Assembly (NCBI GenBank): GCA_041750795.1 | Contig: JBGSYQ010000368.1 | Span: 1-60,749, forward strand | Length of the DNA: 60,749 bases | Origin: Pirellulales bacterium | GTDB lineage: Bacteria > Planctomycetota > Planctomycetia > Pirellulales > PALSA-1355 | Reading direction: 5' to 3' | Shown: positions 1-60,749 of the stretch, one piece after another | Numbering within the stretch: position 1 is the stretch's first letter | Layout of the letters: every line of letters starts with the position of its first letter | Made by a program: the position numbers and the translations under genes | The notes under the pieces: generated by a model | Database searches by the model: none | What the model saw: only the letters and a program-made list of their open reading frames with translations | What the model was told of the DNA's origin: nothing

Positions 1-927
1 TTCCGTCAAGCCGTCGAGGCCGAGATAGTGGACGGAGTTGCGAATCGGGGACAAGGGGTTTCTCAGTTCGTGGGCCAACGTTGCCAGAAACTCATCTTTG
101 TGGCGGCTGGCTTCCGCAAGTTCGTCCGCTCGCTCTCGAAGTGCGGACACGTCTTCCACGGCAAGCAAGATTAACTCCGGGTGTTTGGACTCTGGCGGGA
201 ATGGCCGAGCGTTGAGCAGCATGGTCTTTCGACCGAGTTCGGGAAAGGAGTGCTCAACTTCGAAGTCGTGTACAGATTGATTGCGAGAAAGAACTTCGTC
301 CAGCAACTTCCGTAGACCGGGAATGTCCCACTGTCCGTTGCCCAGTTCGTACACGAGGCGGTTCTCCGTTTCCTCCTTCGTCACCTGGAACGTGTCGTAG
401 AAGGAAAGGTTCGCCGTCTTGACTCGCAGATCGCTGTCGAGAACGATGAACGGTTCTCGCAACGTTGCAATGATGTCGTCGGCGTAGCCAAGAGCTTTCT
501 CCAATGCCCGTTCCGTCTTGCGCCGCTCGGTGATATCCCGAAAGACCATTACGACACCGGCGACTTCACCTCTGTCGTTCGTGATCGGGGCCGCACTGTC
601 GCTGATCGATCGTTCCGTGCCGTCTTTGGCGATGAGCAGGCTATGGCTCGCCAGTTTGACAGTACGGTCTTCCCTCAGTGCTTCGACGGTGGGAATCTCG
701 ACCGGCTGACGGGTTTCTTCATTGACGATGCGAATCACGCAGTCGAGCGGCTGCCCCACGGCCTCTTGCGTCCACCCAGTCAAGGATTCCGCGACAGGAT
801 TGAGGAAAGTTACTCGGCCTGCCAAATCAATCGTGATGACCGCGTCGCCAATGCATGAAAGCGTGACGAGCAGCCAGTCCCGCTGTTCGTGCAACGCATC
901 ATCGTTGTCCGGCGAATGGTCAGCCAT
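1..927 (-). CDS. PAS-PAS sensor histidine kinase, runs off the left window edge
   Basis: Not in the ORF track. Manual translation MADHSPDNDDALHEQRDWLLVTLSCIGDAVITID...(PAS)...KDEFLATLAHELRNPLSPIRN with an H-box; frame stays open to base 1. Confidence 0.9.
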   Translation of the reverse strand, partial: MADHSPDNDDALHEQRDWLLVTLSCIGDAVITIDLAGRVTFLNPVAESLTGWTQEAVGQPLDCVIRIVNEETRQPVEIPTVEALREDRTVKLASHSLLIAKDGTERSISDSAAPITNDRGEVAGVVMVFRDITERRKTERALEKALGYADDIIATLREPFIVLDSDLRVKTANLSFYDTFQVTKEETENRLVYELGNGQWDIPGLRKLLDEVLSRNQSVHDFEVEHSFPELGRKTMLLNARPFPPESKHPELILLAVEDVSALRERADELAEASRHKDEFLATLAHELRNPLSPIRNSVHYLGLDGLTE

Positions 928-1206
928 GCAGTTACCCCAACCAAATTCTCGACCGTGCCGACCGCGAGAGTCGGCGTCATGATGCCTGCGGCCATTTTAT
1001 CGATCGGCCAGCCTGCCAAAAAGAGCCTTGGTAGCTCGATGAAGTTGGCAGCGGGGGGCTGGGAGGCGACGGGAATCATCAACTCGCAGGCAAGTGAGAT
1101 ACTCCGAAAACCGACCGTATTGGGGACACCCGCGCCGGGCAATGCTTGCTCCGGCCCTTCAGACTCGCGTTGGTCAAGCCCGTTATTCAGCCCTGACCAG
1201 AGCGGC

Positions 1207-1587
1207 CTATTTTTTCCGCATTTCGCGGAATCCGGGCGATTCGGCCAACGTAAAGACCACCACCTCTTCGCCGGTCGTGGTGCTAATGTCGTGGTGCAAG
1301 CTCAAGACCTTGACACCAGTGATTTCCTCGACCATAGCCTCCATGACCGGCCTCGCGGTTTCGATCAGATGGGTCCGCACCTGCTTGAGTAAATCTCTTC
1401 CTTTTTCCGGCTGCAGCGTTTTGACCAAATGCTTCTCGGCCGCGGTCAAGACCCCGTGCAGGCGAACCACCAGGCAATCGTTAAACAGATGCGCATGAAT
1501 CTGCTGAGGTCCCCGGCCCATGTACTCTTGCTCAAATCGGTTGAGGCAATCGCAAATGGCAGCTTCGATTTCTCCTTGTGTTTTCAT
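1207..1587 (-). CDS. DUF2294 (MpsC-like) family protein
   Basis: MKTQGEIEAAI...EYMGRGP...VVRLHGVLTAAEKHL...SLHHDISTTTGEEVVVFTL; GAGG RBS before ATG at 1587. Confidence 0.85.
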   Translation of the reverse strand: MKTQGEIEAAICDCLNRFEQEYMGRGPQQIHAHLFNDCLVVRLHGVLTAAEKHLVKTLQPEKGRDLLKQVRTHLIETARPVMEAMVEEITGVKVLSLHHDISTTTGEEVVVFTLAESPGFREMRKK

Positions 1588-2006
1588 GACGACCTCAGCC
1601 AACGACCATACGCAGCAAGCGCACACTCCAGGCGCAAAAAGGCTGCTAATTGGAAATCAATGGAGGATACCGCTCAATCCAGCTCCGCACCAACCGAAAC
1701 CGCTTGATTTTAACCGCCGATTGGACTCCAAAGAAGGCCTGTCGGCCAACTGGTGCCATTTCGAATCCTGATGCCAGCGCACCGGCGCTCGATGGCGCCG
1801 GCGTCGGTGCCCTCATCGAGTATAGCCATGCGGACGACAGCGATGGGCCCCCAAAAGCCGGATTCGACCGGCTCATCAGCTACGACGCACTCACCGACTT
1901 GCTGCGGCAGCGCGGCCGGTGAAATCGGCCGCGTTCGGACGCTACTTGCGACTCCCTCGATCGGCTGGCGTAAACAATGATATTCATCGAATTGTTGAGG
2001 TTTCTT

Positions 2007-2035
2007 TTGCTTTCCATCGGTGTGTGCGATATAGT
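2007..2035 (+). promoter_or_regulatory. sigma70-like promoter
   Basis: TTGCTT-N17-TATAGT upstream of leader RNA copy 1. Confidence 0.55.
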
Positions 2036-2093
2036 TGTGTAGCGAGCCAGCATGAGTTGGATTGCTCTGGCTGGCAAGAACGCGATCTGAATC

Positions 2094-2200
2094 GTCGGAC
2101 GACTAACTGAAGGGCAGCCCGGCCTCGGCCGGATGGCCCATTAACGAGTAAGCCGACGTGGTGGAAGACCTTCGGGTATTCTGCCACGTCGGCTTTTTTT
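2094..2200 (+). ncRNA. Candidate cis-regulatory leader RNA (riboswitch/attenuator-like), copy 1
   Basis: Near-identical copy at 5285-5390 with unrelated flanks; 5' GTCGG can pair with CCGAC in the 5' arm of the terminator. Confidence 0.7.
2151..2200 (+). terminator. Intrinsic terminator inside a 5' leader
   Basis: ~20-bp stem AGCCGACGTGG...CCACGTCGGCT capped by C(TTCG)G and ending in a T7 run, 44 nt before the csbD start. Confidence 0.85.
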
Positions 2201-2244
2201 GCGCGGTACTCTCGACAACCTCTAGAGCAACAGGAGTCGTCATC

Positions 2245-2421
2245 GTGGGTGGCAAGACAGACGTGGCGAAAGGCCGAATCAAGGAAGCCGCGGGCGTATT
2301 GACCGGCAATGCGAAGCTTCGCGCCGAAGGCAGGACCGACCAGTCAGTCGGCAAAGTCAAGCAAGTCGCCGGAAGAGCCCTCGGCAATGTCAAGCGAAGC
2401 GTGAAAAAACTGCGCGACTGA
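2245..2421 (+). CDS. csbD: CsbD-family general stress protein
   Basis: MGGKTDVAKGRIKEAAGVLTGNAKLRAEGRTDQSVGKVK; AGGAG RBS before the GTG start. Confidence 0.85.
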   Translation: MGGKTDVAKGRIKEAAGVLTGNAKLRAEGRTDQSVGKVKQVAGRALGNVKRSVKKLRD

Positions 2422-2507
2422 AGCGTGCAATGCGCCAACGCGAATAGGGAGTTGGTACGAGGCCGTGGCCGAAGCCGACTTGGTTTAATCAACGAAGGGG
2501 ATCGAAA

Positions 2508-2600
2508 ATGGACAGTACTACTCTGATTATATTGATCGTCGTGTTGTTCCTTCTGTTCGGCGGGGGCGGCGGCTACTATTGGCGCCGGGGACGGAGTTGA
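2508..2600 (+). CDS. 30-aa single-TM microprotein with GGGG motif and basic tail
   Basis: MDSTTLIILIVVLFLLFGGGGGYYWRRGRS; AAGGGG RBS; paralog at 12716-12802. Confidence 0.7.
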   Translation: MDSTTLIILIVVLFLLFGGGGGYYWRRGRS

Positions 2601-2676
2601 GCGTCCCGTGTCATGAATACGGTACTAGCTGGCTGTCGTGCGGGCAACTTCTTCACATCTTTGTCGGGAATGGCGT

Positions 2677-3483
2677 ATGAGAGTTACGCGTTACTCGGTT
2701 AGTTTGTTGGCGGCGCTGACCATGTGGCTGGTTGCCGGCCCGGCGCCAACGCGCGCCGCCGATGAACCCAACGCCCGGCCCAATAACCTGGCTTCGGAGT
2801 ACCTCGTTCCACAAAGCGAAATTGTCGCGATTCGCCTGAGTATCGTCGACGAGAAGCTGGCTCTGAGTTGGGCGGTTGAAACGCACATCCAGATCGAGTT
2901 GGCGACGTTCGCGCTGGCTGGCATCCGTCACGAAGACGTGAAGGACTTCACCGAGAGAAAACTGCAGCACTACCGGCAGGTGTTCAATACCCTGGATGAG
3001 TTGACTGGTGGCCGGGCAGGCAAAGTCTTGGCGCGCGCGACGCGCAACACCGGGGTGAAGACAACCAGTGACAATGCTGCTGCAACGGCGGGCAACTCCA
3101 GGCCCGCCCGGCGCGGCCGCAAGGGAGGAATTGGCGCCATCGTGCAGAATGCCACCGAAAACGCGATTCTTCGCGTCCGTCTGGCAATAGGACAGGAGTA
3201 TGCTCAATTGCTGCGGGTCGAGCTTGAAACGTCGCCGCCTGAAGAGTTCGATCGCCGCTATGCTTCTGTTGAAGGCTTTAACCAGATGCAGGTGTTGGCC
3301 ACGCTGCGCGTGTTCGAGCAGCAAGCATCGCCCGGGTTCGCGCAAATTGTTCATCTGGCGACGGTCGCCGCCGAATCGCAGGCCAGTGAGGGTCGCCAAG
3401 TGATCGAACAATTCAAGAATCTGCCGCTAGCGCCGCCCGTCAACGCCGGGAACGTGGTGAGTGCGGCCTTAGAGAAGTCATAG
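2677..3483 (+). CDS. Secreted protein, distant DUF4142/ferritin-like
   Basis: Signal peptide ending PTRAA-D; helical IELATFA...EDVKDF and FDRRY...LATLRVFEQQAS segments. Confidence 0.55.
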   Translation: MRVTRYSVSLLAALTMWLVAGPAPTRAADEPNARPNNLASEYLVPQSEIVAIRLSIVDEKLALSWAVETHIQIELATFALAGIRHEDVKDFTERKLQHYRQVFNTLDELTGGRAGKVLARATRNTGVKTTSDNAAATAGNSRPARRGRKGGIGAIVQNATENAILRVRLAIGQEYAQLLRVELETSPPEEFDRRYASVEGFNQMQVLATLRVFEQQASPGFAQIVHLATVAAESQASEGRQVIEQFKNLPLAPPVNAGNVVSAALEKS

Positions 3484-3523
3484 TCGGTCGAAACCAGACC
3501 AGCACAAGAAGCGAGACGCTCGA

Positions 3524-4039
3524 GTGGTACTCAGAGAATCTGGCGATGTTGGACGAAATGCTGCGCCGCGACCACAAGAGTGTGTCGTCGATCACGTAGT
3601 CATTTCGGAGCAAGTGCTGGTCGAGCACCAGGTTTTGGCGCACATTCTCAGCGCGCTGCGCGCGACTATTGGTTGGAGGTTTCAACGGGCGGATCTCACC
3701 AGAAAAGTCGCGAGTCTGCGGTTTGTCGGACAATCGCTGCAGCGACATCTCAAGCATTTGATGGGTCTCGAAGAGGAAGACGGCTATATGTTCGTGATCC
3801 TGGAGTCTCGACCGGAATCGAGTGATGAAATCGAGGCACTACGACAGGAGCACGGCCAACTGGGCAAGGGTCTGAGTCGCATTCTGAGGAGGTTACGCCT
3901 CGTCCAGACCACAGACGCCTTGGCGCTCGGCAATATCTCGGAGGATCTGCTGGCGCTCTTGGAAAAGCTGGACGAGCACAGCCACAAAGAAATGGGCCTC
4001 ATCCAACACGCCCTGTTGGACGAAGGCGGAGAAAGGTAG
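3524..4039 (+). CDS. Hemerythrin/HHE-like protein (start uncertain)
   Basis: EH...RHLKHLMGLEEEDGY...LRQEH...EHSHKE pattern of metal-binding His/Glu. Confidence 0.65.
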   Translation: MVLRESGDVGRNAAPRPQECVVDHVVISEQVLVEHQVLAHILSALRATIGWRFQRADLTRKVASLRFVGQSLQRHLKHLMGLEEEDGYMFVILESRPESSDEIEALRQEHGQLGKGLSRILRRLRLVQTTDALALGNISEDLLALLEKLDEHSHKEMGLIQHALLDEGGER

Positions 4040-4108
4040 TCAGGCCGACCAGGCTTTCGTGTCTATTGACGGGCGCGCAAGAGGCAGCGGATCTGCTAGC
4101 GGCCGACG

Positions 4109-4324
4109 ATGAGAATGATCATGCGCTGTTGGATGTTCGAACGCTGGCGTTGCTACTGGCAGGGGCACCGCGATTTATCGCCGACCTCAAGCTACGGCGG
4201 CTTGCTCGCCGAAGGTCGCGTGCGTGATCTGCGTTTCTGCGCTGCCTGTGATAACTACGTCTGGATGGAGCGTCCGCGGAATTCCGTCGAGCTGCTTCCG
4301 GCGTGGGAGAACCTGAATGTCTAG
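4109..4324 (+). CDS. Small Cys/Trp-rich hypothetical protein
   Basis: 71 aa, CxxxGH and CAAC motifs, co-oriented within the operon. Confidence 0.4.
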   Translation: MRMIMRCWMFERWRCYWQGHRDLSPTSSYGGLLAEGRVRDLRFCAACDNYVWMERPRNSVELLPAWENLNV

Positions 4325-4354
4325 TTGGCACGATCAACTCACGGAGCACATTCC

Positions 4355-4627
4355 ATGGCACGGGGCGCGATCCGGAAACTGGTTCAACTATCCGCGGGGA
4401 CGGAAATCCCCAGCACGCACCTGGTTGCGACCCACAATGGAGTGGGTTATGGCTATATTGGCACGCCCGCGGGAGATGTGTTCTTCGACGCCGCCGCGGT
4501 CAAGAACCGCCGTTTCGACCAACTAGCAGGATGTATGACGGTCGAGTACGTCTTGGACGATGCACCGTATTTGCGTTCGTCCAGTGTGACCGTGATCGAC
4601 GATCGAGCGGGTGTCGAGTCGATGTGA
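4355..4627 (+). CDS. Cold-shock-domain-like protein
   Basis: MARGAIRKL...GYGYI (RNP1-like)...DVFFD (RNP2-like)...FDQL..MTVEY; GGAG RBS. Confidence 0.65.
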   Translation: MARGAIRKLVQLSAGTEIPSTHLVATHNGVGYGYIGTPAGDVFFDAAAVKNRRFDQLAGCMTVEYVLDDAPYLRSSSVTVIDDRAGVESM

Positions 4628-4666
4628 ACGACGATTGGGACAACTTCATGTCCGGAGGCAGTAAAA

Positions 4667-4897
4667 GTGCTAGTTCCCTTGATGGCGATGGTGGGGCTGG
4701 GCATATGCGTCGCGTTCCTGGCGATCGCATTCTGGTACACGCAAGTGGGCCGGCGAACGTGCGGCGAATGTGGCGGCACTCTGCCCGTGATTCGCTTGGC
4801 CAGCAGATCCCAGGGTTCCGCATCGGGTGATTGGGCGTGTCCCAAGTGCGGTACCCGATTTGATCGTCATGGGCGGGTGCGCCAGTTTCCAACCTAA
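4667..4897 (+). CDS. Membrane-anchored zinc-ribbon protein
   Basis: N-terminal TM segment, CGEC and CPKC; GGAGG RBS. Confidence 0.55.
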   Translation: MLVPLMAMVGLGICVAFLAIAFWYTQVGRRTCGECGGTLPVIRLASRSQGSASGDWACPKCGTRFDRHGRVRQFPT

Positions 4898-4945
4898 AAC
4901 GATGATATTGAAGCAAGAAAGTTTGCCCGCGAGGGAAGGCGATTC

Positions 4946-5134
4946 ATGCAACTCTGTAAGTCGTGTCGATCTCTGATGATTGGCCAAGAGGCGGTCAAGT
5001 GGCTTCCGCGCCTCAAACACGTATTGCGACGTCATGGCGCCGGCGCGGAAACGCTGGCTGTCGTGGCGGACTCGCTCGGGCCGATGTGCGATAAATGCCG
5101 TAAGAACATGGATCAATCGATTCGTGAGGGCTAG
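4946..5134 (+). CDS. Small CxxC-pair hypothetical protein
   Basis: CKSC...CDKC, 62 aa, GGGAAGG RBS. Confidence 0.45.
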   Translation: MQLCKSCRSLMIGQEAVKWLPRLKHVLRRHGAGAETLAVVADSLGPMCDKCRKNMDQSIREG

Positions 5135-5200
5135 CTGCGATCGTGGAAGGGGAATCTATTGCTGAATTGCGACGAATAGCGCATCGCAGCCATTTGGCGT

Positions 5201-5228
5201 TTGCATTCCCTGACGCAAGCGCTAGAAT
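5201..5228 (+). promoter_or_regulatory. sigma70-like promoter
   Basis: TTGCAT-N16-TAGAAT upstream of leader RNA copy 2. Confidence 0.55.
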
Positions 5229-5284
5229 ATAGATGTTCGCGGAATGCCAGCCACTGGAAATGGTTTCCGCGGATTGTTGAGTTT

Positions 5285-5390
5285 GTCGGACGACTAACTA
5301 AAGGGCAGCCCGGCGGTGCCGAGCGGCTCGTTAACGGGTAAGCCGACGTGGTGGAAGACCTTCGGGTGTTCTGCCACGTCGGCTTTTTTT
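5285..5390 (+). ncRNA. Candidate cis-regulatory leader RNA, copy 2
   Basis: Homologous to 2094-2200; differences fall mainly in loops/mismatches or give G-U-compatible pairs. Confidence 0.7.
5341..5390 (+). terminator. Intrinsic terminator inside a 5' leader
   Basis: Same hairpin and T7 as 2151-2200; the single difference is at the unpaired stem position. Confidence 0.85.
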
Positions 5391-5433
5391 GTTTTGGTGG
5401 TGTGCGACGCCCGCCACCACAACGAGGATTTAT

Positions 5434-5853
5434 ATGGATAGCTCGAATTCGGCCATGGCGAAGCAGGTTGCCCTAGCAGCCTGCGATTTCGAACGGCGAC
5501 GGACGGGCAACTTGCCCCGCTCGGTAACCGTGGTGCTAAGTGGCGAGACGCTGGTGATCACGCTTCATGGTGCGTTGTCGCCGGCCGAGTTGGCGCTGGC
5601 CAAAAGTCCGGAGGGCGCCGCGCAGGTCCAAGAGTTTCACCGCCAACTGTTCGATAACTCCGCCGATTCCCTGCGGCAGGAGATCAAACGAATCACCGGC
5701 GTGGATGTGCGCGAAGCGGCTGTCGAAGTCGAACCGACGACCGGCACCGTCGTGAAGGCGTTCACAGCCGGCACTGTGGTCCAAGTGTTCCTGCTCGCCG
5801 ACAGCGTAACTGCCGGCACCTGGAGCGGGAGCGGGCGTGACGGTCAGAACTGA
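5434..5853 (+). CDS. DUF2294 (MpsC-like) family protein
   Basis: RTGNLPRSVTVVLSGETLVITLHGALSPAE...LRQEIKRITGVDV; GAGG RBS. Confidence 0.8.
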   Translation: MDSSNSAMAKQVALAACDFERRRTGNLPRSVTVVLSGETLVITLHGALSPAELALAKSPEGAAQVQEFHRQLFDNSADSLRQEIKRITGVDVREAAVEVEPTTGTVVKAFTAGTVVQVFLLADSVTAGTWSGSGRDGQN

Positions 5854-5870
5854 GGCATGGAGGTTCTACG

Positions 5871-6056
5871 ATGTTGGTCTTGACGAGAAAAAGCCAGGAG
5901 TCCGTTGTGGTCGGAGGGTCCGATCGTTTCCAGTCCATTTTGAAAGTCAAAGTGCTCGAGATTCGGGGTGAGAAAGTGAAACTGGGTTTTGACGTCGATG
6001 CCGATGTTCCAGTCCATCGTTTGGAAGTGTGGGAACGCATCAATGCTGGCGGCTAG
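5871..6056 (+). CDS. csrA: Carbon storage regulator CsrA-family protein
   Basis: MLVLTRKSQESVVVG...VKVLEIRGEKVKLGFD...VPVHRLEV; GGAGG RBS. Confidence 0.85.
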   Translation: MLVLTRKSQESVVVGGSDRFQSILKVKVLEIRGEKVKLGFDVDADVPVHRLEVWERINAGG

Positions 6057-6136
6057 CCGAGTAACGGTTACGCTGGCTCCATCGGTCGGGCTCGGGCGAG
6101 AGGCGCGCATCGGACTGCCTACACGCGGAGTAAACC

Positions 6137-6370
6137 ATGGTGATGGGAACAATGAACAGAATGAAGATCGTGGCCATCGCCCTGATCGCCTTGGTGGTTG
6201 TGGTCGTGGTCTTGCAGAACACGCAAACCGTCGACACGAAGCTGCTGTTTCTAACGGTGACGATGCCGAACGCGGCACTATTGTTCGGAACGTTGATCAT
6301 CGGTTTCGCGATCGGTGTATTAACCGCAGGGCACATCGTGTCGACTGCAAAACGCAAGCCGCTGGAGTAA
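6137..6370 (+). CDS. LapA/DUF1049-like small membrane protein
   Basis: TM-QNTQTV-...-TM (GFAIG) pattern. Confidence 0.7.
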   Translation: MVMGTMNRMKIVAIALIALVVVVVVLQNTQTVDTKLLFLTVTMPNAALLFGTLIIGFAIGVLTAGHIVSTAKRKPLE

Positions 6371-6660
6371 GCATCCGCCGGAAGAGCGGATTGGACAACC
6401 TGAATCACGATGCTGCTCAACCCAGTACCAAATATCACGCGGCGGGAAGTACTCACAAGTACGGAGCGATCGGCCGCGAATGAGATCGTAGAGGCGGAAG
6501 GGGCGCTGCGTTCGATGACCCGGAGTGGTCGCACGACAAGCAACACGAGGTGGCACGACCGCCCCTGGGGCCGTCCGCAGCGCCCTCTTTCCTAACCGTG
6601 GCCAAATTAATCGTGATTCTCGGAAATGATTTTGCCCTTATTGCAAATTTGAGGTGACCT

Positions 6661-6807
6661 ATGTTGTGGACCATCCTGCTTGTCGTATTGCTGTTGTGGG
6701 CATTGGGATTTGGATTCGGTGTTGGGGGCGGGTTAGTTCACGCTCTCCTGGTCATCGCGGTCGTGGTGTTGCTCTTCAACGTTCTTCAGGGACGCCGACT
6801 CGCGTAG
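6661..6807 (+). CDS. lmo0937-like small membrane protein, copy 1
   Basis: MLWTILLVVLLLWALGFGFGVGGGLVHALLVIAVVVLLFNVLQGRRLA; GAGGTG RBS; not in the ORF track. Confidence 0.85.
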   Translation: MLWTILLVVLLLWALGFGFGVGGGLVHALLVIAVVVLLFNVLQGRRLA

Positions 6808-6892
6808 GTTGGTTCTTGGATCGAGTGACTTGATGCACAAACACGACTGACAGTAGCGGAAGCATTCGGCGCCGCACATTTTTCAGAAAAGG

Positions 6893-8920
6893 ATGACCGC
6901 CATGAGATTTCCCCACATGTCCAGGATGTGCATTGTCGCCGCGCTGGCCGCCATGGGCACGAACTTTGGCATGCACCATTTATTTGCGGCCCAACCCGGC
7001 CCGGCGGACGCCCAGGAAGGCGTGGAAGTGCTCACCCGAGGACCGGTGCATGAGGCATTTGCCGAAACCGTCACGTTCAATCCAGAACCGGGCATCGTGA
7101 TTCCCCAAAGGCCTCCAGCCGACATCGAGGAATTGCCTCCCGAACAGCGACCCGAAGGAGAGAACGTCGCTTGGATACCCGGCTATTGGGGCTGGGATGA
7201 TGAGCGGAACGATTTCTTGTGGGTCAGCGGTATCTGGCGGGCGCTGCCACCCGGTCGGCAATGGGTGCCCGGGTACTGGAGCGACTCAGGTCAGGTGATC
7301 CAGTGGACTTCCGGATACTGGGCCGACGCCCAAGTGAGCGAAGTCGAATACCTACCCCAGCCGCCCCAGACGGTCGAAGCGGGTCCGAACATTGCCGCGC
7401 CCGCGGCGGACCAGAGTTGGATGCCTGGGTGTTGGGTTTGGCATCAAAGCCGCTACGCGTGGCGGCCGGGTTACTGGGCGACAGTGCAACCGAATTGGGT
7501 GTGGGTTCCGGCCCACTATGTCTGGGCCCCTCGGGGCTACGTCTTCGTCGATGGCTACTGGGACTACTCAGTTGTCCGACGCGGAGTGCTCTTCGCGCCG
7601 GTCTATTTCAATGCAAGTGTCTACACACGGCCAGGCTTCTACTATTCGCCGGCAATGGTGATTAACCCCGCCGTCTTCGCCAGCCAGCTCTTTCTGCGGC
7701 CGCGATACCAGCACTATTACTTCGGCGACTACTACGCCGCGAGCTACGCAAACGCAGGGTTCTATTCGTGGTTCTCGTACCACAACCGACAGGGCTACGA
7801 TCCGATCTACGCTCATCAGCACTGGCAGCATCGTCAAGACCGCGAGTGGGAGCGAAACCTGCAAGCCGATTTTCAATACCGCCGCGACCATGAAGAAGCG
7901 CGGCCGCCGCGCACGTTTGCGGCACAGCAAGCGCTTGGCAGAAGCGGGGCGGAGCCAAACGAGAAGCGGATTGCGATGGCCGCGTCACTCGATCAACTGG
8001 CCAAAAGCAATGACAGCCCGATGCGGTTCCGGCCGTTGGAGAAACAGCAACGGCAAGATCTCGCCAAGCACGGCCAAGAGGTTCGGAGATTCGCCCTGGA
8101 ACGGCAAAAGCTGGATGGCAACGTGATGGTCGGGACAGCCGAAAAGCCTGTTCGGCAATCCGGGCCGACCCGAGCGAAACTTCCCACGTCTCCAATTGTG
8201 GCACGGTCCGCCGATCAGCCCGGCGACGACCAAGCTCCGCCGAAAAGGCATGCGGTTCTCAAGCCGAATCTCCAGATCGAGCCCTCGCCGCGAGCGATCG
8301 GGAGCCGAGAGCCCGGCGACGATCAGCCAAACCGGCCGACGATCGAGCCTCGGCCGACAAGGCAACCCGGTACCCCGCCGGCTTCAAAGATCGAGCGCAA
8401 ACAGTCGCCATTCAAGACTGAGCCAAAACCAGCGCCCAGGGTCGAGCAGACACCAGCGCCAAGGGTCGAACAGGCACCAGCGCCGCGCAAGATCGAGCGT
8501 AGACCAGCGCCCGCCAATGCCGAGCCCAGGCCACGATCCATCGGGAGCCGAGAGCCCGGCGACGATCGCCCGAACCGGTCGAAGATCGAGCCTCGGCCGA
8601 CCAGACAAACCGAAGTCCCGCCGGCTTTGAAGATCGAGCGAGGTCCAGCGCCCAGGGCCGAGTTGACACCAGCACCGCGCAACGTCGAGCGTGGTCCTAT
8701 GCCAGCCAAAGTCGACCGCAAACCGCAGCCGCCGAGGGTCGAACAGCAACCAGCGCCCAGGGTCGAACCGAAGCAGGGAACGTCCGTCGGCAGACGGGAG
8801 CCACCCAAGGGGGCACCAAGATTGAAGCCGGCTGAACGTAAACGATCGGCACCTAAGGCCGAGGTGGAGGTGAGCCCAGCCGAGCCGCAAGTTGAGCCAG
8901 AGGAAAAGCCAAAGAAATAA
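6893..8920 (+). CDS. Exported YXWGXW-repeat protein with Pro-rich repetitive C-terminus
   Basis: Signal-like N-terminus, RGPVHEAFA, repeated WxPGYW units, PAPRVEQ repeats. Confidence 0.85.
   Translation: MTAMRFPHMSRMCIVAALAAMGTNFGMHHLFAAQPGPADAQEGVEVLTRGPVHEAFAETVTFNPEPGIVIPQRPPADIEELPPEQRPEGENVAWIPGYWGWDDERNDFLWVSGIWRALPPGRQWVPGYWSDSGQVIQWTSGYWADAQVSEVEYLPQPPQTVEAGPNIAAPAADQSWMPGCWVWHQSRYAWRPGYWATVQPNWVWVPAHYVWAPRGYVFVDGYWDYSVVRRGVLFAPVYFNASVYTRPGFYYSPAMVINPAVFASQLFLRPRYQHYYFGDYYAASYANAGFYSWFSYHNRQGYDPIYAHQHWQHRQDREWERNLQADFQYRRDHEEARPPRTFAAQQALGRSGAEPNEKRIAMAASLDQLAKSNDSPMRFRPLEKQQRQDLAKHGQEVRRFALERQKLDGNVMVGTAEKPVRQSGPTRAKLPTSPIVARSADQPGDDQAPPKRHAVLKPNLQIEPSPRAIGSREPGDDQPNRPTIEPRPTRQPGTPPASKIERKQSPFKTEPKPAPRVEQTPAPRVEQAPAPRKIERRPAPANAEPRPRSIGSREPGDDRPNRSKIEPRPTRQTEVPPALKIERGPAPRAELTPAPRNVERGPMPAKVDRKPQPPRVEQQPAPRVEPKQGTSVGRREPPKGAPRLKPAERKRSAPKAEVEVSPAEPQVEPEEKPKK
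8288..8770 (+). repeat. Intragenic duplication (243-nt offset) plus ~24-nt PAPRVEQ units
   Basis: ATCGGGAGCCGAGAGCCCGGCGACGAT at 8297 and 8540; repeated CCAGCGCCCAGGGTCGA. Confidence 0.8.
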
Positions 8921-9183
8921 TCGCTAGCTCGTGAACGGCACGCACGTCAAGGGAGCTTGATTTCAACTTTGGATTCGTGAGATCGACAGTCATGATCAAT
9001 CAGCAAGTCTTGGGCGGGTCAAGCGACACGAACTTAGCGACGCAGAATTAAGAGCCTGGGGATCGTGGTCAAGCCGCACCAGAATCGCACATGGAATGCA
9101 TGGGCTGTGCGATATAGCTCGCTCGCGACTTCTTCAGAAACGGAAATGCTGGCATTGCCCCAAGTTGCAAAGATCGTTCTTTT

Positions 9184-9199
9184 CGGCACGTTTGTTGCT
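9184..9199 (+). promoter_or_regulatory. sigma54 (-24/-12) promoter
   Basis: CGGCACG-TTTG-TTGCT, exact GG-N10-GC spacing, upstream of the operon starting at 9352. Confidence 0.7.
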
Positions 9200-9351
9200 C
9201 CCCCAACCTCCCTATTAGTAGAGCCACACGATGAAACCAATCGCATCCTCGGCTTTCGGTTGGGCGACAGATGCCGACTTGGCGAGACAGGCGCGGCTCT
9301 TTCTGAGCGCGAACGATCATTTTTATTCCTCTGCCAATTTTGAGGTGACCT

Positions 9352-9498
9352 ATGTTGTGGACCATCTTGCTTATCTTGCTGGTGATGTGGGCCTTGGGAC
9401 TCGGGTTCGGCGTCGCGGGTAGCCTGGTCCATATTCTCCTGGTGGTCGCGCTCGTGGTGCTGGTCGTCCAGGTTCTGCAGGGACGCAGAGTGGGCTAG
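9352..9498 (+). CDS. lmo0937-like small membrane protein, copy 2
   Basis: MLWTILLILLVMWALGLGFGVAGSLVHILLVVALVVLVVQVLQGRRVG; same TTTGAGGTGACCTATG RBS context as copy 1. Confidence 0.85.
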   Translation: MLWTILLILLVMWALGLGFGVAGSLVHILLVVALVVLVVQVLQGRRVG

Positions 9499-9568
9499 TT
9501 CGGGGTGAAATCGTCCGGGGGCAAACGAGCGGGAGTCGGATTACATGCGCTTTTAGAAAGGAACACCA

Positions 9569-9835
9569 ATGTCTACCACGAGTGATCGCCTTGGCGCGCA
9601 GGCGAAGGAAGTATCCAAGGACCTTCAGGAAATGGGGAACATCGTCAAGGATGCTGCCCAAGAGAAGCTCGGGCAAGTGCGCGAGGATGCGACTGAATAC
9701 CTTGAACAAGGGCGAGACAAAGTCCACGGCGTCGCGTGCGCCTGCGGGCAGTACGTCCGCGAACGACCGCTAAGATCCGTCTTGATCGCGGCAGGCATCG
9801 GCTGGCTATTCGGTCGCTTCTGGAAGCATCGTTGA
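9569..9835 (+). CDS. DUF883/ElaB/YqjD family membrane-anchored protein
   Basis: C-terminal YVRERPLRSVLIAAGIGWLFG. Confidence 0.85.
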   Translation: MSTTSDRLGAQAKEVSKDLQEMGNIVKDAAQEKLGQVREDATEYLEQGRDKVHGVACACGQYVRERPLRSVLIAAGIGWLFGRFWKHR

Positions 9836-9849
9836 AATGAGATGATCGC

Positions 9850-11667
9850 ATGGCCCCTTCGGAATCGTTCGTAAAATCAGCGTGGATGTTGGGAGCGATC
9901 GCCGTCGTCGTTGCCGCCCTCTATTTGGCCAAGGGTGTGTTGGTCCCTCTGACGCTCGCCGTGCTGCTGAGCTTCCTGCTCAGCCCGGTGTGCGATTGGC
10001 TCGAGCGGCGCAGGCTAGGCCGCATCCCGGCTGTATTGGTGACGGCAATCCTGGGCTTCTCGTTGCTGGGCATCGTGGTATGGACGGCAGTGGTTCAAAT
10101 GGCCGACCTGGCCCCCAAGGTGCCTGAGTACCAAGCCAACCTTCAAGCAAGACTCCACACGGTGAATGATTACTTCGTCGCCGCGATGAGCAGGGTGACA
10201 ACAACGGCCGAGAACGTTGGCGAGAGTCTCCCGCAAGCGGACCAGGCCAGCGAGCCACAAGGGACTCAGGAGCGGCCGTACTCGGTTCGCGTGCTTTCTT
10301 CGCCGGCGAGCCCACTGCAAGTCCTGAGCGGAACCTTCGGCACACTGATCGATGTGTTGGGCTTGGCCGGCATTGTCATCGTCCTTGTGGTGTTCTTCCT
10401 GGCCCGACGTGATGACTTACGCGATCGCTTCATCCGACTCGTGGGAACAGGTCAAGTGACCATGACCACTCAGATGCTGGCAGACGCTGGCACTCGGGTC
10501 AGCCGATACCTCTCGATGCTGTTTATCATCAATGCAACTTTCGGCATTGCGGTCGGCATCGGGCTCAACCTGATCGGCGTGCCCAACGCCATCTTATGGG
10601 GAATCCTGGCCGCAACACTAAGGTTCGTTCCTTACATCGGCCCTTGGATTGCCGCTGCGATGCCGATCGGCCTTTCTCTGGCAATTTCGATGGATTGGGT
10701 AGTGCCCATCCTTACGGTTGCGTTGTTCGTGGTGCTGGAACTCTTCAGCAATAACGTCATGGAGCCGTTGCTCTATGGCAAAAAGACCGGCATGTCGGCA
10801 GTAGCAGTCTTGGTGGCGGCCGTTTTCTGGACGTGGCTGTGGGGAATTGCTGGATTGCTGCTGGCGACGCCGTTGACCGTGTGTCTTCTGGTGATCGGCA
10901 AACATGTCCCGCAACTCTCCTTCCTGGACATTCTGCTGGGGAATGAGCCAGTATTCGAACCCGAGCGGCGGGTCTATCAGCGGCTCCTGGCCGGAGATCA
11001 AGAAGAGGCCACCGAATTGGTGGACGGCGCTCTTGAGCACAAGCCGCTAGTCGAGGTCTACGACACGCTACTCATTCCAGCGCTGGCGTTGGCCGAAACC
11101 GACTGGCATCGCGGCGAACTGGACGATCGCAGGCACAACGACATTTTGCAGAGCCTGAAGGAGATGATTCACGAACGGGGTGAGGGCCAGCCGGAAGTGC
11201 ATGCCAATGAAGGCCTTGAAGACGACAACGCACCGCGGGCGTGCATCCTCTGTCTACCCGCTCGGGCCGAGGCGGATGAAATCGCTGGAATGATGCTGGC
11301 GCAGTTGTTGGCGACGGGCGAGTGCCTTGCGCAGTCCGTCTCGGTTACGGCCGCCGTCAGCGAGGTGGTTGATCTTGTCGAGAAGCGCAAGCCCGACGTG
11401 CTGTGCATTTCCGCCACGCCTCCCGCGGCCGTGATGCATGCTCGCCACCTGTGCAAGCAGCTTCGTGGTCGATTCCCGGAAGTACCCGTGGTCGTGGGAT
11501 TGTGGAACGCGCAAGGCGATTTGAGCAAGGCGAAAACGCGCATTGGTGCTGACGCTACAACGTATATCGTTGCGACGCTGGCGGAGGCGCGAGAACAAGT
11601 CCGACTGCTGATCCAATCTCGTTTGCGGCGATCCGAAGTCACCGTGCATTCCAAAACCGGCCAGTAA
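9850..11667 (+). CDS. AI-2E family transporter with C-terminal receiver/B12-binding-like domain
   Basis: LRFVPYIGP, NNVMEPLLYG, WLWGIAGLLLATPLT; soluble tail PDVLCISA. Confidence 0.85.
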   Translation: MAPSESFVKSAWMLGAIAVVVAALYLAKGVLVPLTLAVLLSFLLSPVCDWLERRRLGRIPAVLVTAILGFSLLGIVVWTAVVQMADLAPKVPEYQANLQARLHTVNDYFVAAMSRVTTTAENVGESLPQADQASEPQGTQERPYSVRVLSSPASPLQVLSGTFGTLIDVLGLAGIVIVLVVFFLARRDDLRDRFIRLVGTGQVTMTTQMLADAGTRVSRYLSMLFIINATFGIAVGIGLNLIGVPNAILWGILAATLRFVPYIGPWIAAAMPIGLSLAISMDWVVPILTVALFVVLELFSNNVMEPLLYGKKTGMSAVAVLVAAVFWTWLWGIAGLLLATPLTVCLLVIGKHVPQLSFLDILLGNEPVFEPERRVYQRLLAGDQEEATELVDGALEHKPLVEVYDTLLIPALALAETDWHRGELDDRRHNDILQSLKEMIHERGEGQPEVHANEGLEDDNAPRACILCLPARAEADEIAGMMLAQLLATGECLAQSVSVTAAVSEVVDLVEKRKPDVLCISATPPAAVMHARHLCKQLRGRFPEVPVVVGLWNAQGDLSKAKTRIGADATTYIVATLAEAREQVRLLIQSRLRRSEVTVHSKTGQ

Positions 11668-11737
11668 TGTGTATTTCGACCATCGTGTTCACAGCGGCAA
11701 CTTTCACCGTGTTTCAGACCAGCGAAAGGAGTGATTT

Positions 11738-11899
11738 ATGAATCTCATCGTATTGGTCCTAGTCGTGATCCTGGTTCTCTCCCTGCTGGGCGGCGGCTAC
11801 GGCTACCGCAGCGGCAACACCGTCCTCGCCGGGGGCGGCGGCGTCGTCGGGTTAATCCTGATCATCCTCATTATTCTGTTCCTGATGGGGCGTTTATAG
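11738..11899 (+). CDS. DUF3309-like 53-aa membrane microprotein
   Basis: MNLIVLVLVVILVLSLLGGGYGYRSGNTVLAGGGGVVGLILIILIILFLMGRL; AAGGAG RBS. Confidence 0.75.
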   Translation: MNLIVLVLVVILVLSLLGGGYGYRSGNTVLAGGGGVVGLILIILIILFLMGRL

Positions 11900-11963
11900 C
11901 TGTGATTGATGCTGCTCTGGGAGTATTTCCGCTAGTCGCTAATGCCGAGAAGGAAATTTGGCC

Positions 11964-12401
11964 ATGTTTCGATTTACTTGGATGTTGATGCTGGCTGGGG
12001 TGTTCACGGCCAGCGGGTGCGAGCGAAAGCCGGCTGATCAACCGCCCGGAAAGGTCACGTCGGAAGACGTGCGCCGCGATGCCGGCCAGGCCGCCGAAAC
12101 GGCTGTCGAATACTCCCGGCAAGCCAAGGCGGAGTTCCAACAGAAGCTGGAAGCCCGACTCGACGAGCTGGACGGCGAAATCGCCAAGCTTCGCGAGAAG
12201 GGTGGTGATCTGAAAGATCAGGCCAAAGTTGACTGGGATCGGAAGATGGCCGACCTGGAAACGAAGCGGGAAGCGGCCCGTGCCAAGCTGGCCGAGGTCC
12301 GAGACGCCAGCGCCGAAGCTTGGAAGGATATCCATCAGGGAGCACAGTCCGCTTGGGACGAGTTGGACAAAGCCTTCCGCGACGCCTCGCGAGAGTTTTG
12401 A
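11964..12401 (+). CDS. Coiled-coil lipoprotein
   Basis: Lipobox ASGC; helical repeats ending AWKDIHQGAQSAWDEL. Confidence 0.75.
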   Translation: MFRFTWMLMLAGVFTASGCERKPADQPPGKVTSEDVRRDAGQAAETAVEYSRQAKAEFQQKLEARLDELDGEIAKLREKGGDLKDQAKVDWDRKMADLETKREAARAKLAEVRDASAEAWKDIHQGAQSAWDELDKAFRDASREF

Positions 12402-12448
12402 TCGGTGAACATAATTGAAACTATCTTCTAGTTGAAGGAGACACGATC

Positions 12449-12601
12449 ATGGGTGGCAAGAAAGACGAAATCAAAGGCAGAATCAAGGAAGCCGCCGGCG
12501 CGCTGACCGGCAATGACCAGCTTCGTGACGAAGGAAAGGCTGACCAGGTAGCGGGCAAGGTCAAGCAAGTCGCCGAGAAGGCCATCGACAAGGTCAAGTG
12601 A
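12449..12601 (+). CDS. csbD: CsbD-family protein, copy 2 (shortened by a premature TGA; homologous frame continues to 12625)
   Basis: MGGKKDEIKGRIKEAAGALTGNDQLRDEGKADQVAGKVK; AAGGAG RBS. Confidence 0.85.
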   Translation: MGGKKDEIKGRIKEAAGALTGNDQLRDEGKADQVAGKVKQVAEKAIDKVK

Positions 12602-12715
12602 GCCGTGAAGGAGTTGGGCGACTGAAAGGCAATTCGCAATGCGCGAACGCGACGCGTAACCGTTGCGGAGGCGTGGCTGAATTCGGTTTGTTTCACTCAC
12701 CAAAAGGGAAAGATC

Positions 12716-12802
12716 ATGAACAACACCCAGCTAATCATCTTGATCCTCGTGTTGCTCTTTCTGTTCGGCGGTGGCGGCTTTTTTTGGAGCCGCCGAAGGT
12801 AA
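12716..12802 (+). CDS. 28-aa single-TM microprotein, paralog of 2508-2600
   Basis: MNNTQLIILILVLLFLFGGGGFFWSRRR; AAGGGA RBS. Confidence 0.7.
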   Translation: MNNTQLIILILVLLFLFGGGGFFWSRRR

Positions 12803-12939
12803 AGAGAGTCTTGTGACATAGTCATTGCCCACTGGCCCATCGTGCGGACAGACCACATCCTGCACGGCACGATGTCTCATCGAGTTTCGGCCAACAAACC
12901 AGACCAGAGTTGATTATCCCTGAATCCGAGAAGTCCATC

Positions 12940-13377
12940 ATGTCCAAACAACTAGAGCGTGAGGAGAATCTTCCTTCAGTGTCCAAACAAACGGCGGGAG
13001 GCATCACCGGTGCGGTCATCGGGGGAATGATCGCTGGACCCGTAGGAGCCGTGGCAGGCGGAGTCGCTGGAGCCCTTGTCGGAAATTCCTCCGCGAAGGG
13101 CAATAAGCCGATCAAGAAGTCCCTGGAGGCGATTCGTTCAACGGGAAGGCGAGGAGCGAAGGCGATCAAGGCCACCGCGGACCGAAACAAGTCGTCGCGT
13201 TCGGCGAAGCAACCAACGAAGGGATCAGCGGTAGCGACGGCCGCCTCGAAGCCTCTTGCGAAGCAAAAGCGTAAGGCGAAACCAGCAACAAAAAAAGTCT
13301 CGACGTTGGCGAAATCAAAGGTGGCGTCCAAGCCGAAGGCCAAGGGGCCATCTAGACGCGCGAAGAAAAAACCTTAA
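12940..13377 (+). CDS. Glycine-zipper protein with Lys/Ala-rich basic tail
   Basis: GGITGAVIGGMIAGPVGAVAGGVAGALVG followed by K/A/R/S low complexity. Confidence 0.7.
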   Translation: MSKQLEREENLPSVSKQTAGGITGAVIGGMIAGPVGAVAGGVAGALVGNSSAKGNKPIKKSLEAIRSTGRRGAKAIKATADRNKSSRSAKQPTKGSAVATAASKPLAKQKRKAKPATKKVSTLAKSKVASKPKAKGPSRRAKKKP

Positions 13378-13408
13378 GTCGAACTGAACACCGAAGGAGT
13401 TTTAATGC

Positions 13409-13570
13409 ATGAACAAACTGCTACTGGTGATCATCGCCATTTTGTTGCCGCCGTTGGCGGTCGGTCTTAAGGACGGCATTGGCTTTCATTTGTTCCTCAA
13501 CATCGTTCTCACGCTGCTAGTTTACGTGCCCGGCCTGCTTCACGCGCTATGGGTCGTGCTGAAGGATTGA
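13409..13570 (+). CDS. yqaE: YqaE/Pmp3 (UPF0057) membrane protein
   Basis: IIAILLPPLAV...LNIVLTLLVYVPGLLHALWVV; AAGGAG RBS; not in the ORF track. Confidence 0.9.
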   Translation: MNKLLLVIIAILLPPLAVGLKDGIGFHLFLNIVLTLLVYVPGLLHALWVVLKD

Positions 13571-13715
13571 GTAAAGGCCGCAGACGCCGGGTTCAAGAGC
13601 GAGGCGTCTACTCTAGGAAGAGGAGCCACGCGCCGGCAAGATATCATAGAACGCGGTGAACGAGCCTGAGTCTGGTTGCTCTTGTCCGACGAAGGAAATC
13701 GAAGCGAGCGAGAGC

Positions 13716-13890
13716 ATGGGAGCGCTGCATACAGAAAGGCACCGCACAGAGCGCATTGGCTGGCTACGCGCTGCCGTGCTGGGTGCGAACGACAGCATCG
13801 TTTCCACAGCGAGCCTGATGTTGGGAGTTGCAGCGGCAAATGCTGCCAGCGGTGATATGCTGATCGCGGGAGCGATGTCGATGGCAGCCC
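13716..13890 (+). pseudogene. VIT1/CCC1 family transporter, 5' fragment
   Basis: HTERHRTERIGWLRAAVLGANDSIVSTASL...AGAMSMAA, then homology is lost. Confidence 0.75.
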
Positions 13891-14293
13891 GTCGGAAAGG
13901 CGAATTGTCGGCAATCATGCGGCAACACGCTCGAGGGCGACGACCGGGAAACGCCGCATGCGGTCGATTTGAATCGCGAAATTCCAGTCGGCGTCCACGA
14001 GGGCATCAGCTAGCAATGCATGCGCCCCCTCTCAGGGATAAACCTGATTGGTTCCGTTGAGGCATTGCAGTAGAAGTAACTCATGCCGTCTACGGCAAGG
14101 TGGAATGGACTTCCACAAATGCCTCGACAGGAAGTCGAGCGCCGGTCGCTAGGGCCGTTCGCTGCCGACAAGCAATTGCAAGCGCGTTCGGCCCTCCGGC
14201 CGGCGAGCTTCATCAGACTTCACCGCGAGAGTCTGTCGTCTGGCACATGCTCACTATTGCGGGCGACGACTCGGCGGGAAAGGAGGCCCACCC

Positions 14294-15091
14294 ATGCTTG
14301 TTCTCTCTCGAGGACGAAACGACAAAGTAGTTTTTCCCACGCTAGGGATCACGGTCGAGATCCTCCGCGTCGACGGCAGGAATGTTCGCATTGGCATCGA
14401 CGCGCCCAGGGAGATTCGCGTGCTGCGCAAGGAAATCTTAGAAAAAGCAGACGCTGCCGCGCCAACCAAAGGTGCGCAACAGGCCACTGACGGACTTACT
14501 CATGCGGCGCGAAATCGACTTCAAAAGGCCATGCTCGGCTTGCACGTCTTGCAAAGGATGCTGGATGCCGGCCAGGCCAATGACGCCGAACCAACCATCT
14601 TCACAATCTTCAACGAACTCAAGTCTCTCGAAGAGGATCTGGTTCCTACAAGGGGCTCGCCGATCGCGTTGACTGGCGGCGGCAAGGGCCTCCGCGCGCT
14701 GATCGTGGAAGACGATGCCAATGAAAGCGAGCTGCTGGCCGGCTATCTTCGTCTGCGCGGCTTCAAAGTCACCACCGCGGTGGACGGCCTGCAGGCAATG
14801 GTCTTCCTGTCCAAGCACAATCGAATGGACATCGTGCTACTCGACATGAAAATGCCGCGATTTGATGGAAATGAAACCGTCGCGGCCATTCGCCTCAACC
14901 CGGACTATCACGGGCTCAAGATCTTTGCGGTCACCGGGGCCGATCAGGTTGAGTCCGCCGTGGGCATCGGCCCTCGGGGTGTCGACCGATGGTTCCGAAA
15001 ACCAATTGACCCAGGGCTGCTTGTAGACGCGATTCACGACGAACTTGCCGCCAATGCGTTTTCGACGTTAGCTTCGACCACGGCAAAATAG
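14294..15091 (+). CDS. CsrA-like domain fused to a response-regulator receiver
   Basis: MLVLSRGRNDKVVF...VRIGIDAPREIRVLRKE; middle THAARNRL; LIVEDD...LLDMKMP...FRKP. Confidence 0.85.
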   Translation: MLVLSRGRNDKVVFPTLGITVEILRVDGRNVRIGIDAPREIRVLRKEILEKADAAAPTKGAQQATDGLTHAARNRLQKAMLGLHVLQRMLDAGQANDAEPTIFTIFNELKSLEEDLVPTRGSPIALTGGGKGLRALIVEDDANESELLAGYLRLRGFKVTTAVDGLQAMVFLSKHNRMDIVLLDMKMPRFDGNETVAAIRLNPDYHGLKIFAVTGADQVESAVGIGPRGVDRWFRKPIDPGLLVDAIHDELAANAFSTLASTTAK

Positions 15092-15348
15092 AACGTTCCT
15101 CGCAAGTAAGGACCGAGAACCGCTGGGCTTCCGAGGGCACGGAAGTCCGAACGAACGAAGCAGGCTTTCACCGTGAACGCGACCGGGCTGGGGACCTGCG
15201 AGCCCAAATCGATGGTCCCACGCACGCACATGCGGCGCGAGTGGGTCGCGGTCAGCGGAGACTGACCGCCACTGCGAACGAGAGTGCGCAATCCGGTGTT
15301 ACGAGAATTGCTCACATGAAAGCAGTTTACAGCGCCAACTGAATCTCT

Positions 15349-18300
15349 ATGAGGTCCCCAGTCATGGATGATACGGCCCCCACCTCCCCAGTTTCAGACG
15401 AACTGTCGGCAGAGTACAAGCCATCATCATCGTCCGACGAGCAACTCGCTGGCGACCCGCGGCCCGCTCGCGAACCAGGCTTGTACCTTGTTGGCCTGGG
15501 AGTTTCCGCCGGAGCCCTGGAAGCGCTGGAGAGTTTCTTCGAGCACATGCCGTCCGACTCGGGACTGGCATTCGTGATCGTTCAGCATCTGTCACCGGGC
15601 TTCAAGAGCCAAATGAACGAGCTGCTTTCACGGCACACCGCGATGGCGATTCGACTCGTTGACGACGGAACCGTGGTGCAGCGGAACGTCATTTACCTGA
15701 TCCCGCCAAAGAAAGAGATAGTCATTTCCGGTGGCCGCCTGTTGCTCACGGATCCGGACCCCAGCGCGGCTCTGAGTTTTCCGATCGATGCATTCTTTCG
15801 ATCGCTGGCAGAGGAACTGGGCGAGCGAGCGGTCGGCATCATACTCTCGGGCACCGGCACCGACGGTTCTCGCGGTATTCGGACGATCCATGAAGCAGGA
15901 GGGTGGGTACTCGTCCAGAATGACGACACCGCCAAGTTCGATGGGATGCCCCGCAGCGCGATTGCCACAGGCGTCGTTGACGTCGAGTTGTCGCCCTCTG
16001 CGATGGCGCAGGCGTTGCTCGACTATGTCGGCCATCCGGTTTACGGAGCAAAAAAGAGGCGGTCCAAAGAACGATTACTCGCCGAAACGGGGATCGACGC
16101 GGTTTACAGTCTGTTGCGCGCCGAATGCGGAATAGATTTCTCCCATTATCTGCCCAAAATGGTCGTGCGCCGCCTCGATCGCCGAATGCTGCGCAGTCGA
16201 TCGGCCGCTCTGGATGATTATGTGGCGCAGCTGCGAAGCGACCGGCAAGAATTGAACTCGCTTTATCGCGACCTGCTGATTGGCGTGACCAGGTTCTTCC
16301 GCGATCCCGAGCTGTTCGAGCTGCTCAAGCAGGAAGTGGTCTCGACGGTGCTTGCCAAAGTGCCCGTCGACGATGAGATTCGAATCTGGGTGGCCGGTTG
16401 TGCGACCGGCGAAGAGGCCTATTCGCTCGCCATTCTGTTTCACGAATCGCTGGTGGCGCTCAAGCGACCCGTCAACGTCAGGATTCTCGCCACGGATGTG
16501 CATCGTGTAAGCCTGCAGTTCGCTAGCGACGGCCTGTATGACGAGGCGGCGCTGAGCGAGGTTTCTCCAGAGCGGTTGGAGCGGTACTTTACCAAGCAAT
16601 CCGGCAAGTACCAGGTCTCGCAAGATTTACGACGGATGATCGTCTTTGCACCCCACAACGTGATCAAGGACGCGCCGTTCACGAAACTCGATTTGATCAG
16701 TTGCCGCAACCTGCTGATCTATCTGCGGGCGGAGGCGCAAAAGAGAGCGCTGTCGCTGTTCCACTTTGCGCTGAAGACAGCGGGTGTCCTGGTGCTGGGC
16801 CCCAGCGAGACTCCTGGAGGAATTGCAGGCGAGTTTGAGACACTGGACGGTCACTGGAAGGTCTATCGAAAGCGGCGCGACATTCGATTGCCGACGAGTA
16901 CGCGGCTATCGCCATCGCCTTCGATGCATCGAATGCAAGCGGACCATGCTCCTCGATCGGTGCGGCCGACATGTCCCGATTCACTCCTAGTCAAAATGTA
17001 CGAGGAACTGCTCGTTACTTGCATGCCACCGAGTCTCCTGGTTAATACGCAACGCGAACTACTTCATTCGTTTGCGGGTGCCGGCAGATTCCTGTGCGTG
17101 CCCGATGGTCGTCCGCCGTCCGACATTCTGGACATGGTGGACAGTGATTTGCGGTCGGCCATTTCAGGAGCCCTGCAGCGGGCCATGAAGGACGAGGTCG
17201 CAATTGCCTACGGCGGAATCGTTCGCCTGGCCGGACCTGACGAGGAGTTTCTGAAAGTGTGCGTACGGCCGCTGGCCATTCGGAGCACGGGCGAGCGCCA
17301 TTTCTTGATCTCGCTGGAGCCCGAAGCCCGCTCGACGCAGCCCGTTGAGCAGGTCAGTCCTCTCGCCCCGGATGCCACGTCGCACAAGCGCTGGGGCTTG
17401 CTGGAAGAAGAGCTTCGCCACACGAAGGAGATTCTGCAAGCGACGGTCGAGGAGATGGCGACCGCCAATGAGGAGCTTCAAGCGACCAACGAGGAACTCG
17501 TAGCCTCAAACGAGGAGCTGCACGTCACCAACGAAGAGCTTCATTCCGTGAATGCCGAGCTCTACGCGGTCAATGCCGAGCATCAACGGAAGATCAGGGA
17601 GTTGACTGAATTGACCGACGACATGGACAACCTCCTGCGCAGCACCGACGTCGGCACGATCTTCCTGGACCGCGACTTGTTGATTCGCAAATTCACGCCG
17701 CAAATTGCCCATGCCTTTCAATTGCTGCCACAGGACGTCGGCCGGCGCATCGAATGCTTTGCGCACAACATTCTCCGCGAAAACTTGTTGGAAGACTTGC
17801 GTCAAGTTTTGGAAACCGAGGAGCCGATCGAGCATGACGTGCAGGATCGACTCGGCGAGTGGTTTTTGCTGCGCATCCTGCCGTATCGCACCAAGGATCA
17901 GGTGGAGGGTGTCGTCCTGACCTTGATTGCGATTACCCGCTTGAAGAAGACCGAGCAGGAGTTGCGGCGCGTATCGAAGGTCTTCATGGACGGCGCCGAT
18001 CCCATCATTATCCAGGACTTGTCGGGCCGAATTGTTGATTTGAACCGTGAAGCCGAACGTGCCTATGGCTGGACTCGCGCCGAGTTGCTCGGCAAGTGCA
18101 TTTCCGTGCTCGTCCCGCCGGAGCTCGAAGACCAAATCCGCGCGCTCGGCGATCAATGCCGGGCAGACGATTCCGTGCGCAACGTAGAGTCGGTACGGCG
18201 AGACCGATTCGGCAAGGATTCCCCCGTGCTGCTTACCATGTCGCTACTCAGTGACGATTCCGGCGGACCGACAGCGATGGCCAGCATCTCTAAAGACATT

Positions 18301-19551
18301 ACCAAGCAAAAAAAGGCGGAGGAGGACGCGTGCGAGGCGGCCAGCCGGCGCGACCAGTTTCTGGCCATGCTGTCGCACGAGCTGCGCAACCCTTTGGGGG
18401 CGTTGCTCAATGCGACTCGGCTCATGGATCGGGCGGGCGGCGATAGCGACGCGTGTCGAAACGCTTCCCTGGTCATTGAACGCCAGTCGAAGCATATGGC
18501 CAGGCTGCTCGACGATTTGCTCGACGTAGCGCGCGTTACGCAGGGCAAGATCCACACTCGCAACGAAGTCGTCGACATTCGTTCGATTACCGATCAGGCG
18601 GTGCAAGTTGCCGGGCCCCTGTTGGAGGAACGCCAACATGCGCTCACGGTAGAGGTGCCGGAACTGCCGATCTATGTCGAGGGCGACTCGGCTCGCCTTC
18701 TTCAGGTTCAGGAGAACCTGCTGGCGAACGCCGCCAAGTACACCGCGCCGGGAGGCGAGATCACGGTGTCGACCCGTGAGGAGAACGGGGAGGCCGTGGT
18801 ATGCGTGCGAGACAACGGCGTCGGCATCGAACCGGAAATGCGGGAAAGAATCTTCGAGCTCTTCGTGCAAGGTCCTAAATCGCTGGAACGCTTCGATGGA
18901 GGCATGGGGATCGGGCTCACGATGGTGCGCCAAATCGTGCAACTCCATGGCGGCCGAGTTTCGGCGCGCAGCGACGGCTTCGGTAAAGGGAGCGAATTCG
19001 AGGTCCGACTCCCGCTCACCTCGAAGCGACCGTCGGAGGCTCAGCAAAAACCCACAGTTCAAGACACAAATCTGCGGGTCGTGATCGTCGAGGACAACGC
19101 CGATAGCCGATCGCTACTCGAATCTCTGTTGAAAATGGACGGTTTCCAAGTCAGTGCCGCCGCCGACGGAGCCCAAGGATACGAGATCATTGAGAGAGAG
19201 CGTCCCGACGTGGCCTTGGTCGATCTCGGACTTCCTGGGATCGACGGCTATGAAGTCGCTCGAAGGGTCAGACGCGATCTTGCCGACCGACCGATTCGGC
19301 TGGTGGCGCTCACCGGCTATGGGCGCGCTGAAGATCGAGCGGCGGTTTCTGCCGCGGGTTTCGACGAGCACCTGGTGAAGCCCGTCGATCCTACGGATCT
19401 CTCTCGCGTGCTGCGAGCGATTGACTGCGCACAGCCGGGCCGACAAGCCAACTACTGCTGCGACCAGTCCGGTCACAGCTCCCCATGTGATGTGGTACTG
19501 ACACGGAGCGTACATCAGGAAAAAGCAGCATCGCAAACAAGCTCGCATTGA
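15349..19551 (+). CDS. CheB-CheR-PAS-histidine kinase-receiver hybrid
   Basis: SAG/QHLSP/SGTGTDG (CheB), GCATGEEAYS and ISCRNLLIY (CheR), NEEL coil, SHELRNPL, C-terminal REC. Confidence 0.92.
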   Translation: MRSPVMDDTAPTSPVSDELSAEYKPSSSSDEQLAGDPRPAREPGLYLVGLGVSAGALEALESFFEHMPSDSGLAFVIVQHLSPGFKSQMNELLSRHTAMAIRLVDDGTVVQRNVIYLIPPKKEIVISGGRLLLTDPDPSAALSFPIDAFFRSLAEELGERAVGIILSGTGTDGSRGIRTIHEAGGWVLVQNDDTAKFDGMPRSAIATGVVDVELSPSAMAQALLDYVGHPVYGAKKRRSKERLLAETGIDAVYSLLRAECGIDFSHYLPKMVVRRLDRRMLRSRSAALDDYVAQLRSDRQELNSLYRDLLIGVTRFFRDPELFELLKQEVVSTVLAKVPVDDEIRIWVAGCATGEEAYSLAILFHESLVALKRPVNVRILATDVHRVSLQFASDGLYDEAALSEVSPERLERYFTKQSGKYQVSQDLRRMIVFAPHNVIKDAPFTKLDLISCRNLLIYLRAEAQKRALSLFHFALKTAGVLVLGPSETPGGIAGEFETLDGHWKVYRKRRDIRLPTSTRLSPSPSMHRMQADHAPRSVRPTCPDSLLVKMYEELLVTCMPPSLLVNTQRELLHSFAGAGRFLCVPDGRPPSDILDMVDSDLRSAISGALQRAMKDEVAIAYGGIVRLAGPDEEFLKVCVRPLAIRSTGERHFLISLEPEARSTQPVEQVSPLAPDATSHKRWGLLEEELRHTKEILQATVEEMATANEELQATNEELVASNEELHVTNEELHSVNAELYAVNAEHQRKIRELTELTDDMDNLLRSTDVGTIFLDRDLLIRKFTPQIAHAFQLLPQDVGRRIECFAHNILRENLLEDLRQVLETEEPIEHDVQDRLGEWFLLRILPYRTKDQVEGVVLTLIAITRLKKTEQELRRVSKVFMDGADPIIIQDLSGRIVDLNREAERAYGWTRAELLGKCISVLVPPELEDQIRALGDQCRADDSVRNVESVRRDRFGKDSPVLLTMSLLSDDSGGPTAMASISKDITKQKKAEEDACEAASRRDQFLAMLSHELRNPLGALLNATRLMDRAGGDSDACRNASLVIERQSKHMARLLDDLLDVARVTQGKIHTRNEVVDIRSITDQAVQVAGPLLEERQHALTVEVPELPIYVEGDSARLLQVQENLLANAAKYTAPGGEITVSTREENGEAVVCVRDNGVGIEPEMRERIFELFVQGPKSLERFDGGMGIGLTMVRQIVQLHGGRVSARSDGFGKGSEFEVRLPLTSKRPSEAQQKPTVQDTNLRVVIVEDNADSRSLLESLLKMDGFQVSAAADGAQGYEIIERERPDVALVDLGLPGIDGYEVARRVRRDLADRPIRLVALTGYGRAEDRAAVSAAGFDEHLVKPVDPTDLSRVLRAIDCAQPGRQANYCCDQSGHSSPCDVVLTRSVHQEKAASQTSSH

Positions 19552-19688
19552 ACCGCGCGACCACGGCGATCGAAGCGAATGGGTATTCTTCCTGGTCGCG
19601 CGACCGTGGCAGCATCGTGGCCATAAGCTTGCGCTCCGCTGGCCGCTTGTGCTATCTGCCCGTTCGAAGTAGTTCTTTTTGTCTCCGG

Positions 19689-20081
19689 TCATGCATCCGG
19701 CTCCTCGCAAGTGGACAGTCTACTGACGGCGTCGAGGGCCGCGACCAGGTCGGAGCTGCGATACGGCTTTCTGACGAAGAATTGCGCCCCAGCAGCGAAG
19801 GCGCGGCGTCTTTCCAGGTTGCTGGCCGACAACATAATCACCGGAATGTCTTTGGTCCGCTCCTCCTTCCTCAACTCGGACAAGACCGCAATGCCGTCCA
19901 TGCCCGGCATGAGTAAGTCAAGGATGATAATATCGGGAGGCCGAGCGTTGACGTCGGCCAAGGCCTGTCTACCGTTGCACGCCGTATGCGTGGTGTAACT
20001 CATCCCTTCGAGACGATGTGCCACGCCGACGCATACGTCCGGATCGTCGTCTACTATCAGAACGCTTTTCTTCTCCGCCAT
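19689..20081 (-). CDS. Single-domain response regulator
   Basis: LIVDDD...ILDLLMP...LSAS...RKP. Confidence 0.85.
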   Translation of the reverse strand: MAEKKSVLIVDDDPDVCVGVAHRLEGMSYTTHTACNGRQALADVNARPPDIIILDLLMPGMDGIAVLSELRKEERTKDIPVIMLSASNLERRRAFAAGAQFFVRKPYRSSDLVAALDAVSRLSTCEEPDA

Positions 20082-20143
20082 TGCATTTCTCCTGCCTGGT
20101 GTGAGACGTGTTCGGAAGTGCATTCGATGTTATCCATGTTCGG

Positions 20144-21730
20144 TCAACGTTCGACTTTCTCCTTCGCCGTGAACAATCGATTCAAGCGATTGAGAAGCTC
20201 CTTGGAATGATCGGTGGCTCGCCACGTGCCCACCGCCGTTGTCTGGAGCAACGGCAGCGGCGTCCCTGGCCGAAGAGACCCGGCATTTTTGTACTCCTCA
20301 TCCAATCGCTGCAGAAATCGATGGGCGTCGCTCTTGATTGCTGCAACCAGGATTAGCCAGGTTCGTGTGTCGAGCCGCCACATCAAGTCGTATTGCCGCA
20401 ACAGTCGCGTAAGACACGAATCAACGCCGTCGGCGTCCTCCGGCCGAATCACCTGTTCGGCCTCGACGATAAACAGCGACACGAATGGCAAGGCTCGCTT
20501 GGTCGCGCGTATCTGGCGCAGATATCGACTGGCAACCTCGCGGGGATCGGCCAAGGGGACGGAAAAGGAAAAGGTGCTTCCGTGGTCGGGTTGGCTGTAT
20601 ACGCGCATCTGACCAAGATTGATGGCCGCCAGCTCCTGGGCGATGCTCAGTCCCAGGCCGAATCCTTTGGTACCTTGTCGGATGCTGCAGTTCAGTTGCT
20701 CGAAACGCTGAAAAACCCGTTGCAAGTCGTCGTCGGAGATTCCCTGCCCGTTGTCGGCCACGGACACAACCACCTCTCCGGCATCGAGGTCGGCACGCGC
20801 AGACAGGTGTACTTCGCCGGCCTCGCCGCAGAACTTGATTGCGTTGACCGCCAAATTGATGATCACGCGGCCGGCTTTTTCGGCGTCGCAATAGATCTCA
20901 GGAAGATCGTCCGGCACGTCCATAGCGAAGGCAACCTCCCTGACCGCGGCCATTTGTCGCAGGGCCGGCGCGACCGCCTCGACGATCTCGCTCAGCCGGC
21001 ACCTGCGCCGCCAAGCGCCCAGCATGCCGGCCTCGAGCTTGCTGACGTCAAGCATGTCGTCGACCATCGTGTTCAGATCGTTGACGCGGACCGCGACCAC
21101 GTCAAGCATATGGGCCTGTTCGTCATTCACCGCGCCGCATATCCCTTCGCGCACAAGCGACACGAAGTCCTTGATCACGGTCAGCGGAGTGCGAAACTCG
21201 TGCGAGACGTTGTCCACAAAGCGCTGGGCGGTCTTGTACAGCCGCTTCAACCGCCGATTCTTTCGTTTCAAGAGCTTCTGCTGCCGTTCCAGTTGCTGCC
21301 GGCTGGCGTTCAACTTCTCGAGTAGTTCCGCGGTCCGCACAACGCATTGCTGCCGTTGGATAGCGTGCTGAATGGCACGCCGCAACACCTCTGGAGTGGC
21401 CTGATCCTTGGGCAAGTAGTCCTGGGCGCCGTCCTCAAAGGACGCGTTTTCCGTACAACTGTCTTCGAGCATCGACAGTACGACGATCGGAACTGTCGCA
21501 TTCTGCCGACGAATCATTCTCACGCTGTCAAGGCCCGTGCCATCGGGCAGCGACAGGTCCGTGACCACCACATCAACGCTCTCGGACCGCGCGTGGGAGA
21601 GGGCGTCGGTTATCGACCCCACGCAAGTGACGTGATAGTCGGACGACGCCTTGCTGATCATTTTCCGGAACAGATCACTGTCCCTCGGATCGTCTTCGAT
21701 CAGCAGGATTTTTGTCGCGTTGGCGTCCAT
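20144..21730 (-). CDS. Receiver-histidine kinase hybrid
   Basis: LLIEDD...TDLSLPD...SHEFRTPL...NAIKF...DNGQG...GFGLGL; start placed at MDANATK. Confidence 0.88.
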   Translation of the reverse strand: MDANATKILLIEDDPRDSDLFRKMISKASSDYHVTCVGSITDALSHARSESVDVVVTDLSLPDGTGLDSVRMIRRQNATVPIVVLSMLEDSCTENASFEDGAQDYLPKDQATPEVLRRAIQHAIQRQQCVVRTAELLEKLNASRQQLERQQKLLKRKNRRLKRLYKTAQRFVDNVSHEFRTPLTVIKDFVSLVREGICGAVNDEQAHMLDVVAVRVNDLNTMVDDMLDVSKLEAGMLGAWRRRCRLSEIVEAVAPALRQMAAVREVAFAMDVPDDLPEIYCDAEKAGRVIINLAVNAIKFCGEAGEVHLSARADLDAGEVVVSVADNGQGISDDDLQRVFQRFEQLNCSIRQGTKGFGLGLSIAQELAAINLGQMRVYSQPDHGSTFSFSVPLADPREVASRYLRQIRATKRALPFVSLFIVEAEQVIRPEDADGVDSCLTRLLRQYDLMWRLDTRTWLILVAAIKSDAHRFLQRLDEEYKNAGSLRPGTPLPLLQTTAVGTWRATDHSKELLNRLNRLFTAKEKVER

Positions 21731-22406
21731 AACTGTCCTATTCGTTTCCGCGCCGCGCTTGGCACCACGGGTATTCAAGTCTGCCACGTAAGTGTGTGCC
21801 TCGAAGCATCGGTTGTGTTCTGTCAACGCCGCTGCGGCCGACGGTCGGGATGTCATTGCCTTGCGAGTCACTGCCATCTGAGGGAACCTGTAACGCCAGC
21901 GGTGCTGGGACACCGCACACATGAGCCCATCGTCGTGATTCAAACATGCTGCCTGGGGAAGGTTTGTCAATCGACCGTTTTCCTTAGTCCCCTGTCGACG
22001 CCACGTGAATCCAACGGCCGGAACGGACGCGATCTTGTTCGCGCAAGAGGATCTGGAGCGTCGACGCGACTCGAACGATCGTGGCGAAACAGTATCGCGA
22101 ATCAGGGGTTTCCTTACGCGAGACGAGCGTAGCACTCATCCGCGCTCGGCCGCAGGCGGCTTTTGAGCTGATTTTGGCTCGCAGGCTAGAGTTGCACGCC
22201 GCGCCGGCTCTAGCAGCCATCGCGACTCGATCGCAATGCCACCGGCGTGAATGAGGCCGCGAGGTCACGCTCGCGAAGACCTCCAACAGGAAGCCGTATC
22301 ATGAAAATGATCGTCGCACAGGCATGTTGCGCGAGAGCCTCGAAACGATCTCGATCCCCGAAGAACACGTCGACTGCGCTGCCATCACTGAATACCGAGA
22401 GGTCTC

Positions 22407-23093
22407 TCAGATTGGCGATTTTGGCAGCATTCCATTGACCCACTGTACGGCGCGCTGAATGACTTCCGGAAAACTCTCGATACCCAGCTTCTCCTTGATC
22501 CTGACGCGATAGGTTTCTACGGTCTTCGAACTCAAGCACATGCGTGCGGCAATCTGTGGCGTCGTCAAGCCTTGGCCCATCAAGCCGAAGGCCTCTAGCT
22601 CGCGGTCTGACAGGCTCTCGATGGCCCCCCGTCGGTCGCTTTGCGGTTTCCGGCCCGCCATCCGCGCCAACACCTGGCGGGATAAGCCGCTGCTAATGAA
22701 GATCTGGCCGGCCAGCACCGACCGAATGGCGTCGACAATCTCGCGCGTGGCGTGCCCTTTGTGTACATAGCCCATTGCACCCGCGGCCAATGCACGCTCC
22801 GCGTAGAGCGGGTCGTCGTGCATCGACCACACCAGCATCGCAAGCGTAGGCTGGCGCTCTTTGAGACGCTTGATGAGGTCGAGTCCGTTGCCGCGCTTCA
22901 GCGAGAGGTCGACCACGGCCAGGTCAGGACGCGCGGTTTCGGCCAAAGTCAGCGCGGTGGCAATGTCGGCGGCCTCGCCGCACATTTCGAGATCGGGGTG
23001 ACGCTCGATATGCAGGCTAAGGCCCTCGCGGGCCACCGGGTGGTCGTCGACAATCAACACCCTGGCTCGATGAGACCGAGAGGAATCAGCCAT
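22407..23093 (-). CDS. NarL/LuxR-family response regulator
   Basis: LIVDDHP...VDLSL...LSDRELE...SSKTVETYR. Confidence 0.9.
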   Translation of the reverse strand: MADSSRSHRARVLIVDDHPVAREGLSLHIERHPDLEMCGEAADIATALTLAETARPDLAVVDLSLKRGNGLDLIKRLKERQPTLAMLVWSMHDDPLYAERALAAGAMGYVHKGHATREIVDAIRSVLAGQIFISSGLSRQVLARMAGRKPQSDRRGAIESLSDRELEAFGLMGQGLTTPQIAARMCLSSKTVETYRVRIKEKLGIESFPEVIQRAVQWVNGMLPKSPI

Positions 23094-23269
23094 TCCTTCG
23101 TTCCTTGGCACAATGGGTACGTCGCCAGGATTGCGCCTCTCTCGATGCCAGACGAGCATCCTCGAGACTCGAACAACCGTCGCATCATGCTGCGCCGCAT
23201 TGCATAAGCGCGCGTTGATGACCGCGCCGCCAGTATATCGACTCTGGAGGAGCGGGAACATTCCCATAA

Positions 23270-23332
23270 TCGGGTAATTCCTGACGATGCGCTGTAGGGT
23301 AATTCCTGACACGTGTGTAGGGGAACGCCGAC
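23270..23332. promoter_or_regulatory. Tandem putative LuxR/NarL operator boxes between divergent regulators
   Basis: Exact 14-bp direct repeat GGGTAATTCCTGAC at 23272 and 23297, degenerate third copy at 23318. Confidence 0.55.
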
Positions 23333-23510
23333 TCGTCCCGTTGGCACCCCACCGGCTACAATTCACACACACCGCTAATTCAAGAACGGCGGCTGGTCCA
23401 CCGTTCGACGACGGGCAAGCCACATTCAGGCGGGCTCGAGGCTGACCGCATTTGTGTTTGCCAACGTACGATTGGATGCCCCCAGATTCTCAGAAGAACT
23501 CGAATCCACG

Positions 23511-24203
23511 ATGCAAGATGTAAAACAACCCACCGCGCCGGGCAATCGTCTGAAACCGATCCGCGTCGTCTTGGCCGACGATCACAAGATGATGCGGGAA
23601 GGCCTGCAGGCCCTGTTGCGTGCCTGCGAAAACGTCGAGGTTGTCGCGGAGGCCTGCGACGGCCACGAAGCCTTGACTGCCGTGAACGACCATCGTCCCG
23701 ACGTCTTGATTACGGATATTGCCATGAAGGGCCTCAATGGATTCGAAACCACGGCACGCGTCACGAAGGAACACCCCCACGTTCGCGTCATCATCCTTTC
23801 GATTCACAGTCACGAAGAGTATGTCTGGCAGGCATTGCGGGCCGGCGCCGTGGGATATGTGCTCAAGGATTCGGACATTTCGGAGCTGGAGCTGGCCATC
23901 GCATCGGCTGCCCGCGGCGAAATGTACCTGGCTCCGGCGATCTCCAAGCGGGTGATCACAGATTGTCTCCGTCGTCCCGAGGGTGGTGCGGAACGTGGCA
24001 GCTCGCTGACTCCGCGGCATCGCGAGATCCTGCAGTTGATTGCCGAGGGCAATACGACAAAAAGAATCGCGGGGATCTTGAGCTTGAGCGCCAAGACCGT
24101 CGAAACGCATCGCATGCAACTGATGGATCGGCTCGGCATTCACGAAGTGGCCGGACTGGTCCGTTATGCAATTCGCCATCGTATCGTCGATGCGGAATGT
24201 TAA
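23511..24203 (+). CDS. NarL/LuxR-family response regulator
   Basis: VLADDH...ITDIAM...LTPRHREIL...SAKTVETHR. Confidence 0.9.
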   Translation: MQDVKQPTAPGNRLKPIRVVLADDHKMMREGLQALLRACENVEVVAEACDGHEALTAVNDHRPDVLITDIAMKGLNGFETTARVTKEHPHVRVIILSIHSHEEYVWQALRAGAVGYVLKDSDISELELAIASAARGEMYLAPAISKRVITDCLRRPEGGAERGSSLTPRHREILQLIAEGNTTKRIAGILSLSAKTVETHRMQLMDRLGIHEVAGLVRYAIRHRIVDAEC

Positions 24204-24233
24204 CCGCCTGTTGAAGAATTCAACAAGCTGCTA
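24201..24233. repeat. Palindrome made of two fused MITE-like termini
   Basis: TA-ACCGCCTGTTGAA-GAA-TTCAACAAGCTGC-TA; resembles the ends of the elements at 33521 and 53722. Confidence 0.5.
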
Positions 24234-24589
24234 ATCGCACAGCGACGTGCGACCGCGCCTGCCCATCCGGCATACCCGTGACAGACGTCGCGCCCCAGTT
24301 CGTTTGCATCCATCGGCCTGGATCAACGCGCCGATAGCACTGGCGTTATGCAACTTAATCCAAGCACCTACAGAATCGTCCGGCCCAGGTCCAGGTATTT
24401 CACCCTGCCGAGTCAGGGTCTTCCTTGCCAAGAAACCTGCGGCGTTGTCCGAAGGATAGATTAGCGTGCGCGAACCGTGCGACCGACGGTTTCGACGCGA
24501 CAGAGAACCGATCGCCTGGCGCGATTCCGGCAATTCCGTCGACAAGGCGACAAGCTGCCTTGGACGACAGTCGCTTAAGGGGCAGACTT

Positions 24590-25315
24590 GTGGAAACGTT
24601 GTCAACCGTTTTCGTCGTGGGTGACGTCCGCGACGTCCCCGAATGCCTGGACGGTACGATCGCCGCGGGACAACTGACGGTACGCCGCTTCGACTCGGCG
24701 GGCGATGCGCTGGACTATTGCGAACCCCAAATGCCGGGCTGCTTTGTGGTCGATCAGCAGATTCGTGGTACCAGCGGACTGCGCATCCACGAGCAACTGC
24801 ACGCCAAAGGTTGCCAGCAGCCGTTCATCTTCGTGCTGCACGACGGCGACGTCGCGTGGGTCGTCGAGGCCATGCGGCACGGCGCTTTGGATTGCATCAA
24901 GCGCCCCGTGGATCGCGACCGGATGCGGACTTGCATCCAGGAAGGTATTGCCCAAGATGCTGATGTTCGCCGCAAGCGTGCTGATCGGGCCGCGGTGCTG
25001 ACGCTTGTCGAGTCGCTCACGCCGAGACAGAGACAAATCATGGAGTACGTGGCGACCGGAGAAATCACGAAGTTCATCGCCCGAACTCTGAATATTTCGC
25101 CGAAAACTGTCGAAGTGCACCGCAGCAACATCATGCGGAAGATGCACGTGGAATCAGCCGCCGGGCTGATCCACCTGGTTGCCAAGTACTCGCTGTTTCC
25201 CCTTGGCGACGGAAGCCCGTCGAGACGAAGCGTTGCAAACGAGTCCCGCCCGGCCAACGGGGCAGTGGTCGGCGGGGCTCGTTTCACGATTCCGCGGCGA
25301 TCAAGCACTCGTTGA
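24590..25315 (+). CDS. FixJ-like response regulator (degenerate acidic pocket)
   Basis: PGCFVVD...AMRHGALDCIKRP...LTPRQRQ...SPKTVEVHRSNIMRKM. Confidence 0.8.
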   Translation: METLSTVFVVGDVRDVPECLDGTIAAGQLTVRRFDSAGDALDYCEPQMPGCFVVDQQIRGTSGLRIHEQLHAKGCQQPFIFVLHDGDVAWVVEAMRHGALDCIKRPVDRDRMRTCIQEGIAQDADVRRKRADRAAVLTLVESLTPRQRQIMEYVATGEITKFIARTLNISPKTVEVHRSNIMRKMHVESAAGLIHLVAKYSLFPLGDGSPSRRSVANESRPANGAVVGGARFTIPRRSSTR

Positions 25316-27028
25316 GCGCCGCGCGGTTTTTCGGACGGCCAGTCGGTGCCCCGGCTCCGGCTCGCTTCGCGGAAACGATACACGGATCGTCGTTCCTTGG
25401 CCCGGCGCCGAGCTGATCTCGATGTCGCCGCCGAGAAGGTTCACGCGTTCCTGCATCGCCAACAGGCCCATGCTCTCGCCACGCAGGCCTCTCTGTTGTG
25501 CCGTTGCCACGTCAAAGCCGACCCCGTCATCGCGGATCAACAGCTCCAAACTTCCCATGGCATCGCGCAGGTCCACAGTAATCCGCCTGGCATTGGCGTG
25601 GCGTACGATGTTGGTCACGGCTTCCTGAAGGACACGAAAACAGGCCGTCTCCACTTCAGGACAGAACCGGTCGACCAGGGGCTCAAGTCTGCATTCCGCG
25701 GTGAAACCCGAGCGCTGCGATTGTCGATCCAGATAAGCTTGCGCGGCGCACGACAGGCCCATTTTGTCGAGAAGGCTCGGCCGTAGATCGAGAGACAGGT
25801 TCCTGGCTTGCATGAGCGCCTCTTCAATCATCGACACCGATGCGTACACCAGGTCGCTCGATGGCTGGTTCAGAGACGTCCGCTTGAGAACTTCGAGGTT
25901 GATCTTTGTGGCTGCCAGCGCCTGGCCAATGACGTGATGAAGTTCTAGAGCGATATGTCGTCGCTCGGCCTCTTGCGCTTTCAACAGTTGTCTCGAAAGC
26001 TGCTTGAGCCGTTCGCGCCCGCGCCGCACTTCCTCGAGTAAGCGCGCCCCCTGCACCGCCACGGCAATGTGTTGGGTAATCTGACCGGCCAGCGTCAAGC
26101 AGTTTGGCGCGACTTCCGAAGGTTGCTCGACGCCCAACACCAGTACCGCGACGAGCTCATTCTCGGCCAGGATCGGTAGCGCGGCGTAGGAGCGGACACC
26201 CTCTTGAAGCAGGATGTCGATCAGCGGCGGCGGTTTTGGTATCGCCGCCAGATCTTCGACCACGCGCGTGCCACCGTGGCGAAGGTCCTCGAAGCCGCCA
26301 AACCATTCCATCGGGTGATACGTTCCCGGCGTCAACAATCTCTGGGAGGCAGCGCGCGTCGGGAAAGGCGACACGGTTTTGGCTTCGTGGTCGAAAAGAA
26401 AAATACACGCCAGCTTGCAGCGTACCATCCTGTGTATATGCGACATGACCGCCTGGGCGATCTCGCGCAGGGATCGCGCGGCCAGGATGGCCCCCTCGAT
26501 ATCGCCCATCGCCTCGAGGCGGCGCGCGTACCGAATCGATTCTTTTTCCGCTCGCTTGCGCTGGGTAATATCCTTGAGCACCCATAGATGGATGCGCGGC
26601 AATACGTTGGCAACCGACTTGCACTCGACGTCGCGCAGCGTGCCGTCTTTGCGGCGAACGATGTCCTCGCGGACGGCTTCCCCTTCCGAAATGAACTGAC
26701 GCCATTGCACGTCGAATTCGGCCTGACTCTCCGACGGTGCGATGGCAGTAACGTGCAACTGCAAAAGCTCTTCGCGGCCATACCCGAGCAGGCGGCATGC
26801 GGCGGGATTGGCTTCGACAACGCGGGCCGCGTCGTCGAACAACAAGATCGCATTCAGTGCCTTGTGAAAGACAGCCGGCCAAAGACCCGAAACCAGTTCA
26901 AGCTCTTGCTCGGGCACGTGACGTCCCTTTCCTGATCGAAAGCAATCGCTTGGGAGCAAATCGGGCGAATCGCACATGGCCGCGGCACCACTCGTCGGAG
27001 CCTGGCACGCTCTTGAAGGGACGACCAC
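25301..27028 (-). CDS. PAS-GAF-HisKA_3 sensor kinase (start uncertain)
   Basis: AQEAERRHIALELHH...LRPSLLD...QEAVTNIVRH...DDGVGF. Confidence 0.88.
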   Translation of the reverse strand: MVVPSRACQAPTSGAAAMCDSPDLLPSDCFRSGKGRHVPEQELELVSGLWPAVFHKALNAILLFDDAARVVEANPAACRLLGYGREELLQLHVTAIAPSESQAEFDVQWRQFISEGEAVREDIVRRKDGTLRDVECKSVANVLPRIHLWVLKDITQRKRAEKESIRYARRLEAMGDIEGAILAARSLREIAQAVMSHIHRMVRCKLACIFLFDHEAKTVSPFPTRAASQRLLTPGTYHPMEWFGGFEDLRHGGTRVVEDLAAIPKPPPLIDILLQEGVRSYAALPILAENELVAVLVLGVEQPSEVAPNCLTLAGQITQHIAVAVQGARLLEEVRRGRERLKQLSRQLLKAQEAERRHIALELHHVIGQALAATKINLEVLKRTSLNQPSSDLVYASVSMIEEALMQARNLSLDLRPSLLDKMGLSCAAQAYLDRQSQRSGFTAECRLEPLVDRFCPEVETACFRVLQEAVTNIVRHANARRITVDLRDAMGSLELLIRDDGVGFDVATAQQRGLRGESMGLLAMQERVNLLGGDIEISSAPGQGTTIRVSFPRSEPEPGHRLAVRKTARRSTSA

Positions 27029-27704
27029 CCGTTTTGAGGCAGAGCGACAGGTCGTTGCCTGCGGGGATTGTCGTCACCTGGAGCCTCCTTGATTCGTTGT
27101 GCTGGCGACGGCGGCAATGCGATCCGAAGCGTTCCGCGACGGATCAATTGCTGCGCATGATTCTTCCGAACTTATCGGCTTTGCGAAAAATCTGCGAGCG
27201 ACACCCCAAACACAGACCTGAGTGCGATCAAACAACCAGTAGCGGGGGCTGGCCCGCTGGGGGCATACCACTAGGGGGGCTAGCCCGCTGCGAAGATACC
27301 ACGAATGGAAGTCCTTGCAATATCGGGTCAACACCCTAGTTGCAATGCACCTGTCGTCGCGCCCTCAGGTATTTGAATTCTCCCCCACGAAAGCCGAGCA
27401 CAGCTCGCGCGCAAACGGCCGTCAGCATTGGCGTTCCAGCATGGCAGCGAAAGCCCATAGCGCGGGAACCGGGCAGCCAGGGAAAACCACTGACCGCGCC
27501 GCGCGTCCCTGCCCGGAGCTACGACCGCAATAAGCACTCTCCATGCGCGCCGCAAAGCGGCGACGGATCGCGACGGAACAGGGTAGGAGATGGGCGACGT
27601 CCGGGAGCGCATAGAATCGCTGGTGCGAAGTGTCTTGGGAATCGCCATCGACGATGGACGGCCCGATCGCGCTTTATCGCACGTCGCGGGTCTCGAAGAG
27701 TAAT

Positions 27705-30700
27705 TCATTCGCCCTGCGGACGATTCGTCGGCAGGGTGCAGGTGACCAGCGTGCCCTGGGGTTGCGCCGACTCGATGGTCAGTACGGCCCTGATGATGCT
27801 GGCGCGGGTGCGCATGATGCGCAAGCCCAATCCTGTCGTCGTATCGCTTATTCCCACGCCATTGTCGGCGATTTGCAGGACCACGGCGTCGCGGCCGGAT
27901 CGAACTTGAATGTGGACATTTCTTGCCTGGCTGTGCTTGACGGCGTTGGTACACGCCTCCTGCGCTATGTGATAGAGATGCGTCGCCTTGACTTCGTCTT
28001 CGACGGCGAGGCGCTGGTCGCACTCGGCTACGCATCGCCTTCCCGGCGGGTCGTCGAGACGCGACGCCAGTTCCGCCAGCGCTGTCGGCAGTTGGGCCGG
28101 GGTGATCTGCGTTTGAGCCAGACCGCGGGCCAAGTTGCGCACGAACTGCATGAGGCGATCGATTCCTTGGCGGACTTTATTGGCAATCTCGACGTCGGCC
28201 GTCGCGTCATGGGTGAGCGATTGCACGAGGTGGTCGGCCATCAAGCTGATTCCGGCCAGTTCCTGCCCGCACTCGTCGTGCAACTCGCGGCCGACGCGCT
28301 GTTGTTCCAACAGGGCAATTTCGACAACTTCGCGCTCCAGGTGCTTGCGACTGCTAATATCGCGCAGAATGCCGGTAAACATGTGCAAGGGCACCAGCTC
28401 GCTCACTGCAAGATCCACAGGAAACACCGTCCCGTCCTTTCGTTGGGCCAGCACTTCGCGGCTGATCCCCAGAATGTGGTTGATGCCGGTCTTGAGGTAG
28501 TCGGCCAGATAGCGATCGTGCTCTTCGCGGTACGGCGAGGGCATGAGCAGCGCCACGTTCTGACCGATCAGTTCCGCGGCCGTATATCCGAAGATCCGCT
28601 CGGTGGCCGGATTGACCGAGTCGATCCGCCCGTAAGCGTCGATGGTGATGATGGCATCGGTGGCGGCGTTCAGGATGGCGCTCAGACGCAGCTCGCGTTC
28701 GCGCAGCGACTCCTCCATTTCCATGCGTTCGGTGACGTCGGGGTTGCTGCCGGCCATGCCCAGAAATTCTCCGCTGGAGGAAATCCGTGGCTGGCCGTAT
28801 GACACGATCCACCGCCACTGACCGTCGTGGCGGCGAACGCGGACCTGAGCGGCACACGGCCGATGATCGCGCGCGGCCGCGGCAAAGGCCGCGCTATACT
28901 CCGCCGCGTCGTCGGGATGAATGATCGCTTGCCAGACTTGCGACCGCGCGGCGTCCAACGTGGTGCCGAAGAATTCGCAATAGGCGCGATTGACGTACTC
29001 TATTCGGCCTTCGGCATCGACAACCCAGATGGGCACGGGCGTGCCGTCGGCCATGATGCGGAACCGTTCCTCGCTTTCGCTCAGTGCCCTCGTCCGCTCG
29101 GCGACCTTGACCTCCAAAGCCTCGTTGAGCTGCTTCAGGAGCGTTATGTCGCTGAAGGTGACGACCACGCCGTCGATCCGATCGTCCGCCGTGCGATACG
29201 GCAGCGTGTGGCGGACAAGCCAGCGCCCATCGTGGGTCTGCACTTCTTTTTCCTGCGGTCTCAAATTGTGGAGCACCTTCCGAGCGTCGTCTTGAAACTC
29301 CGGATCGTGGAACTTCAGCCTGATGTCGCCGACGGGGCGGCCGACGTCCGCGGCAAGAAGGTTCAACATGCGGGTTGCACTCGGCGTGAAGCGGCGGATA
29401 TCGAGACCCCTTCCCAGAAAGATGACGGCGAGGTCGGTCGAATTGAGCAGATTGGTAATATCGTCATTGACGACCCCCAATTCTTGTAACTTGTCCTGGA
29501 GCTGGCTATTGACGGTGGTCAATTCCTCGTTGAGCGATTGCAGTTCCTCCTTGGACGTTTCCAGTTCTTCGTTCGCCGACTGGAGCTCTTCATTCATCGA
29601 CATCACTTCTTCGTTCGATGCCCTGAGCCCCTCGTTGGCGTTCTCCAGGTCCTCGATCGTGTCCTGTAGTTCTTCGCGCGTGCCGCGTAGTTCGGTTTCT
29701 AGCTGATGAAACACCGCAGCGTCGACTTTGCTCCGGGTAGTCGACGACTCGACAGGCTTGGCGTGCGGCTCGTCCTCGAAGACGATCAACAACGGGACTG
29801 CGTGAGTATGCGCGTGCGGCAGCGGTATCGCCGTGATCTGCACAGGAACGTATCTGCCATCTCGTTTGACGCGCCCGCCGCTGACAACAGCTCGTTGTTC
29901 TTCGTGCGCGGCTTGTTGAAACGCGGTCCGAACCTTGGCGCGCAGCCCTTCTCGCGTCATGGCAGACAGCGACTGGGTAGGCTGCCCGGCGGGATGCTGG
30001 AGGTAGCGGGACGTCGGACCATAGTAATACAGTATCTCTTTGGCCCGATTGACGAGCACGGCGGCCGGTGCGCAATGGTCGAGCAACGCGCGCTGCACCA
30101 AGGCTCCAAGTTTGAGATCGGACACGTTCGCCTCGGTCTCGCGAGCCGCCGGCAATCCTATCGTCCGTCCGAGCAACCTTTGCGTAAAGTCGACGCGATC
30201 GAGACGGCCGACGCCGATGCGGCGGAAAACCCGCCAGCGTTTGGAGACCGGCTCGAACAAGTCGGTATGCTTTCCGATCGTCTCGGAAGGTCCCAGCACT
30301 AAGTAACCGCCGTCGACTAGCGCGAAATGGAACAGCGTCAACAACTCCTGCTGCACCTCGGGCTCGAGGTAAATCAGCACGTTACGGCAACTGATCAGGT
30401 TCAGTCTTGAAAACGGCGCGTCGCGCAGCAGGTGGTGCACGGCGAAGGTGATCCGGTCCCGAAGCTCCTTCGAGGCTTGAAAGCGATGCTCGCCGAGGTC
30501 GACGAAGAAGCGAGCCAATCGTTCGGCGGACAAGTCCCCGGCGGTGTTGTTCGCATAGATGCCATGTCGGGCGATTTCCACCGCCGCTTCATTCAAATCG
30601 GTTGCGAAAACCCGCATGGCGCGATCCTGTTGCGCGCTCTCGATTTGCTCGGTCAACAAAATCGCAATCGAGTAGGCCTCCTCGCCGGTTGCGCATCCGG

Positions 30701-31730
30701 GCACCCAAACGCGCACGGGCTCGCCCGGCGGCGTGCTCTCGAGCAACTCCGGAACGACCGCGCGCCCCAAGAGTTGAAACACTTCCGCGTCGCGGAAGAA
30801 CGTCGTGACGTTGATCAGCAGGTCTTTGACAAGCTGGTTGACTTCCGCCGGGTGCTTGAGCAGGAACCGTCGGTAGTCTCGCAGCTGAGCGATTCGGTTG
30901 AGGCTCATGCGGCGGGTGATGCGACGCAGCAGTGTCTGCTTGCGGTAACGACGGAAATCGTGCCCAGCATTAACCAGGATCAGCGTCAGAATATCATTGA
31001 GCTGTTGGCTGGCGTCCTCGATCGACTGCAGCGTCAAGGGGCCGATGTAGGACCTCGAGAAGTTGGCCAGTTCCTCGGGCATTTGTGCGACGGGTAACAC
31101 AAAATCAACCAACCCAGTGGCTACGGCGGCTCGGGGCATCGAATCGTACTCGGCTGTTTGCGGGTCTTGCGCCAGGACCAGGCCGCCGTGGGCCTTGATC
31201 GCCCGTAGCCCGTGTATGCCGTGAGCACCCGTTCCGGAGAAGATGATGCCGATGGCTTTGTCCCCGTGGTCCTCGGCCAGCGATTGCAATAAGAGGTCGA
31301 ATGGTGGCGGGGTATGTCGCTTGATCGGCCCCGTCAGGCGCAGAGTGCCTGCGCGGACTCGCATGTACTTGTTGGGGGGAATCACATAAACGTGATTCTC
31401 CGCAAGCTTCATGCCCTCGCGCGCCTCAACGACCGGCATCGCGGTGCAGCGCGCCAGCAAGCCGGCCAACATGCTTTCCTGATTTGGATCGAGGTGCGGA
31501 ACCAGGACGAAGGCCATACCGCTGTCGGAAGGCATCGCCGTAAAGAACTTCTTGAAGGCATCCAATCCGCCAGCCGATGCGCAAATGCCCACAACAGGCA
31601 TCGCCGGCAATGCTGCCTGGCCCGGCGATTCGGACGACGCTTCCGGGGTGGCCCGAACTCGTGACCGTCGAGGCGGCGTGCGTTTCCTGGTGCCCGCTTT
31701 GTCCTTCTTCGCCTGTTTTTTTGCAGCCAT
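27705..31730 (-). CDS. CheB-CheR-PAS-PAS-HisKA_3 kinase fusion
   Basis: ASAGGL/PHLDP, GCATGEEAYS, NEELQS repeats, PAS domains, RELHDECGQ. Confidence 0.92.
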   Translation of the reverse strand: MAAKKQAKKDKAGTRKRTPPRRSRVRATPEASSESPGQAALPAMPVVGICASAGGLDAFKKFFTAMPSDSGMAFVLVPHLDPNQESMLAGLLARCTAMPVVEAREGMKLAENHVYVIPPNKYMRVRAGTLRLTGPIKRHTPPPFDLLLQSLAEDHGDKAIGIIFSGTGAHGIHGLRAIKAHGGLVLAQDPQTAEYDSMPRAAVATGLVDFVLPVAQMPEELANFSRSYIGPLTLQSIEDASQQLNDILTLILVNAGHDFRRYRKQTLLRRITRRMSLNRIAQLRDYRRFLLKHPAEVNQLVKDLLINVTTFFRDAEVFQLLGRAVVPELLESTPPGEPVRVWVPGCATGEEAYSIAILLTEQIESAQQDRAMRVFATDLNEAAVEIARHGIYANNTAGDLSAERLARFFVDLGEHRFQASKELRDRITFAVHHLLRDAPFSRLNLISCRNVLIYLEPEVQQELLTLFHFALVDGGYLVLGPSETIGKHTDLFEPVSKRWRVFRRIGVGRLDRVDFTQRLLGRTIGLPAARETEANVSDLKLGALVQRALLDHCAPAAVLVNRAKEILYYYGPTSRYLQHPAGQPTQSLSAMTREGLRAKVRTAFQQAAHEEQRAVVSGGRVKRDGRYVPVQITAIPLPHAHTHAVPLLIVFEDEPHAKPVESSTTRSKVDAAVFHQLETELRGTREELQDTIEDLENANEGLRASNEEVMSMNEELQSANEELETSKEELQSLNEELTTVNSQLQDKLQELGVVNDDITNLLNSTDLAVIFLGRGLDIRRFTPSATRMLNLLAADVGRPVGDIRLKFHDPEFQDDARKVLHNLRPQEKEVQTHDGRWLVRHTLPYRTADDRIDGVVVTFSDITLLKQLNEALEVKVAERTRALSESEERFRIMADGTPVPIWVVDAEGRIEYVNRAYCEFFGTTLDAARSQVWQAIIHPDDAAEYSAAFAAAARDHRPCAAQVRVRRHDGQWRWIVSYGQPRISSSGEFLGMAGSNPDVTERMEMEESLRERELRLSAILNAATDAIITIDAYGRIDSVNPATERIFGYTAAELIGQNVALLMPSPYREEHDRYLADYLKTGINHILGISREVLAQRKDGTVFPVDLAVSELVPLHMFTGILRDISSRKHLEREVVEIALLEQQRVGRELHDECGQELAGISLMADHLVQSLTHDATADVEIANKVRQGIDRLMQFVRNLARGLAQTQITPAQLPTALAELASRLDDPPGRRCVAECDQRLAVEDEVKATHLYHIAQEACTNAVKHSQARNVHIQVRSGRDAVVLQIADNGVGISDTTTGLGLRIMRTRASIIRAVLTIESAQPQGTLVTCTLPTNRPQGE

Positions 31731-32040
31731 CGCCGTCCTCGCCGGTTTTGAGATCGGAATGCCTCAAACCAACGACCAAGCGGAACTCTTATCAGACCGC
31801 CTAAGAAGAAGTCATTCGCCCGAATCAGTCAAGCCGACGAATAGCGCCGCACCCGGGCTAGAGATACGACGCAGGTCCCACGAGCGGTACGTGCAGATGA
31901 TCGCAACTCCTCGGAAACTACCAGCCGGATCCATCGCGATCGCACCGAAATTACCACGAAAGCTGGCCCCCCGCGAGTCCTTTGTTAGCGCCCTTCGATA
32001 AACGCGCAATGACCTTGCCCCCAAGTTTGATCCACTTGGA

Positions 32041-32260
32041 ACGCTCGGCATGCAACTCGTCGGGATGCGTCGGCGGACGCCCCACCTTGCCCGGCACCGT
32101 CGGGTACGACAGGTCCGTCGTCAGAATTTCCAGCTGATTGCTACGATTGGCCGGCACCGCACGCACCACCAGCGGCGCGCCTCCGCGATCGACCAGCAGC
32201 GTGAATTTCGTCCCTTTTTTTCTGGGGATCGACGGGACTCGGCCCGCGCATGGTCCCCCA
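32041..32260 (-). mobile_element. IS5-family transposase internal fragment
   Basis: GPSPVD(frameshift)RKKGTKFTLLVDRGGAPL...PAN...GKVGRPPTHPDELHAE. Confidence 0.65.
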
Positions 32261-32424
32261 TCGCGGAGTACAGCCCAGCCAGGTTGTCGTGCCGTCGTGG
32301 TTAATCCACTTCCGGAGAGTTTGCGACGGCGGTTAAACTTTTCCCAATAGTCTCCCCGTCCGAACGAATACGCCGGTAGCTCCCCCGTTCCATCCATTGC
32401 CCATTGCCTACGCCGAGGTCGCCG

Positions 32425-33504
32425 ATGTCCACTTTTCTTAAGTTGACCCTGCTGAGCGTGATTGTTTGTTGGTCTGGCGTGGCGGCGGCCGAAGACGTCG
32501 TGCGCGGCGAGCAGGGGCGGAAAATCGACGCGTACATGACCCGGCACACGAAGAGCGGTTTTAGCGGCGTCGTGTTCGCCGCGCGCGGCGGCGAGCTCAT
32601 CATCTCCAAGGGCTACGGGCTGGCCGACGACGCGAAGCAAATTCCCTTTGCCGACGATACCGTCTTCGACATCGGCTCGATCACCAAGCAATTCACCGGC
32701 GCCGCCATTGTGAAGCTCGAGTCGCAGGGCAAGTTGCAAGTGACCGACACGATCGACAAGTACTTCGATATCGTGCCGGCCGACAAGCGCCAGATCACCT
32801 TGCACCACCTGCTGACGCACTCTTCCGGGCTGCGCGACGCGTTTGGCGACGACTACGAGCCTGTCTCGCGCGACGAGATCATCAAGCGCGCGATGGAGTC
32901 GAAATTGTTGTGGGCGCCCGGGACGCGCTATCGGTATTCGAACGGCGGATACAGCCTGCTGGCCGCGATCGTCGAGCTGGTGACCGGCAACACGTACGAC
33001 CGCTATCTGCACGACGCGTTGTTCGCGCCCGCCGGCATGTTGCACACCGGCTACCAGATTCCCGAGTTAAATCCGGATCAGTTGGCCCACGGCTATCTCA
33101 CCGACGGTGAGGACACCGGCACACCGGTCGATCATGCCTGGGCCGACGATGGTCCGTATTGGAACTTGCGAGGCAACGGCGGCATCCTGTCAACCGCCGA
33201 AGACATGTTCCGCTGGCACCAGGCGCTCAACGGCACCGAGGTGCTTCCCGAGGATGCCAAGGCCAAATACTTCGCCCCACACGTGCCAGAAGGTCCGCGT
33301 GCCAAAACCCATTACGGCTACGGCTGGGTCATCGGCACCGCCGGCGACGACTCAACATACCACTGGCACAATGGCGGCAACGGTATCTTCTTCGCCGACA
33401 TGAGTCGCTACCTCGGCGACGACATGGTGCTCATCATGGCCTCCAACCGCAAAGGCCGCTCCGCCGACATCCCCAAGCTGGCCGTGCTGAATATCCTGCG
33501 ATAG
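32425..33504 (+). CDS. Serine hydrolase, beta-lactamase/class C-like
   Basis: Signal peptide, SITK (SxxK), LLTHSSG, YSN, HNG. Confidence 0.9.
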   Translation: MSTFLKLTLLSVIVCWSGVAAAEDVVRGEQGRKIDAYMTRHTKSGFSGVVFAARGGELIISKGYGLADDAKQIPFADDTVFDIGSITKQFTGAAIVKLESQGKLQVTDTIDKYFDIVPADKRQITLHHLLTHSSGLRDAFGDDYEPVSRDEIIKRAMESKLLWAPGTRYRYSNGGYSLLAAIVELVTGNTYDRYLHDALFAPAGMLHTGYQIPELNPDQLAHGYLTDGEDTGTPVDHAWADDGPYWNLRGNGGILSTAEDMFRWHQALNGTEVLPEDAKAKYFAPHVPEGPRAKTHYGYGWVIGTAGDDSTYHWHNGGNGIFFADMSRYLGDDMVLIMASNRKGRSADIPKLAVLNILR

Positions 33505-33520
33505 CAGCCCAGGTAGCTTA

Positions 33521-33671
33521 GCAGTCTTTTGAAAAATGCCATCGTGGCATTTTTCAACCTCGCCAAGTGCGAAGCAAAGCTTCGCACGGCTCGCAAAATA
33601 ACGACTTGCGTCGCTATTTTGTCATCGCGTCCGTGCGATGTCACAGCCCGTCGAATTCTTCCCCGGGCTGC
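33521..33671. mobile_element. 151-bp MITE/REP-like palindromic element, copy 1
   Basis: TA-flanked, imperfect TIRs, internal hairpins; same-length homolog at 53722-53872. Confidence 0.75.
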
Positions 33672-33909
33672 TAGCTCAATTGGATAGAGCAGCGGACTTC
33701 TACTGGTAACGGCCGCTGAGCGGAACTTGCGTTTTCCAGCCATTAGCCCGTATATTTACGAGACTTCCGTTAAAAGCGTTTCTCAGCCGAAAGACCCCGC
33801 TGCGGGTGTAGCCACACCCGGTCGTGCTGCCTGTGGTATTTTCGCGGTGAATGCATAAATTTGAGCTCTTAATCCGAAATGCGACGGGGTTCGAGTCCCG
33901 GAGCAGTCA
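33665..33909 (+). tRNA. Interrupted, degenerate tRNA (5' half Arg-TCT-like; 169-nt insert in the anticodon loop)
   Basis: D-arm GCTC-AATTGGATA-GAGC, GCGGA-CTTCT at 33692-33701; AATCCG...GGTTCGAGTCCC...AGCAGTCA at 33871-33909; no CCA, several mismatches. Confidence 0.65.
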
Positions 33910-34001
33910 CTCTCTCCAATTCTTCACCGCATTCCGGGAGCGGTTCGGGGTATGCAGCGAATTCGTACGTGTGAATGGTCACAGCGGTACCCTATCGAAC
34001 G

Positions 34002-34409
34002 ATGGAAATGGCCTCTGCATTGAGTCGCGATCTGGCCCGACGATTGCTGGTTGTGGAAGCAGCAAGCAATAGCGCCCCCGATGCGCACGTGGATGCAGCG
34101 GTGCGCGTGTGTGAGAAGCTGCGCATCTCCCTGACACGATTCGCCGGTTCAGACGCCTTCACGTCGCTCCTGCGGCGGGCGCTCACGTTGGCCCGCGCGG
34201 ATTGCCCTTTGCTTGAAACTGTTAAGCTCAAGCCCGACGGCTCCCTGGAAGGGCTTGAAGCACTCGCAGTTGATGCGACAAACGGTGGACCGGAGGCGGC
34301 AGTCGCGATCACTGCTCATTTGCTCGGGCTGCTCGTGGCTTTCATCGGCGAACCCCTCACGCTGCGGCTGGTGCGCGACGCTTGGCCGGACGGATCGTTG
34401 GGCGAATAA
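34002..34409 (+). CDS. Hypothetical protein preceding the KaiC-like ATPase
   Basis: VCEKLRISLTRFAG...LLGLLVAFIGEPLTLRLVRDAWP; co-oriented 20 nt before the next gene. Confidence 0.7.
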   Translation: MEMASALSRDLARRLLVVEAASNSAPDAHVDAAVRVCEKLRISLTRFAGSDAFTSLLRRALTLARADCPLLETVKLKPDGSLEGLEALAVDATNGGPEAAVAITAHLLGLLVAFIGEPLTLRLVRDAWPDGSLGE

Positions 34410-34429
34410 TATCGGAGAAACAAGGCGCG

Positions 34430-35977
34430 ATGAGTAAGCTCCCCAGAAAAGCTCAAGGTCGAGATCGAGTCAAGATTCGGCAGTTGCCCACCGGCGTACC
34501 GGGCCTTGATGAAATCCTCGGCGGCGGCCTGCCCGAGTACTCGTTCAACATCATCGCCGGCGCTCCCGGAAGCGGCAAGACGACGCTGGCGCACCAGATC
34601 ATGTTCGCCAACGCCACCCCAGAGCGGCCGGCGCTGTACTTCACCGTGCTGGGCGAGCCGGCCATCAAGATGCTGCGCTACCAGCAGCAGTTCGAATTCT
34701 TCGATGATACCAAAATGGACGGATCGATCCGCTTCATCAACCTCAGCCAGATCGTCCTGGACCAGGACCTCGGCGCGGTCCTGGATGCCATCGCCAAGGA
34801 GCTCGAGACGTCCCAGGCGCACATTGTTGTGGTGGACTCCTTCCGCACTGTGGTGCGCAAGGCGCAAGGCAACGTGAGCGAGATGGAGCTTCAGGGGTTC
34901 GTCCAGCGTCTGGCGCTCCATCTGACCAGTTGGCAAGCGACCACGTTCCTGATCGGCGAGTACGTCGAAGGCGAACTGCGCGACAACCCGGTCTTCACCG
35001 TGGCCGACGGGCTGTTTTGGCTCTACCAGAACGTCGAGCGCAATTCGATCGTGCGTAAGATGCAGGTCATGAAGTTGCGCGGCCAGGCGTCCGTGCCCGG
35101 CCTGCACACCTTCCGCATCACCGACGCCGGACTGCAAACCTTCCCGCGCACCTTCGGCCTCGTCGGAGAATCGGGACAGATGAAGGGTCGGCGGCGTCTT
35201 TCCACCGGCATCGGCGAGCTCGATGCGCTGCTGGGCGGCGGCGTCCCCGAGGGCGACAGCCTGATCCTGGCCGGACCTTCCGGGTCGGGCAAGTCCACGC
35301 TCGGCTCACACTTCATCGCTGAGGGGTTGCGCCACGGCGAGCCGGCGATCGTGGCCGTCTTCGAGGAGATACCGGCCGAGTACATCCAGCGGGCCGCCGC
35401 GCTCGGCTTCGACTTCGGCACGCCCCAGAAAAACGGCACCCTCAAGATTATCTATCTCCGGCCGCTAGACCTCTCCGTGGATGAGACCGTGCACGAAATC
35501 GTCAACAGCGTCAAAAAGCTCGGCTGCAAGCGGCTGGTCATCGACTCGCTGGTCGGCTTTGAGATGGCGCTGGCGCCCGGCTTCCGCGCCGACTTCCGCG
35601 AGTCGCTGTACCGGATGATCGCGGCCCTTACCCGCCTGGGCGTCACCATCATCAGCACCGTCGAGGTCGCGGAGGACTTTACTTCGCTGAATCTGAGCAA
35701 CTTCACCGTCTCGTTCCTTGCCGACGACATCGTGCGCTTGCGCTACGTCTCGATCAACGGCCAACTCCGCAAGATGCTGATGGTGGTGAAGATGCGGCGC
35801 AGCAAGCACAGCATCGACATGTGCGAATACCAGATCACCTCCAAGGGCGTGGTCATTGACAAGCCGCTGCGTGGCTACCGCGGCCTGACCAGCGGCATCC
35901 CTGCCCCCTGGTCATTCCAGTCCGAGGACATTCCTCAATTGCGAGCCGAGGCTGAGGAAGACAATCCCAATGGATAG
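34430..35977 (+). CDS. KaiC-like tandem RecA-fold ATPase
   Basis: Two P-loops (GAPGSGKT, GPSGSGKS), VVDS/VIDS, KLRG/KMRRS. Confidence 0.9.
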   Translation: MSKLPRKAQGRDRVKIRQLPTGVPGLDEILGGGLPEYSFNIIAGAPGSGKTTLAHQIMFANATPERPALYFTVLGEPAIKMLRYQQQFEFFDDTKMDGSIRFINLSQIVLDQDLGAVLDAIAKELETSQAHIVVVDSFRTVVRKAQGNVSEMELQGFVQRLALHLTSWQATTFLIGEYVEGELRDNPVFTVADGLFWLYQNVERNSIVRKMQVMKLRGQASVPGLHTFRITDAGLQTFPRTFGLVGESGQMKGRRRLSTGIGELDALLGGGVPEGDSLILAGPSGSGKSTLGSHFIAEGLRHGEPAIVAVFEEIPAEYIQRAAALGFDFGTPQKNGTLKIIYLRPLDLSVDETVHEIVNSVKKLGCKRLVIDSLVGFEMALAPGFRADFRESLYRMIAALTRLGVTIISTVEVAEDFTSLNLSNFTVSFLADDIVRLRYVSINGQLRKMLMVVKMRRSKHSIDMCEYQITSKGVVIDKPLRGYRGLTSGIPAPWSFQSEDIPQLRAEAEEDNPNG

Positions 35978-37622
35978 CACGCCAACAACAGGCCCCCCAG
36001 ACCCCCAACCAGATGGCGCCTTTGAGCGGCAATTGCGCGAGATGAACGAGGCGCTACTGGTATCCTCGGTCCGCCAGCACGAGTTGGCCGAGCAGGCGCA
36101 GAAGTCGGAACTGGCATTGGCAAAAGCCCTTGTCTACGCAGACGACATCATTGCGACCCTGCGAGAGCCGTTCGTGGTTCTTGACGACGACCTACGCGTT
36201 AAGACGGCGAATCGTTCCTTCTACGATTCGTTTCGCGTCTCGAAGGAGGAAACGGAGAACTACTTCGTATACGACTTGGGTAACGGCCAGTGGGACATTC
36301 CCGGCCTACGGACGTTATTGAATCGAGTGCTTTCCCGGAACCAATCCGTTTACGACTTCGAAGTTGAGCACTCCTTCCCGACGCTCGGTCACAAGACCAT
36401 GCTGCTCAACGCTCGGCCCTTTCCTCCAGATTCCCAACACCCTGAGTTGATCTTGCTCGCCGTGTATGACGTTTCTGCCGTAAGACAGCGGGCCAACGAC
36501 CTGGCCGAAGTCAACCGCCACAAGGACGAGTTTCTAGCGATGCTCGGTCACGAACTCCGCAATCCACTGGCTCCCATCTTGAACGCTGTGCAACTGCTTC
36601 GGCTTCAATCCGGCGAGAGCGCGCGTCAGCAACAGGCTCTCACCATCCTTGAGCGTCAAGTTGGGCAACTAGTACATCTGGTCGATGCTCTGCTGGAAGT
36701 GTCTCGCATTTCGACTGGTACGATTCATCTCCAGCGGGAGCAACTGGACATGCGGACTATTGTGGAACGTGGCGTAGAGACAGTCCGCGCCTTGATCGAG
36801 CAGCGAAGGCACGCACTCGACGTACGTCTCCCGCCTGCGCCCATTTGGATCGACGGCGACTCGACCCGTCTGGAACAAGTAGTCGTGAACTTGCTTAACA
36901 ACGCCGCGAAATACACGGACGAAGGCGGTCATATTTGGCTGAGCCTTCAGCAAGTGGGAAATGAGGCTGTTCTGCAAGTGCGGGATTCGGGTGTCGGCAT
37001 CGCCCCCGAGCTCATGCCGAGCATCTTTGACTTGTTCACGCAAGCCGAACGATCATTGGCCCGGTCACAAGGCGGGTTGGGCATAGGGCTAAGTGTGGTG
37101 CAACGGCTTGTGGAAATGCACGGGGGAAAGGTAGCGGCTAGCAGTGTCGTAGGGCAAGGCAGCCAGTTCGTCGTGCGTCTGCCAGTGGTGCTGTCTGTCG
37201 AACCGCGGCCGCCGTCCCCTCCCACCGAAGAGGCCATGCCAACCAGACCATCCTTGCGGGTGCTGGTGGTGGATGACAACGTCGATACCGCTACGAGTTT
37301 GGCGTTGCTTTTGAGAGACTTAGGGGATGATGTTCGGACCGCCCACGACGGCCCCGCCGCGCTGGAAGCGGCCCTCGATTATCGACCCGACGTGGCACTG
37401 TTGGACATTGGCTTGCCCGGACTCGACGGTCTTGAGGTAGCGAAGCGGATGCGTCAGCAACCGATTCTCCAGAATGTCGTGCTGGTCGCTATGACCGGCT
37501 ACGGGAAGGAGTCAGACCGGCAGCGTTCGCAGGAAGCCGGGTTCGATCACCACTTGGTCAAACCCATCAAGTTCGAGAAAGTACAAAAAATCTTAGCGAG
37601 CGTCTCGGACAAGGCGCGTTGA
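35970..37622 (+). CDS. PAS-histidine kinase-receiver hybrid
   Basis: GHELRNPL, NNAAKY, DSGVG, GGLGIGL, C-terminal REC; overlaps the ATPase stop. Confidence 0.92.
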   Translation: MDSTPTTGPPDPQPDGAFERQLREMNEALLVSSVRQHELAEQAQKSELALAKALVYADDIIATLREPFVVLDDDLRVKTANRSFYDSFRVSKEETENYFVYDLGNGQWDIPGLRTLLNRVLSRNQSVYDFEVEHSFPTLGHKTMLLNARPFPPDSQHPELILLAVYDVSAVRQRANDLAEVNRHKDEFLAMLGHELRNPLAPILNAVQLLRLQSGESARQQQALTILERQVGQLVHLVDALLEVSRISTGTIHLQREQLDMRTIVERGVETVRALIEQRRHALDVRLPPAPIWIDGDSTRLEQVVVNLLNNAAKYTDEGGHIWLSLQQVGNEAVLQVRDSGVGIAPELMPSIFDLFTQAERSLARSQGGLGIGLSVVQRLVEMHGGKVAASSVVGQGSQFVVRLPVVLSVEPRPPSPPTEEAMPTRPSLRVLVVDDNVDTATSLALLLRDLGDDVRTAHDGPAALEAALDYRPDVALLDIGLPGLDGLEVAKRMRQQPILQNVVLVAMTGYGKESDRQRSQEAGFDHHLVKPIKFEKVQKILASVSDKAR

Positions 37623-37849
37623 TGGCGTCGATACGCTCGGGCTAGTGTAGATGGTGGTCGTGCATGGCGCCGAGTGGCAGGATCAGGACGGTGCGTGTGC
37701 TATGAGCGAGGCGATTGGCGTGGCGGCGGCCACAGTGGTCGATCATTGAGCAGCAAGCGCGTTATTAGACCAGGCATTCGTCTGCTGGCCAGAGAGCTGC
37801 GCATTGTTGATCGGGTTTGTGTGGGGCGCTCGTTTGCTGTGCTTGGCTC

Positions 37850-37865
37850 TGGCATGTTCTTTGCC
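37850..37865 (+). promoter_or_regulatory. sigma54 promoter
   Basis: TGGCATG-TTCT-TTGCC upstream of 37946 and the mrp operon. Confidence 0.7.
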
Positions 37866-37945
37866 TTTTGCCCAGGTCAACTGCGGGCCGGTTCGAACCG
37901 CGCCGGCAGTCGAGGACGCTTGCCGCGGCCAAGAAAGGAGGAATC

Positions 37946-38251
37946 ATGCGCCGCCACATGACATTCGTATTTTGCACGGGCCTCGTACTTTCAGTTTGGA
38001 TGCCGTCACTAAACGTTTGTCCGGGCGGAGCGTGCCGAGCGCTGCTGGTTGGCTGCCTGTTGCTGTTGCTGGGGATGTTCGTGGAGGCGTTCTACGGCGT
38101 CAGCCGGAAATTTCGGCCGCGACGCACGTCGAAGAGGCAGCAAGTTCCCGCACAGGCCGCGAGATGGCCCAACGGCGGAAAGAACCGATTTTCCGGAAGC
38201 AACAAGGTCTGGTACACCCCCGACGAAGGGTTGTTCTTCGTCGACGACTGA
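37946..38251 (+). CDS. Hypothetical two-TM protein leading the mrp operon
   Basis: Strong AAAGGAGG RBS; two hydrophobic segments and a basic tail. Confidence 0.55.
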   Translation: MRRHMTFVFCTGLVLSVWMPSLNVCPGGACRALLVGCLLLLLGMFVEAFYGVSRKFRPRRTSKRQQVPAQAARWPNGGKNRFSGSNKVWYTPDEGLFFVDD

Positions 38252-38312
38252 CGTGGCCCGCCTGATGCCGCGCACGTGACGACCGAACAGACCTCGGGGA
38301 GCCTACCTGTCG

Positions 38313-40715
38313 ATGGGTTTGCTAGCAGCAGTACTTTCCGGGTTCGCACTGGCGCTGTTTGCACCGGGGCTGTATCGCGTTGCGCGCGGGCAAACGGGCT
38401 GGTTGCTCGCGCTATTGCCGCTGGGTCTGGCGTGCTATTTCGTCAGCCAGGCGAGCGCCATCGCGTCGGGAGCGACGATCAACGCACACTTTGCCTGGGT
38501 GCCGGCGTTGGGAGTCAACCTGTCGTTTTGTTTGGACGGATTGAGCCTGCTGTTTGCCCTGCTGATTACAGGGATCGGAACGTTGGTGTTCGTGTATGCC
38601 GGTGGTTATCTGGCCGGGCAGCCGCGACTGGGCCGGCTGTACACGTTTTTGCTGGTGTTCATGGCCTCGATGCTGGGACTGGTGCTCGCCGACAATCTGC
38701 TGGCGCTTTTCGTGTTTTGGGAGTTGACCAGTGTGAGCTCGTATCTGTTGATCGGCTTCGACCACGAACGCGAACGGGCCCGCGCGGCCGCCTTGCAAGC
38801 GCTGCTCGTCACGGGGGGCGGCGGTTTGGCGTTGCTGGCTGGCCTGCTGCTGTTAGGCCAGGCGGGCGGGAGTTGGGAGCTTTCGACGCTCGCGGACAAC
38901 GGGGGGCTTGGCGCACATCCGCTGTATGTGCCATGCCTGGTGCTGGTGCTGCTGGGCGCGTTCACGAAGTCGGCACAACTCCCCTTCCATTTCTGGCTGC
39001 CCAGCGCCATGGAAGCGCCGACGCCGGTCAGCGCTTACCTCCATTCGGCAACGATGGTTAAGGCGGGTGTGTACTTGCTCGCTCGGCTGAGCCCGGTGCT
39101 AGGCGGCACGAATCTCTGGTTTTTCGCGGTGTCCGGCGTGGGAGCAACCACCATGCTGATCGGGGCCTGTCTGGCGCTGAAGCAGACAGACCTCAAGCGC
39201 CTCTTGGCGTATTCGACAGTCAGCACGCTTGGCATGTTGACGCTTTTGCTCGGGTTGGGTGGCCGGCTGGCCGTCTACAGCGCCATGGCGTACTTGCTGG
39301 TCCACGCGCTTTATAAGGGCGCGCTGTTTCTCGTCGCCGGCGCATTGGATCACGCGACCGGCACGCGCGACGCGGAGCGTCTGGGCGGGCTAGGCCGCGC
39401 GATGCCGGTGACGGGCCTGGCGGCCGGATTGGCCGCTTTGTCGATGGCCGGATTGCCGCCGTTCTTCGGCTTTAGCGCCAAGGAATTGTGTTACGCAGCA
39501 ACCCAGATCGCACCGGCGGCAGCGTGGCTGACTGCCCTGACCGTGTTGGCAAATGCCTTGCTGGTGGCGGTAGCGGTGTTAGTCGGTTTGCGCCCGTTCT
39601 TCGGCAAGAGCCATGCGACGCCGCGGCGCGCGCATGAGGTCCCGCCGAGCTTGTGGCTGGGCGCGCTGACACTGGCCGTGCTCGGCCTGGTCTTCGGCGT
39701 TCGGCCCGCGTTGGGACCGGACCTGTTGGTTGGCGCGGCGAGCACATCTGTATTGGGGCAATCGGCGGAAATGCGATTGGCATTGTGGCACGGGCTGACT
39801 CCCGAGTTGGCGCTAACTGGCATCACGCTGGTCGGCGGTTTCGGCGCTTACCGGTCGCGGAAATTGCTGCGCGAGGCCGCGTCGCGATGGAATGTGGTCA
39901 GTGGCTGGGGGCCTGCCGGTTGGTATGAGCTGCTGCTACGGGGATTGAACGGACTGGCGCTGGGGCAAACCCACTTGTTGCAAAGCGGCTATCTGCGGTA
40001 CTACTTGCTGATCATTCTGGCAACAACTCTCGGGCTGGCGGGAGCGGCGTTCGCACGGAGCGGCGACTGGGTCGCGTCGGCGGATTGGTCGAATCTGCAC
40101 TTCTACGAAGCCGGTCTTGCTGCGCTGATTGTGATGGCAGCTGCCGTGGCGCTGCTGGTCCGTTCGCGCCTGGCCGCGATCGCCGCGCTGGGCGTGGTTG
40201 GCTATGGCGTGGCGCTGGTCTTTGTCGTATTCGGCGCGCCGGATGTGGCCATGACTCAGTTTCTGGTCGAGACGCTGACCGTCATTCTGTTCGTGCTGGT
40301 GTTTTATTACTTGCCGGAGACGACGGTGGTGTCCGGCGTCTTGGCCCGAGCGCGGGACGCTGTGGTGGCTGCGGCCGTGGGCGTTCTGATGACGGCGTTG
40401 GTGCTGATCGCCTCCAGCGTCCAGTACAGTCCGTCGATTTCGACGTACTACTCGGAGCAGAGTCTGCCCGCGGCGCACGGCCGCAACGTCGTCAACGTAA
40501 TTCTGGTGGACTTTCGCGCGCTGGATACGCTTGGGGAGATTACGGTTCTGGCAATAGCGGGAATCGGGGTATACGCCCTGTTGAAGCTTCGTCCCGCCAA
40601 GAATGGCGACAGGGATTCGAGCGTCGCAGACGCCCTTGGCACGCGTTCCAACAAGAATGCGGGGCCGGACGTGCAGTTCTTCCAGGCGGACTCAACCGTC
40701 GAGGCGCCCAAGTGA
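38313..40715 (+). CDS. mrpA: Mrp Na+/H+ antiporter subunit A
   Basis: [43 protein letters not shown]. Confidence 0.95.
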
Positions 40716-40770
40716 AGCGATCCGTCCAACTTCTCGTTTCGCGCGGCAGGGTCAGTAAAGGAAGCCAACG

Positions 40771-41178
40771 GTGACTTCGCTCATTCTGAGAACGGTGACG
40801 CGCTTCATGTTGCCTTTGTTGTTGCTTTTCTCGCTGCTGCTGTTGCTGCGGGGGCACAACGAACCCGGCGGCGGGTTCAGTGGGGGACTGGTGGCGGCTT
40901 CGGCCTTCGTGCTCTATGGACTTGCCTACGGCGTGGCGGCGGTGCGGCGGGCCTTGCCGGTACAGATGTGGACGCTGACCGGCCTCGGACTGTTGGTGGC
41001 GGTTGTCAGCGGCGTGCTGTCGCTGTTGGCGGGATTTCCTTTCATGACGGGCATGTGGTTGCCGCTGCCGGGATTCAACCATCTGATGATGGGCACGCCT
41101 TTCGTTTTTGACGTGGGCGTTTACCTGGTTGTGGTGGGCGTCACCCTGGCAATCATTTTTCCGCTGACGGAGGAGTGA
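40771..41178 (+). CDS. mrpB: Mrp antiporter subunit B
   Basis: [22 protein letters not shown]. Confidence 0.93.
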
Positions 41179-41179
41179 G

Positions 41180-41527
41180 ATGGCTACGGTGTTGGCAATT
41201 GTCATTGGCTGTTTGTACGCCGCAGGCATCTACATGATGCTGCGGCGCAGCTTGTTCAAATTGATTCTCGGACTGGTGTTGCTGTCGCACGGGGCCAATT
41301 TGTTGATTTTCACGGCGGCCGGGCTTACGCGCGCGCAACCCCCCATTATTCCGCCTGGGGCGACCGTGCCGATGGTGCCCGCGGCAGACCCGTTGCCCCA
41401 GGCGCTGATTCTGACCGCCATCGTGATTGGCTTCAGCGTTCTGGCGTTTGCCTTGGTGTTGTTCCACCGCACCCACCAGACGATCGGCAGCGACGATCCG
41501 GATGAGCTGAAGGTGAGCGATCAATGA
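41180..41527 (+). CDS. mrpC: Mrp antiporter subunit C
   Basis: [16 protein letters not shown]. Confidence 0.95.
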
Positions 41528-43053
41528 ACGTACTATTGGTGTTACCGCTGGTGCTTCCGCTGACGACGGCGGCCCTCTCGCTACTTGCCTGGCGCTGGCT
41601 GGTGCTGCAGCGTGTCATGGGAGTGGCCGGCACGGCGGCGCTGTTCGGCTCAGGAGTCGCGCTGTTGGCTTTTGTGTGGACAAACGGCATTTGTGCAACG
41701 CAGATAGGGTCCTGGCCCGCGCCCTTCGGCATTACGATCGTGGCCGACCTGTTTAGCGCCATGATGGTGGTCCTGGCGGGATTGATCGGCCTGGCGGTTG
41801 CCGTGTACTCGCAGGCCAGCATGGATTCGCCGCGCGAGTCGTTCGGCTATTACCCACTGTTGCACACGCTGCTGATGGGAGTGTGCGGCGCGTTCTTGAC
41901 TGGCGATTTGTTCAATCTGTACGTGTGGTTCGAGGTCATGCTGATGGCGTCGTTCGTGTTGTTGACCTTGGGCGGAGAGCCGGACCAACTGCGCGGAGCG
42001 ATCAAGTACGTCACATTGAATCTGCTGGCGTCGGCCATTTTTCTGGCGGCGGTTGGCATCCTGTACGGCGTGGCCGGAACGCTGAACATGGCCGATCTGG
42101 CGCACAAGTTGAACGGCGTAGCCCAAGGGGGAACGTTGACCGTGCTGGCAATGTTGTTCTTGATCGCGTTCGGGATCAAGGCGGCCGTCTTCCCGCTGTT
42201 CTTCTGGCTGCCGGCCTCCTACCACACGCCGCCGGTGGCGGTGTCCGCTGTGTTCGCCGGGCTGCTCACCAAGGTTGGGGTATACGCGTTGGTACGGGTG
42301 TTCACGTTGCTGTTCGTTCAGGATGCAGGCTACACGCACACGCTGATCCTCGTCGTCGCCGGACTGACGATGGTGACCGGAGTACTGGGCGCCGCCGCGC
42401 AGCACGACTTTCGGCGTATCTTGTCGTTCCACATCATCAGCCAGATCGGCTACATGATTATGGGGCTCGGGCTGGCTGGGCTGACCGGCTCTGGAGAGCT
42501 GGCGACCTTGGCGCTGGCGGGCTCAGTCTTCTACATCGCGCACCACATCATCGTGAAGACGAACTTGTTTCTGCTATGCGGCGTAACGCGGCAGCTGTGC
42601 GGCTCTTTCGAGCTGAAGGACATGGGTGGTCTCTATCGAGATCGGCCCGTCATCGCGATGTTGTTCTTGATTCCGGCACTTTCGCTGGCGGGAATGCCGC
42701 CGCTGTCGGGCTTCTTCGCCAAGCTGTCGCTCGTGCAGGCCGGACTTGGCATGGGACAGTACGCGATCGTCGCCGCGGCGCTCGTGGTGGGCCTGCTGAC
42801 GCTGTTCTCAATGAGCAAGATCTGGGCGGAGGTCTTTTGGAAGCCGCTGCCCGCGGGCACGGATGGAGATGGCAAACTGCCGAAATTGACCAGTCCGCAA
42901 AGCAGCTCGCTGCTGCTGCCGATTGTCTTGCTGGCGGGTTTGACCGTGGGCATCGGTCTGGCTGCCGAGCCGGTCTTCGCATTGGCGACGCGTGCAGCAG
43001 ATCAATTGATCGACCGGCAGCAATACATTCAAGCCGTGTTGGGAGAAACGTGA
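41524..43053 (+). CDS. mrpD: Mrp antiporter subunit D
   Basis: [30 protein letters not shown]. Confidence 0.95.
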
Positions 43054-43532
43054 TGAGTGCTTTCCTGTGGAACCTGGCGATGGCCGTGGCTTGGGCAGTT
43101 GCAACGGGAACGTTCACGCTGGCGAACCTGGCCGTTGGTTTCGGCCTGAGCTTTCTGATCCTGTTGTTCGCCCAGCCCTTCCTCGGCGGCTCGGGCTACT
43201 TTGCCAAAGTGCCGCAGGTGATTCGCTTTGCCATGTTCTATTTGTGGCAACTGATTCTGTCGAACTTCCGCGTGGCGTACGACGTGGTCACCTTGACGCA
43301 CCACATGCGGCCGGGGGTGATTGCCGTGCCGCTGGACGCCCAAACCGACGCTGAAATCACTCTGCTGGCCAACCTGATTACGCTGACGCCCGGCACGCTC
43401 AGCCTGGATCTGTCGCCGGACCGGCGGGTGCTCTACGTCCACGTAATGTACATCGACAACGGCGACGTGGAAGAGGCGCGAAGACAGATCAAGGCGGGTA
43501 TCGAGCGCCGGGTCCTCGAGGTGCTGCGATGA
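43053..43532 (+). CDS. mrpE: Mrp antiporter subunit E
   Basis: [12 protein letters not shown]; true start MSAFLWN overlaps the mrpD stop. Confidence 0.93.
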
Positions 43533-43816
43533 TTCTTGGCGGAGTTACCTTGCTGGAAGGAGCGGCCGCGTTGGCGATGGCGATGACGGGGCTGTCGATG
43601 TTTTTCACCCTCTGGCGGTTGTATCGCGGTCCCAGCCTGCCCGACCGGGTCGTGGCGCTCGACCTGATCGGCACGATGGCGGTCGGCATCATCGCGGCTT
43701 ACGACGTCCTCACAGAACAGCCGATCCTGCTCGACGCGGCCACCGTGGCGGCTCTAGTGGCGTTTCTGGGAACGGTGGCCTTCGCACGTTACGTGGAAAG
43801 ACGAGGTATTGAATGA
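43529..43816 (+). CDS. mrpF: Mrp antiporter subunit F
   Basis: GPSLPDRVVALD. Confidence 0.93.
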   Translation: MILGGVTLLEGAAALAMAMTGLSMFFTLWRLYRGPSLPDRVVALDLIGTMAVGIIAAYDVLTEQPILLDAATVAALVAFLGTVAFARYVERRGIE

Positions 43817-44157
43817 GTGATCTGTTGAGCGCGGCGTTACTGGTGATCGGCGGGATCTTCATGCTTTTGGCGGGTGTTGGTGTCTTGCGCATGCCCGATT
43901 TGTTTATGCGCATGCAGGCTGCCACCAAGGCGGCAACGTTAGGGGCGGGCTGCATGCTGCTGGCCGTGGCGGTGCATTTCGGAGAGCTGACCGTCGTGAC
44001 GCGCGCCTTGCTGGTGACGGCGTTTGTTTTTATGACCGCACCGGTGGCGGCCCACATGATCGCTCGCGCGGCATACTCAGTCGGCACGCCGCTCTGGGAA
44101 GGCACCATCGCCGACGAACTGCAATCCGCCCGCGCTCCCGACACGCAGGAAAATTGA
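43813..44157 (+). CDS. mrpG: Mrp antiporter subunit G
   Basis: RMPDLFMRMQAATKAATLG, TAPVAAH. Confidence 0.93.
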   Translation: MSDLLSAALLVIGGIFMLLAGVGVLRMPDLFMRMQAATKAATLGAGCMLLAVAVHFGELTVVTRALLVTAFVFMTAPVAAHMIARAAYSVGTPLWEGTIADELQSARAPDTQEN

Positions 44158-44230
44158 CCGCGTGATCGACCGAGCGCCGAGCGCGCCGCCATCGATATGA
44201 GTTTCCCGCCCGCGAAGCAAGAATCGTGCG

Positions 44231-44246
44231 CGGCACATCATTTGCT
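44231..44246 (+). promoter_or_regulatory. sigma54 promoter
   Basis: CGGCACA-TCAT-TTGCT upstream of the Rieske gene. Confidence 0.7.
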
Positions 44247-44311
44247 GTGTCTCCCGCACAATTCTTGCCCCTTGGGACCGTCGGATCGTCGTCCCCGACA
44301 TCGAGGCCGCA

Positions 44312-44788
44312 ATGAGACGCAGAACTCTGCTGGGATTGCTTGTTTCGGGAGCCAGCCTGCTCGTGGCAGGTGTTGTGGGCATCCCCGCGGTGATCACGGG
44401 CTTGTCGCCGGCGCTGCGGCCGCCGCGGCAAGAGACCTGGCGATCGATCGGTCGGCTGAGCGATTTTCCGACGGGCGCCGTTGGTATGGGCATCGTTGTT
44501 GGCGATACCACGGTTTGGCCCCGGTCGTTTCGCAGCCAGGCCGTGTTCGTCTCGCGACAAACCGATGACGATGTTGTCGTTTTTTCGCGAAGCTGCACTG
44601 ATTTAGGCTGTCCGCTGACCTACGACCCGGGCAGCACGTGTTTCTTCTGTCCCTGCCACGGCGGCATCTTCGCTCAAGATGGCACGCGCCTGGCAGGCCC
44701 TCCCAAGGGGCCGATGTATCGCTACGCCCACCGCATCCGCGACGGCGTGCTGCAGATCGACTTGTCCTCAATACCTCCAAGCGCCTAA
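44312..44788 (+). CDS. Rieske Fe-S subunit of a bc-type complex (CTDLGC variant)
   Basis: Tat-like RRRTLL, CTDLGC and CPCHGG boxes, GPP. Confidence 0.85.
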   Translation: MRRRTLLGLLVSGASLLVAGVVGIPAVITGLSPALRPPRQETWRSIGRLSDFPTGAVGMGIVVGDTTVWPRSFRSQAVFVSRQTDDDVVVFSRSCTDLGCPLTYDPGSTCFFCPCHGGIFAQDGTRLAGPPKGPMYRYAHRIRDGVLQIDLSSIPPSA

Positions 44789-46219
44789 ATGAGGCAAACC
44801 GTGCTGTCCAAGATGCTGCGCTGGGTTGTGGATCGCTTCGGGCTGGGGCCGATTTGGGACAACGTTCTCGATCGGCAGGTGCCCAAGGATCCGTGGTATC
44901 ACGGTGATGGTATGGCGCTGCTCGTGCTACTGACGATGCTGGTGGTCACCGGCATTGTCCTGGCACTGGGTTACTGCCCGGCGATCGACGAGGCCTATCA
45001 GAGCGTGGAATACATCACCCATGCACAGACGCTGGGATGGTTCGTCCGCGGCCTGCACTATTGGTCGGCCGGCCTGATGGTGGTCATGCTGTTTCTGCAC
45101 TTCTGTCGCCAGGTGCTTTTGGGTGGCTACAAGGCGCCGCGCGAGGCGACCTGGCTGGTCGGCGTCTTCCTGCTATTCATTGTGCTGACCACGTCACTGT
45201 TGGGCTACGTCCTCCGCTGGGACGAACGCGGTTATTACGGGCTGCGCGTCGTGTTGTCAGCGTTCCAGAACGTCCCATACGTCGGTGATCGAATGGTCCT
45301 GCTCGCGCAGGGCGGCCCCGAAATCACCTCGCTCACGTTGACGCGCGTGTTTGCCACGCACGTAGTGTTGGTGCCGCTGTTGCTGTTGTTGTTGGTCGGC
45401 TATCACGTCTATCTCGTGATCTTGCACGGGACAACGACGATGGGCGAACGCAAGGAGCCAATCGACACCGTCGAAGAACAGCGTGAGCTGTACCACGAGC
45501 AGGCAGAGCACCCGGTGAAAGGCGAGGTATTTTTCCCGACGGCGGTAATCAAAATATCGCCCTGGTCGCTGATCGTCGTCACGTTGGCGGTCGGTCTGAC
45601 GCTCGCGGTCGGTCCGCCGGAACTGATGCAGCCGGCCAACGAGACGGCGGCGACCACGGCGAGCGAGGAGTGGTGGTTTGCCTGGTACAGCGCCCTGATC
45701 GCGCTGCTGCCGCCGGCGGTAGCGCCGACGTTCCAGTGGCTGTTTCCCGTGGCGTTGTTCGTGTTGCTGATCCTGTTGCCCTTTGTGGATCGTTCGCCGC
45801 ACCGGGGCTGGCGCAAGCGCCCTCTGGCCACGACGCTCGTCATCGTGCTGATCCTTGCAATCCTTGGCTTGAGTTGGCTGCGTCATCGGTCGCCGTGGAC
45901 GGGTTGGCCCGCCGCCGAGGCGCCCTCGGTGCCGCGGGGCGTGATCCTGGCGGCGGATGCGGAACAGGGGCGATTGCTGTTCCCGAAGTACGGCTGCTCG
46001 AGTTGCCATGCGGTCGCCGGCCTCGGGCGGTCGCAAGTCGGACCGGACCTGGCTCGGATGGACCACATGTATTCCCAGGCGGAACTGCGGGAATACGTTC
46101 TACATCCGCCCGCAGGTGTCGCAATGCCCAGTTACGCTGGCCATCTGGAAGGCAACGATTTGGAGCGAGTCGTTGCTTTCGTGCTGGTCGCTCAAACCTT
46201 CCCACGAAACATCGAGTAG
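44789..46219 (+). CDS. Cytochrome b fused to a C-terminal cytochrome c
   Basis: RGLHYW...LH and ATH...YH heme-b His pairs; CSSCH. Confidence 0.9.
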   Translation: MRQTVLSKMLRWVVDRFGLGPIWDNVLDRQVPKDPWYHGDGMALLVLLTMLVVTGIVLALGYCPAIDEAYQSVEYITHAQTLGWFVRGLHYWSAGLMVVMLFLHFCRQVLLGGYKAPREATWLVGVFLLFIVLTTSLLGYVLRWDERGYYGLRVVLSAFQNVPYVGDRMVLLAQGGPEITSLTLTRVFATHVVLVPLLLLLLVGYHVYLVILHGTTTMGERKEPIDTVEEQRELYHEQAEHPVKGEVFFPTAVIKISPWSLIVVTLAVGLTLAVGPPELMQPANETAATTASEEWWFAWYSALIALLPPAVAPTFQWLFPVALFVLLILLPFVDRSPHRGWRKRPLATTLVIVLILAILGLSWLRHRSPWTGWPAAEAPSVPRGVILAADAEQGRLLFPKYGCSSCHAVAGLGRSQVGPDLARMDHMYSQAELREYVLHPPAGVAMPSYAGHLEGNDLERVVAFVLVAQTFPRNIE

Positions 46220-46222
46220 TCC

Positions 46223-47227
46223 ATGCGCATTGCCGTCGCTCAGTGGCATGTTGGTGTGGCGCTGTTGGCCGCAGTGTTCCTGGCTGGCTGCGCCGGCGAG
46301 TCCAATCAATCGGCAATGGACCCGGCCGGCCCGGCGGCGGCGGAGATCGCCTGGCTGTGGTGGATTATGTTTTGGGTTTTCACGGCGGTGTTCGTGCTGG
46401 TCATGCTGCTATTGCTGGGCGCGTTGTACGGCAAACGCGATCGAAGCAACGATGACCAGGCGCAGCCCCCGTTGGGACCAAACGGCTTCATCGTGGCGGG
46501 GGGCTTTCTGCTGCCGATCATGGTCGTGACGCCGCTCTATCTCCTGTCGCTCAAGACGTCGGCGTCGATCGGTCCGCCGCGAGAAGCGCTGACCGTCCGT
46601 ATTGTCGGCCATATGTGGTGGTGGGAAGTTCGCTATCCGGAGCAGGACATCGTAACCGCCAATGAAATTCACATCCCGGCCGGCCAGCCGGTGCGGCTGG
46701 AATTGGCCAGCGCCGACGTGATCCACAGCTTCTGGGCGCCGCGACTGCACGGCAAGCGCGATCTGATTCCCGGCGTGGAGAACGTGTTTTGGATCGAGGC
46801 CGACGAGCCCGGGATCTTCCGCGGTCAATGCGCGGAGTACTGTGGCACGCAACACGCGAATATGGCGTTCCAGGTGATTGCACTGCCGGCGGACGAGTTC
46901 GACGCCTGGCTGGCCGAGCGGTCGAATCCGGCGGTCGATCCGGCGGTGGCGCAGGCGCGGCGCGGGTTCGAGGTCTTCATGAGCGCCGGCTGCGCCCAGT
47001 GCCACGCCGTGCGCGGCACACCGGCCAACGGCAACGTCGGGCCCGATCTTTCGCACATTGGCAGCCGCCAAATGATCGGCGCGGCGATGCTGTCGAACAC
47101 GCGCGGCAATCTGATGGGTTGGATTGCCGACCCGCAGGCCATCAAGCCGGGGGTCAAGATGCCTCGCACTTATCTCGACGGGGACAGCCTGCTGGCACTT
47201 GTCGTGTACCTGGAGGGCCTCCGATGA
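46223..47227 (+). CDS. coxB: Cytochrome c oxidase subunit II with cytochrome c domain (caa3 type)
   Basis: Lipobox LAGC, HSFW, CAEYCGTQHANM (CuA), CAQCH. Confidence 0.93.
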   Translation: MRIAVAQWHVGVALLAAVFLAGCAGESNQSAMDPAGPAAAEIAWLWWIMFWVFTAVFVLVMLLLLGALYGKRDRSNDDQAQPPLGPNGFIVAGGFLLPIMVVTPLYLLSLKTSASIGPPREALTVRIVGHMWWWEVRYPEQDIVTANEIHIPAGQPVRLELASADVIHSFWAPRLHGKRDLIPGVENVFWIEADEPGIFRGQCAEYCGTQHANMAFQVIALPADEFDAWLAERSNPAVDPAVAQARRGFEVFMSAGCAQCHAVRGTPANGNVGPDLSHIGSRQMIGAAMLSNTRGNLMGWIADPQAIKPGVKMPRTYLDGDSLLALVVYLEGLR

Positions 47228-49752
47228 GCGCCGTGAGGAGAGCCAAGGCCTCCGGGCATCCCGGACGGGACGCATTCAGCGAGACATGGAACGAGCCGAC
47301 CGGGTTTCCCGGCGGAATGGCAACCGTCGATAACTTCCAGATCGGCGTAAGGTTTCTGGTGACCAGCTTCTCGTTCTTCCTGGTTGCCGGCGCCTTTGCC
47401 CTTTTGATGCGTGTGCAGCTCGCCCGCGCCGACAACGACTTCCTGGGACCGGACGTCTACAACCGCCTGTTCACTATGCACGGTACGGTAATGATGTATC
47501 TGTTTGCCGTGCCGTTTCAGGAAGGGATGGCGGCGGTGCTTTTGCCGTGGATGCTCGGCGGTCGCGACCTTGCTTTTCCGCGCCTCACGGCGTTCAGCTA
47601 TTGGGTCTTCCTTTTCAGCGGGTTGATTTTTTTCTCCGGCTTCCTCTTCGACGCGGTCGCGGACGTCGGTTGGTTCGCCTACACGCCGCTGTCGGCACCA
47701 GCCTTCGCGGCAAACGGAATCGATTTTTGGGTGGTGGGGCTAGGAGCGGCGGAAGTGGCTGGAATTGCCGCCGGGTCGGAACTGGCCGTTTCGATTCTGC
47801 GATTGCGCGCGCCGGGAATGGCCCTGCACCGCATGCCATTATATGCTTGGGCGTGGCTGGCAACAGCCGTCATGATCGTGTTTGCGTTCACGACGCTGCT
47901 GATCGCGACGCTGCTGTTGGAGTTGGATCACGATCTTGGAACACGCTTCTTCGACGACCAGCGGGGCGGCAATCACCTGCTGTGGCAGCACCTGTTCTGG
48001 TTCTTCGGGCATCCCGAGGTGTACATCATCTTTCTGCCGGCCACCGGTGTTGTCTCGATGATTGTCGGCGCGTTCGCGGGGAGGATCGTCGGGTATACGT
48101 GGATTGTCGTCGCCATACTGCTGACCGGCTTTCTGAGCTTCGGCCTTTGGGTGCATCACATGTACACCACCGGGCTGCCGGAGCTGTCGTTATATTTCTT
48201 CGCCGGGGCGAGCCTGATGATCGCCATTGCCAGCGGAGTGCAAATTTTCGCGTGGATCGCCAGCCTGTGGAGACGCCGTCCGGTGCTGGCCGCTCCGCTA
48301 CTGTTCGTGCTGGGCTTCGTATTCATCTTCGTGCTGGGCGGCTTGACCGGGGTGATGGTCGCGGTGGTGCCGTTCGATCTGCAAGTCCACGACACCTATT
48401 TTCTGGTGGCTCATTTTCACTATGTGCTCATCGGCGGCGCCGTCTTTCCCATGATGGGCGGCGTGTACTATTGGCTGCCGAAGTTTTGCGGGCGAATGCC
48501 CAACGAACGACTGGGAAAGTGGAGTTTCTGGCTGACGTTCCTGGGCTTCAACGCGACGTTTTTCCCGATGCACGTCATGGGGTTGCTGGGTATGCCGCGC
48601 AGAGTCTATACCTACCCGGCAAGTTTAGGCATCGAAGGCTACAATCTGTTCGCCACGGTAGGGGCCTTTGTGCTGGCCGCTGGGTTCGCGGCGTTCGTCA
48701 TCAACGTGCTGTACGCACTGCGCTATGGCGCGGAAGCTTCGCAGAATCCGTGGGGCGGCGATTCACTCGAATGGGCGCTCCCCTCACCGCCCAACTTTGC
48801 GCTTTACCCGCGCTTGCCGACGATTTCAAGTCGGCATCCGCTCTGGCAACAAGAAACGGATTCATCGCTCGACCATCCGTGGCAGCACGTCGTCGAAGCG
48901 CTGGACCATCGGCCCGAAGAGTGGCGCGCCACGTTGCTTGTGGACATGATCAGCGGCGAGCCGCAGGCCATCGCTCGGCTTGCCCAGCCCTCGTATATGC
49001 CGCTGGTGGCGTCGGTGGGTATTGTGCTGGTGACGGTCGGCACCATCGCCAAGCTGTTCCTGCTCATTCCGGTGGGCGTGCTCATCAGCGTGGCCGCACT
49101 TTTCAAGTGGCACTGGCCCAGCCGAACGGAGTTGGAGTTGATGCGCACGAGCAGCTTGCCGAAGGAGACGGGGCTACCGATCTTCACGACTGGGAGCAAT
49201 TCGCTGGGATGGATGGGAATGCTGTTCGTGGTGGCCGTCTTGGGCTGGAGTGTCGGCACGCTCTTGTATTCGTATTTCTATCTTCGGCTCTATTCAGATG
49301 AGTGGCCCCAAGGCGGTCTGCCGCTGCCGGATCGGCTGCTGCCAGCAGCAATGTTCGCGGCAATTGGCCTGGCGGCGGCGGCCTTTGGTTGGGCCTGGTC
49401 GTCGTTTCGCGCAGCGCACAAGCTCCGCAGCATGGTCGGCCTGGCGGCCGGCATCGCGCTATTGGCGAGCTTTCTCGTCGTGCATGTTGTGCAACTCAGT
49501 CGTGAGGAATTCACGCCGCAAACCAACGCGTACGGATCGATCTTCTTCGTGCTAAGTTGGACGGTCGACCTGGTGGTCCTGATCGGATTGGGCATGGCCG
49601 CAATGACCATGGCGCGCGCGTGGTTGGAAGGGAAGCACTGGCAGCTTTTTCTGGCGCTGAGCGTGCAGATGACAGCCCACTACGGTTATTTTGCCGCCGG
49701 CGTCGCCGCCGTGGTCTACGGGACGCTTTACCTGTCACCCTACGGAATCTGA
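47224..49752 (+). CDS. ctaD: Cytochrome c oxidase subunit I fused to a subunit-III-like domain
   Basis: TMHG, GHPEVY, WVHHM, AHFHYV; ATGA overlap with coxB; extra C-terminal TMs with YFYLR. Confidence 0.93.
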   Translation: MSAVRRAKASGHPGRDAFSETWNEPTGFPGGMATVDNFQIGVRFLVTSFSFFLVAGAFALLMRVQLARADNDFLGPDVYNRLFTMHGTVMMYLFAVPFQEGMAAVLLPWMLGGRDLAFPRLTAFSYWVFLFSGLIFFSGFLFDAVADVGWFAYTPLSAPAFAANGIDFWVVGLGAAEVAGIAAGSELAVSILRLRAPGMALHRMPLYAWAWLATAVMIVFAFTTLLIATLLLELDHDLGTRFFDDQRGGNHLLWQHLFWFFGHPEVYIIFLPATGVVSMIVGAFAGRIVGYTWIVVAILLTGFLSFGLWVHHMYTTGLPELSLYFFAGASLMIAIASGVQIFAWIASLWRRRPVLAAPLLFVLGFVFIFVLGGLTGVMVAVVPFDLQVHDTYFLVAHFHYVLIGGAVFPMMGGVYYWLPKFCGRMPNERLGKWSFWLTFLGFNATFFPMHVMGLLGMPRRVYTYPASLGIEGYNLFATVGAFVLAAGFAAFVINVLYALRYGAEASQNPWGGDSLEWALPSPPNFALYPRLPTISSRHPLWQQETDSSLDHPWQHVVEALDHRPEEWRATLLVDMISGEPQAIARLAQPSYMPLVASVGIVLVTVGTIAKLFLLIPVGVLISVAALFKWHWPSRTELELMRTSSLPKETGLPIFTTGSNSLGWMGMLFVVAVLGWSVGTLLYSYFYLRLYSDEWPQGGLPLPDRLLPAAMFAAIGLAAAAFGWAWSSFRAAHKLRSMVGLAAGIALLASFLVVHVVQLSREEFTPQTNAYGSIFFVLSWTVDLVVLIGLGMAAMTMARAWLEGKHWQLFLALSVQMTAHYGYFAAGVAAVVYGTLYLSPYGI

Positions 49753-49771
49753 ACTCTCGGAGAGATTCCTC

Positions 49772-50167
49772 ATGACCAACGTTGCGCGAGACCAGCAAGT
49801 GGGCCGAACAGCGCTGTGGTTTGGCCTGTTGGGTGGGGCGATGGCATGGACTTTGCACCTGATGCTGGCCTATATCGTTGCAGAGTTTGGCTGCGTGGGT
49901 CGACTTGCCAACTACGACTATCTCGGCATCACGCTGGTCGCGTGGCTTGAGTTGGCGCTGACCGTGGCGACCACGTTGGGCGCGGGCACGGCAACTGCCG
50001 TGGCCTATCGCAGCCATCGACGGCTGCGATCGCCAGAAGTCGTGGAAAACGTCGAATTGGCAGCCGAGCGCAGCACCGCCTGGGCCGGCCTGCTCACGAG
50101 CGGCACGTTCACATTTGTCATCGTTTTCGAGAGCATTCCGATTCTGTACTACCTGCGAACTTGTTAA
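49772..50167 (+). CDS. Oxidase-associated membrane protein
   Basis: LWFGLLGGAMAWTLHL, three TM segments, inside the operon. Confidence 0.7.
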   Translation: MTNVARDQQVGRTALWFGLLGGAMAWTLHLMLAYIVAEFGCVGRLANYDYLGITLVAWLELALTVATTLGAGTATAVAYRSHRRLRSPEVVENVELAAERSTAWAGLLTSGTFTFVIVFESIPILYYLRTC

Positions 50168-50300
50168 CGCATCGTTTCGAAACGGCCCCGGCGATGGCAA
50201 CCGTCCGATTCTCACGCTATGAACTTGCGGCTGTTGCCCGCTGTGAAGAGTCGTGACAGCTTCCGTTGGCCTCGAGGCAACCACTCAAGCGGAGGAGCCT

Positions 50301-51242
50301 ATGGTGTGCCGACTTGTCGCCTTCGCTTGGGCGTTTCTCCTGGTCTGCCCGTCGATCGGTTGGGCACACAGTCGGCGAGCGGATCCGGATGCGTGGTGGC
50401 GCGCTTGGAACTGGGATCCGTTGATCGTCCTAAGCCTCGTACTGCTGCTGTTGGTATATTGTCGCGGGCTTGGGCGGTTGTGGACGCGGGTGAGCGTAGG
50501 ATGGAAGGTCAGCCCATTGCAAGCGGCGTGCTATTTCTGCGCATTGGCAATTCTATTCGTGGCACTGCTCTCGCCGTTGGACGCGCTAAGTGAAGAGCTC
50601 TCATCGCTGCACATGGTTCAGCACATGCTCTTGATGACGATCGCTGCTCCGCTGTTCGTGGTCGGATCGCCATCGCTTGTACTGGCGTGGGGACTGCCCG
50701 AAGTGTGGCAGGGGAGTGTTGGTCCGTTGGCGCGTTTCGCATTCCGACTGCCGAGCGCGTCGCTGCTTTGGCGGCCGTTGCTCACGTGGATGCTCTTCGC
50801 GGCGACGTTGTGGGTATGGCACCATCCCGCGTTGTATCAGGCCGCCCTGCGCGATCCGCTGATGCACGACGTCCAGCACCTCAGCTTCTTCGTCGCGGCC
50901 TGTCTCTTCTGGCGCATGGGGCTCGACCCGCTCAGCGCGCGGCGCCTGCGCCCTGTTGTCGCGATACCCTATTTCTTTTCGACGTCGTTGCACGCGACGG
51001 CCCTGGGGGTGTTTCTGGCCCTGTCGCCGCGGGTCTGGTACGACGACTATGTGACACGAACGCAGGCGTGGGGACTAATGCCGCTCCAAGACCAGCAACT
51101 GGCCGGCCTCATCATGTGGATGCCGGCGTGTCTGATCTACCCGATCGTGGCTGCGATCCTCTTAGGCGGTTGGCTGGCGAGTCAGGGGGAAACGACGACG
51201 CGCGGCAATCGTCCGATGCGCCTTACGGCAACGGAAGGATGA
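50301..51242 (+). CDS. ctaG: caa3-type oxidase assembly factor CtaG
   Basis: HMVQHMLL, WHHP, DQQLAGLIMW. Confidence 0.9.
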   Translation: MVCRLVAFAWAFLLVCPSIGWAHSRRADPDAWWRAWNWDPLIVLSLVLLLLVYCRGLGRLWTRVSVGWKVSPLQAACYFCALAILFVALLSPLDALSEELSSLHMVQHMLLMTIAAPLFVVGSPSLVLAWGLPEVWQGSVGPLARFAFRLPSASLLWRPLLTWMLFAATLWVWHHPALYQAALRDPLMHDVQHLSFFVAACLFWRMGLDPLSARRLRPVVAIPYFFSTSLHATALGVFLALSPRVWYDDYVTRTQAWGLMPLQDQQLAGLIMWMPACLIYPIVAAILLGGWLASQGETTTRGNRPMRLTATEG

Positions 51243-51248
51243 CGAATC

Positions 51249-51659
51249 ATGGCCTCACTGTTGATACAGTATTCGAAACTGCTCGGACTCTTGGCGCTCT
51301 TCACCATGGTTGCGGGTTTCAACATTGCCGTGTGGGGACTTCATCGCCACCCTACGGCGCCAGCCATGTACGTTCCCGGAGCGAATGCCCAACGCGGCCG
51401 AGCGCTCGTTCGAGAGCAGGGCTGTGGCGCCTGCCACGTCGTTCCAGGAGTGAGCGGCGCCGTCGGCGACGTGGGGCCGCGATTGGATCGAATGAAGCAC
51501 CACGTCTATGTGGCAGGCGTCCTGCCCAACAACCCGAAGAATCTGGCGTACTGGATCACCAATCCGAAGGAAGTCAATCCGCGGACGGCAATGCCCGACC
51601 TGGACATCGACGAACATGATGCGCGCGACATGGCCGCATATTTGTATAGTCTGCGGTGA
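51249..51659 (+). CDS. Membrane-anchored cytochrome c
   Basis: CGACH, VGP, TAMP. Confidence 0.9.
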   Translation: MASLLIQYSKLLGLLALFTMVAGFNIAVWGLHRHPTAPAMYVPGANAQRGRALVREQGCGACHVVPGVSGAVGDVGPRLDRMKHHVYVAGVLPNNPKNLAYWITNPKEVNPRTAMPDLDIDEHDARDMAAYLYSLR

Positions 51660-51725
51660 GGGTACTGCCGGTTAGCGTTGCGGCAGCGACGGCCGCCTGG
51701 GAATCTGACGAACGGAGAGCCAATC

Positions 51726-52517
51726 ATGTGGCCAAAACTAATCCTGATTGCCATCCTCGTGTCATTCATCGGCCTGGTGGCTCAGCGCGTGTGGTATTAC
51801 TCCGCCGCGGTGCCAGAAAGGTACGAGCACACGGCCGCTCACGCGGAGTCGCTTGTTTCGCTTGGAGACGACCGATATCACGTTGATGCGATTTTCACGA
51901 GCGACGGTTGGTTGCGGCTCTACACGCTGGGTAACGATGGAAGGCGGTTGCAGGAAGTCGAGGGACGAACCTTGGCGGCGTATCTCACGCTTGCAGGCGA
52001 CTCTGCAGCGCACCTCGTCGAACTGCGTCCAGATCCGCAGACGGGCGATCGTCCCGGACGAACGTCTTGCTTTACCGGACTGCTGCCCGCGGGACTTGCA
52101 GGACGTTCCCTCCAGGTGAGCATCCCCAACCTTTGCATCGAAAGCCAGCGATTTCATCTAACCTTTGTCCGGCATGCCGCAGGGCACGCGGGAATGCCCG
52201 CGGGGGCCGCCGCGGACGAGGAAACATCGCTCTATCTGGTGCCGGGCGGCAAGTACACGGCGGTCGACATCGAGGTGAACGGTCGGACCGTCCCTTCGGA
52301 GAAGTACCGGGGCTTCCAGGCCCGGCACGATTACGATCCCCGGTCGGGCGACCAGCTATGCCCCGTGTCGCGCACCAAGAGCAACCCTGCGTGCAGTTGG
52401 GTGATCGGCGGCGAAGTGTATCAGTTCTGTTGTCCGCCGTGTATCGACGAGTTCGTCCGGCTGGCCAAAACACAGCCCGAGGATGCGATGCCGCCGGAGG
52501 CCTATGTGCAACCCTGA
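51726..52517 (+). CDS. Exported protein with C-terminal YHS/TRASH-like domain
   Basis: CPVS...YQFCCPPCIDEF. Confidence 0.7.
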   Translation: MWPKLILIAILVSFIGLVAQRVWYYSAAVPERYEHTAAHAESLVSLGDDRYHVDAIFTSDGWLRLYTLGNDGRRLQEVEGRTLAAYLTLAGDSAAHLVELRPDPQTGDRPGRTSCFTGLLPAGLAGRSLQVSIPNLCIESQRFHLTFVRHAAGHAGMPAGAAADEETSLYLVPGGKYTAVDIEVNGRTVPSEKYRGFQARHDYDPRSGDQLCPVSRTKSNPACSWVIGGEVYQFCCPPCIDEFVRLAKTQPEDAMPPEAYVQP

Positions 52518-52559
52518 TCGTTCCTGATCGGCGGCCCTTCTGTCGTGGAAGTGGTAGTC

Positions 52560-53090
52560 ATGAGCTCCTGGATTGATAGCGATCGGGGAGGAATCCATGT
52601 CCCGCATCAGTCAGCCATGGAAACGGTCATCCGCTGAACGTTGATCTTTCCTTTTCCTGCTGCTGCACTTCGGGCTGAGGCGCAAGTGGGGGGGTCGGAA
52701 TGAGCGACTTGCTTGTCGTGGTGTTGATTGCGGAGGCTGCCACGGAAGCGTTGGCCAGCAACGCGCGTTCGCTACCCGACGGCATTCTGTTGGCAAGCAC
52801 GATAGTCTTTTGGGCCTACGCTTTGGACTGGCTGGGCTTTCGATTCGCGCTTGACGGACGGCTCCTGCGGCCGCCGGCGCTGCCGCTCGTTCGCGACGGC
52901 CAGTTGCTGCACCGCAACATGCGACGCGAACTGGTTACCGAGGATGAGCGGAAGATTCAGCTTCGCCAGCACAGCGTGCATGACGTGACTGAGGTGCGCG
53001 AGGCGTACATTGAGGGCGACGACCAAATCAGCGTCGTCACGAATCGAGTTGACGCAACCAAGAAGAACAAACGGCCAACGCCGAATGTGA
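52560..53090 (+). pseudogene. DUF421/YetF family gene, disrupted
   Basis: METVIR-stop-TLI and frameshifts before SDLLVVVLIAEA...LVRDGQ...EAYIEGDDQISV. Confidence 0.75.
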
Positions 53091-53221
53091 AGCGCCCTCG
53101 ATGCCGCCGTCCACCATCCACAAGTTGTCGCTGCCAGACGGACGATCCCCAACGGCATCGACGAGGGGCGATTGACTGGTGCTGCTCGAAGAATGAGTAT
53201 GCTGTCGCGTTCGTATGACAG

Positions 53222-53653
53222 TCACGACTGCGCGTCGACCCGACACAAGGCGCGATGCTCGTCGGCGATCAGCGACAGTTCGCCTTCAACTTTCCTGCGC
53301 ATCGTGTCCACCTCCTCGCCGGTTTTACCGGGTGGTACGGTTTGCACTCGACCGATTTGCTTCTTGCAGTGCGAACAATAGACCTGGGCGACTGCATCAT
53401 CATCCGTTTCAAGGTAAACGTCATTCGGGAGTTTCACGGCGTGCTCTTCAACGGTGTCGTCGCTTGTCGTACGATCGAGATCACCGCTCGTCGCGATGCC
53501 CTTGCCCGTTGCGTACCCATGTCCCCACTCTTGGGCCTTCGTGGTTTTTTCGGGCAGCTTGTCCAGCATTTCCTGTTCGATGTCGTCCTTTTCCCGATCA
53601 GAAATCGCGTCCGGAGCGGCGGGCACTTTCGGTTTGTGTTGTCGGTCGGCCAT
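53222..53653 (-). CDS. Acidic hypothetical protein with CxxC and HxxxC
   Basis: AAGGAG RBS before MADRQH; CSHC...HRALC. Confidence 0.65.
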   Translation of the reverse strand: MADRQHKPKVPAAPDAISDREKDDIEQEMLDKLPEKTTKAQEWGHGYATGKGIATSGDLDRTTSDDTVEEHAVKLPNDVYLETDDDAVAQVYCSHCKKQIGRVQTVPPGKTGEEVDTMRRKVEGELSLIADEHRALCRVDAQS

Positions 53654-53721
53654 GATATTGGTCTCCTTAGCAATGCCAATAGTGCTACGGCGAAAGGCGC
53701 CACCTGGCTCATGGCGGTCTA

Positions 53722-53872
53722 GTTGTCCGTTGAAAAACGCCTCGTGGCATTTTTCAACCTCGCCCCAGTGCGGAGCAGCTCCGCACGGAAGCGCAAAAAT
53801 AACGACTGGCGTCGCTATTCTCTCATCGCATCCGTGCGATGGCAGAGCCTGTTGCATGTTTCAACCGGCTGT
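53722..53872. mobile_element. 151-bp MITE/REP-like element, copy 2
   Basis: Shares TCGTGGCATTTTTCAACCTCGCC, AAATAACGAC, GCGTCGCTATT and TCCGTGCGATG with 33521-33671. Confidence 0.75.
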
Positions 53873-53913
53873 CAGTCCGCCCGGGGGACTGGAGAACTGT
53901 TCATGTACTGCGA

Positions 53914-54384
53914 TTAACTTGCCAGGTGCTTCAGCATCTCGCGACAGGCCTTTTCGCACTTGCGGCACTCCTCGGCGCACTGCTTCATGTGTTGATCACC
54001 CGGAAACTTTTCGCACTGCACGGCACAATCGGCGCAGGCCTTCGCGCATGGTTCGCAGATAAGTGCTGAAAACGGACCGCCCCGAGCTACGATCTGCGCG
54101 GCGGCCGAGCAAACGGTCGCGCAATCCTGACACGACATCAGTGTGGCTAAGTGCTCCTTGTTTCCGGCAGCCAACTCTTTTGCGCAGTGCGTCGCGCACT
54201 CATCGCACGCCAATTGGCAGTTGGCGCAAGCCTGGGCGCATTTCAACAACGCCGCATGGTGCTTACCGTGATCTTGTGCAACTGCCTGTGCTGTTGCCTC
54301 GCTTGCCATGGCTGTCCAGAGGCCGAGAGCAAGTACTGTCCAACCGAAAGTTACTCGAGTACGACATTTCATATTGCACCTCAT
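53914..54384 (-). CDS. Four-helix-bundle copper storage protein (Csp/DUF326-like), exported
   Basis: Signal peptide then CxxxCxxC repeats. Confidence 0.85.
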   Translation of the reverse strand: MRCNMKCRTRVTFGWTVLALGLWTAMASEATAQAVAQDHGKHHAALLKCAQACANCQLACDECATHCAKELAAGNKEHLATLMSCQDCATVCSAAAQIVARGGPFSALICEPCAKACADCAVQCEKFPGDQHMKQCAEECRKCEKACREMLKHLAS

Positions 54385-54520
54385 TCTGAAGTTAATACTT
54401 CCGTGTCACCCCACGGCAGAGCAGCGCTGTTGAGCGTGGCTCTTGCGTCATTCAATCAAGGTTGCGCGGGGCCACGACAACGCTTCGCACCTGTTGTTGG
54501 AGCATGGCATGCGCAACTAC

Positions 54521-54613
54521 CTAATTTCGCTGCAACCACGAAAACACCGCGACTGCACCGAGAATCAACACACTCAAGAAGTAGGCCAGACGCGCTGCCC
54601 AGATGTGACTCAT
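54521..54613 (-). CDS. 30-aa single-TM microprotein
   Basis: MSHIWAARLAYFLSVLILGAVAVFSWLQRN, 16 nt after the reductase stop, AAGGGA RBS. Confidence 0.5.
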   Translation of the reverse strand: MSHIWAARLAYFLSVLILGAVAVFSWLQRN

Positions 54614-54629
54614 GGCGACGATCGTCCCT

Positions 54630-55949
54630 TCACACCAGATCAAACCGTTCCGAGACCAGGCGCCACAGCGGCACACCCTGATCCAGCAGGGCTCGTTCCA
54701 CGGCGTCCATCATTGGTGGCGGTCCGCAAACAAAGTATTGCCAATCCTGCTTCTGGCAACTGCTCAGGTGGCGGTCCAACAACCCTGGGGTCACCAGGCC
54801 GGTTTCTCCCTGCCAGCCATGCGGTGGTGATTCCAGTACGTGTACGACATTTAGGTTCATTCCTTGCGCTAGCTGGTCAAGCACGTCGCGAAACGCGACG
54901 TCCTCAAGGCGATCGTTGGCGTAGATTAATAGCATCGGCCGTCGATCGTTCCTGTCGCGGCAGCTTCTCAAAATGCTCAGAGCGGGCGTGACTCCGATGC
55001 CGCCCACCACAAACGCGGCCCCCGCAGCGGCCGGATCGAGCGTGAATCGGCCATAGGGGCCTTCGAGAAAAGCACGTTCCCCAGGACGCAGATCTTTGAT
55101 CGTGGCCGTGAAATCACCCGTTTCCTTGATGCCAAATTCCAGCCGCGAGCTTGCGCGATCGCTCGATGCAAACGAGAACGGATGCTGCTGCAACGCAAAG
55201 GGAGTGTTTCCAATCGTTAGCCACGCATACTGTCCGGCTCGAAACGCCATTCCCTCATGACCATCGGGTTCAAGGACAACGTGGTAGACATCGTGACTGT
55301 CGGAACGGATGTCGACGATCTGCCATGGACGTTTTCGCACAAACCAGGGTTTGAACAGACGCGTCTGCAACAGCAACAGCACGGCAATTCCCCCACCCGC
55401 AACCCAGAGGGTCTGTTTCTCGACACCGCTCACATAGTGTCCGACCTGCAACCCATGCGCCAATCCAACCAGAATTACGACCAGAGCCAAGCCACCGTGC
55501 GTGATACGCCACCATTCGTAGCTCAACCCAAGGCTGATTCGCCACAGCGGCAACACCACGAGCAGCAACAGTGCAACGGTGGCGGTGCTGAGGAACAGGG
55601 CGCGGGGCAGGTTCGATCGCGGATCGAGATACTCGAGGTATTTCGAGTTACAGGTAAAGAGCACAAGCGGATGTGCCAACACGAAAGCCACAGCCAGAAT
55701 CCCAGTCGCGCGATGGAACTGGATTTGAGCGTCGGTGCCAAAGTAGGGCGCCACCCATTGAAATCGACTGGTGCTCACAAACTGCATAACGAGCATGGAA
55801 AAGCCCACGATGCCCAGACCTGCGCCCAGTTCGAGGAAGAATCCTCGCCCCTGTGGAACCTGGCCGAGCAGCGCGATTACCAGCGGCAGCGTGGCGATGG
55901 CGAGATAGGCAATACTCCAAAAGCCGATCCGCAAGAATACTTGAACCAT
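54630..55949 (-). CDS. Ferric-reductase-like TM / FAD-NAD(P)H oxidoreductase
   Basis: TM His pairs, HPFS, EGPYG, GGIGVTP, CGPPPM, ERF. Confidence 0.9.
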   Translation of the reverse strand: MVQVFLRIGFWSIAYLAIATLPLVIALLGQVPQGRGFFLELGAGLGIVGFSMLVMQFVSTSRFQWVAPYFGTDAQIQFHRATGILAVAFVLAHPLVLFTCNSKYLEYLDPRSNLPRALFLSTATVALLLLVVLPLWRISLGLSYEWWRITHGGLALVVILVGLAHGLQVGHYVSGVEKQTLWVAGGGIAVLLLLQTRLFKPWFVRKRPWQIVDIRSDSHDVYHVVLEPDGHEGMAFRAGQYAWLTIGNTPFALQQHPFSFASSDRASSRLEFGIKETGDFTATIKDLRPGERAFLEGPYGRFTLDPAAAGAAFVVGGIGVTPALSILRSCRDRNDRRPMLLIYANDRLEDVAFRDVLDQLAQGMNLNVVHVLESPPHGWQGETGLVTPGLLDRHLSSCQKQDWQYFVCGPPPMMDAVERALLDQGVPLWRLVSERFDLV

Positions 55950-56079
55950 AGTGCTTGCCTACGGCGACGGCCGGCCGGCGATTCGCAATCCTCGTTTGCG
56001 CAATGGCGAATTCGCACGGATCAAAGTTCTCGAACGGGACCGCCTGCGCCCCGATCGATCGGTTCTCGTATCCAAACTG

Positions 56080-56610
56080 TCAATCCTCGGATGTAGCAGG
56101 GCGACCATCGATCTCGGGGGCATCGGTACTGGTCTTGGCGTGCAGATGCACTTGCTTGGCGGAAGTGTCGTTGAGGAGCTCGTGGGCATGGACGACTCTG
56201 TCGGGCGGTCCTTGCACCACGATGATCACTTCTCCTTTGCGCACCAGTTGCTGGTATTCTTCGATGTTGTCCGGCGTGACGCCCCAGCCGGCCATCGCTC
56301 CCATGAGTCCCCCCACGACGCCACCTGCGGCGATCGGACCTGCCATGAGCAACGGCCCAATACCGGGCACCATCAGCAAGGGGCTACCCAGCAAACCACC
56401 CACCAGCGCTCCGACTCCGGCCCCTTTGGCTGCGCGATCGGCCGACATGTCGCCGTATTCGAGCACCTCGGCATCGTCGGTTTGCTTTTCGACATTTGAA
56501 GTCACGAAGGAGACCTCGTCCTGCGAGAAGCCAGCTTGATCCAGCACTTCCAATGCAGCTCGCGCATCCGAGAGACTTTCATAGACGCCAACGACAGATT
56601 GCCTGAACAT
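56080..56610 (-). CDS. General stress protein (YflT/DUF1269-like, glycine zipper)
   Basis: VVGVY...A.AA...L.QAGF; GAGVGALVGGLLG...PGIGPLLMAGP. Confidence 0.75.
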   Translation of the reverse strand: MFRQSVVGVYESLSDARAALEVLDQAGFSQDEVSFVTSNVEKQTDDAEVLEYGDMSADRAAKGAGVGALVGGLLGSPLLMVPGIGPLLMAGPIAAGGVVGGLMGAMAGWGVTPDNIEEYQQLVRKGEVIIVVQGPPDRVVHAHELLNDTSAKQVHLHAKTSTDAPEIDGRPATSED

Positions 56611-57099
56611 GGAAATGTCTCCTATGCGGTGCTAGATGTTGAACGAAACAGTGCAAATCGGATTCCTTTCGTGGCAAATCGCCGCAGGGCGACCGAACTG
56701 GCCGCAGCTGGTGTGGCGAGACCGCGGGACTACCTGATTGGACGCATCGAAGGCATCATGGCCTGCTCCTCACCAAATCGTCTCCCTGACTATGTTAATT
56801 TTCTGTGGCACGATGGATTGCTGTCGACACAGTGACCTTTGTCGGGCCCATGGTATCCCGCCTAGGTAGGAGCTTCAGCTATCTGGGTGATCGATCAGCG
56901 ATCAGATTGAGCTTGGGTTGATCATCCCGGCGTACAACGTCCAGACTCTGCGGCCGTCGAACACGTCGCCAAAGGACCAGCCGAGAATGCGAAGCAACTT
57001 GTGGGTGCGGTCGATCGGTGTGCGAGTGCTGGCCAGGTTCACGCCTGCGCTACCTTCAGCATCCGGTCAATTCGGCTCATCTCGACGGTGATCGAGCGG

Positions 57100-57591
57100 C
57101 TTGCATTTCGGCGTGCCGTAGCCTTGCCTTCGCATGTGGAAAAGTGGGGAAGGATGGCGCGACAACCGTGAATGGTTCCAAGAAGGTTCACACGCACGAT
57201 GCGCTCGATCTCCTCGGCGGTCCATTTCGACGAAGTTGGCGTACTCGCTCACTGCAGCGTCGTTGATCCAGGTGTCGATGCAGCCCTGCCATGCCATCGC
57301 TTCCTCGGCCAGGCGATCGAGTTGCTCAGGCTTGGCGACGTCGGTGACGATCGCAATGGCATGGCCGCCAGCGGCCTTGCATCTCGTTTTCCACCAATCC
57401 CAGCACCCGTTCGTTGCGTGCCGCAAGAACGACGTGAGCACCCTGCGATGCAAAGCGAATTGCCGATTCTCGGCCAATCCCAGATGACGCTCCAACGATA
57501 ACCACGACCTGCTCTCGAACAGGTCGCGGGTGCGTATCCGAGCCTTTCCGATCTCTTCTGGTCCTTGAACGTTCAGCGTGGCGTTCTTCAT
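57100..57591 (-). pseudogene. Short-chain dehydrogenase/reductase, frameshifted and truncated
   Basis: VIVGASSGIGRE, VLAARN, TDVA, IDTWINDAAV and VNLLGTIHG spread over different frames. Confidence 0.75.
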
Positions 57592-57651
57592 GCCCCCCTC
57601 CCTACTCCTGCTTGAGTATTCATCAAGGCGGGATCGATTTCTCGGAGGGCG

Positions 57652-57667
57652 AGCAAATGATGTACCG
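57652..57667 (-). promoter_or_regulatory. sigma54 promoter (SDR side)
   Basis: Minus strand CGGTACA-TCAT-TTGCT, 15/16 identical to the 44231 site. Confidence 0.65.
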
Positions 57668-57738
57668 TCTACCAATTCGACTTCTTTCAACCAATTCGCA
57701 GCGTGTGCTAAAGCCCCGTGACCGACAAAAAGGCGCAA

Positions 57739-57754
57739 TGGCACGCGTTTCGCA
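57739..57754 (+). promoter_or_regulatory. sigma54 promoter (topoisomerase side)
   Basis: TGGCACG-CGTT-TCGCA. Confidence 0.65.
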
Positions 57755-57842
57755 GACGGAACGCGCGGTACTCGAAAGTTGCGCAACCGCTGTCGACGTG
57801 TGGCCGGCGCGCTGCCGCACTGGTCTACCGGAAGGCGTGCCA

Positions 57843-58922
57843 ATGGTAAAAGGACGTCGAGGAAGCAGTCTGGCGCTGTCGTTAACCCGCCCCAGCGCGT
57901 CGCCGCCGTCGGCGCAGTTGGCTGGACTGCGCTACACCAGCGATACAGAGCCGGGCTATCGTCGCGTTCGACGCGGGCGAGGCTTTATCTATCGCAACGG
58001 CTCACGCCAGCCGGTGTGCAGCGCCCGTTTGCTAGCGCGATTCGACGCACTCAGGATTCCGCCGGCTTGGTCCGAGGTTTGGATCTGCTACTACGAGCAC
58101 GGGCACTTGCAGGCCACGGGCCGCGACGCACGGGGCCGCAAGCAGTATCGCTATCACGACCGTTGGCGTACCACCCGCGACCGATTGAAGTTCCAGCGGA
58201 ACATCAGCTTCGCTCAAGTCCTGCCGCGAATTCGACAGCGGATTGCCCGAGACCTGCGTCGGCGTGGTCTTGATCGTCGCAAGGTATTGGCGGCTATGGC
58301 CCGATTGTTAGACCAAGCGCAGTTGCGAGTCGGCGGCGAGGAATACGCGCGAGACAATGGCTCCTTCGGGCTGGCAACCATGAAAGATCGGCATGCGTGT
58401 GTTCGCGGCGCTGACACGGTAATCCGCTACCAAGGGAAGAGCGGCAAGACGCGTGCGGTCCGGCTCATCGATCCCGTGCTGGCGCGAATCGTGCGCAAGT
58501 GCCAAGACCTGCCAGGACAGGAACTGTTTCAGTACGTGGACGAGACCGGCAATGTGTGTGACGTACGATCGCAAGACGTGAACGACTACGTGCGCGAGGT
58601 CAGTGGTGGCGATTTCACCGCCAAGGACTTTCGCACCTGGGCCGCGACGATTCTGGCAATAGGCTGTTTGGGCGACCGGCCGCCTCCAAAGTCGGTTGCG
58701 ACGCGAAAACGTGACATCGCAGAGGCGTTACGCACGGTGGCGACGCAACTTGGAAACACGCCGGCCGTCTGCCGCAAAAGTTATGTGCACCCGGGAGTAC
58801 TGGAAAGTTATCTGGCGGGCGAACTGCAAGTTGCACGCAGTCGAAAACGCACGAGTGGTCTCTCGGTGATCGAAGCCGCCGGGTTGGCCACGCTGCGCAG
58901 TCTGGCCAAGCAAGACGCTTGA
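57843..58922 (+). CDS. Bacterial DNA topoisomerase IB
   Basis: IPPAW, GRDARGRKQYRYH, RVG, GKSG, KDFRTW, LGNTPAVCRKSYVHP. Confidence 0.92.
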   Translation: MVKGRRGSSLALSLTRPSASPPSAQLAGLRYTSDTEPGYRRVRRGRGFIYRNGSRQPVCSARLLARFDALRIPPAWSEVWICYYEHGHLQATGRDARGRKQYRYHDRWRTTRDRLKFQRNISFAQVLPRIRQRIARDLRRRGLDRRKVLAAMARLLDQAQLRVGGEEYARDNGSFGLATMKDRHACVRGADTVIRYQGKSGKTRAVRLIDPVLARIVRKCQDLPGQELFQYVDETGNVCDVRSQDVNDYVREVSGGDFTAKDFRTWAATILAIGCLGDRPPPKSVATRKRDIAEALRTVATQLGNTPAVCRKSYVHPGVLESYLAGELQVARSRKRTSGLSVIEAAGLATLRSLAKQDA

Positions 58923-59304
58923 CGCCTTATGTCGAACCGGTTGGGGCGGGCTTTAGCCGCGCTTTGCCTGCGGGCGAACATTTCCTGCCACATCGTGTGC
59001 CGATCGTCCTGATGTCGTGTCGCTTGATCTGGGGATGCCCGGCTTTGAGGTTGCCCGTCGAATTCGGGAGGATCGCAGTTACGACAACATCGTATTGATC
59101 GCGCTATTTGCCGTGACTCTTGCTCGTGATCACCAACGCGGAGCGAAGCCCGTCGCCGTTGCTTCGAATCCACCTGGTTGGTGATGACCCGTCGCGATCG
59201 ATTATGGGGAAGGGCCTGTTGCGCGACCATTCTGGTCAAACTTCAAACAGCGCGCCCGACCCTCCACCCGTCAGTTTTGGGGTGTATAGCATTTCACTTC
59301 GCAT

Positions 59305-59320
59305 TGGCATCTGATTTGCA
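59305..59320 (+). promoter_or_regulatory. sigma54 promoter
   Basis: TGGCATC-TGAT-TTGCA upstream of 59398. Confidence 0.7.
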
Positions 59321-59397
59321 TTTAGCGGGGTCGCTTGCACGCTTTGTCAGGATGCAACGCATCGCGCCACTTCCATTGTTAACAAACGGGCACGGGC

Positions 59398-59868
59398 ATG
59401 GACTCTTCATTGCGAATCGCCATTGCGGATGATGAACGATCAACGCGAGAGGTGCTCCGCCGAATGATCGAAGACTTGGGCCATAGAATTGTGGCGATGA
59501 CGGACAACGGTCGGTCGCTCATTGAACTTTGTGAGGTCACACGTCCCGACGTGATTATCACCGACAACTTGATGGCGGATATGAATGGCCTGGATGCCGC
59601 TTGGAAGATTTACCAAGCGCGACAGACTCCAGTCGTCCTCCTTTCCGGTTATTGCGACCCAAAGACGGTTCGCGATGCCGAGCAAAAGCATATCCTCGTC
59701 TACCTGGTAAAACCGACTAGCAAGATTTATCTCGAAGCAGCGTTGACGCGCTGCCTTGATGAACTGTCTGTCGCGCCTCATAAAGACGCAGAACATTGCG
59801 ACGTGCAGTCGCGCGTGGCGCCGGCGACGGATTCTAGGTACGCGAGACACCCAGGGCACACGCACTAG
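59398..59868 (+). CDS. Receiver-domain protein (resembles ANTAR-type regulators, no output domain)
   Basis: IAIADDE...ITDNLM...LLSGY...YLVKP. Confidence 0.8.
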   Translation: MDSSLRIAIADDERSTREVLRRMIEDLGHRIVAMTDNGRSLIELCEVTRPDVIITDNLMADMNGLDAAWKIYQARQTPVVLLSGYCDPKTVRDAEQKHILVYLVKPTSKIYLEAALTRCLDELSVAPHKDAEHCDVQSRVAPATDSRYARHPGHTH

Positions 59869-60019
59869 AACGGTGTTACCTGGAGTCGGCACGAAATTTG
59901 TCGATGGGGGAAGAACGATTCGTAGCGACCAGCATTGCGGGAGGCGTCGCCAACGTTGCTAGTCGACAATCCTCGTCCCCGGGGCGGCGCGATCGGAGTT
60001 TGTGCACACGTACGGCTGA

Positions 60020-60106
60020 TCAGGCGATCCTGCGACCTTGCACGAGTTGAAGTACCAAGACTACCAGGGCCACGATGAGGAGGATATGAACCAGGTTGCC
60101 GCCGAC
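60020..60106 (-). pseudogene. Third lmo0937-like gene, 5'-truncated
   Basis: VGGNLVHILLIVALVVLVLQLVQGRRIA-stop aligns with the copies at 6661 and 9352. Confidence 0.75.
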
Positions 60107-60502
60107 CAAAGCAGATGCCGAGGCGGCATTCGACTTGTTTGTGGCCACATACCGGGCCAAGTACGACAAAGCCACCACTTGCCTGTCAAAGGACCGCGAC
60201 GTGCTGCTCTCGTTCTACGACTTCCCGGCCGAGCACTGGCGTCACCTGCGCACGACCAATCCCATCGAGAGCACGTTCGCCACGGTCCGACTGCGGCATC
60301 GCCGCACCAAAGGAAACGGCACGCGACAAGCGTGCCTCACCATGGTCTTCAAGCTGATGCAATCCGCTCAGCGGCGCTGGCGGCTCTTGAACGGCTCCGA
60401 GTTGCTCCCCGACGTGATCCAAGGAACCCCATTCATCGACGGAATCAAATCCCAAGAAGCCGCCGCCTGAACTCTCCCGTCCACAATTTTTGACAATAGC
60501 TC
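60101..60502 (+). mobile_element. IS256-family remnant: transposase 3' end and right end
   Basis: FYDFPAEHWRHLRTTNPIESTFATVRLR (stop at 60470); terminal CCACAATTTTTGACAATAGCTC. Confidence 0.85.
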
Positions 60503-60611
60503 AGATCGACTTCGCTTTGCCTGCCATTTGACTTCGCCGGAAACAAGGCCGTGCGTTTCTCGCTGGGCCGTTATGGACGCATTTCGCATGCCATGACTCA
60601 GGGGGTTTCGT

Positions 60612-60749
60612 CAGGGCGATTGCACGATAAGTCATGATCCGAGCAGGACTTGTTGGAGGTAGGTTTCGTTCCAGCCGGCGATGAGGCGTTTGTTTTTGAT
60701 TCCGACCTTGGCGGTCGGCTCGTTTTTTAGCAGCGCCAAGGCGGCGCGG
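60612..60749 (-). mobile_element. ISAs1-family element end (transposase C-terminus 60632-60749, continues beyond the window)
   Basis: RAALALLKNEPTAKVGIKNKRLIAGWNETYLQQVL-stop; terminal CAGGGCGATTGCACG. Confidence 0.75.

Follow-up and report, generated by a model that had tools for sequence, protein, structure and literature searches.

A probable attenuator RNA linked to mpsC in planctomycetes and Bacillota

We describe a leader RNA that is likely to be a real, uncatalogued attenuator of a known general kind, found in more than one phylum and likely to have a new protein partner. Two copies lie in the window, by which we mean the whole stretch of 60,749 nucleotides analysed here (contig JBGSYQ010000368.1 of a Pirellulales bacterium). 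An earlier note, made from the letters of that stretch, had put them forward as an ON switch controlled by a ligand or a protein. The cis-acting leader and, as a folding prediction, the ON logic stood up to comparative analysis; as to the controlling agent, the comparative data lean towards a protein, MpsC/DUF2294, over a ligand. The element combines, in a 5′ leader, a terminator with an antiterminator that excludes it, which places it among the attenuators.

Results

Two leader copies in the window

The two structured copies are present where they had been placed, at 2094-2200 and 5285-5390, and align with 88.9% identity over 108 nt (E 1e-33). Their flanks are indeed unrelated, with no alignment between them except for a TATAG stretch. 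The count of two proved too low for the genome, which carries five copies, the three others being on contigs C95 and C401. The start codons of the first genes lie 44 nt (copy 1) and 43 nt (copy 2) past the U7 tract, in agreement with the earlier reading.

Of the sigma70-like -10 boxes reported for both copies, one was recovered by a promoter scan, in which 1.5 matches were expected by chance and one was found. This likely sigma70-type promoter of copy 2 (TTTGCA-17-TAGAAT, 5200..5228, + strand) is also in line with a family-wide enrichment described below. The likely promoter of copy 1 (TTGCTT-17-TATAGT, 2007..2035, + strand) was read from the sequence and falls under the threshold of the scan; a copy on contig C95 has a promoter with a -35 element and spacing identical to those of copy 1 and a different spacer. 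Between promoter and motif there is an extra hairpin, a different one in each copy (2045-2076 and 5236-5274).

In transcripts ending before the 3′ arm of the terminator, the 5′ half of both copies folds as it had been drawn, on a GUCGG/CCGAC basal helix, with a z of -3.1 in copy 1 and a weak -0.6 in copy 2. Folds, covariation and loop conservation together delimit the predicted antiterminator hairpin of copy 1 to 2094..2157 (+ strand). Here, GUCGG (2094-2098) pairs with CCGAC (2153-2157), followed by a 3x3 loop of ACG (2099-2101) opposite AAG (2150-2152), a helix of ACU (2102-2104) and AGU (2147-2149), and a variable apical stem above. The proposed intrinsic terminator was likewise supported by folding (15+3 bp round cUUCGg, one mismatch, -32.4 kcal/mol, z -7.8). 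In copy 1 it occupies 2152..2200 (+ strand), with its stem at 2152-2193 and the U7 tract at 2194-2200, and shares 2153-2157 with the antiterminator. Copy 2 has the same layout, with a predicted antiterminator at 5285..5347 (+ strand; GUCGG 5285-5289, CCGAC 5343-5347, loop ACG/AAG) and, by folding, a terminator at 5342..5390 (+ strand; stem 5342-5383, U7 5384-5390). Neither the UUCG tetraloop nor the UUAACG segment, the latter singled out in the earlier note as kept between the copies, is conserved among homologues.

The first gene behind copy 1 is a CsbD-like general stress gene (2245..2421, + strand; PF05532, E 7e-13). Divergent from this copy lies a gene for a type A MpsC/DUF2294 protein of 126 residues (1207..1587, - strand; PF10057, 133 bits; model pLDDT 95.7), which keeps the basic residues of the family and is a candidate RNA-binding regulator. 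Copy 2 is followed by a type B MpsC/DUF2294 gene (5434..5853, + strand; PF10057, 67 bits), whose product belongs to a divergent clade without the conserved basic residues, and then by a CsrA-family gene (5871..6056, + strand; PF02599, E 6e-16).

The window holds several other repeats. A second cassette of csbD and a small membrane protein gene (12436-12778, 73-76% identical to 2232-2570) has no leader in front, and duplicate genes for a DUF5670 small membrane protein (6644-6812 and 9335-9503) have similar upstream sequences. Another two-copy repeat, of 76 nt and 82% identity with a short inverted repeat at its start (33595-33670 and 53796-53871), may represent a second leader or a site for a regulator. 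Finally, 34488-35251 contains an internal 50-nt repeat, which we take to reflect the two halves of a KaiC-like ATPase gene; elsewhere, KaiC genes sit behind the leader.

A covarying RNA family in planctomycetes

By BLAST, 20 of the 40 relatives searched carry the element, and a covariance model, R1, built from 30 copies, all from planctomycetes, returned the same 20. Strong R1 matches were present in 5 of the 150 genomes of a phylum-wide sample. A pattern scan of GTDB contigs gave at least 128 loci (80 with flanks) and, among the matches listed, strong R1 matches were confined to planctomycete-titled records. Overall, at least 119 distinct copies were collected, and 116 of 119 entered the fold statistics, three not being parsed. 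Pair counts from alignment A6 were left out, as 39 of its 104 rows are weak and mostly reverse-strand partial matches. Copies are grouped in stress-gene islands; one genome (G010) has 24 matches, including reverse-strand partial ones.

With homologues collected, a model built and downstream genes tabulated, the stems were found to covary and the copies to be oriented 5′ of genes, as expected for the leader proposed earlier. Across the 30 planctomycete copies, 94.8% of cells were paired and two-sided changes occurred at 17 of 32 pairs, a value reached in none of 500 shuffles. The covarying regions are the apical stems and the terminator; the basal GG/CC gives no covariation signal because it is near-invariant in the planctomycete set, where it must pair both ways. 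The consensus of the hairpin is the conserved 3x3 loop in its helical frame, GG-AHG-AC / GU-AAG-CC. The loop letters are AUG, ACG or AAG in 109 of 116 copies, with AAG on the opposite side in 106 of 116.

Folding of the homologues also predicts the mutually exclusive antiterminator and terminator, with CCGAC common to both, that the earlier note had drawn from two copies. The pair probability of GG/CC exceeds 0.5 in 97% of transcripts ending after CCGAC and falls to a median of 2e-7 at full length, where the terminator is favoured over the antiterminator by a median of 9.35 kcal/mol (116 copies). A promoter-like TTG..-10 pattern occurs upstream of 45 of 115 copies, against two in the 115 control windows and 4.1 in shuffled sequences, and its position peaks about 55 nt before the motif.

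Genes behind the leader and linkage to mpsC

The commonest first gene downstream is the mpsC-B paralogue (27 of 119 copies, taken from the gene list; a separate count of 17 is likely too low because of domain boundaries). Other first genes encode CsbD, BON, YflT, DUF1328, DUF3309, transglycosylase-associated, MscS, fasciclin, ice-binding, KaiC and ribosome hibernation proteins, a glycosyltransferase and a desaturase, a set that from general knowledge of these families we take to be a general-stress regulon. Pfam was run on 50 chosen planctomycete ORFs out of 117, and 16 of the 50 had no match; the gene calls are heuristic and several picks were in the wrong frame. A conserved His/Ala-rich protein of 69-70 aa with no Pfam family is often found behind the leader (L260:18659-18865, L267, L269, L263, L276).

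In the window genome, all four PF10057/mpsC genes lie within 4 kb of a copy of the element. Among the 40 relatives, 17 have both RNA and mpsC, 3 the RNA only, 2 mpsC only and 18 neither, such that MpsC/DUF2294 is present in 17 of the 20 RNA-positive relatives. In one of the two genomes scored as mpsC only (G035), a short variant whose inner stem is compensated (GG-AUG-GUC / GAC-AAG-CC) lies 400 nt behind mpsC; in the other (G001), 75 nt separate mpsC from the end of its contig. In the 150-genome sample, mpsC occurs in 15 genomes, which include four of the five with strong RNA matches. Seven of the remaining 11 mpsC genomes carry a short variant (GG-CAG-AU-type or similar) beside mpsC, and the other four have no variant near it.

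The association has its exceptions. A true exception is G003, a single-contig genome (91% complete) in which a copy is intact and a search at E<=1 found no MpsC; in three draft genomes (G022, G029 and G095) the RNA is present and no mpsC was found. No mpsC lies within 1.5 kb of 42 of 88 planctomycete copies, and in 33 of 102 mpsC is upstream of or divergent from the RNA, and hence linked to it but outside its control. The RNA and its neighbour may be passed on together as a single cassette, and related genomes are not independent observations.

The same architecture in Bacillota

Leaders of the same build are found behind mpsC in Bacillota; one of them reads GG-GAG-AUCUUC / GAAGAU-AAA-CCGAC and runs into a terminator. 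At three loci (L199, L222 and L224), tandem antiterminator hairpins share one terminator, followed by ndhF/mpsA. The planctomycete-only model R1 matched Bacillota leaders beside mpsC with E values of 2e-9, 2e-7 and 4e-6. In 28 Bacillota leaders, the two pairs adjacent to the loop are always paired where letters are present, and they covary (AU 19 / UA 8 and CG 10 / UA 10 / UG 8). The bases that are invariant across the phyla are few, namely GG, one G, one A and CC.

Of 36 terminators lying directly 3′ of mpsC, 25 agree with a descriptor of the motif, a count that is partly circular, as the descriptor was written after many of those leaders had been seen. Controls gave 0-8% (2/26 on the opposite strand, 3/57 in far flanks, 0/55 at unrelated loci and 18/882 in the window genome). 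At the Nostoc locus (L182) there was no match, and a motif picked out by eye behind mpsC at two other loci (L181 and L183) was dropped, being confirmed by neither the descriptor nor R1.

A second model, R2, was built from the Bacillota leaders and run on other genomes. In 40 Bacillales genomes it gave six matches at E <0.001, all followed by a terminator, all in mpsC-positive genomes, and all preceding mpsA/ndhF, Sbt_1 or DUF6671. A search for the RNA alone in 151 Bacilli genomes returned 22 matches in 19 genomes, three of which had been seen earlier. By the terminator rule applied, 18 of these matches are followed by a terminator, and 20 lie ahead of the bicarbonate transporter genes mpsA/ndhF or Sbt_1. 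Furthermore, mpsC is within 1.5 kb of 17, within 5 kb of 21 and on the same contig as all 22. Every one of the 16 RNA-positive genomes that were new carries mpsC, and the 30 genomes negative for mpsC gave no match; with a strict filter, mpsC is also present in 34 of 64 RNA-negative Bacilli, many of these genes being of a lower-scoring subfamily. Where mpsC is the last gene of an mpsAB operon, the RNA lies at the operon head. R2 found nothing in the window, and detection across the phyla thus works in one direction only, from R1 to Bacillota.

No csrA is obvious among the long ORFs round the Bacillota loci (lists of >=90-100 aa, in which short genes could be missed). Weak R2 matches, divergent from mpsC, lie ahead of kdp K+ uptake operons at two loci (L304:8894-8956, - strand, E 0.09; L306:2732-2794, + strand, E 0.007), and the kdp locus of genome G340 also carries a c-di-AMP riboswitch. 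A distant MpsC subfamily has a GG-NNG / AGA-CC leader (L208, L210, L211 and L213), and the genes behind it look to us like zinc alcohol dehydrogenases.

The MpsC protein

Type A proteins share G24-R25, E51, K68, R71 and D100 with the Bacillota proteins in a residue table. Type B forms a long-branch clade with Q68 and H71 in 29 of 30 members and T42 in 30 of 30; the tree was quick, with long branches, and served only to delimit this type. In some type A proteins a fused receiver domain precedes the MpsC part. In alignment A4, all 51 rows match PF10057, one also matches a receiver domain and none matches CAT. The median net charge of MpsC is about +1.

The type A model has the order alpha-beta-beta-alpha-alpha-beta-beta. 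A Foldseek search with it returned nothing at E<=0.001 (best 0.03), and its weak rows, TRAPP/H-NOX/YslB-like and ribosomal chains, were left out as evidence. Sequence searches of solved structures with the protein and with the 51-row profile found no relative, and ESM Atlas gave no usable match beyond PF10057. With respect to known RNA-binding antiterminators, MpsC has no ANTAR Pfam match and its RNA is not a dual hairpin, there is no HutP match in Pfam or among the listed fold matches, and the MpsC proteins linked to the RNA have no CAT domain.

Comparison with catalogued RNAs

The earlier note had recognised no described riboswitch class in the element, and a search of the window against Rfam 15 likewise gave no matches at the gathering threshold. 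Within 1900-5600 the best candidates, both below threshold, were only ALIL (E 0.07) and sR14 (E 5.7), and the leaders of 20 Bacillota loci gave none. Nor did any Rfam mobile-element family reach threshold, and the flanks differ between the copies. Ends of the form AAC...GUU, as in the Rhodopirellula-1 motif, we take to be reminiscent of integron attC sites. In the accessible alignment rows of supplementary file 5 of PMC2864571, Rhodopirellula-1 starts with AAC and ends with GUU, and comparison by eye with these rows ruled out its identity with the element; the accessible part of a table in the same paper lists it without an Rfam number.

The literature searched contains no description of the motif and no RNA role for MpsC/DUF2294, although some supplements might hold the motif under another name. 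The accessible portions of the main texts of PMC11109978, PMC8632094 and 10.64898/2026.10.21.760802 do not mention MpsC or DUF2294, and a search for ndhF in the accessible part of the PMC2965389 supplement gave cyanobacterial ndhF rows only. Short RNAs have been listed in the position that the element takes up in Bacillales, at the start of ndhF/mpsA: B. subtilis ncr181 (adaB-ndhF; PMC2965217) and S. aureus RsaX05 ('cis-acting leader of ndhF?'; PMC2790875). The accessible table rows carry no structure or mechanism, and position alone suggests that these RNAs may be the same element.

Discussion

The target genes differ between the phyla while mpsC is constant, and the simplest account is therefore that the product of mpsC reads the RNA. 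Since it is the antiterminator fold alone that contains the conserved loop, and the gene order is hutP-like, type A MpsC would act as an activator. We propose, with belief and doubt in about equal measure, that the leader is a transcription attenuator in which type A MpsC binds the 3x3 loop and blocks termination, much as HutP or LicT do at their own leaders. The antiterminator hairpin is predicted to form first during transcription and to be displaced by the terminator unless it is stabilised, which would make the default state OFF. MpsC-A is our candidate for the stabiliser, acting through the 3x3 loop to allow read-through. In Bacillota its gating signal might be inorganic carbon, pH or ion status; in some planctomycetes the signal might come through the receiver domain. 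More speculatively, type B, made behind the attenuator and without the basic residues, could damp type A as a feedback. Counting against the proposal are the G003 copy in a genome with no MpsC, the normal growth of S. aureus ΔmpsC, an MpsC model that resembles no known RNA binder, the median net charge of about +1, and the many mpsC genes beside which no RNA was detected.

A small-ligand riboswitch, in which bicarbonate, an ion or a signalling molecule binds the loop and mpsC is only co-regulated or co-inherited, is in our judgement the less probable account, albeit one to be taken seriously. Its layout, an aptamer over the base of a terminator, would be that of the Na+-I ON switches as far as the accessible part of PMC9337991 describes them. 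The Bacillota targets have a common theme, with 20 of 22 matches before bicarbonate transporters and weak ones before kdp, and G003 has the RNA without mpsC. In addition, according to the accessible part of PMC6689103, mpsA of S. aureus is 1.7-2.5-fold lower in 5% CO2, while a ΔmpsC mutant has no growth defect, which is hard to reconcile with an activator that is strictly required, provided that the leader in staphylococci is the same element. On the other hand, the RNA is a single unbranched hairpin with few bases invariant across the phyla, and the planctomycete targets are stress genes and not carbon genes. Moreover, mpsC is often linked to the RNA without being under its control (33/102), and mpsC-negative Bacilli have no match (0/30).

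The same linkage would arise if MpsC bound the element with the opposite sign, the antiterminator persisting kinetically until a high signal led MpsC to promote termination. We regard this as unlikely. It would fit the predicted early formation of the antiterminator, the growth of the ΔmpsC strain in air, and the finding, in the accessible part of PMC6689103, that mpsAB complements E. coli without mpsC. However, binding to a 3x3 loop that exists only in the antiterminator fold should stabilise that very fold, and the unaided terminator is already favoured by about 9 kcal/mol. Least probable of all, in our view, is that another factor (CsrA, a cold-shock protein or an sRNA) governs the element, or that we are dealing with no more than a terminator, or with a repeat carried along by a mobile stress island. 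The csrA gene behind mpsC-B in the window and the grouping of copies in stress islands, with the 24 matches of G010 including reverse-strand partial ones, speak for such readings. Yet a plain terminator would need neither covarying 5′ stems nor a fixed loop, the element tends to have its own promoter upstream (45/115 versus 2/115), the flanks differ between copies with no Rfam mobile-element family at threshold, and the long ORFs round the Bacillota loci include no obvious csrA, although short genes could be missed.

Extending the activator reading to the whole family, we suggest, with somewhat more doubt than belief, that the PF10057 proteins (MpsC/DUF2294/YbcI) make up a new antiterminator family that binds RNA, is unrelated to CAT, ANTAR and HutP, recognises a hairpin with a 3x3 internal loop, and senses inorganic carbon or ion status. 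It would serve bicarbonate and K+ uptake in Bacillota and act as a master stress switch in planctomycetes, with up to about 17 leaders per genome and a binding-dead paralogue as a brake. If correct, this would give a function to a widespread orphan family whose Pfam name, a Na+-translocating system, is not supported by the genetic study as far as the accessible part of PMC6689103 goes. It would also add a further class of RNA-binding antiterminator, hint at a way in which Bacillota adjust bicarbonate uptake to CO2, and mean that a planctomycete general stress response is run by attenuation. Should the element prove to be a riboswitch instead, it would be a candidate sensor of bicarbonate or ion status.

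RAT hairpins are shaped by internal loops. Like the element, the RAT hairpins recognised by BglG, SacY and LicT lie over a terminator, with a default OFF state and a multi-copy regulon (PMC12591593, accessible part); in contrast, MpsC has no CAT or PRD domain, the targets here are not sugar genes, and the element has no Rfam match. ANTAR proteins, as covered in the accessible part of the same source, resemble MpsC in having a small output domain, sometimes behind a receiver domain, that acts on several leaders, but recognise two short hairpins in place of one long hairpin, and MpsC has an alpha/beta fold and no ANTAR Pfam match. The Na+-I riboswitch (DUF1646 motif; PMC9337991, accessible part) shares the ON-switch layout, with a sensing fold over a terminator, and ion-related targets; it differs in having two stems, the base of P1 and the loop of P2 being conserved, and the element here has no Rfam match. 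Rhodopirellula-1 is likewise a multi-copy planctomycete hairpin with a proposed cis-regulatory role, but has the pattern AACAA..GCAC-CGG..CGGUGA..CGUU and no terminator attached in the rows compared (PMC2864571, accessible part). Finally, HutP of B. subtilis forms a hexamer that, together with histidine and Mg2+, recognises NAG repeats in single-stranded RNA (PMC12591593, accessible part), whereas here the RNA is a hairpin with a 3x3 loop and MpsC matches PF10057 only. The hutP-hutH region is nonetheless alike in its arrangement of a small gene, a terminator and the regulated genes, an order that recurs in Bacillales as mpsC, leader and transporter.
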